From: Thermoproteota archaeon | GTDB taxonomy: Archaea > Thermoproteota > Thermoprotei > Gearchaeales > Gearchaeaceae | Direction of reading: 5' to 3' | Assembly (NCBI GenBank): GCA_032249235.1 | Contig: JAVVGF010000004.1 | Location: 1 to 64,000 of the forward strand | Length of the DNA stretch: 64,000 nt | In this document: one piece after another, positions 1 through 64,000 of the stretch | Numbering within the stretch: position 1 is the stretch's first letter | How the letters are laid out: the number at the start of each line of letters is the position of its first letter | Position numbers and translations under genes: made by a program | Notes under the pieces: generated by a model | The model's database searches: none | The model's input: only the letters and a program-made list of their open reading frames with translations | Told to the model about the DNA's origin: nothing

Positions 1-308
1 CCCGCTTTCACGGCCCGTACCCGTCTTAGGCATGGTGGGCCGTTACCCCACCATCTACCTGATAGGCCGTGCTCACATCCTCAGGCGGCGAAGAGCAGTC
101 GGCCCTTCGCCTTTAGGTAAGGAGCTATTCCAAGACTCCTTACCTATCCGGGATTATCCTCCGTTTCCAGAGGTTGTCCCGGACCTGAGGGTAGTTTGAG
201 CACGTTTTACTGAGCCGTACGCCGCGTGGCAGCTGATAACCCCTGCCACGCCGACTTGCATGGCTACCCACCCCGATAGCGGTCAGGTCCGGCAGGATCA
301 ACCGGGGT
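1..308 (-). rRNA. rrs: 16S rRNA, 5' portion (continues beyond window start)
   Basis: Minus strand begins ACCCCGGTTGATCCTGCCGGACC...GCCATGCAAGTCG...GGCTCAGTAA, the archaeal 16S 5' consensus; GC-rich against an AT-rich background. Confidence 0.97.
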
Positions 309-449
309 CAGCCGCATATTCTGAGGATGACTTCCCTAGGACCTAACTATTTAGTTAGGTCCTCATTTCTGTTGACTATAGGTGGAGGTTAATACCTCAT
401 CCTCAGCGGAATTGCTAAGTCAGTATTAACACCGCCCCTATAGTCAGCA
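309..449 (-). other. pre-rRNA 5' external transcribed spacer with hairpins and a box C/D-type K-turn
   Basis: 12-bp hairpin at 338-363; long stem about 372-395/423-446 enclosing CUGA...GAUGAG and a 6-bp inner stem. Confidence 0.7.
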
Positions 450-470
450 CTAATTATTTTAACAAAGGAA

Positions 471-482
471 TATAAAAACTTT
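471..482 (-). promoter_or_regulatory. BRE-TATA of the rRNA operon
   Basis: AAAGTTTTTATA on the minus strand, about 22 nt before the structured leader. Confidence 0.7.
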
Positions 483-491
483 AGCTAGATT

Positions 492-502
492 AAAGCTTAT
501 AT
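492..502 (+). promoter_or_regulatory. BRE-TATA of tRNA-Ile (divergent from the rRNA promoter)
   Basis: AAAGCTTATAT about 30 nt upstream of the tRNA; the same 11-mer recurs before L14 and S8. Confidence 0.7.
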
Positions 503-531
503 TAAAATAGGCAATACAGCAATATTGTATA

Positions 532-606
532 GGGCCGGTGGCTTAGCCTGGTTATAGCGTCCGGCTGATAACCGGAAGGTCATGGGTTCAAATCCCATCC
601 GGCCCA
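532..606 (+). tRNA. tRNA-Ile(GAT)
   Basis: GGGCCGG/CCGGCCC acceptor stem, TCCGG-CTGATAA-CCGGA anticodon arm, GGTTCAAATCC T arm; no encoded CCA. Confidence 0.96.
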
Positions 607-1644
607 TTATATAAATAATTCAATGTTTGAATTAACCCAATTTATCATTTTTTCCAATCCTTTGTCCACATTATGCTCAGGTTTCCAACCTGTTATTTTG
701 TTTATTTTGGAAATGTCTGAAATATAAAGAAGTTGATCAAAAGGTCTCCATGAAGAAAATTTTATCATAGGTTTCTTTCCGGTTTTACTCTCTATTTTAT
801 CTAAAAGTTCCAATAGAGAAACAGAATTTTCTAAACCACCGCCTATATTGAAGACATCGCTTTTTGGCTTCATGTTTATTAGAATTTCCATTAACTTCAC
901 CAAATCTTTCACGTAAAGTAAATCTCGAACCTGTTTTCCGTTACCGTATATCGTTATTTCTTTTCCTGTAAGAGTTGCAATAACAAACCAAGCAACCCAA
1001 CCTTGATCTTCGACACCAAATTGCCTTTCACCATATATGCAACTCATGCGCAATACATATGTTCTTAATCCATAAGTATGCGCATAATCTTGCACATATA
1101 TATCGCCAGTAAGCTTTGAAGAACCATAAGGAGTGTGGGCAGTTAAATCTACTGGAAATTCTTCATTAATTCCTTTTTCATAATAACTAGAGGCAATATA
1201 ATAGCGCTTTTCGCCTTCTTTCAAAGGAATTTTATTCACATTGTCGCCATAAACTTTGTTTGTTGAGGTGAAAATCAATAAGGAGTCATTTAATCTTGCA
1301 AGCTCTAGAATGTTGAATGTTCCTAAAGCATTTATCAAAAAATCTTCTCTTGGATTTTCTATTGAAGTGGTTACGGCTACTTGTGCTGCACAATGAATTA
1401 TTACGTCTGCTTTAGGTAATCTTTTTAACTCTTCAAAATTTGTTATATCAACTTTGAAAAGCTTGACATTAGGTAATTTTGCGATATAATTCCAGTTATA
1501 GTCCTCTCTTATCAGTTCTTTTCTAAGAAGCCTTTTCCTACTCAAATTATCGCAGCCTAATATTTCATAACCTTTTTTAGAAAATTCTTCTACTGCATGT
1601 GAACCGACAAAGCCCGCAGCGCCTGTGATCAAAATCGAAACCAT
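607..1644 (-). CDS. NAD-dependent sugar epimerase/dehydratase (CDP-paratose 2-epimerase-like extended SDR)
   Basis: TGAAGFVG, STNKVYG, YGSSK, RMSCIYG..QFG.EDQGWVAWF motifs. Confidence 0.88.
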   Translation of the reverse strand: MVSILITGAAGFVGSHAVEEFSKKGYEILGCDNLSRKRLLRKELIREDYNWNYIAKLPNVKLFKVDITNFEELKRLPKADVIIHCAAQVAVTTSIENPREDFLINALGTFNILELARLNDSLLIFTSTNKVYGDNVNKIPLKEGEKRYYIASSYYEKGINEEFPVDLTAHTPYGSSKLTGDIYVQDYAHTYGLRTYVLRMSCIYGERQFGVEDQGWVAWFVIATLTGKEITIYGNGKQVRDLLYVKDLVKLMEILINMKPKSDVFNIGGGLENSVSLLELLDKIESKTGKKPMIKFSSWRPFDQLLYISDISKINKITGWKPEHNVDKGLEKMINWVNSNIELFI

Positions 1645-1673
1645 AAATAGAATAATAAGAGAAACTTAAAAAA

Positions 1674-1990
1674 GGTGCAAGGTGTATTTGTAAGCCTCTT
1701 TTTGTTTCAACGCCATTCATCTAGTCGGTCGGAGAGCTCATAGGGGGTGCTCATTGCTCGCCCCGACCTTTGTCTTTGCGGGGGATCATGTTTCACCGAG
1801 CAATGGCTATACTCAAGCTAGCTACTTCGTTGCCGAAGTAGCATCGCCATCATAGACACCCAGCCATGCTCGTGCCATTTCTGTGGTCTACCAGGCCTTT
1901 CGGCCTATGCCTTACGGCATCGCAAACCCCCTAGCGACAGAGGACTTTCCTCAGGCTTGCGCCCGAGAGGCGTTCAATACACCTTGCACC
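1674..1990 (-). ncRNA. rnpB: RNase P RNA (type A-like)
   Basis: GAGGAAAGUCCUCU and AAACAAAAAGAGGCUUA P4 halves; 15-bp terminal P1 (GGUGCAAGGUGUAUU/AAUACACCUUGCACC); P6 UAGGGGG/CCCCCUA; GNRA-capped P8 and P9; followed by a U6 tract. Confidence 0.95.
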
Positions 1991-2028
1991 CAATTTATTT
2001 TAATTTCATTTTTGATTTAAAATTGATT

Positions 2029-3381
2029 GTGAAAGTATTCAAAATAGGTTTAGATGATACAGATACGAGTTTTGGTTATTGCACCACTTATGTTGCTACG
2101 TTGCTTATTGAAGAGGTAATAAAAAGCGGTTTTGAAATATTAGATTTTCCATACTTGATAAGGCTTAATCCTTACATTCCTTATAAAACTAGAGGAAACG
2201 CTTCAGTATCATTTGAAATAAGAGCTGATCATAACTTAATCGAAAAGATTATTTCTAAATTCGAAGAGATAAGTAAAGAATTGAAGGATGAAAGACAAGA
2301 TAAACCAAATCCTGTTCTAGCAATATGCGAAGAGGAAGTAGATAGATCTCTTAAGAATTTCTATTATAAATCACTCGTTAAAGAAATTAAAACCGAAGAA
2401 GCAATCGAATTAGCAAAAAAATTAAACATTAAATACTATGCATTGAGAAGCAAGCGAGGTTTAATAGGTGCATTAGCCGCGATAGGCGCAGATTTGAAAG
2501 AATATACGTATGAATTATTATCTTACAGGAACCCTTCTGAAAAAAGTAAGCTGAGAAATTTAAGTTATGAAAAAGTTAAGGCTATGGACGAAATATTCAA
2601 AGATTATACTTTTCAAAATTTAGACGAAGAAAAAAGGAGAATATTAATAACGCCTCATGGTAAAGATCCTGTTATAGTAGGAATTAGGGGAAAGGATCCA
2701 GATAAACTAATCGAAGCTTATAGATATCTAAATGTAGATGCTGAAAGATGGATAATTTTCAAGACAAACCAAGGAACTGATGTTCATTTAACCCTGGCAA
2801 AGCATATTAAAAGTTTTGATAAATATTCAGTAATTTATGAAAAGTGTAAAATTATTGAGGAGCCAAGGATAACAAAAGGAGGTCATGTAATAATCGAAGC
2901 AAGTATAGGCAACAAAAAAGCAAAATTACTTGTATACAGAGAGAGTGGTGAAATGAATAGAATTGCAAGACAGCTAAAAGAAGGAGATGAGATAATTATA
3001 GGAGGGGGGATAAAAGATGTCGAAAAAGATTTTTTGGTTATAAATTCTGAAAGAATAGAAATATTATCTCTCAAAGCTACCTACATAAAAAAAAGACCTC
3101 CATGCCCCAAATGCGGAGTGAGAATGAAAAGCAACGGAATAGGTAAAGGCTTGAAGTGTGAAAATTGTAATGTTAAAATTCCGTTTGAATTTGATCTAGC
3201 TATTGAACTAGATAGACCTCTTAAAGAAGGACAGGTTTTCATTCCACCTCCTCGAGCAAGAAGACATTTAACCAAACCTACTGAAAGAGAAAGTTTAGGA
3301 ATTAATAAACAATTTAGTTTAAAGTACTTTTTCAGTAAATACTTACTTCTTGATCAAAAATCCGTAATTGACCTCTCTTAA
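2029..3381 (+). CDS. tiaS: tRNA(Ile2) agmatinylcytidine synthetase
   Basis: IGLDDTD..GYCTTY, RLNPYIPYKTRGN, GLIGALAAIG, TNQGTD, OB fold and C-terminal Zn ribbon; start moved to GTG 2029 because the longer ORF start lies inside RNase P RNA. Confidence 0.93.
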   Translation: MKVFKIGLDDTDTSFGYCTTYVATLLIEEVIKSGFEILDFPYLIRLNPYIPYKTRGNASVSFEIRADHNLIEKIISKFEEISKELKDERQDKPNPVLAICEEEVDRSLKNFYYKSLVKEIKTEEAIELAKKLNIKYYALRSKRGLIGALAAIGADLKEYTYELLSYRNPSEKSKLRNLSYEKVKAMDEIFKDYTFQNLDEEKRRILITPHGKDPVIVGIRGKDPDKLIEAYRYLNVDAERWIIFKTNQGTDVHLTLAKHIKSFDKYSVIYEKCKIIEEPRITKGGHVIIEASIGNKKAKLLVYRESGEMNRIARQLKEGDEIIIGGGIKDVEKDFLVINSERIEILSLKATYIKKRPPCPKCGVRMKSNGIGKGLKCENCNVKIPFEFDLAIELDRPLKEGQVFIPPPRARRHLTKPTERESLGINKQFSLKYFFSKYLLLDQKSVIDLS

Positions 3382-4203
3382 AATAGCGAAACCAACTTTT
3401 TTTAAACGCGATAATATATTGCCTCTAATTTTTTTGAGACCGCTTATTTCTGAAGGATAACCTATATAATGATAAACCAATGCTTTTTTAGGAAGAAAAT
3501 TGTAGAGCTTTCTATAAAATTCTAAGGAATACAATTCTTCACCAATAGAAAAAGTAGGAGGGTCGTGAATTACCTTATTAAAATATTCTTTTTCTAAGTC
3601 ATCTAAAATTTCAAAAGCATCACCTAGAACTATTGGTATTTTTTGTAATTCTTTTGACCAAGGGTTAAATTCTGCAATTTTCAAAACTTCTAGCTCTTTT
3701 TCTATCGTGATTAACTTTGCAGGACCCTTCACGTAGGCGTTTATTGCAGTATAACCTAATCCTGTTCCTATATCTAGCACCCTATCCTTCTTTGTAATAT
3801 TCAAGGCTTCGACTTTTTGTTTCGCATCTTCCCAAGGGTTTATTTCTTTAATCCTATGCATATGAATTCCATTGATCTCTAGTGTAGGAGCCCCTTCTTT
3901 AACATTTCTCAGTTTGTAAAATTTATTCTTGAAGAATTTTAAAGGAAAAAACGATCTGTTTATCCAAGCATATAATTCAGTCTCATCTGAACGTGCGTAT
4001 ATTTCCTTGATTTCTTCAATATCACATTCGTAATTCTTAAATCTGAGTTTGTTATCTTCTAAGCGTAGAATTGAAAACGTTTTACCGAGATCTAAGCTAA
4101 CATAGATTTCTTTCTTTCCTTTGCTTAATTCATTTAATATTAACTCAGCAGTATGAAAAGTGAATATTGGATATATCTTAGGTTTGAAGATGTAAATTCT
4201 CAC
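3343..4203 (-). CDS. archaeal SAM-dependent methyltransferase (COG2521-like)
   Basis: [48 protein letters not shown]. Confidence 0.85.
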
Positions 4204-5920
4204 TTTCTCTTAGCATAGGCATCTTTATGCCATGCTTTTTAGCGACTTCTTTTGCTTTTGTATAACCTGCATCAGCATGCCTAATCACCCCTAGGCCTGG
4301 GTCTGTAGTTAAGGTTTTGATAGCTCTTTCTCTGGCATGTTCTGATCCATCTAGAACAACGTTTACACCTGCATGAATACTGTAACCGATTCCTACCCCT
4401 CCGCCATGATGCAATGCAACCCATGCAGCCCCTGCTACAGCATTAAGTAGAGCATTCAAAATTGGCCAATCTGCTATTGCATCGCTTCCATCAAGCATTC
4501 CTTCTGTCTCTCTATAAGGTGAGGCAACGCTGCCTGAATCAAGATGATCTCTTCCGATCCAAATTGGCCCTATTTCGCCCTTTTTAACCATAGAATTTGC
4601 TATCTCTGCGAATCTTGCTCTTTCCCCTAAACCAAGCCAACAAACTCTTGCAGGAAGTCCTTGAAACTTAACTTTAGTGCGTGCATTTTCTATCCATCTA
4701 ACTATTTTCTTGTTATAACCGAATTCAGATAGTACCATATCGTCTAACTTCTGAATATCTTTTACTTCTCCAACTAAAGAAGCCCAGCGAAAAGGCCCTC
4801 TCCCTTCAGCAAAAAGAGGCCTAATAAATGCATGTATAAAGCCGGGAAAAGAGAAAGCCTTATCGAAGCCTGCTTCATATGCCATTCTCCTTGCATTATT
4901 TCCGTATTCGAAAACTATTGAGCCTGCTTCTTTGAATTTAACCATTGCTTCGACCTGTTTTCTTATACTTTTCAATGCTAACTTTCTATATTCATCAGGA
5001 TCTCTATTCCTCAATTCTTCAGCTCCCTCAATAGTTAACCCTTCTGGAATGTAGCTCAAAGGATCATGCGCAGGCGTTTGATCCGTTACCACATCTGGCC
5101 TTATGCCTCTTTTTGCAAGAGTATCATATACATCTGCAGCATTGCCTAAGAGACCTATAGAAATAGGTTTTCTTCTTGCAAGATATGAATAAACTAAATC
5201 GAGAGCTTTTTCGATATCGTCAGTCCATGTGTCAAGAAAACCATACCTCATTCTCCTTTCAATCATCTTCTTATCTATTTCAACTACTAACGCGACACCA
5301 CCATTCATCGTTATTGCAAGAGGTTGAGCTCCTCCCATTTCTCCTAAACCTGCTGTCAATACAAAACGGCCCTCAAGACTTCCATTGAAATATTGTTCTG
5401 TAACAGTAGCGAATGTTTCATATGTTCCTTGTAGTATGCCTTGAGTGCCAATATACATCCAGCTTCCTGCAGTCATTTGACCATACATGGTTAATCCCTT
5501 TTTCTCTAATTCTAGAAAATATTGCCAATCAGCCCATTTTGGAACTAGCATTGCATTTGACATTAAGACTTTTGGAGCATGGGTATAAGTTTTGAATACA
5601 GCAACAGGTTTGCCACTTTGAATTATAAGGGTTTCGTCTTTTTCCATTGTGAGAAGAGTATCAACGATAGTTTCAAAGCATTCCCAATTTCTCGCAGCCT
5701 TTCCTGTACCGCCATAAACAATTAAATTTTTAGGATCTTTTGCAACTTCTTGATCTAAAACATTAAATAGCATGCGTAGTGGTGCTTCGATAAACCAATC
5801 TTTGCTATCTACATTCAAATCATAACCTTTTATTGCTTTAACAGTTCTAGTTAAAGGATCGTAATTTCCTTTTTGTATCAAGCGATAAATTGGTCTCTTT
5901 TCGTAATCCTTCAGATTCAT
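4178..5920 (-). CDS. hutU: urocanate hydratase
   Basis: [55 protein letters not shown]; likely start ATG 5920. Confidence 0.97.
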
Positions 5921-5940
5921 AATAAAATAAATCACTATGG

Positions 5941-6795
5941 CTATAATAGCCTTCTAGCAAAGAAATCTATCCTAATTTTATATTTCCTAGGGGCATAATC
6001 GTTCACTATCTTCTCTTTTATTACTAAATATTCATAGGAATTCTTTTTGCATGCTTGATCAATTATTTTAAGAGCTTCTCCGAACATATTTTCTTCTTCG
6101 CCTATATGATAAAAATGTATAATGCCTCCTTCACTTTTCAAAAGCGGTAATGTTAGGTCTAAGTATTCATAAGCACCGAGTGGTAAAGTCATCAAAACCC
6201 TATCAGCTTTTCCCATGAAAGAAGAATATACATCCTTCACATCTGCATTTATGCAAACTATTTTGTTTTGCAATTTATTCAATCTAACGTTTTCTAAAGC
6301 ATACTTATGAGCAATCTCATTTTTCTCAATACATATTATTTTATCGATATTAGGATTGAATTTTGCAATGGCTATAGCATAGGGTGCAACTCCTGAGAAC
6401 ATATAAATTATAAACTCGCCGGCCTTGGTTGACTTAGCTATATCAATTCTATCCTCTGCGTCTCTTGGGGAGAAATACACCTTTAAAGGATCCAATTTTA
6501 TTAAATAGCCATACTCTTTATGAACCACTTCTGTGTCAGAACCGAATAATAGCTTGTAATCATATAACCTAAATTCTCCTTTTCTTTGTTCTGATCGCTT
6601 AACAACTGCTTTAACTTTTTTATGAATTTTTAAGATGGCATCTACAATTAATTGCTCATACTTTTCTAATTTTTCGTCTATTCTTATTACAATAACCTGG
6701 CCGGTCTTAGACCCTATTAAGTCAAAACTAGTAGGTATAAGATCAATATATTCTTGAGGAATTTTATCTTTCAGAAGTTCTTTGAGGGTTACCAT
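5941..6795 (-). CDS. Trm5/Taw2-family tRNA methyltransferase lacking the N-terminal D1 domain
   Basis: [34 protein letters not shown]; start moved to ATG 6795 because the longer ORF starts inside the tRNA. Confidence 0.85.
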
Positions 6796-6807
6796 GTTTA
6801 AAGAATA

Positions 6808-6881
6808 TAGCGGGGGGTGGATTTGAACCACCGACCTCCGGGTTATGAGCCCGGCGGAATGCCTGGCTTTCCCACCCCGCT
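6808..6881 (-). tRNA. initiator tRNA-Met(CAT)
   Basis: A1-U72 pair (AGCGGGG/CCCCGCT) and CCGGG-CTCATAA-CCCGG anticodon arm with three consecutive G-C pairs. Confidence 0.95.
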
Positions 6882-6928
6882 TTAGCCATTATATACTTTA
6901 ATTGTACTTATAAATAAATCTAAAAAAG

Positions 6929-7043
6929 AACCCCTTCATTTCAACTGGAATCAAGTATTTGATATATAAAAAGTTAATATATACAATAGATAACCGAAAA
7001 TGCCATTAAATTAATTGTCTTTTCCACTCGAAACAAAGGGGTT
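6929..7043. other. oriC: putative replication origin: two inverted ORB elements flanking an AT-rich DUE
   Basis: TTCCAGTTGAAATGAAGGGGTT (minus, 6929-6950) and TTCCACTCGAAACAAAGGGGTT (plus, 7022-7043) match the TTCCA..GAAA...GGGGT ORB consensus; 71-bp AT-rich spacer. Confidence 0.82.
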
Positions 7044-7045
7044 GG

Positions 7046-8383
7046 TTAATATATTTCATGGACTATCTTTTTTATTTCATCTTCGAATATCTCTAGGCCT
7101 TTATCTATGTATTTTTCTTCTAGATTTAACGGAGGAGCAATCCTAATTACCGAACGGCCGGCCGTGATTAAAAGCAATCCTCTTTTCCAACATCTTACAA
7201 TTAATTCATGCGCTTCTTTTACAGCATATTCTTTTGTCTTTTTATTTTTAACAAGCTCAATGCCAATCATAAACCCTTTTCCTCTTACATCACCTATTAG
7301 TTCATATTCGTCTTTCATTTCCTCAAATCTTTTCAAAAGTTTTTCTCCGATAATCTTAACCCTTTCTAGCAATTTTTCTCTTTTTATAACGTTTATAGTA
7401 GCGACGGCAGCAGCACATGCAACAGGGTTCCCGCCAAAAGTTGTTGCATGTGCACCTTTTTCCCAATTCATTATCTCAGCTCTTGCAGCCATTAATCCCA
7501 ATGGTAAACCGCTAGCAATAGCTTTGGCTAAAGTAATTATATCTGGCTTAATATCAAAGTGATTTATAGCAAGCCATTCTCCTGTTCTTCCAATGCCTGC
7601 TTGAACTTCATCGTCAACCATTAAAATACCGTATTCATCTGCGAGTCTTTTTAACTTTTTGAAATAATCGGGCGGCGGCCAAACAAATCCGCCTTCGCCT
7701 TGTACAGGTTCGAAGAAAAAGGCCGCCACCTCATCAGGGGGAATGTATTTCTCTAATATCCATTCTTTAATGAAATCTACACAAGCTATTCCACAATCTG
7801 GATAGCTCATGCCTAGGGGGCATCTATAACAATAAGCATAAGGCGCATGTACGATACCTGGCAATAAGGGACCAAATCTTCTTCTATGAACGGGCTTTGA
7901 GGCCGTTAAACTCATAGATCCGTATGTTCGGCCATGAAATGATCCAATAAAGCTCAAAATGTAAGGCCTCCCGGTATAATACCTTACTAACTTGAGAGCG
8001 GCCTCATTTGCTTCAGTTCCGCTATTACCAAAATGAAACTTTGCTTCTTTGAAAGGTAAAATTTCTGAAACAGTTTTTGAAAGCTCTATTACTTCTTTAT
8101 AATAGAAGTCTGTAATGCTATAATGTAGGAGTTTATTGGCTTGCCTCTGGATTGCTTTGACTACTTCAGGATGTCTTCCTATATTTAAGCATAGCAGACC
8201 TGAATTGAAATCAATGTACTCATTGCCGTCTACATCTATTACTTTTGTTCCTTCTACTCTATCGACAAATAAAGGATAAAATCTTGCATATGAAGGCGAG
8301 ACATACTTTTCGTCCTCCTTTAATAATTCTAAAGCCTTTGGTCCTGGAGGGGTGATTACTATTTTAGGAAGGTCCTCATTCAT
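7046..8383 (-). CDS. class III PLP aminotransferase (4-aminobutyrate/acetylornithine type)
   Basis: DVDGNEYIDF, NSGTEANEAA, FHGRT, EPVQGEGG, DEVQAGIGRTG, TLAKAIASG. Confidence 0.93.
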   Translation of the reverse strand: MNEDLPKIVITPPGPKALELLKEDEKYVSPSYARFYPLFVDRVEGTKVIDVDGNEYIDFNSGLLCLNIGRHPEVVKAIQRQANKLLHYSITDFYYKEVIELSKTVSEILPFKEAKFHFGNSGTEANEAALKLVRYYTGRPYILSFIGSFHGRTYGSMSLTASKPVHRRRFGPLLPGIVHAPYAYCYRCPLGMSYPDCGIACVDFIKEWILEKYIPPDEVAAFFFEPVQGEGGFVWPPPDYFKKLKRLADEYGILMVDDEVQAGIGRTGEWLAINHFDIKPDIITLAKAIASGLPLGLMAARAEIMNWEKGAHATTFGGNPVACAAAVATINVIKREKLLERVKIIGEKLLKRFEEMKDEYELIGDVRGKGFMIGIELVKNKKTKEYAVKEAHELIVRCWKRGLLLITAGRSVIRIAPPLNLEEKYIDKGLEIFEDEIKKIVHEIY

Positions 8384-8433
8384 AAACTACCTTCTTTATT
8401 AAGGCATAAATGCTTTTAGTATAAAATTTTCAT

Positions 8434-8922
8434 ATGGGTACAATTTCAACTGTAGAGATCAGGCCGCCAGAAGGTGTTAATGTCATTGTAGGACAATCAC
8501 ACTTCATCAAGACGGTTGAAGACATATACGAAGCAATAGTGACAACAGCACCACATCTAGAGTTCGGTATCGCATTTTGTGAGTCTTCAGGTCCTCGTTT
8601 AATAAGAAGAGATGGAAATGATCAAGAATTAATAAATCTCGCTACAGAATATGCAAGACAAATTGGTTGCGGTCATATTTTTGTTATATGTTTAAGAAAA
8701 GGCTACCCGATAAACATATTAAATGCTATAAAGCAAGTCCCTGAGGTTGTGGGAATATATTGTGCATCAGCCAATCCCTTATTATTCATCATTTATGAAG
8801 AAGGTGATAGAAGAGCTTTACTAGGCGTAAGCGATGGTCTAAAACCCTTAGGAGTAGAGGATGAAGAGAAAATAAGGGAAAGAATAAATTTTCTAAGAAA
8901 AATAGGTTATAAAAGAGGGTAA
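8434..8922 (+). CDS. DUF355 / adenosine-specific kinase family protein
   Basis: NVIVGQSHFIKTVEDIYEA, FGIAFCESSG, C-terminal FLRKIGYKR. Confidence 0.9.
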   Translation: MGTISTVEIRPPEGVNVIVGQSHFIKTVEDIYEAIVTTAPHLEFGIAFCESSGPRLIRRDGNDQELINLATEYARQIGCGHIFVICLRKGYPINILNAIKQVPEVVGIYCASANPLLFIIYEEGDRRALLGVSDGLKPLGVEDEEKIRERINFLRKIGYKRG

Positions 8923-10646
8923 ACCAATACTGAAGCAAATACAGAAAAAGCAAAAGTCACATAAGGTAAAACTTTTCCATATTTCACAAAGCGGTTCATT
9001 GCATTTTCATAGATTTTGATTAAATCACCTAATACTCTAAATTTGGGCGTTTCTATCTTTATAAAGGAAATTTTTGCTTCCTCAAAATTTTGGTTTGCAT
9101 AGTTTAGAGTGTTAATGATCCTTCTAATGATAATTTCATGAAGTTTTTTATTATAGCCAAAAGGATAGTATCCGTTATGTCCTGTAAAGCTACCTGTCAT
9201 TAAATGGGTATCTGTTGAACAAATTTCTCCTTTTATATTATATTCTAAAAGTTTTCTAACTATCTTATTTCTGAGCTCGAAATCTATATTATTTGAATCG
9301 ATAAGAATTAAGCAAAATGTTGAGGTGGTATTTCTAAATACTAGAAGATAACCTTCTCCCTTGCATACTTCATTTTCTAATCCTTCAATATCAAGTAATG
9401 GTATTTTTTGAAAACTTATTTTTCCACTTTCTAATCTTTCTTTTTTTAATAAATTTAAGTGATCTCGAATGCCGTTTAAAATTTCTGATTCGTAATCTAT
9501 TGCTTTATTTAAACCAAGCGAGTAAGAATTATGTGCGTCTATCAAGATTAAATCATCGAAACCATATTTTTTACAAAGTAGTTTCGCTTTTCTATGTGTA
9601 TCATAATTTAAATCATCGATGATGTCAGGAATTTTAGCGCTTATGATTATTACAGGGACGTGGTTTATCAAAAAACCTTTTATCACGAAATGTTTAGTTT
9701 CTGTCTCTACAAAATTTGAAATTTTTAGCTCTAATACTTCATTATATCTAATCATATTTTTCTCAACAAAATCTATTAAATAATTCTTTTCATCATTAGA
9801 TACGAAGTCATATTCATGTGTTGTTAAACCATGAAAAGGCAGTATGTGAATAGGATTCTTTGTCATAAGTATGGTAGGCAGATCTGAGCTACCTACACTT
9901 AAGAATGGTCCTGGGTGTATAGGTAAAGAAAGCAGACTTAGTCTTTTTCCTGAGCTTGTTTCAAATAGAGTCGCAGGGATTTCGAAGCTTGTCTCATATT
10001 TAACAACGCTCTTCAATGTTTTTTCGTAAAACAGGTGATTTTTGCTGAGCCAAGTTAATAAAAACCCCTTTAGATGTTCAAAAAGATCGATTTTGTATTT
10101 TCTTATTATCGTTTTTCTTATTAAGAAAAGATATAATTCAGTAATAGCTAGCGTAATTGCGAAAACAGCGTATGATTTCGTGAAGCTAAATAGTAAGTTA
10201 TGAGTATCTTTCTCGATGACGAGATTGTAAAAAACGAGTATAGGAATAGATACTAAAAGAGAATAAACAGCTTTTAAGATGTTTTTCAGCGGCGTTACAA
10301 AATCTAAAGCTATGGTTGCTAAAGAAATAAAACATACCAAGACTGCAGTGCTAATTAATACGTTTTTAATAAACGAATAAAGGAAAAAGGATATTAATAA
10401 ACCAAAACTATAGAATAAAAAAAATCCAAGAGCCCTTTTTAAGGTTGTAAATTTATCTATTTTTGTAAAAATATATTCGATTAATAATACTAAAAATAAA
10501 ACAGGTAGAAAAATTATTTTGTTTGAATTTATTATAAAAATTAAGAGTATAACAATAATTAATAATATTGACTCATAAAGGATTAATATCTTTGTTGTTG
10601 GTAAAATCCAGAGTTCTTTGTAAAATTTTTCTATAGATCTTTTCAT
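8907..10646 (-). CDS. DUF2070 family membrane protein
   Basis: N-terminal TM bundle; HPGPF..VGSS, DAHN, DSNN, TDTH motifs. Confidence 0.88.
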   Translation of the reverse strand: MKRSIEKFYKELWILPTTKILILYESILLIIVILLIFIINSNKIIFLPVLFLVLLIEYIFTKIDKFTTLKRALGFFLFYSFGLLISFFLYSFIKNVLISTAVLVCFISLATIALDFVTPLKNILKAVYSLLVSIPILVFYNLVIEKDTHNLLFSFTKSYAVFAITLAITELYLFLIRKTIIRKYKIDLFEHLKGFLLTWLSKNHLFYEKTLKSVVKYETSFEIPATLFETSSGKRLSLLSLPIHPGPFLSVGSSDLPTILMTKNPIHILPFHGLTTHEYDFVSNDEKNYLIDFVEKNMIRYNEVLELKISNFVETETKHFVIKGFLINHVPVIIISAKIPDIIDDLNYDTHRKAKLLCKKYGFDDLILIDAHNSYSLGLNKAIDYESEILNGIRDHLNLLKKERLESGKISFQKIPLLDIEGLENEVCKGEGYLLVFRNTTSTFCLILIDSNNIDFELRNKIVRKLLEYNIKGEICSTDTHLMTGSFTGHNGYYPFGYNKKLHEIIIRRIINTLNYANQNFEEAKISFIKIETPKFRVLGDLIKIYENAMNRFVKYGKVLPYVTFAFSVFASVLVYPLL

Positions 10647-10650
10647 AATA

Positions 10651-10824
10651 TTATATTCTTATTATGCCAACATTCAATAAAACTACTATTGAAATTAATA
10701 GTATGCTTAACATTATAGCGAGGCCAGGGCTTATTTTTACCTCTGATATATCTTCTTCATAATAAGTTATTAAACCGGCCGAGCTTATGGGTGAAACCTC
10801 TTTCTTCTTTCTTTGCCTGGACAT
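10651..10824 (-). CDS. secG: preprotein translocase Sec61beta (57 aa, absent from the ORF track)
   Basis: Translated by hand: MSRQRKKKEVSPISSAGLITYYEEDISEVKISPGLAIMLSILL...; AGL..YYEE..KISP signature plus a C-terminal TM helix. Confidence 0.92.
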   Translation of the reverse strand: MSRQRKKKEVSPISSAGLITYYEEDISEVKISPGLAIMLSILLISIVVLLNVGIIRI

Positions 10825-10842
10825 AGATATAAGTTATTCAGA

Positions 10843-13032
10843 CTAAATATTAAAAAATTTATCTAGTTTTTCGAAGCGTTCCTCTTCTTTGAAATATGTA
10901 TATACGTATCTCTTTAACCTTCTATTGTTCTTCCGATATAATATCGACAGACTACTGAGCTGAGTAAAGTTACTATACTCTTTTAATAATGCATTTATTT
11001 CTTTTTTAAACCATTTATAGGTTATTCTATTTTTGCATTTAGGGCAATAAATATTCATTTTAGGTCTATCTAGAAGGTTTTCACACCTTGGGCACTTTAT
11101 CTTCATCGTAATATTTTCTTTTATTGCATTTGTGAGTGGTTGTAATACGCGATGTTTAAAATATATAGCAAAGGACAAATCGTTCTGTGTTTCATTTGAC
11201 GATTCTTCTAAGCTTATCCTTAATGCTTCACTTTTCTTTTCTCTTTTTGGTATGTCTGTTAAAATATATAACCCCCTAAGATCGTCTAGATATAAAGCTG
11301 ACGCGTTAAGTAAAAAATCTTGGGGCAAACAAATTCTTATTAAATTATCGGCGATTATTTCTCCATATAAAGCATCATATAGCGTCTTGCTTATTATTCC
11401 ATAACTTTTTTTAATAAAACCTTTTATTGTCAGAGGGTAAAAAATTAAACCTCTTATAGAACGTGCTAATATGATATCCCCTTCTTTAATTGATTCTTTA
11501 CAAAAGTCCTTAAGATCTTCTTTTCGATATATATTTATTAATTCTAGTATGTAAGAATTGATCTTTTTTAATCTTTCTAGAACTGATTCAGGTAGCAGTA
11601 TTTCATCATCTTTAATTTGATATAAACTTTCTCGGTCTTCAATATAATCGCTAACGATTACAGGCAATACTATTTCTGCAACTCCGTTCTCTGCAATATC
11701 TATATTCTGCTTTAGTCTTATAGAAAGCTTATATGGTGAAGGATAAAAAAAAGTACGAGAAAATTTAAGCTTTTGAATCTTTTCAGGCGTTATATTACTT
11801 TCTATGAGTTTTTCTTCTATTAACTTCAATGGATCTTCTTTAAATTTCAATATAGGTGAAAGTGTGCTATCACAAGAGATGCACCTTATATATTCATTTG
11901 CTATTCCGCATTTATTGCAATAATACGTTAATCTTTTTTCTCTTCTACAATTTTCACAATACTCAAAGCAACTTATTTCTAAACAATTTTCGCAAACAAA
12001 ACTGAACGAATCAAATTCGTTATTATTTTTCTTATTCCTATAAGGCAGAATAACTTGATAATAATAATCCTCTAGTTGAGTTTCTTTGAGCTTTAGCCCC
12101 AGTATATGTCTATTACCATTGGAAATCCTATTTCCATATCTAGATATGACCTTTCTAAAACTTTCTAAGTCAATTACGCTATGAGGGGTATGCATTTCTA
12201 TGCTCGAGACTATTCTTATATCTGATTTTTCAGAATCTCGATCATATACATTTATTGTATCATTATATTCTTGTATATAGATTTTTTTTAACAATAATCT
12301 ATATTTACTAATAATATTTTTAAGCCATTCATCTGGATCAATTAACTTTAATATTTTTAATGCTTCATCAAAATAATATATAAGCGAATCAAGAAAAATA
12401 TCTAAATATATATTTTCAGATTCATTTTCATCTATGATCTTAATAGTAAATTTATCAAAAAGGAATTTCAAGAATTCAAATAAAAGACGTTTATGGTAAA
12501 TATTAATTTCTTTAAATTTCTTGTTTATTAATGAGATGATAAAAGTTTTATCTCTAATTGTATATTCAGATGCGCTTATTATTTCTCTTAATTTCTCTGC
12601 TAATACTGCCGCAAGAAAGCTAATTATTGGCTCTTTTATCTCTTTTAAATTCAATTTCAACACTACATAATTTCCCTTGCTAATTTCTTCTTGGTAAAGC
12701 TCCAATATGCCTCTTAATGGAGAAGAATCGACGAAATTAAAATAATACAATAAGGCTGTCTGCAAAGCTATCTTAAGATCATTATTATAATCATTTGTTA
12801 TAATAACTCGCTTCAATGCAACGCTTCTCAATATTTCTGAACATAACTCCAGTTTATTTTTTACTCCTACTGTATTTTCAAGATTGGTTATCAGTTCAGA
12901 TAACTTTCTATTATTAAAAATATTACTTACAAGAATTGCATTTATTATTCTCTTATGAAAGAAAATTTTATGAGATTCAAAGTCTCTACCAATTTTTTCT
13001 GCTTTTTCTATCAACGTTTCAATTGCGCTCAT
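10843..13032 (-). CDS. degenerate DNA polymerase D large subunit (DP2)-like protein, catalytic motif lost
   Basis: Colinear resemblance to DP2: TAL...SSPLRGI (ALAILTEGVVSAPLEGI), central multi-CxxC module, DFLLNAS (DALLNFS), KCPRC..RP....CPKC, C-terminal LDKFF; no CDGDED. Confidence 0.75.
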   Translation of the reverse strand: MSAIETLIEKAEKIGRDFESHKIFFHKRIINAILVSNIFNNRKLSELITNLENTVGVKNKLELCSEILRSVALKRVIITNDYNNDLKIALQTALLYYFNFVDSSPLRGILELYQEEISKGNYVVLKLNLKEIKEPIISFLAAVLAEKLREIISASEYTIRDKTFIISLINKKFKEINIYHKRLLFEFLKFLFDKFTIKIIDENESENIYLDIFLDSLIYYFDEALKILKLIDPDEWLKNIISKYRLLLKKIYIQEYNDTINVYDRDSEKSDIRIVSSIEMHTPHSVIDLESFRKVISRYGNRISNGNRHILGLKLKETQLEDYYYQVILPYRNKKNNNEFDSFSFVCENCLEISCFEYCENCRREKRLTYYCNKCGIANEYIRCISCDSTLSPILKFKEDPLKLIEEKLIESNITPEKIQKLKFSRTFFYPSPYKLSIRLKQNIDIAENGVAEIVLPVIVSDYIEDRESLYQIKDDEILLPESVLERLKKINSYILELINIYRKEDLKDFCKESIKEGDIILARSIRGLIFYPLTIKGFIKKSYGIISKTLYDALYGEIIADNLIRICLPQDFLLNASALYLDDLRGLYILTDIPKREKKSEALRISLEESSNETQNDLSFAIYFKHRVLQPLTNAIKENITMKIKCPRCENLLDRPKMNIYCPKCKNRITYKWFKKEINALLKEYSNFTQLSSLSILYRKNNRRLKRYVYTYFKEEERFEKLDKFFNI

Positions 13033-13631
13033 AAGCTTTCAGCCAAAAAAGAAATCAATATAGGATATACTAAATTATCGCTATATGGAAGCGGCACGCT
13101 GTCAATAATATAAACCGTTATCGCTATTATTGAAGCTTTTAAAATACTCGTATAATTCAAAAGTATAAAAAATGTTAGTATTGCGCCAAAAAACGAGCCT
13201 ATCACGCTTTTGTTCTTATTATAAGGATGCTTTATTTGATCAAAAATCATGCCTACCAAGCTAATAATTGGATCGATGAATGTTACCACAAATACACCTA
13301 TTAAAAATGGTATTTCATGGAAGAATATGGATGAAAAGAGTACACCTGAGAGAAAATAAGTATGAGCGCCTAAGTATGTTCTTTCATAGCTCCTGCTAAT
13401 TGTATCTGCAATTCGTTTCAAAGGATATTGAATATAAACTCTTAGTCTAATCGCATCAGATAAGATAGCTAAGAATAGCAATGACGTGAATAACATGATG
13501 GCTATTTCCTTGCCTAAATAAAAATAAGCGAGTATTAAAAATGAACCTAGACCGATATGAAATGCTTTTCTATATATTTCGCTCTGAAAATTCTTATCTT
13601 CAAATTTAGCTTTTAACCCGAATATTTTCAT
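13029..13631 (-). CDS. CTP-dependent polyprenol/diacylglycerol kinase family membrane protein (SEC59/DGK1/VTE5)
   Basis: EIYRKAFH, DP...LVG, KSVIGS, DNL..P motifs; multi-TM. Confidence 0.82.
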   Translation of the reverse strand: MKIFGLKAKFEDKNFQSEIYRKAFHIGLGSFLILAYFYLGKEIAIMLFTSLLFLAILSDAIRLRVYIQYPLKRIADTISRSYERTYLGAHTYFLSGVLFSSIFFHEIPFLIGVFVVTFIDPIISLVGMIFDQIKHPYNKNKSVIGSFFGAILTFFILLNYTSILKASIIAITVYIIDSVPLPYSDNLVYPILISFLAESL

Positions 13632-14370
13632 TAATGTCTCTCAATATTTTGTATAATTCATCATAATCATTAATTTCTTCAATTAGTGACCCTGTCACCA
13701 CGATTTCTGCGCCTGCTTTAGCTAGTTTCCTAGCGGTTTCCGCATCTCTTATACCTCCTCCAACAATTAAGTGTATGTTAATATTGCTTCTTACAAATTT
13801 AACCATTTCCGGTGGTATGCTTGTTTTTGAACCAGATCCCGCCTCAAGATAAACCATCCTCATGCCTAACATTTCGGCAGCCATTGCATAAGCTGCAACG
13901 ATATTATGATGTTTTATAGGAATAGGCCTAGCCCATCCAACATAACTTACAACTTCTCCTTCACCTATTATCAAATATCCAACTGGTATCGCTTCTAATT
14001 TATATCTTTTAATTATAGGTGCAGCTAACATTTGGGCCTCTATAAGATAATAAGGGTTTTGAGAATTCAGTAAACTCATATAAAAAATTGCATCTGCATT
14101 GTTAGTAATAGAGTTTAAACCGCTCGGGAATATGATTACAGGTAATTTACAATATTCCTTTATGATTTCAACTGTATGGAACATTAATGATTCTGTTACA
14201 CCCGTAGAACCTCCGACAAGAATAGCGCTAGTTCCAGCTCTTTCTATTACTTCAATTAATTTCTTAGCATTAAGTTTATGAAACTTTTCTGGATCAATTA
14301 AAACAACATGTATGCAGCCATTTTCATTTATTCTAGCTTCAAGATAACTTTCTACTTTTCCTTTTATCAT
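13606..14370 (-). CDS. geranylgeranylglyceryl phosphate synthase
   Basis: HVVLIDP, LVGGSTG, SLLNS.NPYY, YLEAGSG, VGGGIR, VVTG. Confidence 0.95.
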   Translation of the reverse strand: MIKGKVESYLEARINENGCIHVVLIDPEKFHKLNAKKLIEVIERAGTSAILVGGSTGVTESLMFHTVEIIKEYCKLPVIIFPSGLNSITNNADAIFYMSLLNSQNPYYLIEAQMLAAPIIKRYKLEAIPVGYLIIGEGEVVSYVGWARPIPIKHHNIVAAYAMAAEMLGMRMVYLEAGSGSKTSIPPEMVKFVRSNINIHLIVGGGIRDAETARKLAKAGAEIVVTGSLIEEINDYDELYKILRDINENIRVKS

Positions 14371-14606
14371 AATTGGCCACTATAAAAAGCATCTACGAAG
14401 GCATTATAAGCGTCAACTGGTTCTTCACTTAACCTTAACTCTACGCTTGTATTTAAGTTGCATGAAGTACATCTCACTTCAGCCATATTCTTTTCTTTGT
14501 ATATTTTCACGAAGACAGATTGCTTACCACAATTAGGACATAAAAAAACCTTAGGTATTTTTCTAACTACCTTTTTTACTATCTTCTTTCTCTTCCTCCT
14601 CCCCAC
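14367..14606 (-). CDS. elf1: transcription elongation factor Elf1
   Basis: MGRRKRK basic N-terminus, FLCPNC...CTSC, EPVDAY..FVD. Confidence 0.92.
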   Translation of the reverse strand: MGRRKRKKIVKKVVRKIPKVFLCPNCGKQSVFVKIYKEKNMAEVRCTSCNLNTSVELRLSEEPVDAYNAFVDAFYSGQL

Positions 14607-14705
14607 CTACTCACCCCTCTTATATATTGCATACGCTATTATAACTAAAATAGATAATGGAGTAAGAACATAATAGAGTAAAGTCAAAATCCAATCTAAG
14701 CTCAT
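14607..14705 (-). CDS. putative 32-aa single-pass membrane microprotein
   Basis: MSLDWILTLLYYVLTPLSILVIIAYAIYKRGE; GAGG just before the ATG; stop abuts the Elf1 start; fills the intergenic gap. Confidence 0.6.
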   Translation of the reverse strand: MSLDWILTLLYYVLTPLSILVIIAYAIYKRGE

Positions 14706-14716
14706 CCTCTACTATT

Positions 14717-15112
14717 CTATATTGCTTGCTTAAAAATTTTAATTCGATATTTTTCCAAGTTTGAATCGATGGCTACTTTGAATATATCCTTTGTTTCAAA
14801 AATCGGCATGATTTGTTGGACTTGTTCAACGATTTCGCATGCAAGAAGATGATAGCAAGGTTTGATCTTATTTTTTATCAAAGCTGCAGTGAAACCATAA
14901 CAACTGCAATATAGACCTTTAATAGTAATATACGTATCTCTTTTACCTCTAATTATAAAAAAACGTTTCCCCTTAACCTTACTTTTTATTTCAAATATTC
15001 TATTATCTTTTATCAATTCGATTGCATCTATTATTTTCTTTGATTTAAAGTCTTCTCTATAGTATTGTTTAAGGTAATTGTTGATTTTTCTAATTAGCTC
15101 TTTACTTTGCAT
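14717..15112 (-). CDS. SWIM zinc-finger protein
   Basis: YCSC...PCYHLLA (CxC-xn-CxH). Confidence 0.8.
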   Translation of the reverse strand: MQSKELIRKINNYLKQYYREDFKSKKIIDAIELIKDNRIFEIKSKVKGKRFFIIRGKRDTYITIKGLYCSCYGFTAALIKNKIKPCYHLLACEIVEQVQQIMPIFETKDIFKVAIDSNLEKYRIKIFKQAI

Positions 15113-15115
15113 TTA

Positions 15116-15188
15116 TGGGACCGCCAGGATTTGAACCTGGGCCACCAGGGCCCGAGCCTGGCAGTCTACCAAGCTATCCTACGGTCCC
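15116..15188 (-). tRNA. tRNA-Pro(CGG)
   Basis: GGGACCG/CGGTCCC acceptor stem, CCAGG-CTCGGGC-CCTGG anticodon arm. Confidence 0.94.
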
Positions 15189-15243
15189 TCTTTTCTAATA
15201 ATAAAACTTAACTTTATACTTTATAATATTATTATATTGCGAC

Positions 15244-17172
15244 ATGAATAATTCTTCAAGCTCCATTTTTCAATTGTTCAACGAATTAAGGTTTCGTATA
15301 TTATCAATACTTTATAGACATGGCGGTTTACGTGCTAGCGAACTTTTAAGTTTGTTATCAGGAAATGAATTGACTCTTCAAAATCTCTTGTATCACTTAA
15401 ACATTTTGGAAAGAAAAGGACTACTACTTCGGGATGAAGATAAGCGCTATTTCATAACTGATTTTGGTAAACACATTCTTGAAAAAATTGAAGAAATCGA
15501 AGATATGGTTGAAAGCGAATCAAAAATAAGAATTTTAATGTCCGATTATCCATATATTCAAATATTATCTAAAAGGATTTTACAAATGCTAATTCAAGAA
15601 AACTTTAATCTGAAAAAACCCGATGAAGACAGTATATTAAAAGAATTGGTTGATAGACTTAATTTTTATCGTTCAGATTTAATTACAAAGGAAGTAATTA
15701 ATGCTCTCATTATATCCTTATTAATAGAAAAACATAAAGAAATAAACTATTACAATCTACATGTATCTAAAGAAAACGAGTTAATAGAAAATAAAAGAAT
15801 TAACATCCTTCAATATTTAATATCTAATATAAATCAACTAAAAGAATATTTGCATTTAATTTATATTTCTTCATTAGATTTTTTTAATGAAAAATCTATA
15901 GATTTAAGAATGGATATAGCTAGAATCTCATATACTGGTGAAAATGAAAAAGAGAATATATTGGTTCTTTATAATAGCTATTTTAAGATAAAAAATATTT
16001 TAAATTCCCTATCTACAGGTATCTTATTAAATAAATCAGATGGCTTTATAAGTATTCAGAATAAATTTTATTATTATTTTAAAATGTTATTACAACTTCT
16101 TTCATTTGATAATGACTATTTTATAAAGTTTGCATTTAGTGATATAAATTTGTTGAGACCAAATTTAATAAAAAATTATGATGGAAAAATTTTAATAAGA
16201 TGCGATTTAAATTTAGAATCAAGTGTTAATGATATTATTAATTGTATACATTTAATAAGTTCCTATCTAAAGGAAATACCTTTTCTTAGTTTCTTCAATA
16301 GAGAGGATTCGAGCGGAGGCCCATCATGTTTAGATTATTTCAATCCTAATGCTGATGAATGGGTTGTCATAGGCTCAATTTCATTGAATATGCCTAGACT
16401 TGTAGTCGAAAGCAATTATAATGAGGACAAACTTAAAGAAAAGTTGTTTGATCTATTTAAAATATCTCATAAGCTGGCACTATTAAAAGAGAGTAAAATC
16501 AAGAAAAATAACTTTATGAATGTATTCATGGCAAAGTTTTTTATAAATATCATTGGCCTTTTTGAATCAATTTTCTTATTAACTAATAAAACTATAAATG
16601 ATAGTTCATCCTATAAATTATTACGTAATCTATTAATTGAAATGGATAAAATTGTTGAAGAAATAGATTCTGAGAATTTATTAGGATTGTCTTCTGTTAG
16701 GGACTATGAAGCTAGCAAGGCCTTTTCGGATTATGACTTAAAACAAAATGATATAAGCTTTAAAAGAGAACTCAGATTTGCTTTGAAGAAGCATGGATAC
16801 TCATTTGGAATAATACCACCTTGGATTTCATTAAACTTCAAACAGAACTTATCTCTTCAAGGCCCTTTGCTACAATATTTTAAAGGAGGTTACACAGCCG
16901 AACTTTTTATACAACCTTCATTAATTGAGGAAAACTCTCTTAAAGAAATCTTTGAACAAGCATTTTTAAATTATAAATTGAGGACGATAAAGATATCAAC
17001 CATCGCATGCGTATGTTCTAGATGTTATAGCCATAAAGGTGGGCAAAACGATCTTTGTAAACAATGTGGTACGAAAGATTCTTACTATGCATTAAAGGAT
17101 GATCAAGGTCTTGTACATTATGTAAAAACAGAAGAGTTTTACGGACCTAGTCTTCTTTATTTATTAGATTAA
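15244..17172 (+). CDS. ArsR-like wHTH fused to ATP-cone-like and degenerate class III ribonucleotide reductase (NrdD)-like domains
   Basis: N-terminal RFRIL...YHLNIL...YFITDFG wHTH; GSISLNMPRL, IIGLFES, FKGG and terminal CSRC..CKQCG resemble NrdD; RxxGY replaced by DDQGL. Confidence 0.68.
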   Translation: MNNSSSSIFQLFNELRFRILSILYRHGGLRASELLSLLSGNELTLQNLLYHLNILERKGLLLRDEDKRYFITDFGKHILEKIEEIEDMVESESKIRILMSDYPYIQILSKRILQMLIQENFNLKKPDEDSILKELVDRLNFYRSDLITKEVINALIISLLIEKHKEINYYNLHVSKENELIENKRINILQYLISNINQLKEYLHLIYISSLDFFNEKSIDLRMDIARISYTGENEKENILVLYNSYFKIKNILNSLSTGILLNKSDGFISIQNKFYYYFKMLLQLLSFDNDYFIKFAFSDINLLRPNLIKNYDGKILIRCDLNLESSVNDIINCIHLISSYLKEIPFLSFFNREDSSGGPSCLDYFNPNADEWVVIGSISLNMPRLVVESNYNEDKLKEKLFDLFKISHKLALLKESKIKKNNFMNVFMAKFFINIIGLFESIFLLTNKTINDSSSYKLLRNLLIEMDKIVEEIDSENLLGLSSVRDYEASKAFSDYDLKQNDISFKRELRFALKKHGYSFGIIPPWISLNFKQNLSLQGPLLQYFKGGYTAELFIQPSLIEENSLKEIFEQAFLNYKLRTIKISTIACVCSRCYSHKGGQNDLCKQCGTKDSYYALKDDQGLVHYVKTEEFYGPSLLYLLD

Positions 17173-17450
17173 CCTCCATGAACGAACGAGAAGAGTGTAA
17201 TTGTAGTATTTCCTTTTATCATTAAGTATTCGTTTAATCTTGCAGGAAACACTTTGTTTTCATAATTTACGAGTAAATCTGGAGATATTTTATCTCCTTG
17301 AAAAACTCTATTTCTAAATTCTTCACCGAATTTATTACTTAATAGCGAAATAAGTTCCTTCAAGGTTATTTCATGTTTATCTATTTCTAAATCTACTTCG
17401 CTTGTTTTAGCAAGACCTTTAAGAACACCTAAAAATTTAACTTTAACCAT
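17169..17450 (-). CDS. MoaD/ThiS/SAMP ubiquitin-like protein
   Basis: MVKVKFLG start, beta-grasp pattern, C-terminal VHGG. Confidence 0.88.
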   Translation of the reverse strand: MVKVKFLGVLKGLAKTSEVDLEIDKHEITLKELISLLSNKFGEEFRNRVFQGDKISPDLLVNYENKVFPARLNEYLMIKGNTTITLFSFVHGG

Positions 17451-17481
17451 GACCTTCAAAATATTTTTCTGTAGATCCATA

Positions 17482-18297
17482 TCAAGCTATTTTAATATCC
17501 ATCTGTCTCTTATTTAACCATTCAATGAATTTCCTTTTTGCTTTAAAAGGATCTTTTTCTAGAAGTATAATCAAAGGAGTTCGAATATTTTTTATTCTAA
17601 AAGGTAAGTTATGTTTGGTGGTTTTTGCAGGTAATAACTTTCCTTTTCTTGCAAATTCAACTACTTCTGATTTGCTAACCAATTTACCGCTATAATATGC
17701 CAAAGAGTGACTTAGTTTAACATCTTCAAATTCTTGGAAAGTAATATATCTATTTACATTAAATATTCTATCAAATTGTTTAATTAAAATATTGCTCTTT
17801 TCTAAATCGATATCTTCTAAATAAAGTATAATATTATCAAATATTAAAAAGAAATTTTCTTTTAAAATATTTAACATACTTTTCTCATAAAATTTATTAT
17901 TGAGTTTATGGATTAATATTTTTTCATCTTTTATCAAATTTAAAATTTCGTTCATTATGTTTCCAAAAGTTATTTCCTCCAAATAACTTGCTTCTCTAAT
18001 CCATTTCTCGACTTTTATCTTTTCGTCGAAATACTCTACCAACATGCATGGTGCATGAAACATGCCTAATCTTTTCAATGCTTCAAGTCTGTGCATCCCA
18101 TCTAAAACTACGTTCGTTTTTAAATCCACGACCAACGGTTCATTTAAATAAGGATCTTTTTTCAACAAAGCAATTAATTCTTCGAGATGTAAATCGTTTA
18201 TTTCTTCATGGGGATATAGTTCTTGAATTGGCACCAACTTTAAAATGGCACTAAATCCATAGTAGCTTAGTTTAATAGAGTCATCTTCTTCAATCAT
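17482..18297 (-). CDS. ParB/Srx-fold protein (SerK/SbnI-like)
   Basis: LYPHEE, VLDGMHRL.AL, GKLLPAKTTKH. Confidence 0.75.
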   Translation of the reverse strand: MIEEDDSIKLSYYGFSAILKLVPIQELYPHEEINDLHLEELIALLKKDPYLNEPLVVDLKTNVVLDGMHRLEALKRLGMFHAPCMLVEYFDEKIKVEKWIREASYLEEITFGNIMNEILNLIKDEKILIHKLNNKFYEKSMLNILKENFFLIFDNIILYLEDIDLEKSNILIKQFDRIFNVNRYITFQEFEDVKLSHSLAYYSGKLVSKSEVVEFARKGKLLPAKTTKHNLPFRIKNIRTPLIILLEKDPFKAKRKFIEWLNKRQMDIKIA

Positions 18298-18545
18298 TGT
18301 TCTTCTGTCTCAGTGCTTTCTTCCTCCTCTGTCTCAGCTTCTTTTTCTGTAGTTTTTTCTTTTAATTTTATTAATCTAACTATATACCCAGCAATTTTAT
18401 TTCTTTCTTTTTTTGTCAATGGAACAGGCGATTTTTCTTTTAAAACCTGTTTGTTATGCTCGAAATCTTTATTGAATGCGTCAGGATACATTTCAAGTAA
18501 GTATTTTGCAATCCTTTTTATCGATTTTGTTTTTACTCTACCCAC
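18294..18545 (-). CDS. rps17e: 30S ribosomal protein S17e
   Basis: MGRVKTK.IKR, DFEHNK, RNKIAGY. Confidence 0.96.
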
Positions 18546-18632
18546 GTTCTTCTTATTTTTGAGCTTTTATATAAAAACTTCAAACTTGAAAGTTTAAATA
18601 AGGGAGACCACAATATAATGTTAGTTCTAACC

Positions 18633-20291
18633 ATGGCGTTGGCAACTCCTTCTGCTGTAGTCCCTGTGTTAATATTGAAGGAAGGTACTCAAAGAACTGT
18701 AGGATATGAAGCTCTACGTTCAAATATAGCAGCTGCTAGAGCAATAGCAGAAACAGTCAAATCGTCTTTAGGTCCAAGAGGAATGGATAAAATGCTAATT
18801 GATAGCATAGGAGACATTACAATTACGAATGACGGTGCAACAATATTAAAGGAAATAGAGGTTCAGCATCCCGCTGCTAAATTACTCGTTCAAATATCCA
18901 AGACATTAGACGATGAAGTTGGGGATGGCACTACTAGCTCTGTAGTTATCGCAGGCGAATTACTTAAAGGCGGTGAAGCATTAATTGAGAAAAATATTCA
19001 TCCAACAGTTATAGCGAGCGGTTATAGAAAAGCCTTAGCAAAAGCTAAAGAATTATTGGAAAAGCATTCTATTAAAGTAGATATTAACGACGACGCCATA
19101 TTGAAGAAGGTATGCTTGACAGCAATACATGGTAAAGCTGTCGGTCCTGTAAGAGATTATCTAGCAGATATATGCGTTAAAGCGGTTAAGAAAGTTGCTG
19201 AAGAAAGAGACGGAAAAATATATGTCGATTTGGATAGAATTCAATTAATTAAAAAACAAGGCGGTAGTTTATATGATACGAAATTAATCGAGGGTATAAT
19301 AATAGATAAAGAAGTAGTTCACCCTGGAATGCCTAAACGTATAGTGAATGCGAGGATTGTTTTGCTTGATACTCCTTTAGAAATAGAAAAGCCTGAAATC
19401 GATGCTGAAATAAGAATAACTGATCCTTCCCAAATAAGGGCATTCCTAAATGAAGAAGAAAAAATACTAAAGAGTATGATAGATAAAATACGCTCTCCCG
19501 AAATTAATGCGAATGTTGTGATATGTCAGAAAGGAATAGATGATATAGCTCAGCACTACTTGGCCAAATATGGAATATTAGCGGTAAGAAGGGTGAAAAA
19601 ATCTGATATGGAGAAACTTGCACTTGCAACAGGAGCTAAGATTGTTACGAATATTGAAGATCTATCTCCTTCAGATGTAGGAGAAGCAGCTTTAGTGGAA
19701 GAGAGAAAAGTAGGAGAAGATAAAATGGTCTTTGTTGAAGGTTGTAAGAATCCTAAAGCAGTCAGTATATTAATTAGAGGTGGTTTAGAGAGATTAGTTG
19801 ATGAGGCAGAAAGATCAATTATAGATGGTTTAAGTGTTGTTGCTGATGTGCTTGAATATCCTTATGTATGCGTAGGAGGTGGCGCAATTGAAATGGAAAT
19901 CTCTAAAGAACTTGCAGAATATTCCAAAAAGATAGGAGGAAGAGAACAACTAGCTATAGAAAGCTTCATAAATGCTTTAGAAGTTATACCTAGAGCTATT
20001 GCTGAAAATGCTGGTGCAGATCCGATCGATGCACTTGCAGAACTAAGGGCTTTACATGCAAAAGAAGGAGGAAAATATTACGGAATTGATGGTATAACAG
20101 GTAAACCTGCAAACTTATTCGAAGCAGGTGTTTTAGAACCAACATTGGTTAAATTACAAGTCTTAACAGCTGCAACAGAAGCAGCTACTACTATATTAAG
20201 GATTGATGAAGTAGTGGCGGCTTCAAAGATATCAAAGGAAGCACCACCTAAACCTAAAGAAGGAGAAAAAGAAGAAACAAGCTCTGAGTGA
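18633..20291 (+). CDS. ths: thermosome (group II chaperonin) subunit
   Basis: [26 protein letters not shown]; likely start ATG 18633. Confidence 0.97.
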
Positions 20292-20857
20292 AAATTTTAG
20301 TTTGCGGCACTCCAGGAGTAGGTAAGACTACTTTAAGTATATTTTTATCCTCATTTTCTTTTCATTATTTTAATTTAAATACCGTTGCTTTCTATAGCAA
20401 TTCCTTTTTGAGTTATGATAAAGAAAGAGATTCTTATATTGTAAATACATCAAAATTATTAAAGATATCAGAAAAATTATTTGAAATTTTCGATAAAATA
20501 ATTCTTGATTCGCATATCGTTGAAAGCGTTCCAATTGATATCGATTTAGTATTACTTCTTAGATCAGATCCGTTGCTTTTGTACAAAAGGCTTTATCGTA
20601 AATATGGAAAGAAGAAAATAATTGAGAATGTAGAAGCCGAATTCTTAGGTATTGTTGCAAACGATTGTTATAATAGATTCAATTCTAAAAAAATATTTGA
20701 AATAGTTACTAATAATCTAAATCTTGCGAAGAGAATTGCAAAGGAAATCCTTTATAGTCGTAAGAAGAGAAAATGGAAGAAAATTGACTGGCTTGAAATT
20801 TATGAAAAAAGACGGAAAATTGAAGTTTATCATTCAATGATTTCTAAGTCTGAATGA
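20288..20857 (+). CDS. AK6/Fap7-type adenylate kinase/ATPase
   Basis: [20 protein letters not shown]. Confidence 0.85.
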
Positions 20858-21933
20858 TCATCATTATCAAATATAATCATTTCCTGTTCTTGCTCAGAAA
20901 TTCTTTCTAGATTAAATACTTCTCCGTCTTTATCAAGGATCAAAATTTCGCCAGCTTTATTTGAGGTATTTAAATTTTGTCTTTTTAATTCTAATAATTC
21001 CTCTATTCTTTGATTCATGAAATCCTTTTCAATAGCTATTAAGTCAGTAAGATCTATTATTTCTTTAGGTAAGTCCTCAATCTTATCTAATATCAAGAAA
21101 ATATTCTGATTACTCTTAACTATTTGATAAAACAAATCCCAAAGTTGTAAATTAGATGATTTATAAATATAACTTATCAAAGATGTCGGTATATTAAAAA
21201 AGATAATAGAGATAGAATAATTTTTAATTTTAAATAATGTATTAAATATAAGATTTAAAAGAATCAATTTTAATCTGAAATTATTTAAGATTCCAAGGGA
21301 TATCCAAAAATTCTTTATTTCAGTTTTTTCTTTCTTATTTTCAATAATAATTTCTTCCAATATTTTATTGCTAATTAATTCTTCTAGTTTCTTATTTAAG
21401 TTATATTTAATTTCGTTTTCATATTGGCTCTTAAAATATGATTCTTTAATTATATTAAATATATCTTTAAATGTAATAATTTCTTTATTTTGGGGATATA
21501 ATCTATCAATGAGTATTCTCCTAAGTAATGCGGCTTCATCTCTTGATAAATTATAGTATTCGATTAATAATTCAGTAAAATAGGTAATGAAATCATATAT
21601 GCTATCGAAGTAACTAAAGAATTTTCCTAGATACTTTAGATTTTTATTGATGAAATTTTCCCCATTCTTCTCTTTAATTAGTTCATCATGCCATTCAATA
21701 TATATCGATTTATAGTATAGACTTGTTTTCTCTATCACGTCAAGGATAAAATCCCTTATCCTTGCACCTTGATTTATAATAATAAATAGCTTATTGCTAT
21801 TAAGATTTAAGTTAAAGTATTTGCCCGTTATTTTATCTTTTCCTATTATAATTCCTTTATTCAAATAAAAATATGAATATGTCTTATTTAAATATTCGAT
21901 GATCTGTTTCAATAATATTACTCCCTGCATCAA
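20830..21933 (-). CDS. degenerate HerA/VirB4-like ATPase (Walker A absent)
   Basis: IGKD..TG..F.L, then IINQGAR at the expected P-loop; IYIEWHDE resembles DWHGEY; DLP.EI...TD resembles the post-sensor motif. Confidence 0.45.
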   Translation of the reverse strand: MMQGVILLKQIIEYLNKTYSYFYLNKGIIIGKDKITGKYFNLNLNSNKLFIIINQGARIRDFILDVIEKTSLYYKSIYIEWHDELIKEKNGENFINKNLKYLGKFFSYFDSIYDFITYFTELLIEYYNLSRDEAALLRRILIDRLYPQNKEIITFKDIFNIIKESYFKSQYENEIKYNLNKKLEELISNKILEEIIIENKKEKTEIKNFWISLGILNNFRLKLILLNLIFNTLFKIKNYSISIIFFNIPTSLISYIYKSSNLQLWDLFYQIVKSNQNIFLILDKIEDLPKEIIDLTDLIAIEKDFMNQRIEELLELKRQNLNTSNKAGEILILDKDGEVFNLERISEQEQEMIIFDNDDHSDLEIIE

Positions 21934-22331
21934 ATGAGCAAGAAAGGAAAGACCTTTTCGTAAATTATTTGTTTTTCTTTTTCATCTATCATTTTTAGAT
22001 TGTAATTAAAGACTAAATTTAATTGGTTAATTACCAATTCAAATATGTCGTGCAATTTTTTATCTTTTTTTATTATATTTTCTTTCCAAATTAGAATATA
22101 TAGAGTATTTAATTTATTATAATCTGATCCTGTTTCGCTAAATGTGAAAAATAGAAATCTTAAATTATATTTTTTCATATTTTCAATAAAATTCAATAAT
22201 AAATCTTCCTTAAATTCGATGTTTTTAAATAGATCATATTTTAAAATTGTATAAAAAAAGTATTTAATTCCTTTCCTTTTTTTGTTTATGACAAGTTTTT
22301 CTTTGTTTCTTCTTATCCAATGCCAAGCCAT
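21930..22331 (-). CDS. hypothetical protein (pilus operon)
   Basis: 133-aa ORF overlapping both neighbours. Confidence 0.6.
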   Translation of the reverse strand: MAWHWIRRNKEKLVINKKRKGIKYFFYTILKYDLFKNIEFKEDLLLNFIENMKKYNLRFLFFTFSETGSDYNKLNTLYILIWKENIIKKDKKLHDIFELVINQLNLVFNYNLKMIDEKEKQIIYEKVFPFLLI

Positions 22332-22549
22332 TTGCCTATTTGATAGAGTATGTTGCCAATTTGGTTCAATATATCATTGAACGAACTTGAAATGTTTGAG
22401 CCAAAAGAGGTATAGTAACTTTTAATTCCCAATAATACGCCTGCTATAATACTCAAGACAACTGAAAATGCTACTGCTGCTATACCTAGTAAAAGGCCTT
22501 CTTCGAGTAAAGGAGATCCTTTTTTATTTTTTAGTATCTTCTTCATCAC
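22313..22549 (-). CDS. short type IV (Flp-like) prepilin
   Basis: Class III signal peptide: basic N-terminus, KKG|SPLLE with E at +5, then a hydrophobic helix. Confidence 0.8.
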   Translation of the reverse strand: MMKKILKNKKGSPLLEEGLLLGIAAVAFSVVLSIIAGVLLGIKSYYTSFGSNISSSFNDILNQIGNILYQIGKWLGIG

Positions 22550-22559
22550 TGGATATTAT

Positions 22560-23198
22560 TTAAATGATATAAAGGCTCAACACATTTCTTGTCAATACGA
22601 AGTAGATGATTATTTGCATTACAGCGTATATTAATAGACTGGTTATAAAATGTGTTTTTATTGATTTGAGATCAAAAAAGATGGTCAATATCAAAAGCGA
22701 GTTAATCGATAAAAATATCGCATAGAAAATGACCGTCAGCATATTTGGCATGATGCTAAAGTTCATTGTTTCAAGCAAGTAAGAAAATTTTAAATGTCCT
22801 ACTGAACTAAGCCACGGTAAGATTGAGTATGTAATTGAAAGCATAATATTCATAATGAATATTCTCATCTTCAAAATTCTCAAAAATCTCTCAAAATATT
22901 CGATTGTATTATCGAGCATGTTAATATACGCTAGAACTTTGCTTGCTTTGATTTTTTGTTTTTTGTTTAGTAAAACGAAGCTAGAAGCAAGCACACTCAA
23001 CTCTCTTATTCTCCCTTCTTCTTTGCTTAATTTATTTAGAATCCTATGTGCGGGTATTCCTTTCTTCAAAAGATTGATAAAGCTTTCCAACCTTTTTTTG
23101 TTAGCATCTTCATATAATGATTTATCAATACTTTGATAAGTTATGCTCACTAAGCTCCTATTAATCGAGTCTTTAATTTCGTCTAATTTATTCCTCAT
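22560..23198 (-). CDS. TadB/TadC-like membrane platform protein (putative)
   Basis: Soluble helical N-terminal part (L..GIP...IL) followed by about three TM helices; lies downstream of the secretion ATPase. Confidence 0.55.
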   Translation of the reverse strand: MRNKLDEIKDSINRSLVSITYQSIDKSLYEDANKKRLESFINLLKKGIPAHRILNKLSKEEGRIRELSVLASSFVLLNKKQKIKASKVLAYINMLDNTIEYFERFLRILKMRIFIMNIMLSITYSILPWLSSVGHLKFSYLLETMNFSIMPNMLTVIFYAIFLSINSLLILTIFFDLKSIKTHFITSLLIYAVMQIIIYFVLTRNVLSLYII

Positions 23199-23700
23199 AT
23201 GCGATCTCTTTTTTCAATTTTCTGTAGATCAGATAAGTAAAAAACAAGGGTATCGTCAATAATATGAATTCGCTTATATGTATTAGAAAGGATGACACAA
23301 TTAATACAATGGGTAGCGGATAAAGGACGGCCACAAATAATATGAAGTAAAAATTTATTTTTTCAGTCAAATCTTGAAGTAGCATTTTGTTCTTTTCTAA
23401 ATAAGTAATTATATATAATTCATCAACTTTCTTATTTATATTATAGTTATCTAAGATTACTTTTATTTCGTAACCTTTTATTAAATTTGAAAGATATCTA
23501 ATTATATGATTAGCATCGATCCCCTTACTTTGATAATAAATAATTTTTTCTAATATAAATTTGTTTATAGATAAGATCTCGCTATTTAAATTTTTTAATA
23601 ATTTATTTAGATTTATACCTGCACCTTTTAATAATAGAAATTTAATTAAAAGAAAATTTATTAAGCTTATATATAATAGGAATTTATTTTTACTGCCCAT
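23188..23700 (-). CDS. TadB/TadC-like membrane platform protein (putative)
   Basis: LL.GAG.NL helical motif followed by two C-terminal TM helices; overlaps the ATPase stop. Confidence 0.5.
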   Translation of the reverse strand: MGSKNKFLLYISLINFLLIKFLLLKGAGINLNKLLKNLNSEILSINKFILEKIIYYQSKGIDANHIIRYLSNLIKGYEIKVILDNYNINKKVDELYIITYLEKNKMLLQDLTEKINFYFILFVAVLYPLPIVLIVSSFLIHISEFILLTIPLFFTYLIYRKLKKEIAYEE

Positions 23701-25393
23701 TTATAATATCATTAATTATATTTTTTATTTCATTTATTAATCCGTTCGGTTCTATATTTTTTTCTTTCATTATTTTTAGGGAAGTTTTTAGAGTTAATAT
23801 TTTGTTTAATGTTAGTATATCTTTTTCTGAATATATTAAATTTAAATTTGGATAATTATTTTTTTCATATATTTCATAAACTTTATTTACTTTTCTTATA
23901 ATTTTATTTCCAATGATTTCTCTTTTCATTTCCACTATAAGGTCTAGTAAGCAAATATTTTCGGGGGAGATTCTGTGCTGAGATATCCACCTCGCAATAA
24001 GCTCCTCAGCTGTCTTAGAGTGGCATGTAACTAATCCTCTAAGGCCAGCCAATATAGAGTGAAAGAATGCTTTAGAATGCTCCTTAGTTTGAATTTCTCC
24101 TAAAAATATCCAATCTGGGGATCTATGCAAAAGTTTAATTATTTCATGTGATTTTTTGGAATATTTACCGGCAACATCTATAGAGCTTGTTTTTATATAA
24201 ACACTATGAGGTATATTTTCCAATGAAGAATATACTTCATCAACGTCCTCTAAATAAATCTTTCTGAATTCAACAGGTAAATGCCTTGCAAGTGCATGAG
24301 CAAGTGTTGTCTTACCGCTATTAGGTTCTCCGCATATTACTAACGAAAGTCTATTTTTCACACATAAAACTAGAAATGCTGCAAGCTCGAGTGGTAAGCT
24401 TTCCTTTTCAATTAATTCTTTTAAGCTAAATAATCTTCTTCTGAATTTTCTTATATCTATACTGGTATCTTCTACGATCGGAAATGTATCGATGGCTATT
24501 CTCAATTTAACTTTTTCATCCTTAATACTTACTTTAATTGAAGGCTGACCTACGCTAATTTCTTCGCCCGTCAAAATACTGATAAAAGTTTTAAACTTTT
24601 CCACGTCTACGCTATTAAGGTAAATATTAGTTTCGCATCTTCCATACAATTCATGATCTAGATATACCCAACTGTTTTCCTTATCCAAATATAATTCTTG
24701 GACATCTTGATCTAACATTGCAACGATTAATTTCCTAAGGGAATTAGAAGATCCATCCATCCTTTCTAATAACTTAAAAGGTGAGCCACTATCTACTATC
24801 TCATTGCTCTCTAGCTTAATGTAATAAAAGTATTTTGAACCTATTTTTATCACTTCAATAGAATAACTATTCTCAGATTTTGAAAAGATTTTAAACTTTT
24901 CAATATTCAACCATCTCTCATCTAGATCTACTGAATTTTCAAAAATTCTCATGTATACCATTTTTTTATCATATTCCATTTTTATATAATCCAATATTTC
25001 CGATAATAAACTATCTTTATAAAATTCTTTAATGACTTTTTTATAATTTAATATTTCGCATAAAGTTTCATATGGTTCAATCAGTATATTATGAAAAAAA
25101 TTATTACTTACTTTGTATAATAATTTCAGTTTTATTTTAGTTATAATATTATTTAGAAATTTAGTAGTATTGATGTATTTCCTTATAGTTTCATTCTTAA
25201 ATGTCTTTTTAATTTTTGTATTTGTAAAGACAACTTCGTTTATATTTATTTTGTAAGTTTGCAAACACTTTACAAGTTTAAGCCTACAAGAACTACTGCA
25301 ATCTAATCCTATTTCTTTTTCTGAATATGGGCAGATAAATATTATTTTGTTATCCTTTATACGCGTATTGCATTTTTCACATTTCGCGCTCAT
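23690..25393 (-). CDS. type II/IV secretion (TadA/VirB11/ArlI-family) ATPase
   Basis: DIRKF, Walker A GEPNSGKT, Asp box LEDVDE, Walker B PDWIFLGEI, His box TCH; Cys-rich N-terminus. Confidence 0.9.
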   Translation of the reverse strand: MSAKCEKCNTRIKDNKIIFICPYSEKEIGLDCSSSCRLKLVKCLQTYKININEVVFTNTKIKKTFKNETIRKYINTTKFLNNIITKIKLKLLYKVSNNFFHNILIEPYETLCEILNYKKVIKEFYKDSLLSEILDYIKMEYDKKMVYMRIFENSVDLDERWLNIEKFKIFSKSENSYSIEVIKIGSKYFYYIKLESNEIVDSGSPFKLLERMDGSSNSLRKLIVAMLDQDVQELYLDKENSWVYLDHELYGRCETNIYLNSVDVEKFKTFISILTGEEISVGQPSIKVSIKDEKVKLRIAIDTFPIVEDTSIDIRKFRRRLFSLKELIEKESLPLELAAFLVLCVKNRLSLVICGEPNSGKTTLAHALARHLPVEFRKIYLEDVDEVYSSLENIPHSVYIKTSSIDVAGKYSKKSHEIIKLLHRSPDWIFLGEIQTKEHSKAFFHSILAGLRGLVTCHSKTAEELIARWISQHRISPENICLLDLIVEMKREIIGNKIIRKVNKVYEIYEKNNYPNLNLIYSEKDILTLNKILTLKTSLKIMKEKNIEPNGLINEIKNIINDIINGQ

Positions 25394-25763
25394 TTTTTCT
25401 TTTAATTAGATTAGGTAAGAATTCTTCAATTGTAGCTAATATATTAGCCACTTTACTATCAATTTCATTTACTCTTTTTTCTAATTCATTTACTTTTTTC
25501 TTATAATTATCGAAAACATTTCTTAAATTTGTTAAATCAAAATTTAAACTTATAATTTCCTTTTCAAGATCCATAAAGCTTTCTTCTTCTTCGTTTTCTT
25601 CTTTCTTTCTTTCACTTTCTTCTTCAGGAAAGCGACTTAATACTTCTTCGATCTTTTTTTCTTCTATACCAATTTTTTCTAAAATTTCTTTAATATCATT
25701 CTTGCTTAATTTTTTTTCATTTAAAATCTTAACAAAATCTATTAATTTAATTCTTAATGCCAT
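25377..25763 (-). CDS. hypothetical coiled-coil protein
   Basis: Acidic linker and heptad-rich C-terminal half; overlaps both the TFB and ATPase genes. Confidence 0.65.
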   Translation of the reverse strand: MALRIKLIDFVKILNEKKLSKNDIKEILEKIGIEEKKIEEVLSRFPEEESERKKEENEEEESFMDLEKEIISLNFDLTNLRNVFDNYKKKVNELEKRVNEIDSKVANILATIEEFLPNLIKRKNEREM

Positions 25764-26706
25764 TTACTTTTAAAAGAGACTTATGTTCTCTTAATGAAAA
25801 CTCAGGCACTCCTGTAATTTGCCTGATCAATCTATGCGATAATATAGGCTTAATTTTCATTTCTTTAGCAACTAATTTATCAGCTACATATAATACAGCT
25901 GCAGCAAACACGAAAGGGCTTTTTCCTTGCACTTTTACCTCATCAAAATTTTCAATTATTTCTAATGATTTCTTTTTGATCAAATTTAATAGAGTTTGTT
26001 TATCAATTTCTAATCCTTTTTTATAAATTATTTTATTTATATCTTCGTTATTAATACAAAGTTTATGAAATCTTTCAAGATATATTTTTACTAAATATTT
26101 ATATGAAAAGAATTTATTAAGAACTTTCTTACTTATTATTGATGAACACCATGCAATATTTCCTTTTGTAACTCTATGTCCATGTTTTAGGAAGACATTC
26201 GTTATTTCTTCTAAACTTAATACTCTATTTTCTCCAAGTATCCTTGACATGACCAAAAGACATGCAGCATAAACAGTTGGTGTCGTGTATCTATAACCAT
26301 TTGATTTCAAATACTTTATAGACTTAAGATATAATTTCAACGTGGCAAACACAATGTTTTTGCTTAAATTTAATTCATTTGAAATTTGCATGATACTATT
26401 TAAAAGTAGACTATTTATCATAGATGAAGCTTGATAAGCTTTCAATTTATCATCTACTCTTTTCAACATTCTTAGAGAATTTTGGGTGTTTTCGCTTAAG
26501 GGATCATTTATAAAATCTTTGAAGATACCATAAGAAGAAGGCATCAATTTACCTCCTAGAGGAATCGTCGGCATGATCGCTACACTGTCTTCATATTCAT
26601 TATTCACGTAGGTGTTTATTTGATGAACTAAGCCGCATGAACTACATGTTAAATCACCTTCTTTAGTCTTGATTAAAATTCCACCGCATTCTTTGCATTT
26701 CTCCAT
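25747..26706 (-). CDS. divergent transcription initiation factor B (TFB) paralog
   Basis: Zn ribbon CKEC-x-G.L.CSSCGLV and two cyclin repeats (YAACL; QGKSP...AAAVLY); B-reader region diverged. Confidence 0.85.
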   Translation of the reverse strand: MEKCKECGGILIKTKEGDLTCSSCGLVHQINTYVNNEYEDSVAIMPTIPLGGKLMPSSYGIFKDFINDPLSENTQNSLRMLKRVDDKLKAYQASSMINSLLLNSIMQISNELNLSKNIVFATLKLYLKSIKYLKSNGYRYTTPTVYAACLLVMSRILGENRVLSLEEITNVFLKHGHRVTKGNIAWCSSIISKKVLNKFFSYKYLVKIYLERFHKLCINNEDINKIIYKKGLEIDKQTLLNLIKKKSLEIIENFDEVKVQGKSPFVFAAAVLYVADKLVAKEMKIKPILSHRLIRQITGVPEFSLREHKSLLKVNGIKN

Positions 26707-26858
26707 TTCATAAGAACTTTTGTTAAGAGCAAATAAGATGCTTGGTAGATTTAATTAAGCTATAGATTAGCAAGTTAATGTTGTAAAGTTGTTTTTAACG
26801 GTTAAGGGTTGACCGAAAGTGATAAAGTAAATATACTAGATTAAAATAATGAAATTTC

Positions 26859-27272
26859 ATGGCAATACCAGTAAGAAGAATTCAAACTGAACTTCTAAAT
26901 TTATTGGATAGGGAAGTAGAAGTCTTCACCACGTATGGTAAAAGATATTTTGGTAAAGTTTTGGCTATTGAACCAGATAAATTGAGCTTAGTAATGAGCA
27001 ATGTCAAAGATGAAGCAGGTAACTTTTTCTCATTGCTTGTTTTAAATGGTTCAGTTGTGGGCGAAATAAAAATGGCAGCGCCATATTATGATTTGAAAGA
27101 ATTGGCTGATAAATTAGAGAAATATTTCCCAAGATTAGTAAATTATGATAGTATTTCAAAAGTAATAGTGGTCGCAGATAAGGTTCGAATCCTTCCTGAT
27201 GGTACAGTAGAAGGCACTGGTCCTATAGCAGATAAGGTTCGTGCTTTATGTAGCGAATTTTTCAAAAAATAA
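26859..27272 (+). CDS. Lsm protein with C-terminal extension (SmAP3 type)
   Basis: Sm fold (LLDREVEV...Y.G......L.L.N) plus a C-terminal domain ending GP.A. Confidence 0.85.
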   Translation: MAIPVRRIQTELLNLLDREVEVFTTYGKRYFGKVLAIEPDKLSLVMSNVKDEAGNFFSLLVLNGSVVGEIKMAAPYYDLKELADKLEKYFPRLVNYDSISKVIVVADKVRILPDGTVEGTGPIADKVRALCSEFFKK

Positions 27273-27279
27273 TTAAATT

Positions 27280-28890
27280 ATGTTTTTTGAGATTGTAGAT
27301 AAATCACTATTAGGTAGAATAGGTAAAATTTATACTAGAAATGGTTATTTTGAGACGCCCGCTTTATTTCCTGTTATAAAAGTAGACTTTAATCCAGACT
27401 TAATTTTGTATTTAAAAAAGTTGAATTGTAAAACTATAATAACTAATGCATATTTATTATGGAAAAAATTAAATAAAGAAGTTGTAGATATTCATCAATA
27501 TTTTAATTTTACAAATATAATAATGACAGATTCAGGTGGATATCAAGTGTTAAAGTACAGAGATATAGAAATAACTCCTAAAGAATCTTTGCTTTATCAA
27601 ATTAAAATTAAAAGCGATATAGGTGTTATATTAGATTATCCGACAGGCTTATCTGAAGATATTGATTTTGCTAAAAGAAGTGTAACTTTGACTCTAAGAA
27701 GAGCGAGTTATGCTAAAAGATTCCTAAAAGAAAGTGATATGATCATCGTAGCACCAATACAAGGAGGCATGTTTTATTCTTTGTTAACAAAATGTGCCCT
27801 GAAAATGAAAGAAATGGGTTATGAAATGTTCGCCATAGGCAGCCCTACAGGCCTTATGGAAAGATATAGATATAAAGAGGTATTGCAAATGATACTTACT
27901 GTAAAAAAGGTCCTCGGTAATTCTAAACCTATTCATTTATTTGGTGCAGGTCATCCCATGTTTTTCCCCTTCATTGTCGCATTGGGCATTGACACATTTG
28001 ATTCTGCCGCTTATAGTCTTTATGCTAAAGATAATCGCTACATGACTAGAACTAGGACATATAGATTAGACGAGTTATCATATTTACCGTGTAACTGCGA
28101 AGTATGTAGAAGAATTGATGCCGAGACTTTCAAAAATTTGAATCCAAACATGAGAATAACTTTGCTTGAGAAACACAACCTATATGTTTCTTTGGAAGAG
28201 ATTAAACATATAAAACTCCACATAAAGGAAGGCACATTATGGAATTATTTGGAGGAAAAAGCTCGTGCCCATCCATATCTTTATGAAGCATTTGTTTTCC
28301 TCAAAGAAAATATAGATATTATTGAAGAATATGATCCTATTACTAAAATCAATGTTTCAGGCATCTTCTTTTTTGATCCTTATTCTTCACTGCATCCTTC
28401 AGTAATAGGCTATCATAAAAGATTATTACGCAACTATGTTGTAGGCAAAGGCGATGTTGCAATATTTATTCCTTTTTTAAAAGAGAAACCTTTTAGTAGA
28501 AGCCATTTAATGAAAAATTTTAAAGAAAAAATAATTAAACAGTTAAATCAAGAGTTGATTAATAAGATACGTGTAATATTTGTAGGATACCCTTTTATCT
28601 TAATACCATATGAATTATCGGAAATATATCCTAATTCTCAATGGGAAGGAGAAGTTGATAGTTTTCCATATAGAAAGTATTTACATTCATTTATAAAGAA
28701 AATAATCTCAAAATTAGAATTAAGTAAGTCAATTTTAATTATTAGTAGAAAATCTCAAAGATTATTTTATCTTATAGAGAGTAATCTAAAAGATAATAAC
28801 GTTGAGGTTTTAAAAATTATTGTTGAAAAAAATTTAAGCGAAACTATAGAAAAGAACAGAGTTCTTATAGAAGATTTCCTTAAAAAGTAA
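27280..28890 (+). CDS. tgtA: archaeosine tRNA-guanine(15) transglycosylase
   Basis: GRIG..ETP, MTDSGGYQ, PIQGG, HLFGAGHP, DTFDSAAY, CNCEVC..HNL; no evident C-terminal PUA domain. Confidence 0.95.
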   Translation: MFFEIVDKSLLGRIGKIYTRNGYFETPALFPVIKVDFNPDLILYLKKLNCKTIITNAYLLWKKLNKEVVDIHQYFNFTNIIMTDSGGYQVLKYRDIEITPKESLLYQIKIKSDIGVILDYPTGLSEDIDFAKRSVTLTLRRASYAKRFLKESDMIIVAPIQGGMFYSLLTKCALKMKEMGYEMFAIGSPTGLMERYRYKEVLQMILTVKKVLGNSKPIHLFGAGHPMFFPFIVALGIDTFDSAAYSLYAKDNRYMTRTRTYRLDELSYLPCNCEVCRRIDAETFKNLNPNMRITLLEKHNLYVSLEEIKHIKLHIKEGTLWNYLEEKARAHPYLYEAFVFLKENIDIIEEYDPITKINVSGIFFFDPYSSLHPSVIGYHKRLLRNYVVGKGDVAIFIPFLKEKPFSRSHLMKNFKEKIIKQLNQELINKIRVIFVGYPFILIPYELSEIYPNSQWEGEVDSFPYRKYLHSFIKKIISKLELSKSILIISRKSQRLFYLIESNLKDNNVEVLKIIVEKNLSETIEKNRVLIEDFLKK

Positions 28891-28891
28891 A

Positions 28892-29629
28892 TTACATGTA
28901 AAGGATTTTGCTATCAGGAGGAGGTGGCTGCCTAGACTTTTCTATTTCTTTAAGCAAATCATGTTCTAGTTTTTTCTCATAAGATAAATCTTTTTCAAGC
29001 TGTGCTAGATCTATATCTGCAGCGAATTTTTCTTTTAATGTCTTCAAAGCAATATATGCTGCATTTAAGTCGTATTCATAAACTCTCGCATATGGTAAAA
29101 TGCAGACAGATGGAAATCCTTTAATTTCAAATCTGCTAAGCAATAATGCAAGAGGTCCTACAATAGACAATCGCTTCTCCAATGGAGGAGCGAATGGTTT
29201 CATATATTTTGTAAAAGCATTTGTATAAGCTATTCGAATTGGTTCTTGACCACTAACCCTTTCAGCTAAGCCTCCGAAGAGCACTGCGAGTTTAAATTTA
29301 TTTTCAATAACCCAATCTACTACGGCATTTGCGTAAGCATGTATTTCTCTTGCATCAGGTATACTTTCATTTAACAGTATAATGAAATTTTTCCATCCGT
29401 ATAATTCAAAAGGTAAGCCAATTCTATTTTCTTCCATTCGAATTATCATCGGTAGTCTCTTTGTTGATATATATCCCAGATATTTAGCATCTTTTTGCAT
29501 AGTCAAGTATTTAGAAACTAAATAACCCACAGCTCCTACTCCATAAAAGCCTGTGATGAATATCTTTCCTTCACCTATCTTCCTTTTAAATATTCCTCTC
29601 GAATCGTCGCTTATGATGTGAATTTTCAT
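28892..29629 (-). CDS. proteasome assembly chaperone PAC2 family protein
   Basis: ITGFYGVGAVGY, FGGL, IVGPLALL; likely start ATG 29629. Confidence 0.85.
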   Translation of the reverse strand: MKIHIISDDSRGIFKRKIGEGKIFITGFYGVGAVGYLVSKYLTMQKDAKYLGYISTKRLPMIIRMEENRIGLPFELYGWKNFIILLNESIPDAREIHAYANAVVDWVIENKFKLAVLFGGLAERVSGQEPIRIAYTNAFTKYMKPFAPPLEKRLSIVGPLALLLSRFEIKGFPSVCILPYARVYEYDLNAAYIALKTLKEKFAADIDLAQLEKDLSYEKKLEHDLLKEIEKSRQPPPPDSKILYM

Positions 29630-29682
29630 ATTTCCAATATAAAGAATATATAACGTATTACTTATATTGATTTTACACAGTA

Positions 29683-30945
29683 ATGTCAATCAATATAAGG
29701 ATATTAGGGGCAGGACAAGAGGTAGGAAGGAATGCGATAGAAATTACGCACGAGAATTCATCCATTCTTTTAGATTATGGTGCTTATTTCAATTCTATTG
29801 TCGATTTCCCTTTACCTCCAACTATTAAACAACTTAGAGGTATAATTTGCTCCCATGCACATTTAGATCATAGTGCAGGTTTACCTTTAATTTATGGTTC
29901 CTCAAGACCGCCACCTCTTTATATGAATTCAATGACTTTAGATCTGATTAATTTACTTTTATATGATTTTATAAAAATTGCGAAAGATAAAATACAATTT
30001 GATTCTTCTGTACTAAATTTAATAAATAAACATGCTATTATTAAAGATAATTATTCTGAATTTTATATTGATAATTTCTATATTAGAACTTTGAATGCGG
30101 GTCATATTCCTGGAAGCTGGATTGTGTTTGTGGAGGTTAACAATAAGAAAATACTCTATACAGGAGACATTAACGTATATGATTCCTTTTTGCTTAAATC
30201 TGCAGACATAATGAATGACCCAGTCGATTTAATGATATGCGAATCTACTTATGCATGCGTAAATCACATCAAGCGAGAAATTCTTATAAGCGAATTAGTA
30301 GATCGTACTCTGGAAATTCTTGAAAATGGCGGTAACGTTTTGATTCCTTCCTTTTCTGTTGGAAGATCTCAAGAAATTGCTTGTATTTTTGAAGAAAACA
30401 AATTGGGCTATCCTATATATATGGATGGCATGGCTAGAGCTGCAAGTGAAATAATGTTGAAACATCCGGAATACTTCAAAAATTATGAACTCTTAAAAAG
30501 AGCTATATCAAATCTAAACATAATAAACAGCAAAAAGGACAGAAAGGAAGCTATGAACGAACCTTCTATAATTATTTCTCCTGCAGGTATGCTGAAAGGA
30601 GGGGCTGCAATATATTACGTGAATAAGATCGCTAAAGATCCTAAAAGTGCCATATTTTTTGTAGGTTATCTATCTAAGGAAACGCCTGGAAGAGAAGTAC
30701 TTGAAAAAAGGGTAATTCAGAGTGAAAAAGGCATAGAACCTGTATTAGCTCAGTTGGATTGGTTCGGGATATCTTCTCATGCAGATATGAGCGGACTAAT
30801 AAATTACATTAAAAAAGTAAATCCTGAAAAATTGATTTTGATACATGGCGAATATTTTAGAATGATAGAAATGAGCAAGTTAATAAAAGAAGAATTAGAT
30901 ATAGAATGTTTTATTCCGAAGAATGGCGAAGAATTTCAGATTTAG
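29683..30945 (+). CDS. beta-CASP metallo-beta-lactamase ribonuclease (aCPSF2 type)
   Basis: GAGQEVGR, SHAHLDH, AGHIPGS, YTGD, ESTY, SSHAD, HGE. Confidence 0.92.
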   Translation: MSINIRILGAGQEVGRNAIEITHENSSILLDYGAYFNSIVDFPLPPTIKQLRGIICSHAHLDHSAGLPLIYGSSRPPPLYMNSMTLDLINLLLYDFIKIAKDKIQFDSSVLNLINKHAIIKDNYSEFYIDNFYIRTLNAGHIPGSWIVFVEVNNKKILYTGDINVYDSFLLKSADIMNDPVDLMICESTYACVNHIKREILISELVDRTLEILENGGNVLIPSFSVGRSQEIACIFEENKLGYPIYMDGMARAASEIMLKHPEYFKNYELLKRAISNLNIINSKKDRKEAMNEPSIIISPAGMLKGGAAIYYVNKIAKDPKSAIFFVGYLSKETPGREVLEKRVIQSEKGIEPVLAQLDWFGISSHADMSGLINYIKKVNPEKLILIHGEYFRMIEMSKLIKEELDIECFIPKNGEEFQI

Positions 30946-31798
30946 TTTTTCAAATTTCGCTTTTAATTATTTATATTTTCTTTTTTTATTAGTTTTCTTA
31001 TCAAGCTTATTTTCTTTTTATCTTCGTTATACCAACATAACTGAACCAATTAAAAGCATTGTAGCTACACAAGAAATTCCTAGAGCAGTAGATCAAACTT
31101 TAATTTTTTTATTAGCTGTAATAGTTTCCACCCTAATCGTGCTTCTAATTCTCATAAAGAAATATTATTTCTTACTTAGGGTCATTTACATATCTATTTT
31201 CAGTTTGGCTTCCTTCATATTCATTTCTTTGTTTATTCAGCCTCTTCAAGCAAGGTTGAGTTTATTTTCTGAAAATCTTGCTTTTCAACTATCTTTACTT
31301 ATCAATTTCTTCCTTTCAGTATTTTTAATCTATGGAATTTTCTATTCGAAAAATCATATTGTTCAAAATCATTCATTATTAGTATTATCATGTATAATGG
31401 GTTCAATTATAGGAGAAGTGTTACAGCTCATACAATTGATCATATTGCTTTTAGTCTTTGCTATTTATGATATGGTTGCTGTGTTTTTAGGGCCTTTGAA
31501 AAGGATAGCTAAAGAGCTTGAAGACATTGAGCAAAATGTTCAAAAAGATGGAGGAGAAATCTTCACCAGAGGTATGTTCATGAACTTATTAAACATAGAG
31601 ATAGGCGTAGGAGATTTATTGTTATATTCTGCAACAGCAGCGAATCTAAGTTTACTGGGTGCTACGGGCATAATGTATTCAATTATAGCAATTGTTATGG
31701 GAAGCGTATTAACTATTATTCTTGCCAGAAAATTCAAAGTATTTCCTGGATTGCCTATTCCTGCTTTCTTAACAATCTTTCTAGTTTTATTTTTCTAA
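30923..31798 (+). CDS. presenilin-like GxGD intramembrane aspartyl protease
   Basis: Multi-TM; YD (AIYDMVAVF), GVGD, PGLP motifs. Confidence 0.88.
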   Translation: MAKNFRFSFSNFAFNYLYFLFLLVFLSSLFSFYLRYTNITEPIKSIVATQEIPRAVDQTLIFLLAVIVSTLIVLLILIKKYYFLLRVIYISIFSLASFIFISLFIQPLQARLSLFSENLAFQLSLLINFFLSVFLIYGIFYSKNHIVQNHSLLVLSCIMGSIIGEVLQLIQLIILLLVFAIYDMVAVFLGPLKRIAKELEDIEQNVQKDGGEIFTRGMFMNLLNIEIGVGDLLLYSATAANLSLLGATGIMYSIIAIVMGSVLTIILARKFKVFPGLPIPAFLTIFLVLFF

Positions 31799-31995
31799 GT
31801 AATGTTTATAATTGGACATTTAACCTGGTCTAAGATTTCTTTAACTTCATCTTGATTCGTTGTTTTGTATGTATATAACATTCTTTTAGTTCTCAACTTT
31901 ATTTTGACATGGTCTTTATTCTGTTTAACTCTGCATTCTACCGCTAAGGGTAATAGTTTTATGAATTCTTCTTTGTTTTTTATTTCTTTTGGCAT
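31795..31995 (-). CDS. rpl38e: 50S ribosomal protein L38e
   Basis: MPKEI....EF, KIKLRTKR.LYT. Confidence 0.92.
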   Translation of the reverse strand: MPKEIKNKEEFIKLLPLAVECRVKQNKDHVKIKLRTKRMLYTYKTTNQDEVKEILDQVKCPIINIT

Positions 31996-32033
31996 GGATA
32001 TTCTTTAAAAATAAGGGTTATTAAAGCTTGACA

Positions 32034-32107
32034 TGGGCCGGCCCGGATTTGAACCGGGGACCTTTACCGCGTCAGGGTAACATCCTTCCAGGCTAGACGA
32101 CCGGCCC
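32034..32107 (-). tRNA. tRNA-Val(GAC)
   Basis: GGGCCGG/CCGGCCC acceptor stem; TTACC-CTGACGC-GGTAA anticodon arm. Confidence 0.94.
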
Positions 32108-32117
32108 ATAGAAAACA

Positions 32118-32189
32118 TGGACCGGGAGGGATTCGAACCCTCGACCTTCCGCACGCCAAGCGGACATTCTACCACTGAACTACCGGCCC
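32118..32189 (-). tRNA. tRNA-Ala(GGC)
   Basis: G3-U70 pair in GGGCCGG/CCGGTCC; TCCGC-TTGGCGT-GCGGA anticodon arm. Confidence 0.95.
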
Positions 32190-32211
32190 ACCCAAATAAT
32201 TTAGAATGATC

Positions 32212-32379
32212 CTACCTTTTAATTTTATATGTGTATTTATTCATTTTTTTCCTTTTACCATATCCGCAACTAGCACAATACTTTTCTGTCCAATTATAAG
32301 AATGTTTACCGCAACGTCTGCATCTTATATGAGTTGGCCTTTTATTTTTCTTACCGAAGGATGTTGTTCCTTTTGTGAT
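32212..32379 (-). CDS. rpl37e: 50S ribosomal protein L37e (apparent ATC start; absent from the ORF track)
   Basis: Translated by hand: (I/M)[28 protein letters not shown]...CASCGYG. Confidence 0.93.
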
Positions 32380-32385
32380 CTTAAC

Positions 32386-32607
32386 TCACCCTATAGGAGA
32401 TATCATAATTACATTATCTCCTCTTATAATAAGCGTTCCTAGTTTCTTAGTATTCCCATCTTTTCCTATTTCTTCAGAATCTTGCAAAATTAAATTCATA
32501 TGCACATCGAAACTTTTAAGTATTCCTCTGATTTCTCTTCCTCCTTTTAGCTTTATTAAAACCGGTTGCTTCATTACAGATTGCAAAAATTCTTGTGATG
32601 CTGACAT
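32386..32607 (-). CDS. Lsm/Sm-like protein (SmAP1)
   Basis: G.L.SFD.HMNL.L, IRGDNV; conserved linkage to L37e. Confidence 0.95.
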
Positions 32608-32640
32608 TTTCTAAAATACTATTTACTTTCATATATAAAC

Positions 32641-33159
32641 ATGTTGTTATTGATTATGGAGTATTTGAAAAAAAGATATTTCGTTAGCAGTAGCGAGAGT
32701 AGAGAAATGATTCGGAAAGCTTTTTCCCAAGGATTTTTGTCGAAAACTAAATACGAGAAAGTTGAAATATTGGAATTAAAGAACGAAGATAAAATAATTT
32801 TGCTCGACGACATGCCTTTATTGATATTGGTTAATAACTTAATCATTCCTAGCTTATTCAATGCTAATATAAAAAAGCTACCTTTTTTTAAAGTTGATGC
32901 AGGCGCAGTTCCTCATATATTAAACGGTGCAGATGTTATGGCACCTGGAATAACTCAATATCCTAACGAAATAAATGAAGGTATGATAGTTTCAGTTAAA
33001 AGTGAAAATGACGATTTCCTATGTATTGCAAAAGTTTTAGATTCTGCATTAGAGAAAATTAAACTAAAAAAAGGTAAAGTTCTCAGCAATCTCCATTATA
33101 AAAATGATAAATATTATGAAATATGCATTCAAGTTCTAAAGAAATCACTTAAAAAATAA
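32641..33159 (+). CDS. DUF1947/PUA RNA-binding protein (MCT-1/Tma20-like)
   Basis: VDAGAVPHILNGADVMAPGI, KGK...NLHY..D. Confidence 0.9.
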   Translation: MLLLIMEYLKKRYFVSSSESREMIRKAFSQGFLSKTKYEKVEILELKNEDKIILLDDMPLLILVNNLIIPSLFNANIKKLPFFKVDAGAVPHILNGADVMAPGITQYPNEINEGMIVSVKSENDDFLCIAKVLDSALEKIKLKKGKVLSNLHYKNDKYYEICIQVLKKSLKK

Positions 33160-35064
33160 TTATCGTAATCTGATCGTTTCTCCAATATCTGGTATATAAG
33201 TAGGTATACGTAATTCGCTTCTAATCGCCTGTTGAAGAGCTGACAGCTTGGAAGGTTCTCCATGCACTAAGAAAATATTTCTTGGCCTATTTGGCAATTT
33301 CCTGATGTATTCAAGAAGCTGAATTCGATCCGAATGGCCTGAAAATCCTTCAGCCGAATATACTCGCATATTAACTTTTACAGTAACTTCACCCCTTTCT
33401 GTAGGTACTAATACTTCCTTTTCTCCATCTTTTACTCTTCTTCCAAGTGTACCTTGTGCTTGATAACTAGTAAATATTATTGAGTTTCGTTCATCCTCGG
33501 CAAGCAATCTGAAATATTCCATAACAGGTCCTCCTGTAAGCATTCCAGAGGTTGCTATAATTATGCATGGGCCTGCTTCCAATATTTCTTCTCTTACGCT
33601 TGTATCTTTTATCAACTCAAAATACCTTGAAGTGAAAGGATTTCCTTCTTGTAATTTTCTTCTAACTTCGATAGATAGCTCATCTACGAATTTTGTATGA
33701 ATTGCAGATGTTTCATGAATCATTCCTTCTACAAAGACTGGTATTCTTGGTAATTGCCCATTTTCAAATGCATCATATAATATTAAAAGTATTTCTTGAG
33801 CTCTACCTACTGCAAGCATAGGCATTAGAACTTTTCCATTTCTTTCTAGCGTTCCTTTAATCATTTCGATAAGAGAATTTATAGCCTCAGTTCTACTTGG
33901 CATTATGTCCTCGTTTCCACCATATGTGCCTTCCATGATAACTGTATCATTTCTTTTAAAATTAAAGAAGGCAGGATCGAGTAGTCTATTTTTTTCTTTT
34001 ATATCGAACTTAAAATCACCTGTATATACCAAGTTAAAATATCCTTCTCCGAAATGCAAATGCGCTATGGCTGAACCTAAAATGTGACCTGCATTGTATA
34101 GTGTTAGCTTCACATCAGGAGCTATATCAGCAACTTCACCATATTCCAAGGTAATAGTGTGTGCTAAGAGCGTTGTTAGATCGGAGAAGCTGTAAGGTAA
34201 TGTTAAGCCAGATTTCTGTCTTATGTTTAGATAGTCTGAAATAATCAATGTCATTAAGTATTTAGTAGGTTCAGTCATGTAAACTGGTCCTCTATAACCG
34301 TATTTGAACAAATAAGGTAATGCAGCACAATGATCGAAATGTGCATGAGTCAAAATTATACATTCAATCCTATCAATATCGTCAATAAGTTGAAGCATCG
34401 GGAATTCATCTCTCACAGATCTTGAACCTGGCTTTAATCCTGCATCTAGAAGAATATCACCTTCATCAGTCGATATTAAAAATGAGCTTCTTCCTACTTC
34501 ATTCGCTGCGCCTAGAGATGTAATCCTTATCATTTCAACATCCTTTATCTTTTCTCTGTTTATCCTCATACCAACGAGGTCTAAGAATTCATTTCTAATT
34601 TCTGCATTACTTCTCTCTAAGAGATCTACAGTTTTTATAATGCTAGAATCTATAGCTGGCTTACGATGAATTACTACTCTCCATTTTATTGTGTTTATTA
34701 ATTCCCATACTGTTGAATCCCCTCTACCTTTAATTAGTGCAGGTTCGTGTGTATAAATATGAACCTCACCTTTTCTATCGTCAAAATAAACTTCATTAAT
34801 GTCTACTTTTGCGTTTTCAGGAACAATCTTCTTTATCATTTCTTTAGCTTTTTCTTTATCCAATCTAATTTCAGGAGCGGGTCTGATTATTACTTTTTTC
34901 TTCAGGGCTTTAGCTAGTTTAGGTATTACTCCAGATTCGCCTGTTAGTAAAGAAATGTCATCCGTATAAATGCAAAGAAATGGACCTTCGTATTCAATCT
35001 TTTTGACGTGATCATGCGGTAATATTTCAAAGACGGAATATAGTCTCTCTTTTAGTTCCATCAA
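33160..35064 (-). CDS. fttA: aCPSF1/FttA KH-beta-CASP ribonuclease (transcription termination factor)
   Basis: N-terminal KH domains (EYEGP), EVGRS, THAHFDH, AGHILGS, FSGHSD, VHGE; next to proteasome beta. Confidence 0.95.
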   Translation of the reverse strand: MMELKERLYSVFEILPHDHVKKIEYEGPFLCIYTDDISLLTGESGVIPKLAKALKKKVIIRPAPEIRLDKEKAKEMIKKIVPENAKVDINEVYFDDRKGEVHIYTHEPALIKGRGDSTVWELINTIKWRVVIHRKPAIDSSIIKTVDLLERSNAEIRNEFLDLVGMRINREKIKDVEMIRITSLGAANEVGRSSFLISTDEGDILLDAGLKPGSRSVRDEFPMLQLIDDIDRIECIILTHAHFDHCAALPYLFKYGYRGPVYMTEPTKYLMTLIISDYLNIRQKSGLTLPYSFSDLTTLLAHTITLEYGEVADIAPDVKLTLYNAGHILGSAIAHLHFGEGYFNLVYTGDFKFDIKEKNRLLDPAFFNFKRNDTVIMEGTYGGNEDIMPSRTEAINSLIEMIKGTLERNGKVLMPMLAVGRAQEILLILYDAFENGQLPRIPVFVEGMIHETSAIHTKFVDELSIEVRRKLQEGNPFTSRYFELIKDTSVREEILEAGPCIIIATSGMLTGGPVMEYFRLLAEDERNSIIFTSYQAQGTLGRRVKDGEKEVLVPTERGEVTVKVNMRVYSAEGFSGHSDRIQLLEYIRKLPNRPRNIFLVHGEPSKLSALQQAIRSELRIPTYIPDIGETIRLR

Positions 35065-35717
35065 TGAATGCTAGGCATGAATTTAGCTAATTCTTGTGGA
35101 GTCAAATAAACTACGCCTTTTTCGCTTACATATGCAACATCAATTCCTTCTCCTGTAAATAAATCCCATTTTAGTGAGCTTTGAATTGCTTCCAATGCAA
35201 TTTTTATTCCTTCTTGAATCGAAATATCAGGGCTGTACTTAGATTCGAGAACGCCTAAAGCATAAGGAGAGCCTGAGCCTCTACTTATGTACTTCTCAAC
35301 TGTGAGAGAGCCTAGCAAGTCAATTGTGCATAACGTAGGTCCTTTTGAATCATATCCTCCTAGTATTAATTCTGTATAATAAGGAAAAGCTCTTGAGCTA
35401 TACATTAGTATAGCTGCGAAATTGGCAATGCTCAATGTTGATATGGGCCTATTATTCGATAATTTGTATAGCTTTGAATGAGCTCTAAGCTGATCAATAA
35501 CGAATTGGGCATCTGCAACAGCCCCTGCAATAGCAGCGATTAGATGATCATCGATTTGTAATATTTTCTTACCCACCTTATGCGCTACTTTCATATTATA
35601 GGCATCAGAAACCCTTCTGTCAGCTGCGAGTACTACTCCATCTTTGCATACTAATCCTACTGTTGTAGTACCGATGTATCTTACGGGAAATTTATTTTCC
35701 AACAACTTCACCCTCAA
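35061..35717 (-). CDS. psmB: proteasome beta subunit (catalytic)
   Basis: Propeptide followed by GTTTVG, AADRR, GSGS. Confidence 0.95.
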   Translation of the reverse strand: MRVKLLENKFPVRYIGTTTVGLVCKDGVVLAADRRVSDAYNMKVAHKVGKKILQIDDHLIAAIAGAVADAQFVIDQLRAHSKLYKLSNNRPISTLSIANFAAILMYSSRAFPYYTELILGGYDSKGPTLCTIDLLGSLTVEKYISRGSGSPYALGVLESKYSPDISIQEGIKIALEAIQSSLKWDLFTGEGIDVAYVSEKGVVYLTPQELAKFMPSIH

Positions 35718-35757
35718 AAGCTATTAAATAACTCTCGTTTCTATTATAAAAAGTTAG

Positions 35758-36498
35758 TTATGGATTCAAAATCCTTTCTTTAAGCTCTTTAGGCTTTTCT
35801 CTCTCTATTATGAATGTAATTTTATTATATTGAGGGAAAATTTCCTCTATATCACTTAATCCGAGTTTTAAAGCCTGAGCTAAGTTTATATTATCTAAAA
35901 CACCCGCATTAAATTTAATACTAACCGTTTCTTCGCTTAATTCAACGTTTATTTCATTTCTATTAATTGGTTTTATCCTTTGATAGAGTAGCTCAATGAT
36001 TTTTTCTTTTGGATCTTCTATTTTCTTGACTATTTGTAATTTGCACAAAAGAGTTTTTCCAGCCAAAGGATGATTGAAATCAACGATAGCCCTACCGCTA
36101 CTTACGCTAATAACTGTTCCTTCATTTTCCCTAAATTTAATCCTTTGTCCAACCCTGGGGATAATTCCTTCCCTAGCCAATTCCTTTGTATTTATAACAC
36201 GGATTTTTGCAGGATCTTTATTGCCAAAGGCTTTATCCGGAGTAAGTTCTATTAAAATTTCTTTCCCTAATTCTATGCTTCCTATTTTAAGAAGTTCTTC
36301 CTCTAACCCTTTATGAAATCTATTTCTTCCTAATATAACCAAAGCACTTTCATATGATAGATCTTCTCTTGCGAATTTTTCCTTCTTAGCTATTTCTTCG
36401 ATGTTTGTGTCAATAAGTTCATTTGTATCTTTGACCCTTATTTCATAATTAATTAGCACGAAGTCATCTTTTTTTAGCTCTATTTTTGCTTCTCCCAT
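35758..36498 (-). CDS. slyD: long-type FKBP peptidyl-prolyl isomerase
   Basis: IDT, P.KAFG.KDP, GR.IVDFNHPLAGK. Confidence 0.93.
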   Translation of the reverse strand: MGEAKIELKKDDFVLINYEIRVKDTNELIDTNIEEIAKKEKFAREDLSYESALVILGRNRFHKGLEEELLKIGSIELGKEILIELTPDKAFGNKDPAKIRVINTKELAREGIIPRVGQRIKFRENEGTVISVSSGRAIVDFNHPLAGKTLLCKLQIVKKIEDPKEKIIELLYQRIKPINRNEINVELSEETVSIKFNAGVLDNINLAQALKLGLSDIEEIFPQYNKITFIIEREKPKELKERILNP

Positions 36499-36522
36499 AA
36501 TCAAGGAATTTAGTTATACTCT

Positions 36523-37026
36523 TTATATTTTTAGCATTTCAGGATAAGTAAGAGTCAAAGCTTCTTCCATTTTTATATTTAAATTGGAAAGCAATTCTCT
36601 TGCTTTTTCCTCATCTTTAAATTCGATTTCTAAGAATTTTCCTAAATTTTCAACCTCATCGATCGCTATTTTTATCTCATTTAATATGTATTCAGTTCTA
36701 ATTTTGATTACTCTTATCGATTCTTTATAGCCTAATTCTGCTAATATACGTAGCAGTTTTTTTACTTGTCTCTTTTTCAATTTCAGTTCTTCTTCCTTCC
36801 TCACTTTTGGTATTCTTCTATGAATTTTTCCCTTAAAAGTTAAATAATATGTATTGTCTTCTTTTCTTAATCTTAATGCTTTCCCTTCATTGAATAGTTT
36901 TAATTCTTTAGAATCTAGATAGATATCCTCTTGTATTTTCTGGCTTATCTTTTTGGCACCTAAATTTTCAATTATTTTTTCTATATTAGCATTATAAATT
37001 CTAAATTTCAATTCTTTTTCAATCAT
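36523..37026 (-). CDS. cyaB: CYTH / class IV adenylate cyclase-like triphosphatase
   Basis: EKELKF, QEDIY, LRLR, LTFKG, D.V..LG.FLEIE. Confidence 0.9.
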   Translation of the reverse strand: MIEKELKFRIYNANIEKIIENLGAKKISQKIQEDIYLDSKELKLFNEGKALRLRKEDNTYYLTFKGKIHRRIPKVRKEEELKLKKRQVKKLLRILAELGYKESIRVIKIRTEYILNEIKIAIDEVENLGKFLEIEFKDEEKARELLSNLNIKMEEALTLTYPEMLKI

Positions 37027-37101
37027 TCAAATCACTTCCTTAATTTATCATCTCAAAAATTTAATATAGCAAAATAATTTGTATTTGAATAAAGGCACTG
37101 T

Positions 37102-38190
37102 TTAATACTTTAGGATTGTTTGTTTAAGCGCTTCAGTTGTTATCTTAACAATTTCTTCATTTATTATTCCCATGCAACCTATTCTGATTACTTTTTCACT
37201 TAAAGGTCCGAAACCTTTAGCTATTTCTATGTTGTGTTCTTTCCTCATTTTTTCAACTATCTCGCTCGATTTGATTGATGAAGGAGCTTTGAGCGCAATA
37301 ACGGTGATTGATTTTGCGTATTCCTTAGGAAATATTTCTAAGCCTATTTTATTTGCGAAATTATAGAACATTTCAGCACATTTCTTATGTCTTAGAAATA
37401 CATTATCCAAGCCTTCTTCTTTTATTTTTTTCAAGGCAACTTTAAGAGCATAAAATAGAGGAAGAGCAGGAGTGAAAGGTGTTTCCTTTTTTTCATGGAA
37501 TTTAAGATAGGCTTTTAAATCGAAATAGCCTACGTTGTTTATTTCTTTATTTTTCTTTATTGCATCATTTGAAACAGATACAAAAGCTAAGCCTGGAGGA
37601 CAGGCTAAACATTTTTGGCTACCTGTAATGTGGACATCTATTCCCAATTTATCAGTAGGGATGTCTACACCACCTAAAGCAGATACAGAATCTACAATAG
37701 TTAAAATTCCTTTACTTTTAGCCAATTCCATTATCTTTTTTAATTCCCAAACACATGCACCTGTAGATGTTTCATTAAAAACTAAAGCCAATACAGTTGC
37801 ATTAGGATTTTTTTCAATCACTTCTTCTACATCGTTTGCTTTTATGGTATCGCCTAAATCTTTTGATATTTTTATAATTTCTGCTCCAGTAGCGTTAATT
37901 CTTTCAAACAATCTTTCTCCAAATTCTCCTGTCGAACATGCAATTACTTTGTCTTTTTTAGTTATGAAGTTTGTAACTGCAAATTCCACAGCTCCCGTTC
38001 CTGAAGAGGAGAGCAAGGCAATGAAATTCTCTGTTTGAAAAACATAACGAAGAAGTCCTTGTATTTCGTCATATAATTCATGGAATTCATTCCCTCTATG
38101 ATTAATCACCGAATATTTCATCGCTTCCAAAACATCTTCAGCGACATTAGTCGGTCCAGGAAGCATTATTAACCGCTTATTCATATTCAT
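37102..38190 (-). CDS. class V PLP aminotransferase (serine-pyruvate/aspartate type)
   Basis: LPGPT, HR..EF, NETSTG, VDSVS, GSQKCLACPPGL, TPFTP. Confidence 0.92.
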   Translation of the reverse strand: MNMNKRLIMLPGPTNVAEDVLEAMKYSVINHRGNEFHELYDEIQGLLRYVFQTENFIALLSSSGTGAVEFAVTNFITKKDKVIACSTGEFGERLFERINATGAEIIKISKDLGDTIKANDVEEVIEKNPNATVLALVFNETSTGACVWELKKIMELAKSKGILTIVDSVSALGGVDIPTDKLGIDVHITGSQKCLACPPGLAFVSVSNDAIKKNKEINNVGYFDLKAYLKFHEKKETPFTPALPLFYALKVALKKIKEEGLDNVFLRHKKCAEMFYNFANKIGLEIFPKEYAKSITVIALKAPSSIKSSEIVEKMRKEHNIEIAKGFGPLSEKVIRIGCMGIINEEIVKITTEALKQTILKY

Positions 38191-38219
38191 GCAATTAAAT
38201 AGAACCTCAACTTATATAA

Positions 38220-39029
38220 TTGCATGTGATATGTATACTTTCTGACTATGGAACTGAAAGCGTATATGTTGCGGAGTTAATAGGAGCTATAAAGAAGATC
38301 AATCCCGATGCTGAAGTATTATCACTTACGAATAACATTAGTAGGCAAAACATATTTGAGGGCGCTTTTATATTAAAAAACATAGCTAAGGAATATCCAC
38401 AAGGCTCCATTTTCATATGCATCGTAGATCCTGGTGTTGGAACGCAGCGTGCCCCAATAATTATCGAAACTTTTAAACATGTTTTCATAGGTCCTGATAA
38501 CGGTTTATTATATCTAGTAGCGAAAGAAGAAGGTATCAACGATGTTTATATCATCGATACTAACTTGTTACCTGAAAGGAAAATATCGAAGACTTTTCAT
38601 GGTAGAGATATTTTTGCAATAGTTGCAGCTATCTTGAGCTTAGGTTATAAGCCAAGCTTGATAGGTCATAAGATTGAACGAATTGAAAAAATAGAAATAC
38701 CAGCAGCTTTAATCAAAAATTCCAGTATTGAAGGTAAAATCATTTATATTGATGGATTCGGAAATCTAATTACGAATATAAGCATTGATGATATTCGTTT
38801 AGCTGATTTTGAAAGAGAGAAAGAACTTGAGGTCATATTTAAAGATAGAGAATTGACCTTTACTTTGCCTTTTAAAGAAGTTTATGCTGAAGTAGATGAA
38901 GGAAAACCTTTATTGCTAATAGATAGTTTCGATTTGCTAGAAATAGCGGTAAATAAAGGTAATGCTAGAGAATATTTTTCTGCACATATTATGGAAGACA
39001 TCGTCATAAGAAAGAAACAATGGAAATAA
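38220..39029 (+). CDS. SAM hydroxide adenosyltransferase (DUF62)
   Basis: SDYG, VDPGVGT.R, GPDNG, TFHGRDIFA, IDGFGNL.TN. Confidence 0.93.
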   Translation: MHVICILSDYGTESVYVAELIGAIKKINPDAEVLSLTNNISRQNIFEGAFILKNIAKEYPQGSIFICIVDPGVGTQRAPIIIETFKHVFIGPDNGLLYLVAKEEGINDVYIIDTNLLPERKISKTFHGRDIFAIVAAILSLGYKPSLIGHKIERIEKIEIPAALIKNSSIEGKIIYIDGFGNLITNISIDDIRLADFEREKELEVIFKDRELTFTLPFKEVYAEVDEGKPLLLIDSFDLLEIAVNKGNAREYFSAHIMEDIVIRKKQWK

Positions 39030-40075
39030 TCGATGGTAGCTTCGGTGAAGGCGGTGGACAAATATTAAGAACTGCAATTGCTATCTCTGCTTTAAGCGGT
39101 AAACCAATTAAGGTAATTAATATAAGGTCTAAAAGGGAAAACCCAGGATTAAGGCCTCAGCATTTGCTTGCAGTCAAAGCATTAGCTATGCTATGCAATG
39201 CAAAAGTGGAAGGTGCTAGCATTAGTTCTAGAGAATTAACTTTCATACCATCAAAAATTAAAGGAGGTAATTATACTTTCGATGTCGGTACTGCTGGCTC
39301 AGTTACCTTAGTATTGCAGGCTTTACTTCCTGTTCTTGTGTTTGCTCAAAATGACAGTTATATTACCATTAAAGGTGGAACATCAGTACCGAAATCTCCT
39401 ACAATTAATTATTTCGAAGATGTTCTTCTTTTTCACTTAAAGAAGATGGGTGTTAATGTGAAAATTACTCTAATAAGACATGGCTTTTATCCTAAAGGAG
39501 GCGGCGTGGTAAATGTTGAGGTAAAAAGTATTGATGAGTTAAAACCATTAAATCTTGAAAAGTTCGGTGAAATAAAAAAGCTTAAATTATATGCTTATTC
39601 AGAGGGTTTACCGTGCCATATCGTTGAAAGAGAAATAGATAAGAGTTTATCTTTGATCAGCGAAAAAGTTGCTAAAGAAGTTATAGAAATAGAGAAACAA
39701 TGCATTAATCCTTCATCATCTAATATAGGTAATTTCTTTTTCATATCCGCATTAGGTTCTAAAGATACTGTTTTAGGATATGATGGAATAGGACAGAAAG
39801 GCTTACCGGCAGAAAAAGTAGCTGAAAAACCGACATTGGAAATGATTCAAAATATATTTGTTTCTAATGCAGCTGTCGACATGTTTGCAGGAGATCAGTT
39901 ACTGATTTGGATGGCCTTAGCTAAAGGTGTTTCTATTATAACTACACATAAGTATACAATGCATGCTTACACCACATTGCATCTCTTAAAGCAGCTATTG
40001 GACATTGATTTTCAAGTCGAAGGTTCTCTTGATAAATTTGCGAGAATAAAAATATACGGAAAATCATTAAAATAA
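39020..40075 (+). CDS. rtcA: RNA 3'-terminal phosphate cyclase
   Basis: IDGS.GEGGGQILR, PGLRPQHL, GTAGS, GFYPKGGG, DQLL, TMH. Confidence 0.93.
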   Translation: MEIIDGSFGEGGGQILRTAIAISALSGKPIKVINIRSKRENPGLRPQHLLAVKALAMLCNAKVEGASISSRELTFIPSKIKGGNYTFDVGTAGSVTLVLQALLPVLVFAQNDSYITIKGGTSVPKSPTINYFEDVLLFHLKKMGVNVKITLIRHGFYPKGGGVVNVEVKSIDELKPLNLEKFGEIKKLKLYAYSEGLPCHIVEREIDKSLSLISEKVAKEVIEIEKQCINPSSSNIGNFFFISALGSKDTVLGYDGIGQKGLPAEKVAEKPTLEMIQNIFVSNAAVDMFAGDQLLIWMALAKGVSIITTHKYTMHAYTTLHLLKQLLDIDFQVEGSLDKFARIKIYGKSLK

Positions 40076-40106
40076 CTTTTAATAGAACTTAATCACAATT
40101 AACTTC

Positions 40107-40712
40107 ATGGCCAATATTCTAGAGCTTACCGGCGCAACAGTAATAGGATTAGTGTATTCGACAGGTGTTATTCTTGCAGGAGAAAAACGCGTTGCTATTG
40201 GCAATTATCTTTTAAGTAAAGGAGGCAAGAAAGTCTTTAAGATAATGGATAATCTAGGAATTGCAAGTGCAGGAATATTAGCGGATATGCAAGCAATTTC
40301 TAAGATCTTCGCTTATGATTTGAAAATGTATGAATTAGAAAATAAACGGCCTCCAACTGTAAGGAGCGCTGCCAAATTATTATCTAATATTCTTTATAGC
40401 AGAAAATACTTTCCGTTTCTTGCTTCCGTTATCGTTGGAGGCATCGATTATACAGGTAAGCATATATTTAGTTTAGATCCTATAGGTTCTTTAATAGAAG
40501 ATAAATATGTATCCTTGGGAAGTGGTTCAGAATTATCTTTAAGTATTCTAGAATCTGAATATTCAGAGGATCTTCCTAAGGATAAAGCTGTAGAGTTAGC
40601 ATATAAATCAGTTAAAATAGCATGTGGAAGAGATGTATTATCTGGCGATGGCGTAGATCTGTTAGTTATCGATGAAAAGGGTACAGAGGAATTATTCCGT
40701 CCTCTCAAATAA
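40107..40712 (+). CDS. psmB: proteasome beta subunit paralog, probably non-catalytic
   Basis: Proteasome beta motifs (K.F.I, G..AD.Q, GSGS) but GATVIG instead of GTTT. Confidence 0.88.
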   Translation: MANILELTGATVIGLVYSTGVILAGEKRVAIGNYLLSKGGKKVFKIMDNLGIASAGILADMQAISKIFAYDLKMYELENKRPPTVRSAAKLLSNILYSRKYFPFLASVIVGGIDYTGKHIFSLDPIGSLIEDKYVSLGSGSELSLSILESEYSEDLPKDKAVELAYKSVKIACGRDVLSGDGVDLLVIDEKGTEELFRPLK

Positions 40713-41756
40713 ATCTTTAAGAGAGACTTTTACAAGCCATTCGTTTATGAAAAGTCTTAGTAAGGTTTTTATTTCGATTATTCTTGCAAAATGTTTGAAT
40801 AAAATCTGAATATCTTCGTGAGGTTCTGGTTCCCTAGAAATTGCTAATAAAATTATTTCCCCTTCTTTTTTAGCAAAATTGAATATCTTAGCAATTTCAT
40901 CTTTTGATCTTTCGTAATCCCAAATTATTATTTTATCGAAAACGTTATGGAATAATTTTCTAAGTTTAGAGGCTTCTTGATAAAATATAGGAACAACAAG
41001 TCCTCTTATTTGATTTAAATCCAAATTTTCTAGTAAAGTAATGTAATTATCAAAGTCATTTTCAAAGGAATAAACCTTAATTTCTCTTTTCTTTGCAATC
41101 TCCAAAGAAATAAAAGATGAACCTGAGCAAAATTCGGCAATTAATTCATTTGATTTGATTTCATTTACTAGTTTATTTCTTTCAAATTTTAATCTAGGAT
41201 CTATAAATATTTTTTCAATATTAAATTTTATTTTAAAATCTTCATCTTGGTATATAATTTCATTTTTTTCATTCCCTAATATGATATTAGGCTTATATCC
41301 CTTATAAATTAGATTTAAATTTTTGATTTTAAAGAAATTTTCAATTCCTTTTCTTTCCATTTTTATTATATCTATAATCTCTTTTTCTATTTCTTTATCT
41401 TCTTCTGTAATTTCTAATAGTATTGCATTTTTGAAAGCTAAATATTTAATAGGTGACTTATAGAATTCTTTTTTTGATTTTATTTCTTCTAAAAGTTGTT
41501 TCTTTATTAAAAGCTTTCTTTTTTCGAGAACATGTTTTTTTTCAATTATTATTTCTCCAAATTTTCTTTCTATTTCTTTAATTTCCTCTTTATTAAGTTC
41601 CCTTTTTAAGGGAAAATAGACAATTCCTTTTTCTTTAATTGTTCGATAGTAAGGATCTAGAATACCTATTTCCTTTAAGTATTCTTTTAAATTTTCAGCT
41701 TTATCGAGAACAATGCCTATTACGTTTTTCTCTCTAAATTTTTTTTCCTCCAACAA
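40692..41756 (-). CDS. degenerate Trm5-like protein with a D1-type N-terminus
   Basis: KAE.LK..L...GILD......K....VYFPL N-domain; FIDPRL..ER; SAM motif eroded to EFCSGSSF; NLP motif replaced by WDY. Confidence 0.65.
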   Translation of the reverse strand: MLEEKKFREKNVIGIVLDKAENLKEYLKEIGILDPYYRTIKEKGIVYFPLKRELNKEEIKEIERKFGEIIIEKKHVLEKRKLLIKKQLLEEIKSKKEFYKSPIKYLAFKNAILLEITEEDKEIEKEIIDIIKMERKGIENFFKIKNLNLIYKGYKPNIILGNEKNEIIYQDEDFKIKFNIEKIFIDPRLKFERNKLVNEIKSNELIAEFCSGSSFISLEIAKKREIKVYSFENDFDNYITLLENLDLNQIRGLVVPIFYQEASKLRKLFHNVFDKIIIWDYERSKDEIAKIFNFAKKEGEIILLAISREPEPHEDIQILFKHFARIIEIKTLLRLFINEWLVKVSLKDLFERTE

Positions 41757-41830
41757 CGGGCGCTGCGGGATTTGAACCCGCGACCCTCGGGTTAAAAGCC
41801 CGATACTCTTCCTGGCTGAGCTAAGCGCCC
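41757..41830 (-). tRNA. tRNA-Lys(TTT)
   Basis: GGGCGCT/AGCGCCC acceptor stem; TCGGG-CTTTTAA-CCCGA anticodon arm. Confidence 0.95.
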
Positions 41831-41941
41831 TCTACTTATGCTTTATCAAAGAGGATATTTATAAGAATTTTTTCATTTTTTCTTCAAGAATAGAGTTAAT
41901 TTTTTAAGTAAGTTAAGGGATAGATATATTACAATTTTAGG

Positions 41942-42199
41942 ATGGCTAAGAAGAAAGATTTTGATATTTTGGAGCATGAACTTGTCCCTAGGCATATAAT
42001 TTTGACAAAAGAAGAAGCTAAAAAACTTTTAAAGAAACTAAACATAAGTCCATATCAATTACCTTGGATTAATGAATCTGATCCTGTATGTAAAAGAATA
42101 GGTGCAAAACCTGGCGATATAATAAAAATAATAAGAAAAAGTCCTACAGCTGGTGAGGCTGTTTTTTATCGCTTTGTAGTTCCTAAGTGGGTGAAATGA
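41942..42199 (+). CDS. rpoH: RNA polymerase subunit Rpo5 (H)
   Basis: HELVP.H, QLPWI..SDP, GAKPGD, RKSPTAG. Confidence 0.97.
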   Translation: MAKKKDFDILEHELVPRHIILTKEEAKKLLKKLNISPYQLPWINESDPVCKRIGAKPGDIIKIIRKSPTAGEAVFYRFVVPKWVK

Positions 42200-45100
42200 C
42201 CAAACAAGAAGTTACTACTGAAGATTTTTGGGTTCTTGTAGAAAGTTTTGTAAAAGAAAGAGGACTTGCAAGATTACATTTAGATTCTTATAACGAATTC
42301 ATTAAAAGAGGTCTTCAACAAATCGTTGATGAAATCAAAGTAATTGAAGCTCCTTCAAGTGTTCGAGGATATTATATTCAACTCGGCACAATAAAGGTTG
42401 GGGAACCTAGAATAAAAGAAGCTAGAGGCTTTGAAACTAAAGTTACTCCAAACGAATGTAGATTAAGAGGACTAACATATTCAGCACCTTTGTTACTTGA
42501 GATGACTTTATTCGTAGATAATGAACCAATTAGTACAGCAACTGTTGAAATAGGAGATATACCTGTAATGGTTAAGTCGGATATTTGTTATCTTTCAAAA
42601 ATGACTAGAGAAGAATTAATAAAGGCAGGGGAAGATCCTGATGATCCAGGAGGATATTTCATAATAAACGGTACAGAAAGGGTAATTGTAGCACAAGAAG
42701 ACCTTGCAGAAAATAGAATACTCGTAGATACTGCACCAAAGGGTTCAGCAGCTACACATATAGCAAAAGTAATTTCAGCTATTCCAGGTCAACGCTCTTC
42801 TGTAATGGTAGAAAGATATAAAGATGGTTCATTATGGGTTTCATTTTCTGCAATACCTGGAAAACTTCCTTTATTTGTATTGATGAGAGCTTTAGGTGTT
42901 ACTTCTGATCAAGAAATTTTCAATGCGGTATCTAGAGATGAAAATGTATGGAGAGAATTGTATATTTCCTCACTCCAATCAGAAAAAGTTAAAAGCACTG
43001 AAGAAGCTCTTGAATATATTGGTAATAGAGTCGCTCCTGGAAGCCCCTTAGAAAAAAGAAAGGAAAGGGCTCAGCAAGTTCTAGATAAAAACTTATTACC
43101 TCACTTAGGAATGATACCTCAGGCAAGAATAAAGAAAGCTTATTATCTTGCACAAATGGCCGGTGCTGTTATTGAAGCATATCTAGGATTAAGACCTTTG
43201 GATGACAAAGATCATTACAAGAATAAACGTTTGAAGCTTGCAGGCGATATGATGGCTACATTATTTAGGAGCGTTTTCAAAGCTTTTGTAACGGATGTAG
43301 CATATCAATTGGATAAATCGATAACTAAAAGAAGGGAAATAGAAATAACTGCCCTTGTTCGCTCAGATATAATCACAGAAAAGATTATCTATGCATTAGC
43401 TACTGGTAATTGGGTTGGAGGTAAAACTGGTGTAAGCCAACTATTAGATAGAACAAATTATCTCTCAACGTTGAGCCATTTAAGGAGAGTTATATCTCCT
43501 TTGAGTAGAACTCAGCCAAACTTTGAAGCAAGAGATTTGCATCCAACTCAATGGGGAAGGATTTGTCCTGTAGAGACTCCTGAAGGTCCTAACTGTGGTT
43601 TAGTTAAAAATCTAGCACTAATGGCTACAATATCTGTTGGGGGTTATAGAGAAGAGGTCAAAAACTATCTCTTAACGAGCTTAAAGGTATCTACGAAGCC
43701 TACAAAAGAAAAATTCTCTGTAGTTTACTTAGATGGAGAGTTGATTGGTTATCATGAAGATCCTGATAAGTTAGTAGAGACGATTAGGAAGCTTAGAAGG
43801 AAAAAAGTTTTACCTTATGAGTTAAGCGTTGCTTTGTATGATAAACCGACTGGAAAAGAAGTCAGAATAAACACCGATGCTGGTCGTGTATTAAGACCTT
43901 TATTACTTGTTGAAAAAGGTAAGCTTAAAATAACGAAAGAAATCATCAACAAGGTAAAAGAAGGAACTTTAACATGGAGTGATCTAGTAGGAGAATATAT
44001 TGAATATCTCGATGCTGAAGAAGAAGAAAATGCATATATTTGTGTAAACATCAAGGATCTAACACCAGAGCATACCCATTTAGAATTCCCGCCTGCTACA
44101 ATGTTTGGAATTGTTGCATCAGTAATTCCTTATGCTGAACATAACCATTCACCTAGAAATACGTTTGAAGCTGCTATGGGAAAACAAGCTTTAGGCTTAC
44201 CTTTCTTGAATTTCTTCAATAGAGCTGATTCGCGTGCACACCTACTACATTATCCTCAAGTCCCGTTGGTCTTGACAAAGACGATGAAAATAAGCGGTGT
44301 CCTTAATAGACCATTTGGTCAGAACATGGTCGTAGCAGTTTTAGCTTATACAGGTTATAACATACAAGATGCAGTAATAATAAATAAAGGCTCTGTAGAT
44401 AGAGGTCTTGCAAGATCCACGTTCATTAGATTGTATGAAACTGAAGAAAGGAGATATCCTGGAGGAGCTCAAGATAGAATAGAGATACCTCAGCAAGGTA
44501 TTAAAGGTTATTATGCACCAGAATTTTATGCTAAGCTTGAAGAAGATGGCGTTATAATACCTGAAGTAGAAGTAAAGGGCGGAGAAATTCTAATAGGGAA
44601 AACAAGTCCTCCTAGATTTGCTGAAGAATTTAAAGCAGTAGAAGCTTCTTTGAATAGAAGAGATACGTCTGTAATGTTGAGGCATGAAGAAAAAGGGATT
44701 GTGGATAGAGTTTTCTTAACAAATACTATTGATGATAATGTTTTAGCAAGAGTTAAAGTAAGGGATTATAGAATTGCTGAAATAGGTGATAAGTTTGCTT
44801 CGAGACATGGTCAAAAAGGTGTTATAGGAATTTTATTACCTCACGAAGACATGCCTTTCACAGAAGATGGCATTGTTCCTGATTTGATCATAAATCCGCA
44901 TGCAATACCTTCAAGAATGACTGTAGGTCAACTTTTGGAATCTATAGCTGGAAAATATGCAGCTCTTAAAGGTAAGTTTGTTGACGCAACACCTTTTGAA
45001 GGAGATGATGTTGAAGCAATAAAGAGAGAATTAGAAAAGTATGGCTTCAAATCAACAGGTAAAGAAGTGCTCTACAATGGTATAACAGGAGAAAAAATGG

Positions 45101-45534
45101 TAGCTGAAGTTTTCATAGGTATTACATATTATCAAAAGTTGCATCATATGGTAAGCGATAAAATCCATGTAAGAGCAAGAGGACCTGTTCAAATTTTGAC
45201 TAGACAACCTACAGAAGGAAGAGCAAGAGAAGGAGGACTTAGATTTGGAGAAATGGAGAGAGATTGCTTAATCGGTTATGGTTCCGCATTTGTATTACAG
45301 GATATATTGCTTGATATGTCAGATCCAACATACATATACGTATGCAAGAAATGCAATGCGATGGCCTACTATGATGCAAAGAAAAATACCACGGTTTGCT
45401 ACTTCTGCGGTCCTCATAGAGATATTGTAAAGGTTAAAACAACTTATGCTTTCACAGTATTATTGAAGGAGCTCATGAGTATGTGCATTCATCCTAGAAT
45501 ATTATTAGAAGAGAAGATTGAGAGATGGTCTTAA
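42196..45534 (+). CDS. rpoB: RNA polymerase subunit Rpo2 (B), unsplit
   Basis: GGYFIINGTERV, ETPEG.NCGLVKN, GDKFASRHGQKG, GGLRFGEMERD; likely start ATG 42196. Confidence 0.98.
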   Translation: MTKQEVTTEDFWVLVESFVKERGLARLHLDSYNEFIKRGLQQIVDEIKVIEAPSSVRGYYIQLGTIKVGEPRIKEARGFETKVTPNECRLRGLTYSAPLLLEMTLFVDNEPISTATVEIGDIPVMVKSDICYLSKMTREELIKAGEDPDDPGGYFIINGTERVIVAQEDLAENRILVDTAPKGSAATHIAKVISAIPGQRSSVMVERYKDGSLWVSFSAIPGKLPLFVLMRALGVTSDQEIFNAVSRDENVWRELYISSLQSEKVKSTEEALEYIGNRVAPGSPLEKRKERAQQVLDKNLLPHLGMIPQARIKKAYYLAQMAGAVIEAYLGLRPLDDKDHYKNKRLKLAGDMMATLFRSVFKAFVTDVAYQLDKSITKRREIEITALVRSDIITEKIIYALATGNWVGGKTGVSQLLDRTNYLSTLSHLRRVISPLSRTQPNFEARDLHPTQWGRICPVETPEGPNCGLVKNLALMATISVGGYREEVKNYLLTSLKVSTKPTKEKFSVVYLDGELIGYHEDPDKLVETIRKLRRKKVLPYELSVALYDKPTGKEVRINTDAGRVLRPLLLVEKGKLKITKEIINKVKEGTLTWSDLVGEYIEYLDAEEEENAYICVNIKDLTPEHTHLEFPPATMFGIVASVIPYAEHNHSPRNTFEAAMGKQALGLPFLNFFNRADSRAHLLHYPQVPLVLTKTMKISGVLNRPFGQNMVVAVLAYTGYNIQDAVIINKGSVDRGLARSTFIRLYETEERRYPGGAQDRIEIPQQGIKGYYAPEFYAKLEEDGVIIPEVEVKGGEILIGKTSPPRFAEEFKAVEASLNRRDTSVMLRHEEKGIVDRVFLTNTIDDNVLARVKVRDYRIAEIGDKFASRHGQKGVIGILLPHEDMPFTEDGIVPDLIINPHAIPSRMTVGQLLESIAGKYAALKGKFVDATPFEGDDVEAIKRELEKYGFKSTGKEVLYNGITGEKMVAEVFIGITYYQKLHHMVSDKIHVRARGPVQILTRQPTEGRAREGGLRFGEMERDCLIGYGSAFVLQDILLDMSDPTYIYVCKKCNAMAYYDAKKNTTVCYFCGPHRDIVKVKTTYAFTVLLKELMSMCIHPRILLEEKIERWS

Positions 45535-48116
45535 GAGAAGAATCTGAATACGTAATAAAAGGCATAAAATTCAGCATATTATCTCCAGATGAAATAAGAA
45601 AACTTTCTGTTGTAGGAATAACTGTTCCTGATACTTATGATGAAGAATGGACACCTATACCTTTCGGCTTAATGGATAGCAGATTGGGAACAATTGAACC
45701 ATTACAAAGTTGTGCTACTTGCGGTGAAAGAATGGAATCATGTCCAGGTCATTTTGGAAGAATTGAGCTTGTTAGACCTGTAATACATGTAGGTTTCATT
45801 AAAAACATATATCAAGCTTTGCAAGCAACTTGCGTTGAATGTAAAAGAATTCTATTAAAGAAGGAAACAATCGAAAAAGTGAACAAAATGATAAATAAGT
45901 ATGCTGAAAGAAATCAATACTTCTTCGTAAATCTTTTAATTAATCTCTCTTTAAAGAAAGCATCAAAAACAGAAGTATGTCCTCACTGTAAGACTCCTCA
46001 GCCCAAGATTAAGTTTGAAAGACCTTTCAACTTTTATGAAGAAAGTGAAAAAGGTACAAGGATCTTAACGCCTTATGATATTTATGAGAGATTCAAGCAA
46101 ATACCTGATAGCGATGCTACTTTATTAGGTTTTGTTCCTCCAAGTAGACCTGAATATACGATATTATTTGTATTGCCTGTTCCTCCAATAAGCATTCGTC
46201 CTTCAATTACTTTAGAAACGGGAGAAAGATCAGAAGATGATTTAACTCATAAATTAGGCGATATAGTAAGGACGAACGAAAAGCTGAAGCAAAGCATTGA
46301 TTCAGGTTCACCGCAATTAATAATTGATGAGCATTGGAATTTATTACAATTCCACGTCGCAACTTATATCGATAACGAAATCGCAGGTTTAGCTCAATCT
46401 GTTCACAGATCAGGTAGACCTTTAAAGACTTTAGCTCAAAGACTTAAAGGGAAGGAAGGAAGATTCAGAAACAATCTTTCAGGAAAAAGAGTTAATTTCT
46501 CTACTAGAACTGTAATTTCTCCTGATCCTTTCATAAGTATAAATGAAGTAGGAATACCATATGAAGCTGCATTAAAATTAACTATTCCTGAAGCCGTTAC
46601 AAGCTGGAATATAGAAAGATTGAGGAAAGCAGTAATGAATGGTACAGAAGTTCATCCTGGAGCAAATTATGTAATAAGACCTGATGGGAGGCAAATTGAT
46701 TTGAGATTCGTAAAAGATAGAACTCAATTGGCTCAGCAATTAGGTCCTGGCTGGATTGTAGAAAGGCATTTGCTAGATGGCGAGCTTGTAGTTTTTAATA
46801 GACAACCTTCTTTACACAGAATTTCAGTTATGGCTCATAGAATTAAAGTCCTTCCTGGAAAGACTTTAAGAATAAATCCAATGGTATGCCCACCATATAA
46901 TGCAGATTTCGATGGAGATGAAATGAATTTATTCGTTCCTCAATCTCCTGAAGCGAGAGCTGAACTTGAAGAAATTATGGTTGTAGAAAAGCAAATACAA
47001 ACTCCAAGATATGGTGGCTCAATTATAGGAGCTTTGCATGATTATATAACTTCAGCTTATCTTTTGACTAGGAAAGGTACGAGATTAAACAAGTTCGTTG
47101 CTGCCTTCGTGATGGGAATGGGAGAATATAAAGGAGAGGTTAAGACAAATGGAAGAGAAATATTCGAATCTTTCTTACCTGAAATAGATTATGAGAATAA
47201 ACCTCTAGCGGCTTTCGAGGAAGAAGATAAACAACTAATTATAAAGAAAGGAAAAATAATAAGAGGGGTTATCGATCATAATGCAATAGGAGATCAAAAA
47301 ACTAAAACGTTAATTTCTAAGATATTCTTTAAATATGGACCAAAAGCAACTGCTGATTTCTTAGATAAAGCCGGAAAAATGCTTCTCGGTTTCTTAGATC
47401 ATTATGGTTTCAGCATAGGTTTGGATGATTTACATCTAGATGAAGATGTTTATAGAAAAATCGATGAACTCATAGCTAAGCATTTTGAAAAGGTAAACGA
47501 ATATATCGAGAAATATTTCAAAGGCGAATTAGAAAGAGAACCAGGTGCTACATTAGAGGAAACTCTTGAACAAAAAATAATGGATGAATTAAATCTTGCG
47601 AGAGATGAAGCTGGAAAATTTGTAGAAGGCTTCTTTTCAAGAGACAATTCTATATTGATAACTGCAAAGACTGGTGCAAGAGGTAAAATGCTTAATCTTT
47701 TCCACATGACTGCATGCATTGGTCAGCAAGCATTGAGAGGAAAAAGAATTAATAGAGGTTATGAAAACAGAACATTGCCCCACTTCAAAAAAGGCGATAT
47801 ATCACCTGCAGCAAGAGGTTTCATCAAAAGCAACTATGTAAAAGGCTTATCTCCAATAGAATTCTTCTTCCATGCTGTTTCTGGAAGAGAAGGATTAGTA
47901 GATACTGCTGTTAGGACTTCACAAAGCGGATACATGCAAAGAAGGCTCATAAATGCACTATTAGATTTGCATGTTGAATATGATGGCACAGTAAGAGATA
48001 GTGAAGGTAACATTGTTCAATTCAAATACGGTGAAGATGGAATTGATCCTAGCAAGAGTTATGGTCATGATCCGATTGATTTAGATGGTATTATTAGAGA
48101 GGTGTTAGAAGAATGA
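45525..48116 (+). CDS. rpoA1: RNA polymerase subunit Rpo1N (A')
   Basis: [27 protein letters not shown]. Confidence 0.98.
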
Positions 48117-49330
48117 ATTTACCAAGCTATTTAGTTGAGAAGCTTAATAAAAGTGGTGTTTCAAAAAGCGTAATACTTGCTCTTGAAGAAAAATTAAGCA
48201 AATATGGTAAGATAAGTGAAAAGAAGCTTGAAGAAATAGTAGATAAAGTAGTTGAAAATTACAGAAGAGCTTTAGTAGAACCAGGTGAAAACGTTGGGGT
48301 TGTTGCAGCTCAATCAGTAGGAGAACCAGGCACACAAATGACTTTAAGAACTTTTCACTTCGTTGGAGTCAAAGAGTTAAATGTAACTCTAGGTCTTCCA
48401 AGATTAATAGAGATATTTGATGCACGTAGTAAACCTACAACACCGACGATGATAATACCTTTAGAGAAGAAATATGCTAAAGATAGAGAAAAAGCCTATG
48501 AAATTGCAATAAAATTAGAAGAATTATTAGTCGAGGATATTGTTGAAGTTTCAAGCATTGATTTAGTTAACAATGAAATAATATTTGAATTAAATGCGAA
48601 TCTGTTAAAGAGTAGGAATATAAATACAGACGAATTGAAGGAAATAATATCTTCGAAGGTAAAATCTATCGAAGTAAAAATTTCTGGCGGTAAAAAAGGA
48701 GCTCCTTTGATTATGCAAATAAAATCTAAGAGAGAGCTAACAATACAACAATTGAATAAGCTGAAAGATAGAATACTTAAAGTTAGAATAAAAGGTGTTC
48801 CTAAAATTAGGAGAACAGTTATAAGAAAAGTCGATTTAGGGAATGGAGATTATGAATACGTAATTGCAACTGAAGGTTCAAACTTAAAGGACATCTTAAG
48901 TATTGAAGGTATAGATAAAAGAAGAGTTTATACTAATGATATTTTCGAAGTATATAGTATATTAGGAATAGAAGCTGCAAGGGAAGTCATAATAAGAGAA
49001 GCAATGCGAGTACTTGAAGATCAAGGTTTGGATGTGAATATAAGGCATGTCATGTTAATAGCAGATGCGATGACAAGAACTGGTAGAATAAAGCAAATAG
49101 GCAGGCATGGCATTGTAGGAGACAAAGCGAGTGTTTTGGCAAAGGCTGCTTTTGAACTTACAACGAAGCACTTGTATGATGCTTCAGCTAGAGCAGCGGT
49201 GGATCATATATTGGGAAATGCAGAAAGCATAATTACTGGACAGCCAATAAGAAGCGGTACAGGTCATATAAAAGTTTATTTAGACCTTTGGAAACTACTT
49301 GGTAAGTCGGAGAATGGTGGATCTAGCTAA
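48113..49330 (+). CDS. rpoA2: RNA polymerase subunit Rpo1C (A'')
   Basis: [32 protein letters not shown]. Confidence 0.98.
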
Positions 49331-49619
49331 GGAATTACCTTTACTTTTTAAGACGGGTAAAGTAGTTTATGGTTACAAAGAAGTGATTAATGTATTGTAT
49401 CATGGCAAAGTGAATGGTGTAATCATAGCCTCGAAAATACCGAAAGAAATTTTCGATAAATTAACTTATTATTGCAAACTCGCTAATGTTCCATACTATA
49501 TTTTTGAAGGAAGCAGTGCTGAATTGGGAAAGCTATGCGGGAAAAATTTCGTAATAAGTTCAATAGCTATTTTAAATGCCGGCGAATCGAGCATTCTAGA
49601 TTTATTTAAGAATGAATGA
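49314..49619 (+). CDS. rpl30e: 50S ribosomal protein L30e
   Basis: KTGKV..G, ELG..CGK, GES.IL. Confidence 0.94.
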
Positions 49620-50049
49620 AGGAATAAAATTAAGTAATAGAGAACTAGAGTTCATAAATCTATTTGAATTAATATCTTCTGTCAAAGTGAAAGACTGCAT
49701 TATAGATGAAAAATTTAATAGAGCAATATTCTTAGTAGAACCAACACAGGTAGGAATCGCAATAGGTAAAGGAGGAGAAAAAATAAACGCTTTCAAAAAG
49801 CTTTCTTCAATAGATGCCGAAATTGTTCCTTATTATGAAGATTTAGAAAAGATGGCTAGAGGATGCTTTATGCCTTTCGAAATTAAAGATGTAAAAATTA
49901 CCCAGAATAGCAAAGGTGAAAAAATTTTACTTGTCTACGTAGATCCTGCAACTAAAGCAAAGGTAATAGGTGCTTCAGGTAGGAATGTTGTAAGAGCAAG
50001 GCTTATCCTTCAAAGATATTTTGGAATAAAAAATGTCATTGTTGTTTAA
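49612..50049 (+). CDS. nusA: archaeal NusA
   Basis: Two KH domains (AIGKGG, IG..GRNV); conserved position. Confidence 0.93.
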   Translation: MNEGIKLSNRELEFINLFELISSVKVKDCIIDEKFNRAIFLVEPTQVGIAIGKGGEKINAFKKLSSIDAEIVPYYEDLEKMARGCFMPFEIKDVKITQNSKGEKILLVYVDPATKAKVIGASGRNVVRARLILQRYFGIKNVIVV

Positions 50050-50084
50050 AAAAATTAATAAGTCGATATATAGAGAGTTGAAAT

Positions 50085-50522
50085 ATGGGTAAATCACCTG
50101 CAGGCTTATATGCGGCTCGTAAGCTAGTTAAGAAAAGACAAAAATTTAGATGGAGTAAGATAACTTACAAAAGAAGAGTTCTAAGATTAAAAGAAAAATT
50201 CGATCCTCTTGAAGGAGCTCCACAAGCAAGGGGTATAGTTATAGAAAAAGTAGGTGTTGAATCAAGACAACCTAACTCTGCTGTTAGAAAATGCGTAAGA
50301 GTTCAGCTAGTTAAGAATGGTAAGCAAATAACAGCTTTCGTTCCTAAAGATGGCGCTCTCAATATAATTAGTGAGCATGATGAAGTTATTGTTGAAGGAA
50401 TAGGAGGTCCTCAAGGAAGAGCATATGGAGACTTACCGGGAGTGAGATGGAAGGTTGTAAAAGTAAACGGTGTCGCATTAAGTGAAATATTAAAAGGTAA
50501 AAAACAAAAACCACAGAGATGA
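50085..50522 (+). CDS. rps12: 30S ribosomal protein S12
   Basis: [21 protein letters not shown]. Confidence 0.98.
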
Positions 50523-51103
50523 GCCAAATAGTAAACCAGCCTAAAATTCTAGTATTTGGTAAATGGAGTACAGATAATATTGTTATTAACGATCCTGCAC
50601 TTAGAAGATACATTTGTCTTAAACCGATGCATGCCCCACATTTAGCTGGCAGATATGCAAATAAGCGCTTTGGAAAAAGTGAAGTACCAATATATGAAAG
50701 ACTTGCAAATCATTTAATGAAAAAAGGAAGAAATCAAGGTAAAAAACTGAAAGCATTGAACATCGTAAGAAAAGCTTTTACAATAATTGAAAGTAGAACT
50801 AAAGAAAATCCTATACAAATTTTAGTTAGAGCTATTGAAAATGCTTCACCTAGAGAAGAGACAACAAGAATATTGCTAGGAGGTATAGTTTACCATGTTG
50901 CAGTCGATAGTGCACCTCAAAGAAGAGTTGATTTAGCATTGAGATGGATTTGTGAAGGAGCAAGATTATCTTCCTTTAATAATCCTAAGCCTATTGAAGA
51001 ATCTTTAGCAGATGAATTAATTTTAGCGGCAAATAACGATAGTAGATCTTATGCGATTAGGAAAAAAGAAGAAGTTGAAAGAATTGCCCTTGCATCACGT
51101 TAA
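50519..51103 (+). CDS. rps7: 30S ribosomal protein S7
   Basis: NP.Q.L..AI.N..PREE, AVD..PQRRVD, ERIA..SR. Confidence 0.98.
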
Positions 51104-51146
51104 AAATTTATAAATAGATAAAAACAAATAATCAATACGTTCGCTC

Positions 51147-52442
51147 ATGGCGGAGAAAAAACCACATTTGAATTTGATAGTGGCAGGACATGTAGATCAT
51201 GGAAAATCAACTACTACAGGCCACATACTAACTCTTTTAGGTGTAGTGGATAAAAAGAGACTTGCAGAATTAGAAGAAGAAGCGAAGAAAAGAGGAAAAG
51301 AATTCGCGAAATATGCTTGGATCTTAGATACATATAAAGAAGAAAGGGAAAGAGATATGACGATAGATCTTACTTTCTTGAAATTCGAAACCAAAAAATA
51401 TTTCTTCACAATAATCGATGCTCCAGGTCATAGAGATTTCGTTAAAAACATGGTAACAGGTGCTTCGCAAGCTGATGCTGCATTATTAGTCGTTTCAGCA
51501 AAGAAGGGAGAATTTGAAGCTGGAATAGGAGCAACAGGACAAACAAGGGAACACGCTTTCTTATTGAGGACAATGGGAGTAAATCAAATAATCGTAGCTA
51601 TTAATAAAATGGACGATCCTTCAGTGAATTGGAGCAAAGAAAGATTTGAAGAAGTAAGGAAAGGCATTCTTGATCTTTTAAGACAAGTAGGTTATCCAGT
51701 TGAAAAAATTAGAGTAATTCCAATTTCAGCATGGTATGGTGATAATTTAGTAGAAAGAAGTAGCAATACTCCATGGTATAATGGACCTACTTTGGCTGAA
51801 GCATTCGATGAATTAGTTGTTCCTCCTAGACCTGTAGATAAACCTTTAAGGATACCTGTTGAAGCTGTATATTCAATAACTGGAGTAGGAACTGTTCCTG
51901 TCGGAAAAGTAGAAACAGGCAGACTAAGAGTAGGAGATGTTGTTGTAGTCATGCCCAGTGGTAAGAAAGGCGAAGTTAGATCTATAGAGACCCATCATAC
52001 ACCAATACAAGAAGCCATTCCTGGAGATAATATAGGTTTCAACGTTAAAGGTCTAGAAAAAACAGATGTAAAAAGAGGAGATGTTTTCGGCCCTGTCGAT
52101 AATCCTCCTACAGTTGCTAGTGCAGTTATCGCTAGAATATTCGTAATCTATCATCCTACATCAATAGCAGTAGGCTATACTCCTGTTATGCATATTCACA
52201 CAGCTACAGGGCCTGTTAAATTTGAAGAAATTCAAAAGAAATTAGATCCAAGAACAGGCTCAACTATAGAGGAGAATCCTAAGTTCATTAAACAAGGAGA
52301 TGCTGCAATAGTTAAATTAAGACCAATAAAGCCTATGATAATCGAAAAATATTCAGATTTTCCAGGTCTTGGTAGATTTGCTATTAGAGATATGGGTAGG
52401 ACTATTGCTGCAGGAGTTGTTCTAGACGTAATTAAAGCATAA
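51147..52442 (+). CDS. tuf: translation elongation factor EF-1 alpha
   Basis: GHVDHGKST, DAPGHRDF, NKMD, GRFAIRDMG. Confidence 0.98.
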   Translation: MAEKKPHLNLIVAGHVDHGKSTTTGHILTLLGVVDKKRLAELEEEAKKRGKEFAKYAWILDTYKEERERDMTIDLTFLKFETKKYFFTIIDAPGHRDFVKNMVTGASQADAALLVVSAKKGEFEAGIGATGQTREHAFLLRTMGVNQIIVAINKMDDPSVNWSKERFEEVRKGILDLLRQVGYPVEKIRVIPISAWYGDNLVERSSNTPWYNGPTLAEAFDELVVPPRPVDKPLRIPVEAVYSITGVGTVPVGKVETGRLRVGDVVVVMPSGKKGEVRSIETHHTPIQEAIPGDNIGFNVKGLEKTDVKRGDVFGPVDNPPTVASAVIARIFVIYHPTSIAVGYTPVMHIHTATGPVKFEEIQKKLDPRTGSTIEENPKFIKQGDAAIVKLRPIKPMIIEKYSDFPGLGRFAIRDMGRTIAAGVVLDVIKA

Positions 52443-52750
52443 TGCCAAGAGTAGCGCGGATATATCTCTCTGCAACAAACATTAGCGATCTAGAAAGTGT
52501 CGTCAATGAAATAAAAACAATTGCTGATTCACAAAATGCAAGATTAGCAGGTCCTGTTCCATTGCCTACAAAAAGATTAAGAGTTGTAACCAGGAAAACT
52601 CCTTGCGGCGATGGAACGCATACTTTTGATAGATGGGAACTAAGAATACATAAAAGAATAATAGATGTCATTGCTTCAGAAAACGTGATGAGACAGTTAG
52701 CAAGAATAAAAGTACCACCATCCGTTAGGATTTCTATCAACATTAGATAA
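52442..52750 (+). CDS. rps10: 30S ribosomal protein S10
   Basis: GPVPLPT, RKTPCG.G..TFD.WE..IHKR. Confidence 0.98.
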   Translation: MPRVARIYLSATNISDLESVVNEIKTIADSQNARLAGPVPLPTKRLRVVTRKTPCGDGTHTFDRWELRIHKRIIDVIASENVMRQLARIKVPPSVRISINIR

Positions 52751-52794
52751 AACTTAATTATACCTTCTTTTCTTATAGTAATTAGCCGGGAAAA

Positions 52795-52890
52795 GCCGGG
52801 ATACGAAAGCCCGAAAGCCTAGCGGACAAGGCGCAGGCCTTGAGAGCCTGTGGGCGTAAGCCCGCGTGGGTTCGAATCCCACTCCCGGCG
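52795..52890 (+). tRNA. tRNA-Ser(TGA) with a 13-nt intron at 52803-52815 (position 8/9)
   Basis: GCCGGGA/TCCCGGC acceptor stem, CAGGC-CTTGAGA-GCCTG anticodon arm, long variable arm, G73; removing ACGAAAGCCCGAA restores U8-A9 and the GCCT/AGGC D stem. Confidence 0.9.
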
Positions 52891-52919
52891 TTTTTAAATC
52901 TGTTTATTTTCTTTGTTTT
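52891..52919 (+). terminator. oligo-T terminator region after tRNA-Ser
   Basis: TTTTT...TTTATTTTCTTTGTTTT. Confidence 0.5.
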
Positions 52920-53033
52920 ATGATAAAAGAATTTTTACATATGTTTTTAAACCTTGAATGAATTTTTTTATTTTTCTTTGAATTTTATTACAAAAATTTT
53001 TTAAGTAAGTGTTTAAATCATAAACATAAGTAA

Positions 53034-53417
53034 ATGGGGGCTAGGGAACGATTAGAACAGATTTACTCTTTGGAACTTGGAAGACATATAATTGCAGATG
53101 TAATAGTAAGCAATAGTAGCAAACTTAAGGATGTTGAATACTTGAGGAAAATTTTATATGAAGCAGCAGAAAAGGCTAATTTAAAAGTCATAAGCGATAA
53201 TTTTACAACCTTTGAGAATACTGGAGGTATCTCACTTCTCTTATTCATAGCTGAATCACATTTATCAATACATACATGGCCTGAATATTCTTTCGCGGCT
53301 ATAGACATATTTACATGCGGAAAAGATGCCAATCCTATAGCAGCTTATGAACATATTATAAAGGAACTAGGCGTTGTAAAAGCTTCAAAGAAGGAAATAA
53401 AGAGAAAATTACCCTAA
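53034..53417 (+). CDS. pyruvoyl-dependent SpeD-family decarboxylase (AdoMetDC or crenarchaeal-type ArgDC)
   Basis: LGRHIIAD, AESHLSIHTWPEY, DIFTCG. Confidence 0.9.
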   Translation: MGARERLEQIYSLELGRHIIADVIVSNSSKLKDVEYLRKILYEAAEKANLKVISDNFTTFENTGGISLLLFIAESHLSIHTWPEYSFAAIDIFTCGKDANPIAAYEHIIKELGVVKASKKEIKRKLP

Positions 53418-53452
53418 AAATAATAAGAGAATTTTTTGAAAATTATTATAGT

Positions 53453-53560
53453 ATGGGAGGAAGACAAAGGACTTCTTTATTTTTAGAGAAAGGTAAGCAA
53501 GAACAAAAACCTCAAGAAACAAAGCAAGAAAAGAAGCAAGAAGCTAAGAAATCTAAATGA
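53453..53560 (+). CDS. putative 35-aa charged microprotein
   Basis: MGGRQRTSLFLEKGKQEQKPQETKQEKKQEAKKSK; ATGA overlap with the next gene. Confidence 0.55.
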   Translation: MGGRQRTSLFLEKGKQEQKPQETKQEKKQEAKKSK

Positions 53561-54354
53561 ATTTTTTTATAATTGCTCCAACAAACATTTTTTCTGATAT
53601 CCCAAGCTTAAGAGAAAAAACTGTTAGAGTAGCAAATTTAGTTAGAACATTATTGATCTTTAGAGCAAGAGGTTTAATCCTTTTTAAATATGGAAAAGAT
53701 GATGAAGAACTATATAGGTTAATCGAATTCTTCAAAGTCCCATCTTATTTAAGGAAATTCGTTTTCAAAAAAGAAAAAGCCTTAAAATATGTCGGTGTTG
53801 CTCCGCCAATTAGAGCATTTTATGAAGATAGCGATTTCGCTAGATATGGTTTTGTAGTTAAGAGCGAAAATGGAGTAAGTTATGTAAACATTGGTCTAAA
53901 AGATCTTGTAAAGATAAACTCAATCGAATTGAAAGAAAAATCTCTAGTAAAAGTGGTTCGCGAAAAAGAAAAATGGAGGATTGCAAAAAAAGAAGAAGAC
54001 TCCCTGTTTGGATTTGAACTCATTTTCATCGAGGATCTAATTAATTATTTAAATAAAATTAAAAACAAAGAAAATATAATTTTTGCAACATCAAGATATG
54101 GAAAAGAATTCTCTTTAGAAGATCTAAAAAGTTTAAATAATTTAGTAAGGACTAAGAAGAATATTTATTTATTATTTGGTTCTCCGAAGGAAGGATTATA
54201 TGAGATTTTTAAGAAATTAAATAAAAATTTAGAAGAATATGCTGATTTTGTTTATAACATGTTTCCTAATCAAGGAGTTAAAACTATAAGAACTGATGAA
54301 GCCATATTTGGTTCTCTAGCTATATTAAATCTACTCATTCCTAAAAGTATTTAA
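53557..54354 (+). CDS. SPOUT RNA methyltransferase (DUF171/SPOUT1-like)
   Basis: PSYLRK..F....LKYVG, ATSR.G, FGSP..GL, PNQG..TIRT.EA. Confidence 0.9.
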   Translation: MNFFIIAPTNIFSDIPSLREKTVRVANLVRTLLIFRARGLILFKYGKDDEELYRLIEFFKVPSYLRKFVFKKEKALKYVGVAPPIRAFYEDSDFARYGFVVKSENGVSYVNIGLKDLVKINSIELKEKSLVKVVREKEKWRIAKKEEDSLFGFELIFIEDLINYLNKIKNKENIIFATSRYGKEFSLEDLKSLNNLVRTKKNIYLLFGSPKEGLYEIFKKLNKNLEEYADFVYNMFPNQGVKTIRTDEAIFGSLAILNLLIPKSI

Positions 54355-54387
54355 GCGATTTCTTCAATAATATTTCTAATCAATCTC

Positions 54388-55350
54388 ATGAGCTCACCTA
54401 GAAGAGGTTCGATGGGATTTTATCCTAGAGTAAGAGCAAGGAGCATTAGGATTAGAGTTAAATCTTGGCCTTCAGCAAAAGAAGCTGTATTATTAGGCTT
54501 TCCTGCATATAAAGTAGGAATGGTAAGTTCAATACTTTTGGATGCTTATGAAAAATCCCATTTATTTGGTAAAGAAGTAGTTAAAGCTTGCACTGTTCTC
54601 GAAGCTCCTCCTGTATATGTTTTAGGTCTTAAGCTTTATAAAAAAGAAATGGGAGCATTAAAATCACTAGCTACGATTTTCTCCAAAGAAATACCTAAAA
54701 AAATATCAGAACGTATAGATGGTCCTGTAAAAAGTAATTATGATTTAAGTCTTATTGATGAAGTTAAAGATCAGATTGCTGAAATAAGAGCTATAGTTGC
54801 AACACAGCCTTTTCTTACAGGTATTGGCAAAAAAAAGCCTGATGTTTTTGAGATAAAAATAGGCGGAGAGTTGAATTCTGCAATAGAATATGCCAAGAAG
54901 ATATTTGGGAAAGAAGTCAGCGTAAAAGAAGTATTCAAAGAATTGAGTCTAGTTGATGTTATAGGAGTTACTAAAGGAAAAGGCTTCCAAGGTGTAGTTA
55001 AAAGATTCGGTGTTAAAGTTTTACCAAGATGGCATAAACATAGGAAAGGTAGCAGAAAGGTCGGTTCAATTGGTCCAATAGATCCTTCTCTAATGCGATT
55101 TGTTCCAAGACCTGGACAAATGGGCTTTCATCGTAGAACAGAATATAATAAATTAATCTTGCACATTGGCGAAGATCCGAATAGCATAAATCCCAAAGGA
55201 GGCTTTAAACATTATGGTTTGATTAAAAATAACTATATTCTTCTTTTAGGTAGCGTAATGGGTCCTCCAAAGCGAATTATTTTCTTAAGATATCCAATAC
55301 GTCCTCAAAAAAGAATTTGGAAATATCAATTGCTTAAGGTTGTTGCATGA
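54388..55350 (+). CDS. rpl3: 50S ribosomal protein L3
   Basis: PRRGS.GF.PR.RA, YKVGM, TKGKGFQG.VKR.G, GQMGFH.RTE.NK. Confidence 0.98.
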   Translation: MSSPRRGSMGFYPRVRARSIRIRVKSWPSAKEAVLLGFPAYKVGMVSSILLDAYEKSHLFGKEVVKACTVLEAPPVYVLGLKLYKKEMGALKSLATIFSKEIPKKISERIDGPVKSNYDLSLIDEVKDQIAEIRAIVATQPFLTGIGKKKPDVFEIKIGGELNSAIEYAKKIFGKEVSVKEVFKELSLVDVIGVTKGKGFQGVVKRFGVKVLPRWHKHRKGSRKVGSIGPIDPSLMRFVPRPGQMGFHRRTEYNKLILHIGEDPNSINPKGGFKHYGLIKNNYILLLGSVMGPPKRIIFLRYPIRPQKRIWKYQLLKVVA

Positions 55351-56165
55351 TGCTAGAAAAGATTTCATTGGTAGTAATAGATAAAGATGGTAAGTTAGAA
55401 AAAACTCTAACATTTTTACCATTACCTTTCCTTGCTCCATATCGCTATGATCTAATAAAAAGAGCTGTTTTGACAGAATTGCAAAATCAAAAACAGTCTA
55501 AAGGCGTTGATCCCTTAGCAGGTAAAAGGACTAGTGCAGAAAGCTGGGGCGTTGGTTATGGAATTGCACGTATACCTAGAGTTAAGGGTGCTGGAACTCC
55601 TAGAGCTAATCAAGGCGCATTCGCTCCAAGCACAAGAGGAGGCTATCATCCTACAGCACCTAAATCAAATAAAATAATCAAGGTCAAAATGAACAAAAAA
55701 GAGAAGAAATTGGCTTTATTTAGTGCAATAGCTTCAACTGCTAATTTAGATTTGGTATTGAAAAGAGGACATGTGATAACGAATCCTGATCTCAAATTAC
55801 CTATAATATTAAGCGAAGAAGTTGCGAAAATAGAAAAAACAAAAGAGCTTGTAGATTTCTTGAAGAAAATAGGTATCTATGCAGATATTGAAAGAGTAAA
55901 AAATAGCATTAAAATAAGAGCAGGAAAAGGTAAAAGAAGAGGTAGAAGATATAAAGAAAGAAAGGGTCCATTATTAGTCAAATTAGGGAATGAACCAATA
56001 GCTAAAGCTTTTAAAAATTTACCTGGTGCAGACGTTGCTGATGTGAGAAATTTACCTGTATATATGTTAGCTCCTGGCTGTTTACCAGGAAGACTTACAC
56101 TTTGGACAATAAATTCATTCAATTATCTTGCTGAAAGATTCGGTTTTGTAGGTGAAAAGAAATGA
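55347..56165 (+). CDS. rpl4: 50S ribosomal protein L4
   Basis: SAESWG.G.G.AR.PR, RAGKGK.RGR, LAPG..PGRLT. Confidence 0.98.
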   Translation: MMLEKISLVVIDKDGKLEKTLTFLPLPFLAPYRYDLIKRAVLTELQNQKQSKGVDPLAGKRTSAESWGVGYGIARIPRVKGAGTPRANQGAFAPSTRGGYHPTAPKSNKIIKVKMNKKEKKLALFSAIASTANLDLVLKRGHVITNPDLKLPIILSEEVAKIEKTKELVDFLKKIGIYADIERVKNSIKIRAGKGKRRGRRYKERKGPLLVKLGNEPIAKAFKNLPGADVADVRNLPVYMLAPGCLPGRLTLWTINSFNYLAERFGFVGEKK

Positions 56166-56410
56166 GTATAATAAGATTTGTGATGAATGAAAAAGCCCTA
56201 AGGATGGCTGAAAAAGAAAACAAAATAGTAGCTATCGTAGATATGAAGCTGAATAAAAATGAAATCAAAAGATTGATTGAAAAAACATATGGTTTAAAGA
56301 TTGAAAAAATAAATACTCTGATAACTAGCAAAGGTGAAAAGAAAGCAATGATAAAGTTAACAAAAGAGTTTTCTGCAATAGATTTCTATGCTAAAATAGG
56401 ATTGATATGA
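56162..56410 (+). CDS. rpl23: 50S ribosomal protein L23
   Basis: EKA....EKEN, K.EIK..IE, G.KKA.I.L. Confidence 0.95.
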   Translation: MSIIRFVMNEKALRMAEKENKIVAIVDMKLNKNEIKRLIEKTYGLKIEKINTLITSKGEKKAMIKLTKEFSAIDFYAKIGLI

Positions 56411-56411
56411 A

Positions 56412-57137
56412 ATGGGCAAGAGATTAAGGCAACAAAGAGCTGGAAGAGCTACACCCACTTTCATTTCTCCATCTTGGAGGAAGATAGCTCCAGCGAAATA
56501 TCCTGCTTGGTTGCATGAAATGATAAAAACAAACAAGGTCGTAGGTAAAGTAGTTGATATAATTCCTGAAAGCGGTAGAGATGCTCCTTTATGCTTAATA
56601 GAAGTTTCTCAAGGGAAGCAATTTTATTCGGTCGCTCCTGAAGGAATAGCTATAGGTGATATAATTGAAATTGGGGATGCAGTTCCTATAAAAGTAGGCA
56701 ATATTTGTAAAGTAGGTAATTTACCTGAAGGAACGATTGTATGCAACGTTGAAAGAAGGCCGGGTGATGGAGGGAAATTCGTTAGAGCAGCAGGTTCATA
56801 TTCAACTGTTTCTTCCCAAACTCAAAATGGAACAGTAATAATGTTACCTTCAGGAAAGTTTATAGAAATAAATAAAGAATGTCTTGCTACGATTGGTGTT
56901 GTTGCAGGAGGCGGTAAAACTGAAAAACCACTCTTAAAGGCAGGTAAGAGTTATCATAAATATAAAGCTAAGGCGAGAAAATGGCCAACAGTTCGAGGTA
57001 AAGCTATGTATGCAGCAGCTCATCCACACGGAGGAGGTGCTCATCCAAAAGGAGGTAGGGTTGTCAAAAAGACTTCTCCTCCTGGTAAGAAAGTCGGATT
57101 ATATGGTTCGAAGAGAACAGGTAGAAGAAAAGGTTAA
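56412..57137 (+). CDS. rpl2: 50S ribosomal protein L2
   Basis: MGKR...QR.GR, GDGG...RA.G, HPHGGG. Confidence 0.98.
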   Translation: MGKRLRQQRAGRATPTFISPSWRKIAPAKYPAWLHEMIKTNKVVGKVVDIIPESGRDAPLCLIEVSQGKQFYSVAPEGIAIGDIIEIGDAVPIKVGNICKVGNLPEGTIVCNVERRPGDGGKFVRAAGSYSTVSSQTQNGTVIMLPSGKFIEINKECLATIGVVAGGGKTEKPLLKAGKSYHKYKAKARKWPTVRGKAMYAAAHPHGGGAHPKGGRVVKKTSPPGKKVGLYGSKRTGRRKG

Positions 57138-57164
57138 AATACTAAATCTAAGTAAGTAAGAATT

Positions 57165-57560
57165 ATGCCTAGAGAATTTACATTTCGCGGTTATACTATT
57201 GATCAATTAAGAAAATTACCTATGGATGAATTCATAAATCTACTCAACTCAAGGGAGAGAAGATCTTTGAAGAGAGGATTATTGAAAAAATATAAGCGAT
57301 TATTAGAGAAAATCAGAGCTGCTAAGGCAGGAATATATACAAAGCCCATTAGGACCCATGCTAGAGACATGATAATATTGCCTGAAATGGTAGGCCTAAC
57401 AATTCATGTTTATAATGGTAAGGAATTTGTTCCAGTAGAAATAAAGCCTGAAATGATAGGCTTTAGATTGGGAGATTTCTCTATAACTACGAAGAAAGTA
57501 ATACATGGAGAGCCAGGTTTGAGAGCGACAAGAGGATCGATGTATGTTCCTTTGAAGTGA
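57165..57560 (+). CDS. rps19: 30S ribosomal protein S19
   Basis: [21 protein letters not shown]. Confidence 0.98.
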
Positions 57561-57561
57561 A

Positions 57562-58023
57562 ATGCCAGAATTTGGTTATTCTTATAAAGTAGTAGAGCCT
57601 GAAAGGACAGTAATAGCAAGTGGTAGAGATCTGAATATTTCTTTCAAAGAAGCTGTTGAACTTTGTAGATACTTGAAAGGAAGAAAGCTCGATGAAGCAA
57701 AGAAGATACTTGAAGAAGTAATTGAATTGAAAAGAGCTATACCCTTTAGAACTTTCAAGAAAAAAGTCCCTCATCATAGGTATGATAATACAAGCGGGCC
57801 TTCTAGATATCCTAAAAAAGTAGCAAAGGCGTTGCTAAAGATTTTAGAAAGCTTAGAAGCCAATGCTGAGTTTAAAGGTTTGGATCTTAGCAAGATAAAA
57901 TTAGTTCATTTAGCAGCTCAAAAAGGATATAAAATAAAAAAATACATTCCAAGAGCTTTCGGCAGATCAAGCCCTTACTTTAGAGAGTTAGTTCATATTG
58001 AAGTGGTTGGTGTTGAGAGTTAA
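57562..58023 (+). CDS. rpl22: 50S ribosomal protein L22
   Basis: ISFK, RYP.K, PRAFGR. Confidence 0.97.
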   Translation: MPEFGYSYKVVEPERTVIASGRDLNISFKEAVELCRYLKGRKLDEAKKILEEVIELKRAIPFRTFKKKVPHHRYDNTSGPSRYPKKVAKALLKILESLEANAEFKGLDLSKIKLVHLAAQKGYKIKKYIPRAFGRSSPYFRELVHIEVVGVES

Positions 58024-58658
58024 TGCCGACAACAGCTAAACAATTTATTAAATTTGCAACGCTTCAAGCTGATATTAAAGAATTTATAGAGAATAAACTA
58101 AAGGATGCAGGAATAGCGAATATAGATGTTCAACAAATAGCTACAGGCTTGAGAATAATAATAGATGTCGAAAAGCCTAAAATAGCCTTAGGTCCGCATG
58201 GTATAAAAATAAAAGAAGTTGAAGAAGGTATAAAGGCATTATTCAACGTAAAAAACGTAGAAATATTTGTAAACGAAGTAACAAATCCTTCTTTATATCC
58301 TAGCATTATAGCTAACAGAATTGCTTCTGCAATGGAAAGAGGAATACATTTCCGTAGAGCCGCTAATTTAGCGTTGAAACAAATAATGGAAGCTGGGGCA
58401 TTAGGAGCTGAAATAACTATTAGTGGTAAGTTAGTAAGTGAAAGAGCGAGATTTGAAAAATTCAGATTTGGCATAATTCCTAAATCAGGACAACCTGCAC
58501 ATGAATATGTAAGGAAAGCTACTACGCACGTCTTACTTAAACCTGGTATATTTGGAATAAAAGTAAAAATATTGCCGCCTGTTCAATTGCCAGATGATAA
58601 ACTGAGAAAGGTAATGGAATTGAGTAAAGAGAAAATCAAGCAACAGGTTGAAACATGA
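58023..58658 (+). CDS. rps3: 30S ribosomal protein S3
   Basis: KH domain, FRRA, GA.G.EI.ISGK. Confidence 0.97.
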   Translation: MPTTAKQFIKFATLQADIKEFIENKLKDAGIANIDVQQIATGLRIIIDVEKPKIALGPHGIKIKEVEEGIKALFNVKNVEIFVNEVTNPSLYPSIIANRIASAMERGIHFRRAANLALKQIMEAGALGAEITISGKLVSERARFEKFRFGIIPKSGQPAHEYVRKATTHVLLKPGIFGIKVKILPPVQLPDDKLRKVMELSKEKIKQQVET

Positions 58659-58867
58659 AGTTAAAAGAGTTGAGGAAATTATCTAGAGAAGAAAGAGAAA
58701 AAAGATTGAAGGAGCTACAACTAGAATTGATAAAAGTCAGATCCCAATTTGTTGCAGGAAAACCTCCTAAGAATGTAAAGCTTTTAAGAAACTTAAGAAA
58801 GGAAATTGCAAGAATATTGACTATAAATAGAGAAGAGGATTTGAAGAATGAAGCTAAGAAAAGATAA
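58655..58867 (+). CDS. rpl29: 50S ribosomal protein L29
   Basis: ELR.LS, LRK.IARILT. Confidence 0.95.
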   Translation: MKLKELRKLSREEREKRLKELQLELIKVRSQFVAGKPPKNVKLLRNLRKEIARILTINREEDLKNEAKKR

Positions 58868-59108
58868 TCTGCATGCTCATGAATTGTTAGGAATGGAAGT
58901 TATAGTATTGGATAATAAAGGAGAGGAAATCATGAAAGGAATTATTTTCGATGAAAGTAAGGAAACGATAAAAATAAAAAATGTTTCAAAAAAGAGAATT
59001 TTTCTCAAAAGATCTCACGATTTCGTTTTCGAAATAAATAATGAGAGGATAAAAATTAAAGGAATTAATTTAATTGGAAGACCTGAAGAGAGGATAAGGA
59101 AAATATGA
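58848..59108 (+). CDS. rnp1: RNase P protein Rpp29
   Basis: HEL.G..V, G.I.DE, G..L.GRPEER; conserved position. Confidence 0.9.
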   Translation: MKLRKDNLHAHELLGMEVIVLDNKGEEIMKGIIFDESKETIKIKNVSKKRIFLKRSHDFVFEINNERIKIKGINLIGRPEERIRKI

Positions 59109-59425
59109 AGAAAAGAGTCATCTTCGGAATAGAACCTCCTCAAGAAGTTTGTGATGATAAGCTATGTCCATTCCATGGAGAGCTTTCAGTAAGAGGTAGG
59201 ATTGATACTGGAACTGTTATAAAGCTTAAAGCAATGAAGACTGCCGTCGTTGAAAAAGAATATTTAGTTTTCATAAAGAAATATCAACGCTATGAGAGAA
59301 GAAGAAGTAAATATCATGTACATGTTCCAGCATGTATAAAAGTAAAAGAGGGAGATAAAGTCATCTTTGGAGAATGTAGGCCTTTAGCTAAAACAGTCTC
59401 TTCAGTTATACTAAAGGTTATATGA
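59105..59425 (+). CDS. rps17: 30S ribosomal protein S17
   Basis: CPFHG.L..RG, KY.RYERR, ECRPL.KT. Confidence 0.97.
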   Translation: MKKRVIFGIEPPQEVCDDKLCPFHGELSVRGRIDTGTVIKLKAMKTAVVEKEYLVFIKKYQRYERRRSKYHVHVPACIKVKEGDKVIFGECRPLAKTVSSVILKVI

Positions 59426-59436
59426 AAAGCTTATAT
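59425..59436 (+). promoter_or_regulatory. internal BRE-TATA before L14
   Basis: AAAAGCTTATAT about 29 nt upstream of ATG 59465. Confidence 0.65.
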
Positions 59437-59464
59437 CTAGCCAGCTTTTATAGAGAGATGTATC

Positions 59465-59890
59465 ATGGCTAAAAGAGGAGGAAAAGTTGCAGTTGCAACA
59501 TTTAGGGCTCGTATATCAAGAGCTATTCCTGTTAATGCTATTGTTAATTGTGCAGATAACTCTGGAGTATTGCAGGCAAAAGTTATTGGTGTCTTTGCAT
59601 TAAACACAAGAAAAAGAAGAATACCTACAGCTGCTGTAGGAGATATGGTTAAAGTATCTGTATATAAAGGTAAAACTGAACTTAAAGATCAGCTTCTAAA
59701 TGCTGTAGTTATAAGGCAGAGGAAGCCTTATAGAAGACCAGACGGTTCTTGGATTGCTTTTGAAGACAATGCAGTTGTAATACTAACTCCTGAAGGAGAT
59801 GTAAAAGGTACTGAAATTTATGGTCCTGTAGCAAAGGAAGCAGCAGAAAGATGGCCTAAAATAGCTGCTATTGCATCATTAGTGGTATAA
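59465..59890 (+). CDS. rpl14: 50S ribosomal protein L14
   Basis: CADNSG, RR.DG....FEDNA.V, GPVAKE. Confidence 0.98.
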   Translation: MAKRGGKVAVATFRARISRAIPVNAIVNCADNSGVLQAKVIGVFALNTRKRRIPTAAVGDMVKVSVYKGKTELKDQLLNAVVIRQRKPYRRPDGSWIAFEDNAVVILTPEGDVKGTEIYGPVAKEAAERWPKIAAIASLVV

Positions 59891-60255
59891 TGGCTTCAAA
59901 AAAACCTTCTACACAAAGGAGACAAATATATAAACTCTTCACTAATAAAGATTACTCCAAGCTTTTACATGTTCATTTGAGTAAAGAATTAAGAGAAAAA
60001 TATAAGAGAAGAGCTATAAGAGTGAGGAAAGGAGATATAGTTCGCGTAATGCGAGGTTCTTATAGGGGTTATGAAGGAAAAGTAGCTAAAGTTGAGCCAA
60101 AAAGGGGCTTCGTATATATTGAAGGATTGACGAGAAAGACGATGCGAGGAAAACCTGTAATGATACCTATTCATGCTTCAAAATTAATGATCGTAAAACT
60201 CGATTTAAGTGATAAACTTAGAGTAGAAAAACTAGAAGAGAAGATTAAAGCATGA
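59890..60255 (+). CDS. rpl24: 50S ribosomal protein L24
   Basis: LSKELR.KY, VRKGD.V.VMRG, IH.S. Confidence 0.97.
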   Translation: MASKKPSTQRRQIYKLFTNKDYSKLLHVHLSKELREKYKRRAIRVRKGDIVRVMRGSYRGYEGKVAKVEPKRGFVYIEGLTRKTMRGKPVMIPIHASKLMIVKLDLSDKLRVEKLEEKIKA

Positions 60256-61037
60256 GCCCCCATATTAAGCGCTTAGCAGCACCAGATTTTTGGCCAATAT
60301 TGAAAAAAACTACAAAATGGACAATACATCCATCGCCAGGTCCTCATCCTCTGGAATATTGCATTCCTTTAGCTATAGTTTTAAGAGAAATTCTAGGATA
60401 TGCATCGAATATGAAAGAAGTAAAATACATATTAGCCAAAGGTTTTGTTAAAAGAGATGGTAAAATAATAAGGGATCATAAATTTCCTTTAGGTTTCATG
60501 GATGTTTTAGAGTTAGCTAAGGATCCTCAACCTTATAGATTTCTTCCATATAAAGGAATACCTCTAGTGTGTGCGAAGATACCTAAAGAAGAGGCTTCGA
60601 TGAAAATATGTAAAGTTGTAGGTAAAAGAACTGTTAGAAAAGGAAAGCTACAATTAAATCTTCATGATGGAAGGAATGTCTTAATAGATGCTCAAGATAA
60701 AGACAAAATTAAGATAAATGATTCATTATTAATAGAAATTCCTTCGCAAAACGTTAAAGAAATCATAAAATTTGAAGAAGGAAATGTTTGTTTGATATAT
60801 CGTGGCATCAATGCTGGTTCTTATGGTATTTTGAAGAAAATTAATACTGTAATACCTAAGAGAAATAGTATAGTGGAAATTGAAGATATGAATGGAAATA
60901 TTATAAGGACAAATATAAATTATGCGATCCCAGTAGGTTACGAAAAGCCTTTACTGAAAATGATTGAAAGTGATGTAGACTATGTTACGCCCATGATTTA
61001 TAGAAAAATATCTTTGAAAGGGTACCATGTCGATTGA
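60252..61037 (+). CDS. rps4e: 30S ribosomal protein S4e
   Basis: H.KRLAAP..W, PSPGPH, QLNLHDGRN. Confidence 0.97.
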   Translation: MSPHIKRLAAPDFWPILKKTTKWTIHPSPGPHPLEYCIPLAIVLREILGYASNMKEVKYILAKGFVKRDGKIIRDHKFPLGFMDVLELAKDPQPYRFLPYKGIPLVCAKIPKEEASMKICKVVGKRTVRKGKLQLNLHDGRNVLIDAQDKDKIKINDSLLIEIPSQNVKEIIKFEEGNVCLIYRGINAGSYGILKKINTVIPKRNSIVEIEDMNGNIIRTNINYAIPVGYEKPLLKMIESDVDYVTPMIYRKISLKGYHVD

Positions 61038-61554
61038 AAATCAGCTCACTAATCCGATGAGAACTATAAAAGTTCATTCAGTAGTTCTGAATATTTCAGT
61101 AGGTTCTTCTGAAGAAAAATTGGAAGGTGCTGCAAAGATTTTAGAGAAATTAACGGGTCAGAAGCCTAGCTACAGGAGAGCTAAAAAAACTATTAAAGAA
61201 TTCAAAATAAAGAAGGGTGAGCCTATAGCATGTATAGTAACCTTAAGAGGAAAAAAGGCTGAAGAAATTCTAGATAAAGCTTTAGAAGCTGTGAATAGAA
61301 GAATAAAGGCAGAATCCTTTACTGATCGCGGAAACTTTAGCTTTGGAATTAAAGAATACATTGATATACCTGGAATGATCTATGATCCTTCAATAGGAAT
61401 ATTAGGTATGGATGTATGTGTCAACCTTGCAAGAGCTGGATGGAGAGTTAAACAAAGAAGAGTAAAGGCTTCTAAGATAGGTAAAAATCATTTAGTAACT
61501 AAGGAAGAAGCTATAGAATTCATGAAAGAAAAATTTAAGGTTGAAATAATATGA
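61027..61554 (+). CDS. rpl5: 50S ribosomal protein L5
   Basis: NPMR, LTGQKP, VTLRG, YDP.IGI.GMD. Confidence 0.98.
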
Positions 61555-61712
61555 AGCAACCAAAGCCTAAAGAAAGAAAGTTTGGAAAGACAACTCATAG
61601 ATGTAAAAGATGTGGAACTACAGATGGGGTTATTCGTAAGTATGGCTTATTATATTGTAGAAGATGCTTCAGAGAAATAGCTCCACTTATGGGCTTCAAG
61701 AAATATGAATAA
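61551..61712 (+). CDS. rps14: 30S ribosomal protein S14 (53 aa, absent from the ORF track)
   Basis: Translated by hand: RKFGK..HRCKRCG....[21 protein letters not shown]. Confidence 0.96.
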
Positions 61713-61722
61713 AAGCTTATAT
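61711..61722 (+). promoter_or_regulatory. internal BRE-TATA before S8
   Basis: AAAAGCTTATAT about 34 nt upstream of ATG 61757. Confidence 0.62.
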
Positions 61723-61756
61723 TTGATTTGAAGCATTAAATACATTCAGACTTATC

Positions 61757-62140
61757 ATGAACTTGCTCGCAAATACTTTAAGTGCGATAAAAAATGCTGA
61801 GATGAGGAATAAAAAGGAGTGTATAGTATATCCTGCATCAAAATTTGTTGGCTCAGTTCTTAAGGTAATACAAAAGCATGCCTATATTGGAGAATTCGAG
61901 CTCATCGATGATGGTAGAGGAGGGAAGTTTAGAATTCAGTTATTAGGTAGGATAAATGATTGTGGAATTATAAAACCAAGACTTGGTGTTAGTTACCGTG
62001 AACTTGTAAAATATGAAAGTAAATATTTACCTAGCAGGGATATAGGATTGCTAATCCTTTCAACTTCTAAAGGTATAATGACAAGTAGAGAGTGCATGGA
62101 AAATAGAATAGGAGGCGTCTTGCTTTGTTATGTCTATTAG
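61757..62140 (+). CDS. rps8: 30S ribosomal protein S8
   Basis: IKNAE, YIGEFE.IDDGR.GK, G.LI.STS.G. Confidence 0.98.
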   Translation: MNLLANTLSAIKNAEMRNKKECIVYPASKFVGSVLKVIQKHAYIGEFELIDDGRGGKFRIQLLGRINDCGIIKPRLGVSYRELVKYESKYLPSRDIGLLILSTSKGIMTSRECMENRIGGVLLCYVY

Positions 62141-62705
62141 CAAAGCTTTAGTTATAAATAGGGAAGAAATTGAAATCCCCAATGATGTAGATGTTAAAGT
62201 TAGTGAGAATTATGTCCTAGAAATTAGTGGAAAACTTGGGAAAATAATAAGAGATCTTAGCCCATATAAATTAAAAATATCAAAAAATAAATATAGAATA
62301 TATAAAGAAAATAATAAGATAATTATTGAAACTATGATAAAAGGAAAAAGAGGTGTATCTCTTTTATATACTCTTGTTTCAAAAATAAAATCTGCAATTA
62401 AAGGAGTAAGAGAAGGATATACCTATAAATTAAAAATTGTCTATTCACACTTTCCTATTTCTATTAAAGTTAAAGGGAAAGAGGTATATATAGAAAATTT
62501 CATAGGTGAAAGAGCTCCTAGAATAGCTAAAATAATAGGAGATGCAACGAAGGTTGTAGTTAAAGGAGATGATATTGAAGTTACTGGTATAGATAAAGAT
62601 GAAGTGAGCCAAACTGCAGCAAACATTCAACAAGCTACGAAAATAAAAAAGAGGGATCCTAGAAAATTCCTTGACGGAATATACATATATTACAGAGGTA
62701 AGTGA
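62130..62705 (+). CDS. rpl6: 50S ribosomal protein L6
   Basis: YSHFP, NFIGE, D.R.F.DGIY. Confidence 0.97.
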   Translation: MSISKALVINREEIEIPNDVDVKVSENYVLEISGKLGKIIRDLSPYKLKISKNKYRIYKENNKIIIETMIKGKRGVSLLYTLVSKIKSAIKGVREGYTYKLKIVYSHFPISIKVKGKEVYIENFIGERAPRIAKIIGDATKVVVKGDDIEVTGIDKDEVSQTAANIQQATKIKKRDPRKFLDGIYIYYRGK

Positions 62706-62706
62706 A

Positions 62707-63096
62707 ATGAGCGAAAAAGAACTTAAGAAAGCATTGGAAATAAGAGAAATTCAAAAAAAGAAAATGCCAGATTTCGTGAGATCAGATTCATGGAAGGTTA
62801 AAAGATTAGAAGATTCAGGCTGGAGGAAACCAAAAGGCTTGGATAATAAAATGAGGATACAAAGGAAAGGATGGCCTCCTATAGTTAAGATCGGTTATAG
62901 AAAGATTAAACTTGCAAGATATTTGCATCCGTCAGGGCTTAAGGAAGTACTAGTGCATAATAAAAATGAACTGGAAGGTTTAGATCCTGAAAAGCATATT
63001 ATAAGAATAGCTTCAAGTGTAGGTAGAAAGAAAAGAATCGAAATAATAGAAGAAGCACAAAAATTAGGATTAAAAATAGCGAATCCTAGGATATGA
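62707..63096 (+). CDS. rpl32e: 50S ribosomal protein L32e
   Basis: P.F.R, WRKPKG.DNK.R, LHPSG; start ATG 62707. Confidence 0.97.
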   Translation: MSEKELKKALEIREIQKKKMPDFVRSDSWKVKRLEDSGWRKPKGLDNKMRIQRKGWPPIVKIGYRKIKLARYLHPSGLKEVLVHNKNELEGLDPEKHIIRIASSVGRKKRIEIIEEAQKLGLKIANPRI

Positions 63097-63524
63097 GCTT
63101 AGAATACGTAAAGGAGCTTGCTTCTAAAGTAGCAGGCGTAGGTAAATCTAGAATATACATCGACCCCCAATACTATGATAGGGTTTCTACTGTAATATCT
63201 AGAGAAGAAGTTAGAAAGTTAATAGAAGACGGTATAATAAAAATAAAACAAAAGAAAGGTCAAGTTTGGAGGAAAGAGAAAATAAAGAAGAGAAGGAAAA
63301 GAAGAGGTGCCGGTAGCAAGAAGGGAAAAAGAGTCAAGGTTAAAAAGAAAGAGTATGTTTTGCGTGTAAGAGGGTTAAGGAGATTTTTAAGAGAGTTATA
63401 TGATAAAGGTGCAATGGATTCAGAAACATATAGAAAACTTAGATTGATGATCAAAGCTGGCGTAATAAGAAGTAAGAGCAGGATAAAAAGCTACTTAGAA
63501 CAATTAAAAGGCAAGGTATCTTGA
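63093..63524 (+). CDS. rpl19e: 50S ribosomal protein L19e
   Basis: VG..RI.IDP, R..G.GS.KG, R.LRR.L. Confidence 0.96.
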
Positions 63525-63525
63525 G

Positions 63526-64000
63526 ATGCCATATAGGATAAAATTTAGAAGGAGGAGAGAAAATAAAACTAATTATTCAAAGAGGAAAATCTTCGTAATA
63601 TCTGGGAAGATACGTTTTTGTGTCAGGAGATCTAACAAGTATATTCTAGTTCAATTCATAAAGCCTGCAATACAAGGAGACATAACTCTTTTAGCAGTCA
63701 ATTCGATAAAACTGAAAAAATACGGCTGGCCTTTCTCATGCAAAAACTTGCCTGCAGCATACTTAACGGGATATTTGGCTGGTTTGAAAGCTCTTAAGCA
63801 AGGAATAAAAGAAGCTGTGCTCGATATAGGTCTTAGGACTCCTACTAAAGGCAATAGAATCTTTGCTGTAGTTAAAGGTGCAATAGATGCAGGCCTTAAA
63901 ATACCTGTTGGAGAAGAAGTTTTACCTAGCGAAGAAAGAATTAGAGGTTCGCATATAGTCGAGTATTTCAAAATTTTAAAAGAGAAAGGAGAACATGAGA
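63526..64000 (+). CDS. rpl18: 50S ribosomal protein L18 (runs off the window end)
   Basis: FRRRRE.KTNY, N.PAAYLTG, LDIGL, KGAIDAG. Confidence 0.96.

Follow-up and report, generated by a model that had tools for sequence, protein, structure and literature searches.

To our knowledge, PolD is absent from Crenarchaeota in the narrow sense, as textbooks have it. Kazlauskas et al. (2020, NAR, PMC7544198) described three archaeal groups with an inactivated DP1 and/or no active DP2, namely Nitrososphaeria resembling GCA_002499005, Heimdall B3/LC3, and Aenigmarchaeota. In the Aenigmarchaeota and Heimdall archaea, a PolB bearing a DP2-type C-terminal domain (CTD) replaces DP2, and for the Nitrososphaeria group that paper drew no conclusion as yet (PMC7544198). 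A retained, shortened DP2 does not figure in its main text, although the supplementary figures or table may show one, and our literature search, which had most subscription journals and supplements outside its reach, turned up no account of a DP2 that is kept in an inactive or shortened form. Here, we analyzed a window of 64,000 nucleotides (the whole stretch of DNA under study), which comes from a Thermoproteota archaeon known from hot-spring metagenomes. We found that one of its genes encodes a protein of only 729 aa that is genuinely related to DP2, the large subunit of PolD, though it has diverged very far. A non-catalytic role of this protein is strongly supported, and it probably has a structural job at the replication fork.

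The gene begins with ATG and its open frame is uninterrupted, with zero internal stops (Table 1), just as the first-pass annotation had it, and the DP2-like motifs named there were all found in their places. In the hhalign comparison, ALQTAL (residues 89-94), SSPLRGI (103-109) and VLAEKLR (142-148) fell on the N-terminal domain of DP2; these are followed by four CxxC pairs (C347/350, C359/362, C372/375, C384/387), by QIKDDEILL (472-480) and DFLLNASALYL (572-582), which lie opposite ELKPQDIIL and DALLNFSRYYL of P. abyssi in the profile alignment, and by a C-terminal finger (C647/650, R656-P657, C663/666) and the tail EKLDKFF (721-727). Curated libraries provided no usable match for the single protein: nothing in Pfam exceeded its cut-off, with none of the three DP2 models matching, and the two NCBIfam DP2 models reached 21.3 bits (the best, E 4e-5) and 18.5 bits against cut-offs of 1791 and 1269, respectively. 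Using phmmer against the PDB, we obtained four matches, all of them DP2 (best E 0.005). Upon building a profile from 10 family members, the match to solved DP2 rose to E 2.8e-31 over three colinear stretches, with the next-best family only at E 0.013, and hhalign against 14 canonical DP2 sequences gave a probability of 99.9% (E 9.1e-31, 696 aligned columns, query 4-728 on template 20-1137). The N-terminal 330 residues alone scored 45.9 (P 1e-4) against canonical DP2 55-276, compared with 16.3 for the reversed sequence and 11.7-21.9 for 10 column shuffles. Two AlphaFold (AF2) models of the protein (pTM 0.69 and 0.75) matched DP2 chains at Z 16-21, and the comparison with PolD by profile and by structure hence bore out the assignment to DP2. 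The ESM Atlas holds a poor model of its own (pLDDT 0.33), whose structure rows stay below TM 0.4; its feature rows point to DP2 clusters (0.89-0.94) and serve as a lead only.

Table 1. Positions of the DP2-like gene, its parts and its neighbors in the window.
Feature	Residues	Window positions	Strand	Basis or remark
Whole gene: non-catalytic DP2 relative		10843..13032	(-)	ATG start, 729 aa, stop codon included
N-terminal (KH-like) domain, without PIRxxGGT	1-250	12283..13032	(-)	hhalign, fold match
Poorly conserved linker	251-335	12028..12282	(-)	predicted disordered, high entropy
Zn-I and Zn-II modules, four CxxC pairs	336-400	11833..12027	(-)	aligns with P. abyssi DP2 696-788
Clamp-2 segment and single DPBB-2, dead acidic motif	401-600	11233..11832	(-)	alignments, models
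Dead acidic site YGEIIADNLIR	556-566	11335..11367	(-)	opposite canonical KRRNCDGDED
Zn-III finger and helical C-terminal domain	641-719	10876..11112	(-)	aligns with P. abyssi 1098-1179
cPIP-like tail FEKLDKFFNI	720-729	10846..10875	(-)	motif conservation
200-aa membrane protein		13029-13631	(-)	4-base overlap with DP2-like start
GGGP synthase-like		13606-14370	(-)	name read from sequence
Elf1-like		14367-14606	(-)	PF05129, 71.8 bits
DUF2070 membrane protein, downstream		8907..10646	(-)	PF09843, 241.9 bits

Most of the DP2 architecture is retained. The N-terminal domain (query 4-242 on canonical DP2 20-276 in hhalign) superposed on P. horikoshii DP2(1-300) (3o59) with Z 16.2 over 208 aligned residues for model residues 29-247 and with Z 15.9 for the second model, at an rmsd of 3.6 A in the former and 3.6-3.7 A over both; a MAFFT alignment that placed the N-terminus on DPBB-1 was dropped, as both hhalign and the 3o59 fold match identify it as the N-terminal domain. 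It carries YQEEISKGN (113-121), a family-specific element that is the most conserved 9-mer among the 13 members of the short family, as we call the family of this protein. The following linker, with pLDDT below 50 at 257-321 and 258-314 in the two models and the highest column entropy of the short-family alignment (2.29 bits), occupies the place where DP2 once had ~330 residues of its central domain, with DPBB-1, the basic motif and GRPEK, and hhalign scattered query 243-335 (93 residues) over canonical DP2 291-621. All three Zn modules are present. Across 35 short, intermediate and canonical sequences, 11 of their 12 cysteines are invariant and C362 nearly so, which leaves seven of the eight in Zn-I/Zn-II and all four of Zn-III (C647, C650, C663, C666; 35/35 sequences) unchanged. 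Residues 401-600 align with P. abyssi 788-993 (profile) and canonical 634-932 (hhalign), and model residues 448-598 superposed on DP2 as part of the whole-chain matches at Z 16-21 and matched the Rpb1-type barrel of RNA polymerases (Z 7.2-8.1) as well as the designed DPBB protein 7di0 (Z 7.5, rmsd 2.1 A, 83 aligned), so that the DPBB-2 fold is retained in the predicted structures.

The C-terminal end is likewise kept. In canonical DP2, Zn-III and the CTD form the DP1-binding part, with a loop containing R1131/R1132 touching DP1 (PMC6355029). Here, the second of these arginines is kept together with a proline (R656-P657, conserved in the 6 closest family members), R1131 faces D655, and K1129 of the canonical loop faces L653. 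Among the 9-mers of the short family, the tail FEKLDKFFN ranks second in conservation (0.71 bits): all 13 members have [KR]LDK[FY][FL] within their last 13 residues, and both 1031-aa intermediates end in KLDRF[FL]. In the two models the tail lies at the end of a long helix, with pLDDT 50-75; the cPIP of P. abyssi is situated on a flexible linker. Judged by its motif, the LDKFF tail resembles a PCNA/primase-binding cPIP, such as the P. abyssi cPIP peptide KKRVISLEEFFS, which binds PCNA and primase (PMC7101311).

We found the catalytic elements to be lost. In 81 sampled genomes of the phylum, which provided the length reference, canonical DP2 open frames were mostly ~1,120-1,190 aa, the exceptions being a frame of 1,716 aa that carries an insertion, another of 1,096 aa, and a gene that is split. 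Compared with canonical DP2, ~410 residues are missing, among them the entire first barrel (DPBB-1) and the basic motif, and less is left of the stretch that joins DPBB-2 to clamp-1. In both the profile and the hhalign alignments, GEIIADNLIR (557-566) exactly faces RRNCDGDED, placing A561 and N563 at the catalytic D956 and D958 of P. abyssi (numbering from the profile alignment), and in Thermococcus 9N PolD the changes D964A and D966A each abolish activity (PMC7708050). The [ND]xDGD motif occurs in 14/14 canonical, 0/2 intermediate and 0/13 short-family sequences. In the 12 of 13 short-family members caught by the regex anchor, the first Asp position is never acidic and the second reads N in 11 and K in 1, and no DxD at a conserved position was found elsewhere in the protein. 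PIRxxGG was matched in none of the 13 short-family members and in 11/14 canonical sequences; [KR]xxRxGK for the basic motif was equally absent from the short family, which is a weak test on its own because this regex caught merely 7/14 canonical sequences. By sequence, then, DPBB-1, the NxDGD Asp pair and the KH-like PIRxxGGT are lost. The view from the initial annotation that the catalytic motif is gone is upheld by these positions, and its broader description of a shrunken DP2 that is catalytically dead and still kept as an intact gene agrees with sequence, profile, synteny, selection and structure alike.

Genome scans showed no other DP2 that could stand in. Elsewhere in the genome, a scan with the PolC_DP2_central profile returned Zn-ribbon noise only (E 0.08 or worse), scans with PF03833, PF24846 and PF24844 returned zero matches above cut-off, and none of the 8 family genomes with the short form contained a second, canonical DP2. 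A DP1 gene is present in the genome (G000 C1:335887-337290, 468 aa, E 3.4e-47 to solved DP1), so that a search of the genome, as the first-pass annotation had proposed, yielded DP1 and no second intact DP2. DP1 occurs in 9/9 genomes of the family, and its place next to Orc1/Cdc6 and Endo_dU marks it as the positional ortholog. The DP1 exonuclease site comprises D360, H362, D404, N450, H451, H497, H560 and H562, with H451A as the standard exonuclease-dead mutant (PMC10721889). In the short family, DP1 has lost four of these eight residues, the essential His among them (H362->R, N450->E, H451->R, H562->D/N; 8/8 family genomes examined), while the intermediates carry N450->E alone (2/2) and canonical class-mates keep all eight residues (5/5). 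The short-family DP1 accordingly has no active 3'-5' exonuclease site, as read from its residues. The genome, which is 91% complete, further contains neighboring PCNA and PriL genes (C4:95755-97553), a GINS (Sld5-family) gene, and a single PolB of 866 aa with intact exonuclease and polymerase motifs, which matched the 847-aa 'DNA polymerase I' chain 1s5j (E 3.6e-215), presumably Sulfolobus PolB1. Judged by motifs, we found no intact replicase in the genome other than this PolB1-type polymerase; Cys motifs are absent from the C-terminus of the polymerase, which thus has no Zn CTD.

The 729-aa gene is the positional ortholog of the canonical DP2 of class-mates, because the order GGGPS - DP2 - DUF2070 is shared between the window and the canonical loci of G016 and G014. 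The upstream genes form an overlapping chain (13029..14606, reverse strand), in which we read the product of one as GGGP synthase; it is 49% identical (E 7e-81) to the protein encoded just upstream of canonical DP2 in G016, and the DUF2070 protein shares 28% identity (E 2e-22) with the membrane protein that follows canonical DP2 in that genome. None of the operon partners (Elf1, GGGPS, membrane protein) is a replication gene, a context inherited from the active ancestor.

Selection acts to preserve the gene. As synonymous sites were saturated in 5/6 within-genus pairs, we used a closer metagenome relative (86% identical) and obtained a dN/dS of 0.125 at a dS of 0.57 over 725 codons, which indicates purifying selection and answers a check suggested with the initial annotation. 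The four parts of the gene gave 0.08-0.20, six neighboring ORFs 0.016-0.17, and the pair G004 and G005 0.14. Open frames of 729-760 aa are intact in 8/9 family genomes, the ninth of which is only 67% complete, and 33 columns are invariant across the 13 short-family members, though pairwise identities fall to ~25%. Within one genus, the DP2-like proteins share 36-41% identity, compared with 80-84% for PolB1 and 54-63% for DP1; core components of a replisome do not usually change this quickly. In one metatranscriptome run, 14% of the sampled words were found; its contigs covered the locus patchily and at a low level, and part of this cover derives from conserved stretches of other organisms.

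Among the 120 genomes of the class, which is otherwise without PolD, active PolD is present in two families, a dead full-size (1031-aa) form in a sister family, and the dead, single-barrel 729-aa remnant here. In 14 genomes we found DP1 together with DP2 or its relative; the 103 genomes belonging to the remaining families of the class yielded neither of them. Of 25 genomes matching the family profile, 10 were rejected as unrelated to DP2, their matches (E 1.3e-4 to 6.1e-4) being short Zn-ribbon stretches; P0013 (E 6.6e-4 in the representative search) was dropped as a PKD/T9SS protein, and the fragments P0010 and P0012 were left out of the alignments. In a maximum-likelihood tree of 34 DP2 and DP2-like sequences, the short family, the intermediate and a short family from Nitrososphaeria formed separate long branches apart from a tight canonical cluster, a placement for which the program flagged long-branch attraction. 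The first-pass annotation had viewed the gene as marking an intermediate stage of PolD loss. The distribution of active, dead long and dead short forms fits such a series; the notion of a gene on its way out does not hold, since the dN/dS of 0.125 and the intact genes in 8/9 family genomes speak for a stable, selected state.

What such a protein is kept for has to be weighed against several readings. That it is a decaying pseudogene which happens to be free of stops might be suggested by the massive loss of sequence and motifs and by the silence of the curated family models, and is hardly credible: the low dN/dS at a dS of 0.57, the intact frames in 8/9 family genomes, the invariant columns at such low identities and the confident AF2 models (pTM 0.69 and 0.75) all oppose it, and as far as sequence can tell it is already refuted. 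Nearly as improbable is a DNA polymerase with an unconventional active site. DPBB-2 and the DNA-clamping Zn modules are indeed retained, and N563 is kept at the second Asp position in 11/12 members, yet two-barrel polymerases require both barrels and here DPBB-1 is deleted along with the critical Lys of the basic motif. Moreover, none of the 12 members examined has an acidic residue at the first Asp position, the protein offers no alternative DxD at a conserved position, and single D-to-A changes kill activity in real PolD (PMC7708050).

More serious, and still unlikely, is that the protein has left the replisome and become a stand-alone zinc-finger nucleic-acid-binding or regulatory protein that operates without DP1, PCNA or primase. 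Its quick evolution (36-41% identity within a genus), an operon of Elf1 and lipid genes with no replication genes, the loss of one DP1-contacting Arg and the top rank in conservation of the family-specific YQEEISKGN, a hint of some new function, would all suit this idea. Yet DP1 is kept in 9/9 family genomes with conserved substitutions of its own, the two genes occur together in 14 genomes and are both missing from 103 genomes of the other families, conservation is among the highest in the cPIP-like tail and in Zn-III, and the operon setting goes back to that of the active DP2. A scaffold role in the replisome, which we infer from the sequence features, fits because Zn-III with the CTD, the conserved cPIP-like tail and, in 9/9 family genomes, DP1 are kept. 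On balance, we consider it fairly probable that this DP2 ortholog, turned into a pseudo-enzyme and paired with a dead DP1, serves as a non-catalytic connector of the replisome. In this mechanism, the dead DP2 would pair with the dead DP1 via Zn-III and the C-terminal domain, the LDKFF tail would bind PCNA, the large subunit of primase or both, the N-terminal domain that DP1 retains would contact GINS, and the pair as a whole would link these components. Canonical PolD plays a connector role too, beside catalysis, and the proposed pair is comparable to the B subunit of Pol epsilon together with the inactive half of that enzyme. Against the connector stand the loss of one DP1-contacting Arg, the fast evolution, the helical tail, the non-replication operon and a genome that is 91% complete.

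A bolder version, which we regard as doubtful, holds that the dead DP2 and dead DP1 are an in trans equivalent of the CTD and B subunit of a eukaryotic polymerase and dock on PolB1. The pair would then tether PolB1, the sole replicase found, to CMG, primase and PCNA. If true, this would be a three-part eukaryote-like replicative polymerase of independent origin inside Thermoproteota, and the series would replay a step that has been put forward to explain how Pol alpha, delta and epsilon arose, whereby PolB replaces the polymerizing part of DP2 while the CTD and an inactivated DP1 stay.

The PolD series in this class amounts to a natural separation of function, which isolates the roles of PolD apart from catalysis (such as linking primase, PCNA and the CMG helicase) and is testable with recombinant proteins. 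It offers an archaeal parallel to the way in which eukaryotic replicases, for unexplained reasons, keep inactive polymerase modules together with B subunits whose phosphoesterase is dead, a parallel relevant to the handover from PolD to PolB that has been proposed for the beginnings of eukaryotic replication. Of four named cluster members, three are called 'hypothetical protein' in public records and one 'Csl4', and surveys relying on curated models (Pfam, NCBIfam) would probably record DP1 but miss DP2 in these genomes.

Compared with known systems, the protein is closest by descent to canonical DP2 (P. abyssi, PDB 6hms/6t8h; 1140 aa in G016, 1137 aa in G014), with which it shares the KH-like domain, Zn-I/II, DPBB-2, Zn-III, the helical CTD, a hydrophobic-aromatic C-terminal tail, the slot after GGGPS and a DP1 partner gene, and from which it differs by its ~410 fewer residues and the lack of DPBB-1, basic motif, GRPEK, NxDGD and PIRxxGGT. 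The 1031-aa DP2 of the sister family f2, from the same order of archaea (G009, G010; loci L021, L022), is also dead: it has GRLCNGQED for RRNCDGDED and W for the critical Lys of the basic motif, has lost GRPEK and PIRxxGG, and shares the style of tail with the short family. It keeps the central domain, with Pfam scores of 234 (central), 210 (cat) and 57 bits (N), compared with 436, 466 and 360 bits for the canonical DP2 of G016, and hence looks like the stage before the large deletion. Another DP2 relative (E 1.1e-10 against solved DP2) is a family of ~710-aa 'hypothetical proteins' labeled Nitrososphaeria archaeon (P0014-P0021), which is similar in length, without DxD and with the same D-N pair at the dead site. 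It matched the window family in the C-terminal half (hhalign 99.5%, E 3.8e-22), whereas its N-terminal half has no detectable similarity and its tail reads S[LI]G[DE]FW; its profile gave 0 matches at E 1e-20 in 401 sampled genomes of the phylum, a search that had no positive control.

In contrast to the Aenigmarchaeota and Heimdall archaea, PolB1 has no Zn CTD here, and the CTD stays on a free-standing dead DP2. The same separates the locus from the eukaryote-type architecture, in which the CTD is fused to an active family B polymerase. Unlike in Pol epsilon, the dead module is a two-barrel (family D) remnant where Pol epsilon has a family B fold, it forms a polypeptide of its own that is unfused to an active polymerase, and a role at CMG is hypothetical. 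What the two have in common is that they keep, for architecture, a polymerase module that has been inactivated, a CTD with a Zn finger and a DP1 homolog whose phosphoesterase is dead, as described for the inactive C-terminal half and CTD of Pol epsilon with Dpb2 and the B subunits (PMC4104785, PMC7544198). The analogy to Pol epsilon drawn in the first-pass annotation is therefore apt as a statement of what the pair may work like, and extends to that likeness alone.

The first-pass annotation had read this gene as an uninterrupted 729-aa ORF encoding a shrunken, catalytically dead large subunit (DP2) of the archaeal polymerase PolD, and an ATG-started frame of that length was indeed found. Taken alone, the protein matched no Pfam family over cut-off and reached 21 and 18 bits on the NCBIfam DP2 equivalogs (cut-offs 1791 and 1269), and public records name it 'hypothetical protein' or 'Csl4'. 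When all solved chains were searched with phmmer up to E 10, every one of the four sequences returned was DP2 (best E 0.005). With an E threshold of 0.001, an exhaustive phmmer search of 1.84 billion cluster representatives yielded 12 proteins, namely eight full-length relatives (611-765 aa), two fragments, a member of a second family (P0014) and P0013, which we rejected as a false positive. A profile of 10 family sequences recovered P. abyssi DP2 at E 2.8e-31 over three colinear stretches (query 336-464, 463-591 and 621-702 on residues 696-834, 859-993 and 1098-1179), with Nop10 the next family at E 0.013. Upon aligning 13 members of this short family with 14 canonical (active-type, full-length) DP2 of the same phylum, hhalign gave a probability of 99.9% (E 9.1e-31, 696 columns). 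The N-terminal 330 residues alone aligned to canonical 55-276 with a score of 45.9 (P 1e-4), compared to 16.3 for the reversed alignment and 11.7-21.9 for ten column shuffles.

Predicted structures gave the same picture: in the structural comparison proposed at first pass, DP2 chains ranked first. We built one AlphaFold2 model from the short family plus P0014 (pLDDT 74.7, pTM 0.69) and a second from 35 sequences including canonical DP2 (pLDDT 78.3, pTM 0.75); the second may draw on the canonical sequences in its input alignment, whereas the first does not and returned the same answer. Foldseek placed eight DP2 chains on top (E 4e-20 to 2e-15), followed by the isolated N-terminal domain of P. 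horikoshii DP2 (E 5.8e-4, TM 0.60 by target). VIA-align scored the predicted models at Z 16.0-21.2 against DP2 chains and at Z 16.2 and 15.9 against 3o59 (rmsd 3.6-3.7 Å, 205-208 aligned); after a gap, at Z 8.1 or less, came an Rpb1-type RNA polymerase barrel and a designed DPBB protein, matching model residues 448-598.

Gene order also identified the locus. In two class-mates with canonical PolD (G016 and G014), DP2 (1140 and 1137 aa) lies directly downstream of a GGGP-synthase-like (GGGPS-like) gene and upstream of a membrane-protein gene. The GGGPS-like proteins of the window and of G016 share 49% identity (E 7e-81), and the DUF2070 membrane protein downstream of the DP2-like gene is 28% identical to its G016 counterpart (E 2e-22). 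Because these flanks match, the short gene sits in the DP2 slot. GGGPS-DP2 linkage is common to class-mates with active DP2. Upstream of the DP2-like gene lie, in order, the genes for a membrane protein of 200 aa that matches no Pfam family, the GGGPS-like protein and an Elf1-like protein (PF05129). Overlaps of 4-26 bases along this chain, 4 of them between the membrane-protein stop and the DP2-like start, suggest a single transcript.

Coordinates of features in the window and at related loci (C4 and C6, contigs of the same assembly; L, loci)
Feature	Coordinates	Strand	Remarks
16S rRNA gene, 5' end	1-308	-	inside window start
Archaeal RNase P RNA	1679-1985	-	
DP2-like ORF	10843-13032	-	ATG start, 729 codons
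YQEE[IL]xKGN motif	12670-12696	-	residues 113-121
Elf1-like, GGGPS-like and 200-aa membrane protein	13029-14606	-	upstream of DP2-like gene
131-aa ORF	14717-15112	-	CxC...CxH pattern
tRNA gene	15116-15188		adjoins DP2-like locus directly
642-aa protein	15244-17172	+	
Zn-ribbon protein, PCNA, PriL, 437-aa ORF	C4:95400-98763		head to tail, outside window
PCNA and PriL	C4:95755-97553		adjacent
PolB	C6:31333-33933 (L001:1408-4008)	-	PF00136, PF03104
Sister-family 1031-aa DP2 (G009)	L021:3484-6579	-	
Sister-family 1031-aa DP2 (G010)	L022:2649-5744	+	

The window lies on contig C4 of an assembly that comprises 1.43 Mb in 18 contigs and is rated 91% complete. Sequencing runs containing the stretch carry hot springs metagenome labels; eight runs each contained at least half of its sampled words, and five of these may be the source itself. 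The window holds seven tRNA genes. The cysteine-histidine pattern of the 131-aa ORF is presumably SWIM-like, and this ORF had no Pfam match at E 0.001 or better. The 642-aa protein combines an N-terminal winged-helix (HTH_20/MarR) region with a Cys-rich C-terminus; it resembles anaerobic ribonucleotide reductase NrdD weakly (39 bits, profile 279-531 of 562), had no sequence match among solved structures and may be a further case of a degenerate enzyme that became a regulator.

The alignment located what has been lost. Query residues 4-242 correspond to canonical 20-276 (the Pfam N domain), 336-465 to 634-766, 466-598 to 793-932 and 619-728 to 1028-1137, while 243-335 scatter across canonical 291-621. 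Some 240 residues of the central domain and about 95 more between DPBB-2 and clamp-1 are missing. Both models predict the replacement linker to be disordered, and no part of the protein is less conserved. The acidic motif [ND]xDGD occurs in 14/14 canonical sequences and in 0/13 of the short family, and A561 and N563 align opposite the two essential Asp. As reported in PMC7708050, changing either Asp to Ala abolishes polymerisation by PolD of Thermococcus 9N, and there are equivalents in P. horikoshii. The anchor regex caught 12 of 13 short-family members; none of these has an acidic residue at the first position, and at the second, 11 have N and one has K. Also absent from all 13 are the KH-like PIRxxGG motif (11/14 canonical), described as sitting beside the template strand (PMC6355029), and GRPEK (12/14 canonical). 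No central or catalytic DP2 domain was found elsewhere in the 91% complete assembly, and the search for a second, intact DP2 raised at first pass found none there or in any of the eight family genomes that carry the short form. The reading of the protein as catalytically dead stood.

The small subunit, DP1, for which the first pass had suggested a genome search, was found. The genome encodes a 468-aa relative with an OB fold (PF04042 at 36.6 bits, cut-off 29.1; E 3.4e-47 to solved DP1), whose gene adjoins Orc1/Cdc6 and an Endo_dU gene in the order seen around canonical DP1 in four class-mates (G012, G014, G015, G016). Using the list of eight active-site residues in PMC10721889, we found four replaced in 8/8 family genomes examined (H362->R, N450->E, H451->R, H562->D or N), only N450E in the sister family (2/2), and an intact site in the canonical class-mates (5/5). 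H451A is the exonuclease-dead mutant used in structural work (PMC10721889). As the substitutions are themselves conserved, they suggest a DP1 held in a fixed structural state. For both subunits, the case for lost catalysis is as strong as sequence and predicted structure can make it.

The gene is under purifying selection. Against a metagenome relative (86% protein identity, 725 codons), we obtained dN 0.071, dS 0.570 and omega 0.125, with 0.08-0.20 across four parts of the gene and 0.016-0.170 for six neighbouring ORFs; two other family genomes (G004 and G005) gave 0.14. Within the genus, however, DP2-like proteins share 36-41% identity, compared to 80-84% for PolB1, 87% for Orc1/Cdc6 and 54-63% for DP1, and in the tree, branch lengths within the short family, at 0.05-1.5 changes per column, are comparable to those that separate canonical DP2 across the phylum. 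Hence, the sequence is constrained, but far less than the active replicase.

As for the PolB set, the genome contains a single family B polymerase, as PF00136 and PF03104 each hit one gene, the same 866-aa PolB. It carries DIE, DFASLYPS and YGDTDS motifs, its C-terminus is not Cys-rich, and its best solved match is 1s5j (E 3.6e-215; next E 1.8e-52), which we take to be Sulfolobus PolB1. An acidic-residue run lies at its N-terminus. Most of 31 sampled class genomes have the PolB1 type and a second type of ~800 aa, which was not found in 6/6 sampled genomes of the window's family, three of which have short extra PolB-like ORFs. A GINS-family gene is present, as are PCNA and PriL; PriL starts where PCNA ends. 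A broken PriL gene was rejected, the stop inside its match being a frame change into the next ORF.

The class, probably Thermoprotei in the GTDB sense, was covered by 120 species representatives. DP2 or DP2-like proteins occurred in 8/9 genomes of the window's family (the miss being 67% complete), 2/3 of the sister family (the miss being 86% complete) and 5/5 of two further families. DP1 occurred in 9/9, 2/3 and 5/5, respectively, one (G003) being missed in the initial Pfam scan and recovered by protein query; in the other 103 genomes, neither subunit was found. DP2 matches were present in 58 of 81 sampled high-quality genomes of the phylum. In four class-mates (L023, L024, L049 and L050, from G016, G014, G015 and G012), a complete PolD with NCDGDED and intact DP1 motifs coexists with two PolB types. 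PolD of the two further families is apparently active, judged by its motifs, and because they carry complete PolD, it is not uniformly absent from this crenarchaeal class. Unlike the short family, the DP2 of the sister family, which belongs to the same order, keeps the central domain. It is also dead, with [ND]xDGD in 0/2, GRLCNGQED in the sequence, W in place of the critical Lys of the basic motif and neither GRPEK nor PIRxxGG, and scores 57-234 bits on the three Pfam DP2 models, compared to 360-466 for canonical G016. Its tail, KLDRF[FL], is that of the short family, and it looks like a stage preceding the large deletion.

The protein has kept all 12 Zn cysteines; in a set of 35 sequences that spans short, intermediate and canonical forms, 11 of them never vary and the twelfth hardly does. 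It has also kept the DPBB-2 strands (DEIILP, IxYPVKIKG, DFLLNAS), the Zn-III finger including R656-P657, the helical CTD and the tail FEKLDKFFNI. In the family alignment, conservation peaks at the 9-mers YQEEISKGN (113-121, 0.58 bits) and FEKLDKFFN (720-728, 0.71), followed by PQDFLLNAS (570-578) and IKDDEILLP (473-481). YQEE[IL]xKGN has no counterpart in canonical DP2 and lies in that hairpin of the KH-like domain from which the PIRxxGGT region has disappeared. In sequence, the tail is similar to KKRVISLEEFFS, the cPIP peptide of P. abyssi, for which binding to both PCNA and primase is reported (PMC7101311). The canonical DP1 interface comprises the Zn-III loop with R1131/R1132 and the CTD helices (PMC6355029); of that loop, the 729-aa protein keeps only the second Arg and the Pro. 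PolD is described as linking primase to the CMG-like helicase (PMC8096248), and the DP1 N-terminal domain as binding Gins51 (PMC9023282). Given the parts kept and these published roles of cPIP, Zn-III/CTD and the PolD-DP1 connector, we hypothesize that dead DP2 and DP1 would act as a replisome scaffold.

The closest precedent comes from Kazlauskas et al. 2020, who reported three other archaeal groups in which DP1 is inactive and an active DP2 is missing (PMC7544198); the text consulted describes no DP2 that is shortened and dead but retained. A second dead DP2-derived family of ~705-711 aa (P0014-P0021, labeled Nitrososphaeria archaeon, hypothetical protein) lacks the DxD pair as well. In hhalign, its C-terminal half shows kinship with the window's family (E 3.8e-22), and it may be the inactive-DP1 group of that study (PMC7544198).

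What the first reader, a model, noticed from the sequence alone, without database searches (positions are those of the whole stretch)
20830..26706. Eight-gene coupled operon: dedicated TFB paralog, type IV pilus module and dead HerA/VirB4-like ATPase
Seen: all genes are on the minus strand and overlap or nearly abut. The order is TFB paralog, coiled-coil protein, secretion ATPase with intact Walker/Asp/His boxes, two small platform-like membrane proteins, a 78-aa prepilin (KKG|SPLLE), an unknown protein and a HerA/VirB4-like ORF lacking Walker A. The block looks more AT-rich than the flanking core genes. Established: in Sulfolobales the truncated TFB3 activates the unlinked Ups pili and Ced (CedB is VirB4/HerA-like) DNA-exchange systems. 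Inference: a self-contained, sigma-factor-like module in which a full-length alternative TFB is co-transcribed with a contact or DNA-transfer pilus. It does not match the Ups, Aap, bindosome or archaellum gene sets as I know them.
Basis: partly seen in the sequence, partly recalled or inferred. Interest (0 to 1): 0.75.

Follow-up and report, generated by a model that had tools for sequence, protein, structure and literature searches.

The report
TFB-linked mini-pilus operon, dead CedD
This is a real eight-gene operon that encodes a small type IV pilus-like machine, its own divergent TFB transcription factor and a burnt-out relative of the DNA-import ATPase CedD, and the same module turns out to be conserved across Thermoproteota and Asgard archaea.

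Summary
Eight minus-strand ORFs (20830-26706) overlap at 6 of 7 junctions, and the block is among the most AT-rich 0.1% of the genome.
- a divergent TFB;
- a coiled-coil protein;
- an intact FlaI/VirB11-type ATPase;
- two single-domain T2SSF platform proteins;
- a 78-aa class-III-type mini-pilin;
- a split HerA-type ATPase that has lost Walker A and Walker B.

The operon is not unmatched. It is the positional ortholog of the published "subclade/subsystem 4D" T4P-like locus (thermosome | membrane protein-ATPase-TFIIB | RPB8/Lsm). That locus is described in print as pilin-less and probably a remnant.

Three things found here are not in those papers:
- The system has a conserved mini-pilin: 60 of 120 genomes of the class, 97 of 121 Asgard genomes sampled.
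- Its HerA-like gene is a CedD homologue. CedD is the DNA-import ATPase of Sulfolobales.
- The linked TFBs form a subfamily of their own, next to the ATPase in 41 of 45 loci inspected.

The most likely function is a thin pilus or pseudopilus started by a dedicated TFB. The DNA translocase is degenerate in this family. Function is inferred, not shown.

The parts
25747..26706 (-). Divergent TFB paralog (319 aa): N-terminal CxxC...CxxC zinc ribbon and two cyclin-like repeats. The C-terminal helix-turn-helix is retained and the B-reader region is divergent. First gene of the operon.
   Evidence: Pfam TFIIB 2e-6 and Zn_Ribbon_TF 3.6e-5. hhalign to canonical TFB: prob 99.2, E 7.5e-20. It scores 412 bits on the linked-TFB profile, against 66-102 bits for 23 canonical TFBs. 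It lies on the other side of a 99% SH-aLRT branch from the canonical TFBs.
25377..25763 (-). Small cytoplasmic protein (128 aa): a helical N-terminal domain of about 45 aa, an acidic linker and a coiled coil. Role unknown.
   Evidence: Only coiled-coil-type Pfam/NCBIfam hits, all below cut-off. Orthologs sit at the same position in families f1, f2, f3 and f6.
23690..25393 (-). Secretion ATPase of the FlaI/VirB11/TadA superfamily (567 aa) with intact Walker A, Walker B and His box, and an N-terminal four-cysteine region.
   Evidence: T2SSE 2.1e-14. FlaI 7.2e-24 and VirB11 8.4e-19. Invariant G355-T363, E433 and H458. Full-length homologs of 35-99% identity.
23188..23700 (-). Platform protein A (170 aa): reduced single-domain T2SSF (TadB/TadC-like).
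   Evidence: No direct Pfam hit. hhalign of the f1 profile to longer orthologs gives E 9e-6, and of those orthologs to PF00482-positive proteins E 6e-7.
22560..23198 (-). Platform protein B (212 aa): reduced single-domain T2SSF.
   Evidence: hhalign of the f1 profile to longer orthologs: E 3e-7 over 180 columns. Those orthologs to T2SSF proteins: E 1.5e-6. AF2 model of the ortholog L032 (pLDDT 82): its cytoplasmic domain matches EpsF, PilC and OutF domains at TM(target) 0.69-0.73, rmsd about 3 A, prob 1.00, but E only 0.2-0.4. Atlas feature hits to T2SSF clusters at 0.90-0.92.
22313..22549 (-). Mini-prepilin (78 aa): basic leader, [KR]-[GA] followed by S-P-L-x-E-E-G, one hydrophobic helix, a Ser/Asn-rich loop and an amphipathic helix. 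The predicted mature protein is about 67 aa with Glu at +5/+6.
   Evidence: E16, E17 and L20 are invariant in 21 sequences. The family is found in 60 of 120 class genomes and 97 of 121 Asgard genomes, and gives 217 representative clusters at E<=1e-3. A metatranscriptome contig covers 22291-22534 with 0 mismatches.
21930..22331 (-). ORF7 (133 aa): remnant of the N-terminal domain of a CedD-like protein, without its transmembrane helices.
   Evidence: It sits between the pilin and the ATPase-domain gene. In f3 one 638-640-aa protein spans both positions, and in f2 and f6 it is split in two. hhalign to CedD-like N-terminal domains: E 5.6e-4 over 102 columns.
20830..21933 (-). ORF8 (367 aa): degenerate ATPase domain of a CedD-like (HerA/VirB4 superfamily) protein. 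Walker A and Walker B are both lost.
   Evidence: Alignment A3. Orthologs hit DUF87 at 5e-17 to 1.5e-21 and the CedD model at 1.2e-43 to 1.5e-73, below its 600-bit cut-off. The window ORF has no hit of its own.
26707..26858 (.). Divergent intergenic region between the TFB paralog and the Lsm gene. It holds A/T boxes and a conserved element of about 20 nt, roughly 114 nt upstream of the TFB start. Presumed promoter or operator region.
   Evidence: An element matching one short pattern occurs 54-159 nt upstream of the TFB start in 15 of 20 loci from seven groups. Function untested.

Best explanation
The operon encodes a complete but minimal type IV filament machine of the published '4D' lineage.

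How the machine would work (inferred from the families):
- A FlaI/TadA-like hexameric ATPase works through a platform split into two single-domain T2SSF proteins, as TadB and TadC are.
- It extracts a very small class-III-signal-peptide pilin from the membrane and polymerises it.
- The pilin has Glu at +5/+6 and no globular head, like Flp and Epd pilins.
- It is presumably processed by the prepilin peptidase encoded elsewhere in the genome.
- The product would be a thin pilus or a short pseudopilus.

The first gene is a member of a distinct, ancient TFB subfamily that travels with this ATPase in Thermoproteota and Asgard archaea. It keeps the zinc ribbon, both cyclin folds and the C-terminal helix-turn-helix, but has a divergent B-reader. 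It most likely acts as a dedicated initiation factor for the module, including its own promoter.

The last two genes are the split, catalytically dead, anchor-less remains of a CedD-type membrane DNA translocase. That protein is intact in sister families. In this family, any DNA-import role the ancestral module had is lost, reduced to a scaffold, or taken over by an unlinked intact CedD-like ATPase.

Shown: gene content, homologies, conservation, loss of motifs. Inferred: filament assembly, the role of the TFB, the link to DNA.
For: Tight coupling of the eight ORFs.

Identity of the parts:
- ATPase motifs are intact.
- Both membrane proteins link to T2SSF by transitive profile comparison (E 3e-7 / 1.5e-6 and 9e-6 / 6e-7). 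The fold of an ortholog's cytoplasmic domain matches EpsF and PilC (TM 0.70-0.73).
- The pilin motif is invariant in 21 sequences.
- A prepilin peptidase (PF01478, 30.1 bits) is present at G000:C6:30339.

Place in the published 4D lineage:
- Same flanks and order as published 4D loci (thermosome | membrane-ATPase-TFIIB | RPB8, Lsm) in L144, L037 and L143 and in the paper's supplementary table.

Conservation:
- The whole operon is conserved in 13 class loci and in five further families of the phylum.
- The TFB lies beside the ATPase in 41 of 45 loci.
- Linked TFBs score 155-412 bits on the profile, apart from one outlier at 96 bits (L039); canonical TFBs score 66-102 bits. The canonical clade is split off at SH-aLRT 99.

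CedD link:
- CedD homology of intact orthologs and loss of Walker A/B in all six f1 members.
- An intact CedD-like ATPase at G000:C5:16933-18003 carries a GKS-type Walker A and a DEAH-type Walker B.

Expression hint:
- RNA-library contigs cover the pilin gene and the 5' half of the TFB gene at 99-100% identity.
- Pilin genes carry a TATA-like box of their own in many lineages.
Against: - No experiment on any member of this system is known to me or was found.
- No direct Pfam hit exists for the window's platform proteins or pilin. The model of the window's own 212-aa protein found no fold match.
- Foldseek E-values for the ortholog's model are only 0.2-0.4.
- Cleavage by the prepilin peptidase is inferred from a motif alone.
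- Published views differ. Makarova et al. 2016 suggested a non-pilus, transcription-related role. The 2026 census calls 4D a probable remnant.
- The block is the most AT-rich 0.1% of the genome and its proteins evolve fast (22-58% identity within one family), which could mean relaxed constraint.
- The RNA evidence comes from assembled contigs of one metatranscriptome. It cannot show strand, starts or co-transcription, and DNA carry-over is possible.
- Nothing shows that the TFB paralog binds TBP, DNA or RNA polymerase.
Confidence: 0.6

Rival explanations
1. The module is still a working DNA-uptake or DNA-exchange pilus in this organism. The pilus makes contact or binds DNA. A CedD-type ring moves DNA across the membrane: the dead ORF7/ORF8 pair acts as adaptor and the unlinked intact CedD-like ATPase supplies the motor. 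The TFB switches the system on after DNA damage, as TFB3 does for Ups and Ced in Sulfolobales.
For: - Intact orthologs of ORF8 hit the CedD model (1.5e-73, 1.2e-43, 2.7e-53, 1.1e-59).
- CedD has the same TM + NTD + ATPase build and is essential for DNA import in two Sulfolobales (PMC11868833 passages; PMC11823120 section 16).
- The pilin gene is directly followed by the CedD-like gene in f2, f3, f19, f20, f21, f23 and f28.
- The arrangement of a thermosome gene with a convergent cedD is shared with Sulfolobaceae-type loci, where a TFB3-like gene also sits beside the thermosome gene in 4 of 5 loci.
- An intact CedD-like ATPase lies elsewhere in the genome.
Against: - In the window's family, Walker A, Walker B and the membrane anchor of the linked copy are all gone.
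- The CedD-like gene is missing from the module in f4, f8 and f11, and from 17 of 20 Asgard loci; only a distant giant HerA-like gene is nearby in the other 3. DNA translocation therefore cannot be the core function.
- All CedD-model hits are far below the 600-bit equivalog cut-off.
- CedA, CedB and a VirB2-like pilin were not found in the locus.
- The TFB3-like proteins align better with canonical TFB (E 1e-14 over 161 columns) than with the linked subfamily, where only the zinc ribbon aligns.
Confidence: 0.25
2. The machine is no longer a filament system. It is a membrane-bound device that controls transcription. The ATPase and platform hold, release or modify the TFB paralog, in the manner of an anti-sigma or checkpoint mechanism. 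The system's output is then a change in gene expression (the 'transcription-related pathway' of Makarova et al. 2016).
For: - The TFB and ATPase genes abut or overlap in lineages as far apart as Asgard and Thermoproteota. That is more typical of physical partners than of a regulator and its target.
- RpoG/RPB8 (PF16992, 8.1e-13) lies next to the TFB in f3, f6, f8 and f4.
- In f4 the system is reduced to TFB + ATPase + one membrane protein, with the pilin unlinked.
Against: - A strongly conserved pilin is the best-conserved protein of the module and is linked to the ATPase in most lineages. In Asgard, 54 of the 93 genomes that hold both have them within 5 kb, and 69 of 93 within 15 kb.
- The pilin is kept even where it is unlinked.
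- The ATPase keeps all motifs of an assembly motor.
Confidence: 0.15
3. The block is a decaying, non-functional remnant of a type IV filament locus, as the 2026 census suggests for subsystem 4D.
For: - Extreme AT-richness.
- The HerA-type gene is dead and split.
- The platform proteins are shortened relative to other families.
Against: - All eight frames are open with conserved lengths in six genomes of the family, which have diverged to 22-58% identity.
- ATPase catalytic columns are invariant.
- The pilin is 62-83% identical within the family.
- The module is kept across two phyla.
- RNA-library contigs cover the pilin and TFB genes.
Confidence: 0.05
4. The block is an integrated mobile element or virus-derived island, which would explain the low GC.
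For: Low GC relative to the flanks. VirB11/VirB4-like genes are typical of conjugative elements.
Against: - The same chromosomal slot (thermosome/kinase on one side, Lsm/arcTGT on the other) is occupied in families f1, f2, f3, f6, f8 and f4.
- No integrase or flanking tRNA was seen: the nearest tRNAs are at 15116 and 32033.
- There is one copy per genome.
Confidence: 0.02

Closest known systems
Archaeal T4P-like 'subclade 4D' (Makarova, Koonin and Albers 2016, PMC4858521) = 'subsystem 4D' (PLoS Genet 2026, PMC13705601)
   Same: - Divergent secretion ATPase with a cysteine-rich N-terminus.
- Adjacent small polytopic membrane protein(s).
- A TFIIB homolog in the same operon.
- The same chromosomal slot between the thermosome gene and RPB8/Lsm. 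L144 and L037 reproduce the published order and gene sizes, and the window's HMMs hit their ATPase and TFB.
   Different: - The published description says there are two components and that no pilins are ever found; the TFIIB variant is said to be specific to Pyrobaculum-Thermoproteus, and the system is called a likely remnant.
- Here the locus has eight genes, including a conserved mini-pilin, two platform proteins, a coiled-coil protein and a CedD-like gene.
- The TFB is full-length (two cyclin folds).
- RPB8 is not adjacent in the window.
Ups pili + Ced DNA importer + TFB3 regulon of Sulfolobales
   Same: - A TFB paralog is tied to a pilus and to a HerA/VirB4-superfamily membrane ATPase.
- ORF8's intact orthologs are CedD homologs.
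- cedD lies convergent to the thermosome gene, as ORF8 does here, with a TFB3-like gene on the other side of the thermosome gene.
   Different: - In Sulfolobales the genes are scattered, and TFB3 is truncated and acts in trans.
- The Ced pilus is built from a VirB2-like pilin, with CedA and CedB.
- Here everything sits in one operon, the pilin is of the class III / type IV kind, and no CedA or CedB is present.
- The CedD-like protein here is dead.
- TFB3-like proteins are closer to canonical TFB than to this subfamily.
Bacterial Tad/Flp pili and archaeal Epd-type pili
   Same: - TadA-like ATPase: the C-terminal half is 38-44% identical to Asgard proteins annotated TadA/CpaF.
- The platform is split into two single-domain T2SSF proteins, like TadB and TadC.
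- The pilin is very short, with Gly at -1 and Glu at +5. (The Flp 'G/XXXXEY' and Pfam 'QXSXEXXXL' motifs are recalled, not taken from a call.)
   Different: - The pilin has no Pfam or NCBIfam hit to Flp or class-III-signal models.
- There are no TadE/F/G, secretin or TadZ equivalents.
- The TFB and the CedD-like gene have no counterpart in Tad or Epd loci.
Ted system of Thermoproteales (Beltran et al. 2023, PMC9905601)
   Same: A small pilin plus a HerA/VirB4-like ATPase in crenarchaeal chromosomes. In family f8 the mini-pilin lies about 5 kb from a membrane-anchored CedD-like ATPase.
   Different: - TedC is reported as a VirB2-like pilin cleaved by signal peptidase I, with a VirB6-like TedA (passages).
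- This pilin has a class-III-type [KR]-G|S motif, and the machine has a T2SSE ATPase and T2SSF platform.

Membership tests
Type IV filament (T4F/T4P-like) system | Secretion ATPase of the PilB/FlaI/TadA (T2SSE) family with intact nucleotide-binding motifs | tested here: met
   PF00437 2.1e-14. FlaI model 7.2e-24. Walker A, catalytic Glu and His box are invariant in 31 sequences.
Type IV filament (T4F/T4P-like) system | Polytopic platform protein with a T2SSF (PilC/TadB/TadC/FlaJ) domain | tested here: met
   There is no direct Pfam hit. Transitive hhalign: f1 to longer orthologs E 3e-7 and 9e-6; longer orthologs to PF00482-positive proteins E 1.5e-6 and 6e-7. The ortholog model matches EpsF/PilC/OutF cytoplasmic domains at TM(target) 0.69-0.73. 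The evidence is indirect for the window's own two proteins.
Type IV filament (T4F/T4P-like) system | [quoted passage not shown] | tested here: met
   Met at motif level only: [KR]-[GA] then S-P-L-x-E-E-G and a hydrophobic helix, conserved in 21 sequences and in the short hits among 217 clusters. Cleavage was not tested.
Type IV filament (T4F/T4P-like) system | Prepilin (class III signal) peptidase in the genome | tested here: met
   PF01478 at G000:C6:30339-30659, 30.1 bits, above the 26.5-bit cut-off. It is not in the operon.
Subclade/subsystem 4D (Makarova 2016) | TFIIB homolog in the same predicted operon as the ATPase and the membrane protein | tested here: met
   Window. The window-derived HMMs hit adjacent ATPase and TFB genes in loci with the published 4D arrangement (L144, L145, L143, L037).
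Subclade/subsystem 4D (Makarova 2016) | Chromosomal context: thermosome gene on one side, RPB8 (RpoG) on the other | tested here: inconclusive
   The thermosome and Lsm flanks are shared. RpoG (PF16992, 8.1e-13) is adjacent in f3, f6, f8 and f4, but not in the window or its family, where the Lsm gene directly follows.
Subclade/subsystem 4D (Makarova 2016) | No pilin or secreted protein in the locus (as published) | tested here: not met
   A conserved mini-pilin is in the locus here and in f2, f3, f6 and f11. It is unlinked but present in f4 and f8. This argues for amending the family description rather than excluding the locus.
Subclade/subsystem 4D (Makarova 2016) | ATPase falls in the 4D clade of a reference phylogeny (arCOG05558) | not tested
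   No arCOG reference set was on hand. Only HMM score classes (orthologs at 243 bits or more, paralogs at 201 bits or less) and synteny were used.
CedD (NCBIfam NF053655, DNA-translocating ATPase of the Ced system) | Score above the equivalog cut-off (600 bits) | tested here: not met
   The window ORF8 and ORF7 have no hit. Intact orthologs score 150-248 bits. True CedD (676-731 bits) was found in only one family, 6 of 6 genomes, among 161 genomes.
CedD (NCBIfam NF053655, DNA-translocating ATPase of the Ced system) | Architecture of TM helices + N-terminal domain + HerA/VirB4-like ATPase with Walker A and B | tested here: not met
   Met by orthologs in f3 (638-640 aa) and split in f2 and f6. 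In the window the TM helices are absent, the NTD is a separate 133-aa ORF, and Walker A and B are lost.
HerA/FtsK superfamily (Pfam DUF87, PF01935) | Significant match to the P-loop domain model | tested here: not met
   The window ORF8 has no hit. Membership is inferred only through orthologs (PF01935 5e-17 to 1.5e-21) and alignment A3.
Canonical TFB / TFIIB | Zinc ribbon, B-reader/B-linker and two cyclin repeats at full family score | tested here: inconclusive
   The zinc ribbon and both cyclin repeats align. The NCBIfam TFIIB model gives only 28.9 bits against a cut-off of 384, and the B-reader segment does not align. Two canonical TFBs are encoded elsewhere. The protein is a member of the superfamily, not of the canonical family.
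TFB3 (truncated TFB of Sulfolobales) | Short protein (about 170-195 aa) with a zinc ribbon and no second cyclin repeat | tested here: not met
   The window protein is 319 aa with two cyclin repeats. TFB3-like proteins beside cedD align with canonical TFB over 161 columns (E 1e-14), but with the linked subfamily only over the zinc ribbon.
Tad/Flp pilus | Flp-family pilin (Pfam Flp_Fap) | tested here: not met
   The pilin and two orthologs have no Pfam hit at E up to 0.1-1. The resemblance is in size, Gly at -1 and Glu at +5 only.

The most novel reading that the evidence does not exclude
This is the ancestral form of archaeal pilus-coupled DNA exchange, and it carries its own initiation factor. 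A machine made of TFB + ATPase + split platform + mini-pilin (+ CedD) predates the split of Asgard and Thermoproteota. The Ups/Ced/TFB3 regulon of Sulfolobales would be its dispersed descendant, and the '4D remnant' of Pyrobaculum its reduced form. The dedicated TFB is not only a local activator but is mechanically coupled to the machine, held or released by the ATPase and platform. Filament state would then reprogram transcription. That would be an archaeal counterpart of sigma/anti-sigma checkpoints, built on the eukaryote-type TFIIB scaffold and nearly universal in Asgard archaea.
Probability: 0.2. Interest if true: 0.9.

Novelty: new variant of a known kind. Interest (0 to 1): 0.75.

Why it matters
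The 4D system has stood in the literature since 2016 as an oddity: two components, no pilin, and a TFIIB homolog thought to be confined to Pyrobaculum and Thermoproteus. In 2026 it was called a probable remnant whose scattered parts are unlikely to act together.

The window and its relatives show a coherent machine instead:
- a conserved mini-pilin, annotated only as 'hypothetical' where it is named at all;
- a split T2SSF platform;
- in many lineages, a homolog of the DNA-import ATPase CedD;
- a TFB subfamily of its own that stays beside the ATPase in both Thermoproteota and Asgard archaea.

This gives a concrete, testable case of a dedicated alternative TFB tied to one cellular machine. It also suggests where cedD and its place next to tfb3 in Sulfolobales came from. 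Finally, it points to an unannotated filament system in about 80% of the Asgard genomes sampled, where surface structures bear on models of eukaryogenesis. All function remains inference until the pilin, the TFB and the ATPase are tested.

Tried and rejected
- The related-loci scan of genome contigs with the ATPase alignment used generic P-loop patterns. It returned mostly bacterial CpaF-like loci; only L038 and L039 were useful.
- The AF2 model of the window's own 212-aa membrane protein (pLDDT 83.7) found no Foldseek match at E<=0.001 and only generic helical matches with VIA-align (best Z 8.4). An hmmsearch of its alignment against PDB sequences found nothing relevant.
- A first mixed-family hhalign to T2SSF was weak (E 0.013 and 0.073). 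It became convincing only after the window's family was separated from the longer orthologs.
- Complex prediction of the ATPase with the TFB paralog gave 'no answer' (score 0.00). This counts neither for nor against binding.
- I planned a position-weight-matrix scan of the genome for the conserved element upstream of the TFB gene. I stopped that step, so whether the element marks a regulon is open.
- TFB3 as a descendant of the linked TFB subfamily is not supported by sequence.
- Mobile-element origin is rejected on synteny.
- The sigma-70 / intrinsic-terminator scan is uninformative for an archaeon: 48 sites found against 45 expected, and 0 terminators.
- Parts of the operon without cover in the RNA-library contigs (ATPase, platform genes, ORF8) are no evidence of silence.
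- The careful ML tree did not finish in time, so the quick tree is reported.
- The supplements of the 2026 PLoS Genet paper were not looked at. They may list 4D components that bear on the novelty claim.

Full report
**1. The observation**

The window belongs to a 1.43-Mb, 18-contig archaeal genome (91% complete) with 31.7% GC. Names attached to homologs place it in Thermoproteota.

Six of the seven junctions overlap by 4-19 nt. Only the junction in front of the pilin gene has a gap, of 10 nt. The 3' end of the last gene overlaps the convergent kinase-like gene by 28 nt.

The block has 26.1% GC, lower than 99.9% of 1338 equally long windows of the genome. The impression of AT-richness is therefore correct.

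**2. What the parts are**

*TFB.* The first gene is a divergent TFB:
- Pfam TFIIB 2e-6 and zinc ribbon 3.6e-5.
- A profile of 14 orthologs aligns with the genome's canonical TFB over 274 columns (prob 99.2, E 7.5e-20). The alignment covers the zinc ribbon, both cyclin repeats and the C-terminal helix-turn-helix, but not the B-reader segment.
- The genome has canonical TFBs elsewhere.

*ATPase.* The third gene is a FlaI/VirB11/TadA-type ATPase. Its nucleotide-binding and catalytic columns are invariant in 31 orthologs. It has a four-cysteine N-terminus shared with the sister family.

*Platform proteins.* The two membrane proteins have no Pfam hit. A model of the 212-aa one found no fold match. 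Longer orthologs gave the link:
- The window family's profiles match the longer orthologs at E 3e-7 and 9e-6.
- Those orthologs match PF00482-positive single-domain proteins at E 1.5e-6 and 6e-7.
- An AF2 model of the 283-aa ortholog (pLDDT 82) places its cytoplasmic domain on EpsF, PilC and OutF domains: TM by target 0.69-0.73, rmsd about 3 A, prob 1.00, but E only 0.2-0.4.
- Language-model feature hits point the same way.

*Pilin.* The 78-aa ORF has a basic leader, [KR]-[GA], then S-P-L-x-E-E-G, a hydrophobic helix, a Ser/Asn-rich loop and an amphipathic helix. The two Glu residues and a Leu are invariant in 21 orthologs from 13 families. A prepilin peptidase gene lies on another contig.

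*The last two ORFs.* These are the most interesting:
- The positional orthologs of ORF8 in three other families hit DUF87/HerA (5e-17 to 1.5e-21). They carry Walker A and Walker B where all six members of the window's family have unrelated residues.
- In one family a single 638-640-aa protein has N-terminal TM helices, a middle domain and the ATPase domain. In two families it is split in two.
- The window's ORF7 aligns with that middle domain (E 5.6e-4) and has no TM helix.
- The best curated model for the intact orthologs is CedD (1.5e-73, 1.2e-43, 2.7e-53, 1.1e-59; always below the 600-bit cut-off).
- CedD is described as TM + NTD + HerA/VirB4-like ATPase and is essential for DNA import in Saccharolobus islandicus and Sulfolobus acidocaldarius (passages of PMC11868833; section 16 of PMC11823120).

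**3. It is the published '4D' system, in a fuller form**

Makarova, Koonin and Albers (2016; section 14 read) describe subclade 4D of Thermoproteales in these terms:
- an ATPase with a cysteine-rich N-terminus plus one 4-5-TM protein;
- 'no potential pilins ... ever found';
- a TFIIB homolog in the operon, and RPB8 next to it.

Their supplementary table lists the order thermosome (+), membrane protein (-), ATPase (-), TFIIB homolog (-), RPB8 (+) for Pyrobaculum and Vulcanisaeta (passages).

- L144 has the thermosome gene, a 178-aa membrane protein, a 342-aa ATPase, a 157-aa TFB, RpoG in the opposite orientation and Lsm.
- L037 and L143 have a 259-aa membrane protein, a 520-525-aa ATPase, a 275-aa TFB and RpoG.

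The window's operon occupies the same slot: S17e, thermosome and a kinase-like gene on one side, Lsm and arcTGT on the other.

The whole eight-gene order is kept in the other five loci of the family and, with changes, in the sister family and in two further families. The 2026 census (sections 7 and 15 read in passages) still lists 4D as ATPase + platform without a pilin, 'likely a remnant'. I found no other paper on it.

**4. What is new relative to those papers**

*(a) The pilin.*
- A profile of the mini-pilin finds it in 60 of 120 genomes of the class, including the two families with published-type 4D loci: 20 of 31 and 11 of 29 genomes, at weaker E-values. It was not found in 0 of 23 and 0 of 4 genomes of two other families.
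- It lies in the ATPase locus in five families. Elsewhere it is unlinked or on other contigs, and in three families it sits directly beside the thermosome gene.
- Against 1.84 billion representative proteins the profile gives 217 hits at E<=1e-3 (29 at 1e-10). Part of these are long repetitive proteins that match only the Ser/Asn-rich half. The short ones share the cleavage-site motif.
- The few named members are 'hypothetical protein' of Nezhaarchaeales, Wukongarchaeota and Heimdallarchaeota.

*(b) Asgard archaea.* I sampled the phylum that holds the genome of L038, a record titled Candidatus Sifarchaeum.
- 97 of 121 sampled genomes have the pilin.
- 104 of 121 have an ATPase at ortholog-level score.
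- Of the 93 genomes with both, the two genes are within 5 kb in 54 and within 15 kb in 69. They are on different contigs in 22.
- In 20 loci fetched, a TFB lies by the ATPase in 17. Two of the three misses are cut by contig ends. The pilin is present in all 20.

*(c) The TFB subfamily.*
- On a profile built only from Thermoproteota-linked TFBs, the Asgard-linked ones score 155-245 bits and 23 canonical TFBs of both phyla score 66-102 bits.
- In the same Asgard genomes the canonical TFBs lie elsewhere and hit Pfam TFIIB at 48-94 bits. The linked ones reach 21-28 bits, like the window's.
- A quick ML tree puts all canonical TFBs behind one branch with 99% SH-aLRT. One long-branch linked sequence (L039) attaches on their side. 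The careful search did not finish.
- Over all loci inspected, the TFB is next to the ATPase in 41 of 45.

*(d) CedD.*
- The full order TFB ... ATPase-platform-pilin-CedD-like recurs in five more families of the phylum and in an unclassified high-GC archaeal MAG.
- True CedD (676-731 bits) occurs in one family only, 6 of 6 genomes among 161 sampled.
- There cedD lies convergent to the thermosome gene, as ORF8 does here. A 166-195-aa zinc-ribbon TFB3-like gene lies on the other side of the thermosome gene in 4 of 5 loci.
- This supports positional orthology of ORF8 and cedD. The TFB3-like proteins, however, align better with canonical TFB than with the linked subfamily. I therefore do not claim that TFB3 descends from it.

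**5. How it most likely works**

*Shown:* gene content, homologies, motif loss and conservation.

*Inferred from the families:*
- The ATPase hexamer drives the split T2SSF platform to assemble peptidase-processed mini-pilins into a thin, Flp/Epd-like filament or pseudopilus.
- The TFB paralog keeps everything needed to sit on TBP and DNA and to recruit RNA polymerase, but has a different B-reader and recognition helix. It most likely starts transcription at the module's own promoters.

*Weak hints on expression:*
- A conserved element lies about 54-159 nt upstream of the TFB start in 15 of 20 loci.
- Pilin genes often carry their own TATA-like box, including in the window.
- Contigs of one hot-spring metatranscriptome cover the pilin gene (22291-22534, no mismatch) and the 5' half of the TFB gene (26293-26642). 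They are contigs from one study and cannot show strand or co-transcription.

*The DNA link.* It is plausible for the ancestral Thermoproteota module, but it is not the core function. The CedD-like gene is absent from the module in three families and from most Asgard loci, and it is dead in the window's family. An intact, anchor-less CedD-like ATPase elsewhere in the genome (111 bits on the CedD model, Walker A and B present) could substitute. That is speculation.

**6. Verdict**

The claim that the operon matches nothing known is wrong: it is 4D. But the locus, read together with its relatives, changes what 4D is. It is a complete pilin-bearing machine with a dedicated TFB subfamily, often coupled to a CedD-type translocase, and widespread in Thermoproteota and Asgard archaea.

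I rate it a new variant of a known kind and of high interest. All functional statements are marked as inference.

Noticed in passing
L125:1285-2037 (= G000:C5:59530-60282, minus strand) with G000:C5:60279-68968: A second type IV pilus-like locus in the same genome: a 528-aa ATPase, a 619-aa nine-TM platform protein and several proteins with N-terminal hydrophobic helices. It ends with a 68-aa protein and a 250-aa zinc-ribbon, weakly TFIIB-like protein (PF00382, 16.6 bits). A second, different TFB-like gene is therefore tied to a pilus locus.
   Followed up: partly
L127:1081-2151 (= G000:C5:16933-18003, minus strand): An intact, anchor-less CedD-like/HerA-type ATPase (356 aa; CedD model 5.7e-32, DUF87 1.1e-20) with Walker A and B present, unlinked to the operon. 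Similar second copies occur in four relatives of the family.
   Followed up: partly
window 26800-26845 (intergenic, upstream of the TFB paralog): A conserved element of about 20 nt lies 54-159 nt upstream of the linked TFB start in 15 of 20 loci of seven groups. This holds whether the upstream neighbour is Lsm (divergent) or RpoG (same strand). The genome-wide scan was not done.
   Followed up: partly
L217:6866-10821: In the family with true CedD, the order is TFB3-like gene (195 aa), thermosome gene, convergent cedD, with S17e nearby. This is the same thermosome/convergent-CedD arrangement as in the window.
   Followed up: yes
L118:1805-2452: Directly after the canonical TFB gene lies a 215-aa ORF made of two cyclin repeats only, with no zinc ribbon or B-reader.
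   Followed up: no
L132:8629-14432; L133:3947-10685; L142:6927-13627: In one family the unlinked mini-pilin lies about 5 kb downstream of a membrane-anchored CedD-like ATPase (94-101 bits on the CedD model for two of the three). Alongside are a 414-426-aa four-TM protein, a coiled-coil protein and a helicase-like gene, with housekeeping genes in between.
   Followed up: partly
L176:2326-6105; L180:1265-5155; L186:1288-5016: Giant (1242-1296 aa) HerA/CedD-like proteins lie 2-5 kb from the TFB-ATPase-pilin triad in 3 of 20 Asgard loci (CedD model 7e-15 for one).
   Followed up: no
L136:8928-10581: In one family three further small proteins with N-terminal hydrophobic helices (282, 147 and 109 aa) lie between the platform gene and the mini-pilin. 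They may be minor pilins.
   Followed up: no
window 18618-20857 and 26859-28890: The block thermosome, P-loop kinase-like gene, [operon], Lsm-C-domain protein (PF14894, 8.8e-10), arcTGT-like gene is syntenic across several families of the class. It is a useful anchor for finding the module.
   Followed up: yes
G000 whole genome: PF00482 (T2SSF) finds no match in the window's genome at E<=0.001, although at least two pilus loci with platform-like proteins exist. The same holds for 4 of the other 8 genomes of the family. Pfam-based censuses will therefore miss platforms in these AT-rich genomes.
   Followed up: partly

Follow-up and report, generated by a model that had tools for sequence, protein, structure and literature searches.

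Organisation of the tRNA-Ser(UGA) locus

The window (the whole stretch of 64,000 nucleotides that was analysed, from a contig of a Thermoproteota archaeon) carries a tRNA-Ser(UGA) gene located 34 nt downstream of the stop codon of the gene for ribosomal protein S10 (Table 1). The tRNA gene is interrupted by a short intron between tRNA positions 8 and 9, and its leader holds an additional copy of the 5' acceptor strand, with 3 nt separating this leader copy from the second GCCGGGA copy, which forms the true exon 1. All parts of an earlier drawing of the region from 52780 to 52895 were verified base for base, and the upstream acceptor-strand sequence described in the first-pass annotation was found to be a perfect copy. 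Exon 2 contains the D arm, the anticodon arm with UGA, a long variable arm and the T arm of a class-II tRNA, and the CCA end is not encoded in the gene. Archaeal transcription terminates at oligo-T stretches, on which basis the five-T run that follows the discriminator was read as the likely stop. As both exons are collinear within 106 nt of one strand, the gene is neither a split nor a permuted tRNA gene.

Table 1. Positions of the tRNA-Ser(UGA) gene, its parts and associated genes in the window
Feature	Position	Strand	Basis or remark
RNase P RNA, archaeal, full-length	1679-1985		Rfam
EF-1alpha gene, 5' of the S10 gene	51147-52442		EF-Tu Pfam domains
Ribosomal protein S10 gene	52442-52750	+	ORF list; Pfam PF00338, E 4.9e-25
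TATA/BRE-like element AAAACTTAATTATA, possible own promoter	52749-52762	+	sequence; weak
Leader copy of the 5' acceptor strand, GCCGGGA; proposed 'decoy'	52785-52791	+	7/7 complementary to 52883-52889
Spacer AAA; predicted RNase P cut after 52794	52792-52794	+	sequence, orthologue comparison
tRNA-Ser(UGA) gene	52795-52890	+	sole Ser(UGA) gene of the genome
Exon 1 (tRNA nt 1-8), GCCGGGAU; predicted cut after 52802	52795-52802	+	sequence
5' acceptor strand GCCGGGA, then U8 (52802)	52795-52801	+	sequence
13-nt intron ACGAAAGCCCGAA, position 8/9	52803-52815	+	sequence, orthologue comparison
Exon 2 (tRNA nt 9-73), A9 at 52816	52816-52890	+	ARAGORN, Rfam
3' acceptor strand TCCCGGC, then discriminator G73 (52890)	52883-52889	+	sequence
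Five-T run directly 3' of G73, likely transcription stop	52891-52895	+	sequence

The locus was compared across 12 distinct orthologous sequences, which represent 11 of the 12 species genomes of the archaeal order together with one metagenome variant, and which span two families, f1 (nine sequences) and its sister f2 (three genomes). Both the insert and the leader copy were present in all 12.

The intron can form a bulge-helix-bulge motif with the acceptor nucleotides

Non-canonical introns are a known phenomenon in archaeal tRNA genes, and the 8/9 intron would be removed by the splicing endonuclease EndA and the ligase RtcB. The sequence of the window contains the core of a motif of bulge-helix-bulge (BHB) type, with a 4-bp helix between two opposite 3-nt bulges (AU|A and AA|A). 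This central helix (H) pairs CGGG at 52797-52800, which is the 5' strand and corresponds to tRNA nt 3-6, with CCCG at 52810-52813. The outer helix on the exon side (h) consists of G52795-C52818 and C52796-G52817 and thus uses tRNA nt 1-2, A7 and U8 lie in the 5' bulge, AA at 52814-52815 lies in the 3' bulge, and the intron-side helix (h') is the single pair C52804-G52809 closing a GAAA loop. As the 4-bp and outer helices use acceptor nt 1-6, the splice motif and the 7-bp acceptor stem are mutually exclusive; the coordinates bear out the first-pass annotation on this point.

The same annotation had called the motif a strict hBHBh'. The bulges, helix H and the individual pairs are as it had drawn them; the word 'strict' overstates the case, with h limited to 2 bp and h' to 1 bp. 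The nearest-neighbour fold of the isolated 24-nt motif contained the 4-bp helix only (z -0.99; equalled by 34 of 200 shuffles), and h (2 bp) and h' (1 bp in most sequences) are too short for energy-based prediction. The strict designation is therefore valid by geometry alone, and the motif can equally be described as a relaxed bulge-helix-loop.

Among the orthologues, all four H pairs were present in 12 of 12 sequences (script parse) and h was made up of two invariant base pairs. The h' pair was Watson-Crick in 12 of 12 and was represented by four pair types, namely AU in five, UA in three, GC in two and CG in one sequence of the model alignment, plus GC in the misaligned row of genome G011, where h' is extended to 7 bp. 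The closest relative (L051, whose S10 protein is 99% identical) has U-A at h' where the window has C-G, with the same GAAA loop. In the minimum-energy fold of genus g4 a continuous 7-bp helix replaces the 5' bulge.

Splicing in silico restores a canonical tRNA that standard gene finders misplace

With the exons joined in silico at cuts placed behind the second base of either bulge, all 12 orthologues were called by ARAGORN as a canonical tRNA-Ser(tga) that begins at the second copy and has a 7-bp acceptor stem, so that the expectation that the predicted cleavage would yield a normal tRNA held throughout. On the unspliced DNA of the window, both ARAGORN and Rfam placed the start at 52809 with a mismatched acceptor stem, and the Rfam score of 41.7 bits falls below the 57-72 bits obtained for the other six tRNAs found in the window. 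Wrong starts were also obtained with ARAGORN on the unspliced orthologues, with no call at all in G001 and a 'tRNA-His' call in G005, G007 and G008. Standard finders thus start the gene incorrectly, miss it or misname it, and genomes of this order will therefore seem to be without a proper tRNA-Ser(UGA).

Two further 'Ser' calls were made by ARAGORN with the intron option, one of them 'Ser(tga)', and both were rejected; the 'Ser(tga)' call is in fact an intron-containing Leu(UAG) gene and the other an intron-containing Phe(GAA) gene. The gene in the window is consequently the only Ser(UGA) gene of the genome and, being single-copy, is needed. As a side observation, a scan of the assembly for T-arm signatures revealed none that were unannotated, from which it follows that tRNA-Arg(CCG) is absent from the assembly.

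The leader copy and the insert are due neither to chance nor to misassembly

Counting both strands, the 1.43-Mb genome contains 24 copies of the heptamer GCCGGGA, which corresponds to 0.0003 expected occurrences per 40-nt window. Of 45 ARAGORN tRNA genes, this was the only one with two upstream sites complementary to its own 3' acceptor strand. The possibility of an assembly duplication was addressed with independent DNA contigs; those of runs X1 and X6 cover the duplicated heptamer and the insert without a single difference, and a contig of run X9, from a separate study, also covers both, with four differences which all lie upstream of 52724 (stretch covered by the contigs of the three runs, 52500/52522-52853). 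The leader copy and the insert are neither a chance occurrence nor an assembly error.

An artefact or a decaying pseudogene could be suspected from the low Rfam score and from the mismatched acceptor stem given by ARAGORN on unspliced DNA. That reading is, however, extremely improbable given the identical sequence in independent DNA contigs, the canonical spliced product, the standing of the gene as the only one for Ser(UGA) in the genome, and the conservation of the arrangement with compensatory changes in 12 sequences.

Distribution and conservation in the archaeal order

A similarity search of 60 relatives returned orthologue matches which extend back across the leader copy throughout family f1. 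A pattern comprising both copies and the intron end was matched in 11 of the 12 genomes of the order and in none of 108 other genomes of the class; the single genome of the order lacking a match (G006) is 67% complete. Eight uninterrupted Ser(UGA) loci from other families of the class had neither the insert nor the leader copy, and the Ser(GGA) and Ser(GCU) genes, which share the acceptor stem and the U8-A9-GCC sequence, are likewise uninterrupted, with no insert and no leader copy.

Scans with a pattern that made no use of the leader (exon 2 plus the 3' bulge) identified six metagenome loci and seven loci in archaeal genomes, and the leader copy was present in 13 of 13. The archaeal loci were from entries labelled Candidatus Geoarchaeota archaeon, Thermoprotei archaeon, Thermoproteota archaeon and Crenarchaeota archaeon SCGC AAA471-B05. 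The metagenome loci added one new close variant, the other five being repeats of known genomes, and brought no new acceptor sequence. One extra match from these collection scans was bacterial and due to chance. The S10 proteins of the 12 loci were 60-100% identical to that of the window, with values down to 60-66% across families f1 and f2.

Full 7/7 complementarity between the leader 7-mer and the 3' acceptor strand was present in each of the 12 sequences. Of the seven leader positions only the last varies, with A in f1 (nine sequences) and G in f2 (three), matched by an acceptor pair 7:66 that is A-U and G-C, respectively; the other six are the same throughout. The search for covarying leader duplicates among relatives, which had been proposed as a check, thus gave the expected outcome, with position 7 tracking pair 7:66. 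The covariation at position 7 is a single event (f1 versus f2), the sequences within each family being kin and not independent, and since the leader copies the native strand, its covariation cannot alone separate pairing with the 3' strand from identity with exon 1.

The surroundings of the copy are variable. Among five genus representatives, the upstream 25 nt were 37% identical and the 12-nt trailer 40%; in the relatives the spacer is 3-8 nt long with a variable sequence, and the intron measures 12-24 nt. A second BHB built from leader and spacer was considered and dropped in view of this variation in spacer length. In genera g3, g4 and g5, three of the five, G73 has a possible partner in the base preceding the leader copy, giving a putative decoy helix of 8-9 bp, while such pairing is never possible for the base preceding the true 5' end.

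As MAFFT misplaced the leader, a script parse and a covariance model were used for alignment, and the G011 row is still misaligned in the model. In the covariance-model alignment, 99.7% of cells were paired compared to 92.1% in shuffles, and the covariation score was 0.195 compared to 0.054 (attained by 0 of 500 shuffles), much of which is due to the ordinary tRNA arms.

Transcription, processing enzymes and the identity of exon 1

In 12 of 12 intron-bearing loci, as in three of eight outgroup loci, the tRNA gene follows the S10 gene directly. A TATA-like element upstream of the leader copy had been noted in the first-pass annotation and is indeed there, overlapping the end of the S10 gene, with an implied start site at approximately 52783-52785. 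Its 8-mer starts 32 nt before the leader copy, and the median distance from TATA to the mature 5' end in this genome is 31; the scan that gave this value is noisy in an AT-rich genome (10th-90th percentile 17-44) and the site itself scores only 2.7. The element may possibly serve as the gene's own promoter.

In metatranscriptome run X10 (assembled contigs), a 1081-nt contig was found to cover 52500-52794, which shows transcription across the leader copy, at the least as read-through from S10. Position 52794 is the exact end of this RNA contig, which has no loose end there, and the DNA contigs go on past that position. Within 52795-52852 this run, the sole RNA run, has no contig, and it yielded no joint. 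The end coincides with the predicted RNase P cut, a weak hint given by one contig from one run.

EndA is present in the genome as two paralogues (183 and 178 amino acids, both with PF01974 and PF02778), alongside RtcB (PF01139, E 5e-172). The two-subunit type of EndA is the one that cuts non-canonical introns, and the paired paralogues would fit this type.

It was considered whether the upstream copy could itself be exon 1, in which case the mature tRNA would start at 52785, a 23-nt intron would include the second copy and RNase P would be unneeded. Such an arrangement would leave the mature sequence unchanged except at position 8, would put the promoter-like element at a normal distance from the 5' end at 52785, and is compatible with the ability of CGGG in the leader copy to pair with CCCG of the intron. 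The base following the second copy is U in 12 of 12 sequences and that following the leader copy is A in five, T in four and C in three, which argues that the second copy is the real exon. The 5' cut, moreover, needs to fall 2 nt past the strand facing CCCG, and only the second copy then gives a 3-nt bulge and a covarying h'; the 7-bp h' hairpin of G011 abuts the second copy only, and the RNA contig ends at 52794 and not at 52784 (a weak point). An exon 1 at the upstream copy is accordingly quite improbable, and the second copy is taken as exon 1 below.

Computed folding of the precursor

Folding was assessed by nearest-neighbour calculations, which include no tertiary structure. In the minimum-energy fold of the window precursor, the leader copy was paired with the 3' strand and CGGG:CCCG was formed, features shared by eight of eight precursor minimum-energy folds at 37 and 75 C. 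Across 11 genomes, the probability of helix H at 70 C was 0.05-0.91 with the leader compared to 0.0001-0.23 without it, and at 85 C it was 0.06-0.73 compared to 0.0002-0.03. For the window only, the values at 70 C were 0.048 and 0.00013, so that even in the presence of the leader the window has a small absolute probability of H (0.05-0.2). Computed occupancy of H was 4- to 700-fold lower in the calculations without the leader.

After splicing in silico, the decoy stem was still favoured by 1.5-2.9 kcal/mol at 70 C, and the probability of the native stem at that temperature was 0.007-0.07, compared to 0.00002-0.01 before splicing. As the two-dimensional model still favours the decoy, return of the native stem would need tertiary structure or capture by RNase P.

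A role for the leader copy in delaying or otherwise regulating splicing, and not in enabling it, was also weighed. The copy would then pair with CCCG of the intron (or, in f2, with CUCC of the spacer), and the complementarity exists; CGGG of both copies can pair with CCCG, and the f2 spacers share a CUCC able to pair with GGGG. Competition of this kind leaves the conservation of leader positions 1, 2 and 7 unexplained, as well as the covariation of position 7 with nt 66 and the 8-9-bp extension towards G73, and in the computed folds just described the leader was always paired with the 3' strand. It is regarded as decidedly improbable.

A second occurrence of the leader device at 3/4 introns

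A complete genome of family f4 (G013) was found to contain three tRNA genes with a 21-nt intron at position 3/4, in each of which the Rfam match was restricted to model positions 4-67. In these genes helix H of the BHB is GGAG:CUCC, formed from leader bases -3 to -1 and G1, and a full copy of the 5' acceptor strand, GCCCCGG, lies 10-11 nt upstream of G1.

A pattern making no use of the leader identified 20 such 3/4-intron loci (Glu-UUC, Glu-CUC and Asp-GUC) in 11 of the 120 genomes of the class that were searched; these 11 all belong to family f4, which comprises 29 of the genomes. All 20 carry a leader 7-mer that can pair with the gene's own 3' acceptor strand, 18 with seven pairs and two with six. 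Thirteen of these 7-mers are exact copies, five have one C-to-U change with a G-U pair kept, and two form six of seven pairs. C-to-U changes make up three of the four variant 7-mer types; they retain complementarity to the 3' strand at the cost of identity with exon 1, the outcome expected if the function lies in RNA pairing.

Seventeen of the 20 loci were parsed by script, giving 13 distinct sequences (L078, L082 and L089 were unparsed, and L081 was mis-parsed). In minimum-energy folds at 75 C the leader 7-mer was paired with the 3' strand in 12 of the 13 sequences, and helix H covaries, being GGAG:CUCC in eight, GGGG:CCCC in three and GGGG:CUCC in one.

The 7-mer test showed no leader decoy at any of the 44 other ARAGORN tRNA genes of the genome under study; the absence controls comprise these 44 and the eight outgroup Ser(UGA) genes. 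A 7-nt leader pairing that occurs only with a BHB using acceptor nucleotides, which is proposed to define a decoy class, was found at 12 of 12 loci with the 8/9 intron and 20 of 20 with the 3/4 intron. The 3/4 introns of f4 thus appear to represent an independent recurrence of the leader device at an intron unrelated to that at 8/9.

Proposed role of the leader copy

The splice motif cannot coexist with the acceptor stem, which would be why an upstream copy of the 5' strand is carried on the transcript. We consider it fairly probable that, by pairing with the 3' acceptor strand, this copy allows the BHB to form, with splicing and then RNase P completing processing. The proposal that the leader frees nt 1-6 in this way was first made from the window alone, and it now draws support from the conservation, the covariation, the modelled folds, the control genes and the recurrence at 3/4. 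In the order of events envisaged, the BHB hairpin would form during transcription, and the 3' acceptor strand, made about 70 nt later, would pair with the free leader copy, leaving the BHB in place. EndA would cut after 52802 and after 52815, and the exons would be ligated by RtcB. With the intron strand gone, nt 1-7 could retake the 3' strand, and cleavage by RNase P between 52794 and 52795 would permanently discard the decoy.

A relic would account for the copy in another way, as a functionless by-product of the single insertion that created the intron, persisting by descent. The insert and the copy arise together at the base of the order and are never found apart, and T comes after the leader copy in four g1 sequences, such that one 23-nt insertion between U8 and A9 would account for everything. 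The spacing between the TATA-like element and the leader copy is a typical one, which would suit the leader copy being the ancestral 5' end (the distance scan being noisy), and the two-dimensional model suggests that the copy impedes native folding after splicing. A functionless copy sits poorly, however, with seven positions that are invariant or covarying among neighbouring bases that are randomised, and with a position 7 that has tracked the acceptor pair. Direct repeats 10-15 nt apart are readily lost by slippage, and none of the 12 sequences has lost one. The 3/4-intron genes, with variant 7-mers that mostly retain pairing with the 3' strand in place of identity with exon 1, also count against a relic, as does the reduced access to the splice helix computed without the copy. 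Descent without function is considered unlikely, and pairing of the leader copy with the 3' strand is retained as the preferred explanation.

Relation to known systems

The intron at 8/9 resembles the non-canonical BHB introns of Crenarchaeota and Thermoproteales described in PMC4090602 in being short, protein-spliced and outside position 37/38, in its 4-bp helix, 3-nt bulges and short or relaxed outer helices, in its host with a two-subunit EndA, and in that gene finders miss or mis-call the gene. It differs from those described there in its position, in its occurrence in an order labelled Geoarchaeota or Thermoprotei, and in the conserved leader copy of the acceptor strand. Introns at 3/4, an 'extreme' form, are mentioned in PMC4090602 for 'certain Thermoproteales' (citing Sugahara et al. 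2008). As the same kind of copy precedes the 3/4-intron genes, the leader device may belong to this known class, though undescribed.

In the split tRNAs of Nanoarchaeum equitans and Caldivirga maquilingensis, as treated in PMC4033280 and PMC4090602, extra sequence that is later discarded likewise builds a structure required by EndA, and in those tRNAs the BHB itself arises from pairing between leader and trailer sequences on two transcripts. Here, unlike in split tRNAs, there is one transcript, and the mimic stays outside the BHB and would occupy its competitor, the 3' acceptor strand. Mutually exclusive RNA folds that dictate processing order are also known from a case of one intron against another; in contrast, the competition here would be between a splice motif and the acceptor stem, the substrate of RNase P, with a dedicated cis element tipping the balance.

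Direct partial repeats of a tRNA adjoining the gene are also produced by integrating viruses and plasmids, such as the 44-bp att of SSV1 (PMC3293823). According to that source, att repeats measure tens of bp, flank a kilobase-sized element with an integrase and are scars in DNA, whereas the repeat here is 7-8 nt long, its copies are 3-8 nt apart with nothing between them, and it lies inside the transcript and covaries with the acceptor stem. An att repeat of an integrative element was rejected on the grounds of repeat length, spacing and the absence of anything between the copies.

The available text of PMC4090602, PMC4033280, PMC3218864, PMC4307357, PMC8450103, PMC4390854, PMC3293823 and bioRxiv 10.64898/2026.10.13.758758 contained no mention of either an 8/9 intron or a leader copy, '8/9' being a string that does not lend itself to text searching. 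Among non-canonical BHB introns this one is ordinary, and the leader-encoded mimic of the acceptor strand would be the new element.

Implications for tRNA processing in the order

A general rule can be put forward tentatively, with confidence a little short of even, according to which any BHB intron that borrows acceptor nucleotides must travel with a leader mimic of the 5' acceptor strand. On this rule the mimic would sequester the 3' strand, leaving the splice motif accessible and the true RNase P site concealed up to the end of splicing, and would be a natural strand-exchange switch that fixes the order of processing, with splicing before 5' trimming. The switch would have at least two origins, one in Ser(UGA) of this order (8/9) and one in Glu and Asp of f4 (3/4), and it would account for the colonisation of the acceptor region by introns. 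A splice motif of this kind has to contend with the very stable acceptor stem of a hyperthermophile, to which a conserved, covarying leader element offers a testable answer, and one RNA rearrangement would link two processing enzymes, EndA and RNase P.

RNA coverage of the tRNA-Ser(UGA) leader and folding in related genera

In the one metatranscriptome run (X10), an assembled RNA contig of 1081 nt was found to cover S10 together with the leader of the tRNA (window 52500-52794). Its 3' limit in this single RNA run was exactly 52794, where RNase P is predicted to cut; DNA contigs, in contrast, extended past this position, as far as 52853.

The spacers between the leader copy and the true 5' acceptor strand at the three tRNA-Ser(UGA) loci of family f2 of the same order (L043, L044 and L045) were CUCCUA, ACUCCCAG. 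CUCC is common to them and would be able to base-pair with GGGG in either of the two copies. For genus g4, also of this order, the energy minimum contained a continuous 7-bp helix in place of the 5' bulge.

Other tRNA and RNA genes of the genome

The insert of tRNA-Leu(UAA) was the only further non-canonical intron seen in the genome besides that of tRNA-Ser(UGA); Rfam aligned the 3' part of this gene alone (18.8 bits). For two intron-containing genes, the serine identities offered by ARAGORN were rejected, as the anticodon loops are those of Leu(UAG) and Phe(GAA). No tRNA-Arg(CCG) was found in the whole genome using ARAGORN, Rfam and a T-arm signature scan; as the assembly is 91% complete, the gene may just be absent from it.

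At the start of the window, the 16S rRNA 5' end, tRNA-Ile(GAU) and the RNase P RNA gene all lie within 2 kb. Two tight tRNA pairs were also observed, one in the window and one on contig C5.

RNA genes of the window, of its genome (contigs C1, C4 and C5) and of G013, a complete genome of family f4
Feature	Location	Strand	Remarks
16S rRNA, 5' end	window 1-308	-	
tRNA-Ile(GAU)	window 532-606	+	divergently oriented
Archaeal RNase P RNA	window 1679-1985	-	full-length
tRNA-Ala(GGC)/Val(GAC)	window 32033-32190	-	8-nt gap
tRNA-Leu(UAA)	C4:113809-113910 (outside window)		18-nt insert within anticodon-stem 5' strand, ~29/30
tRNA-Leu(UAG)	C5:9502-9602	-	with intron; ARAGORN intron option Ser(tga)
tRNA-Phe(GAA)	C1:130874-130958	+	with intron; ARAGORN intron option Ser(gga)
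tRNA-His(GUG)/Ala(CGC)	C5:57326-57474	+	abutting, zero spacer (ARAGORN coordinates)
3/4-intron loci	G013 C1:572391-572465, 78548-78622, 1804304-1804378		17 further loci in f4

Leader copies in family f4

In f4, another family of the class, tRNA-Glu(UUC/CUC) and tRNA-Asp(GUC) genes carry a 3/4 intron of 21-23 nt (L062-L064, L073-L092). In their leaders the 5' acceptor strand occurs a second time, as GCCCCGG or a one-C-to-U variant, located 10-14 nt 5' of G1. These genes could equally be annotated with the first GCC as 'exon 1' and an intron of 38 nt, an annotation which would hide the leader copy.
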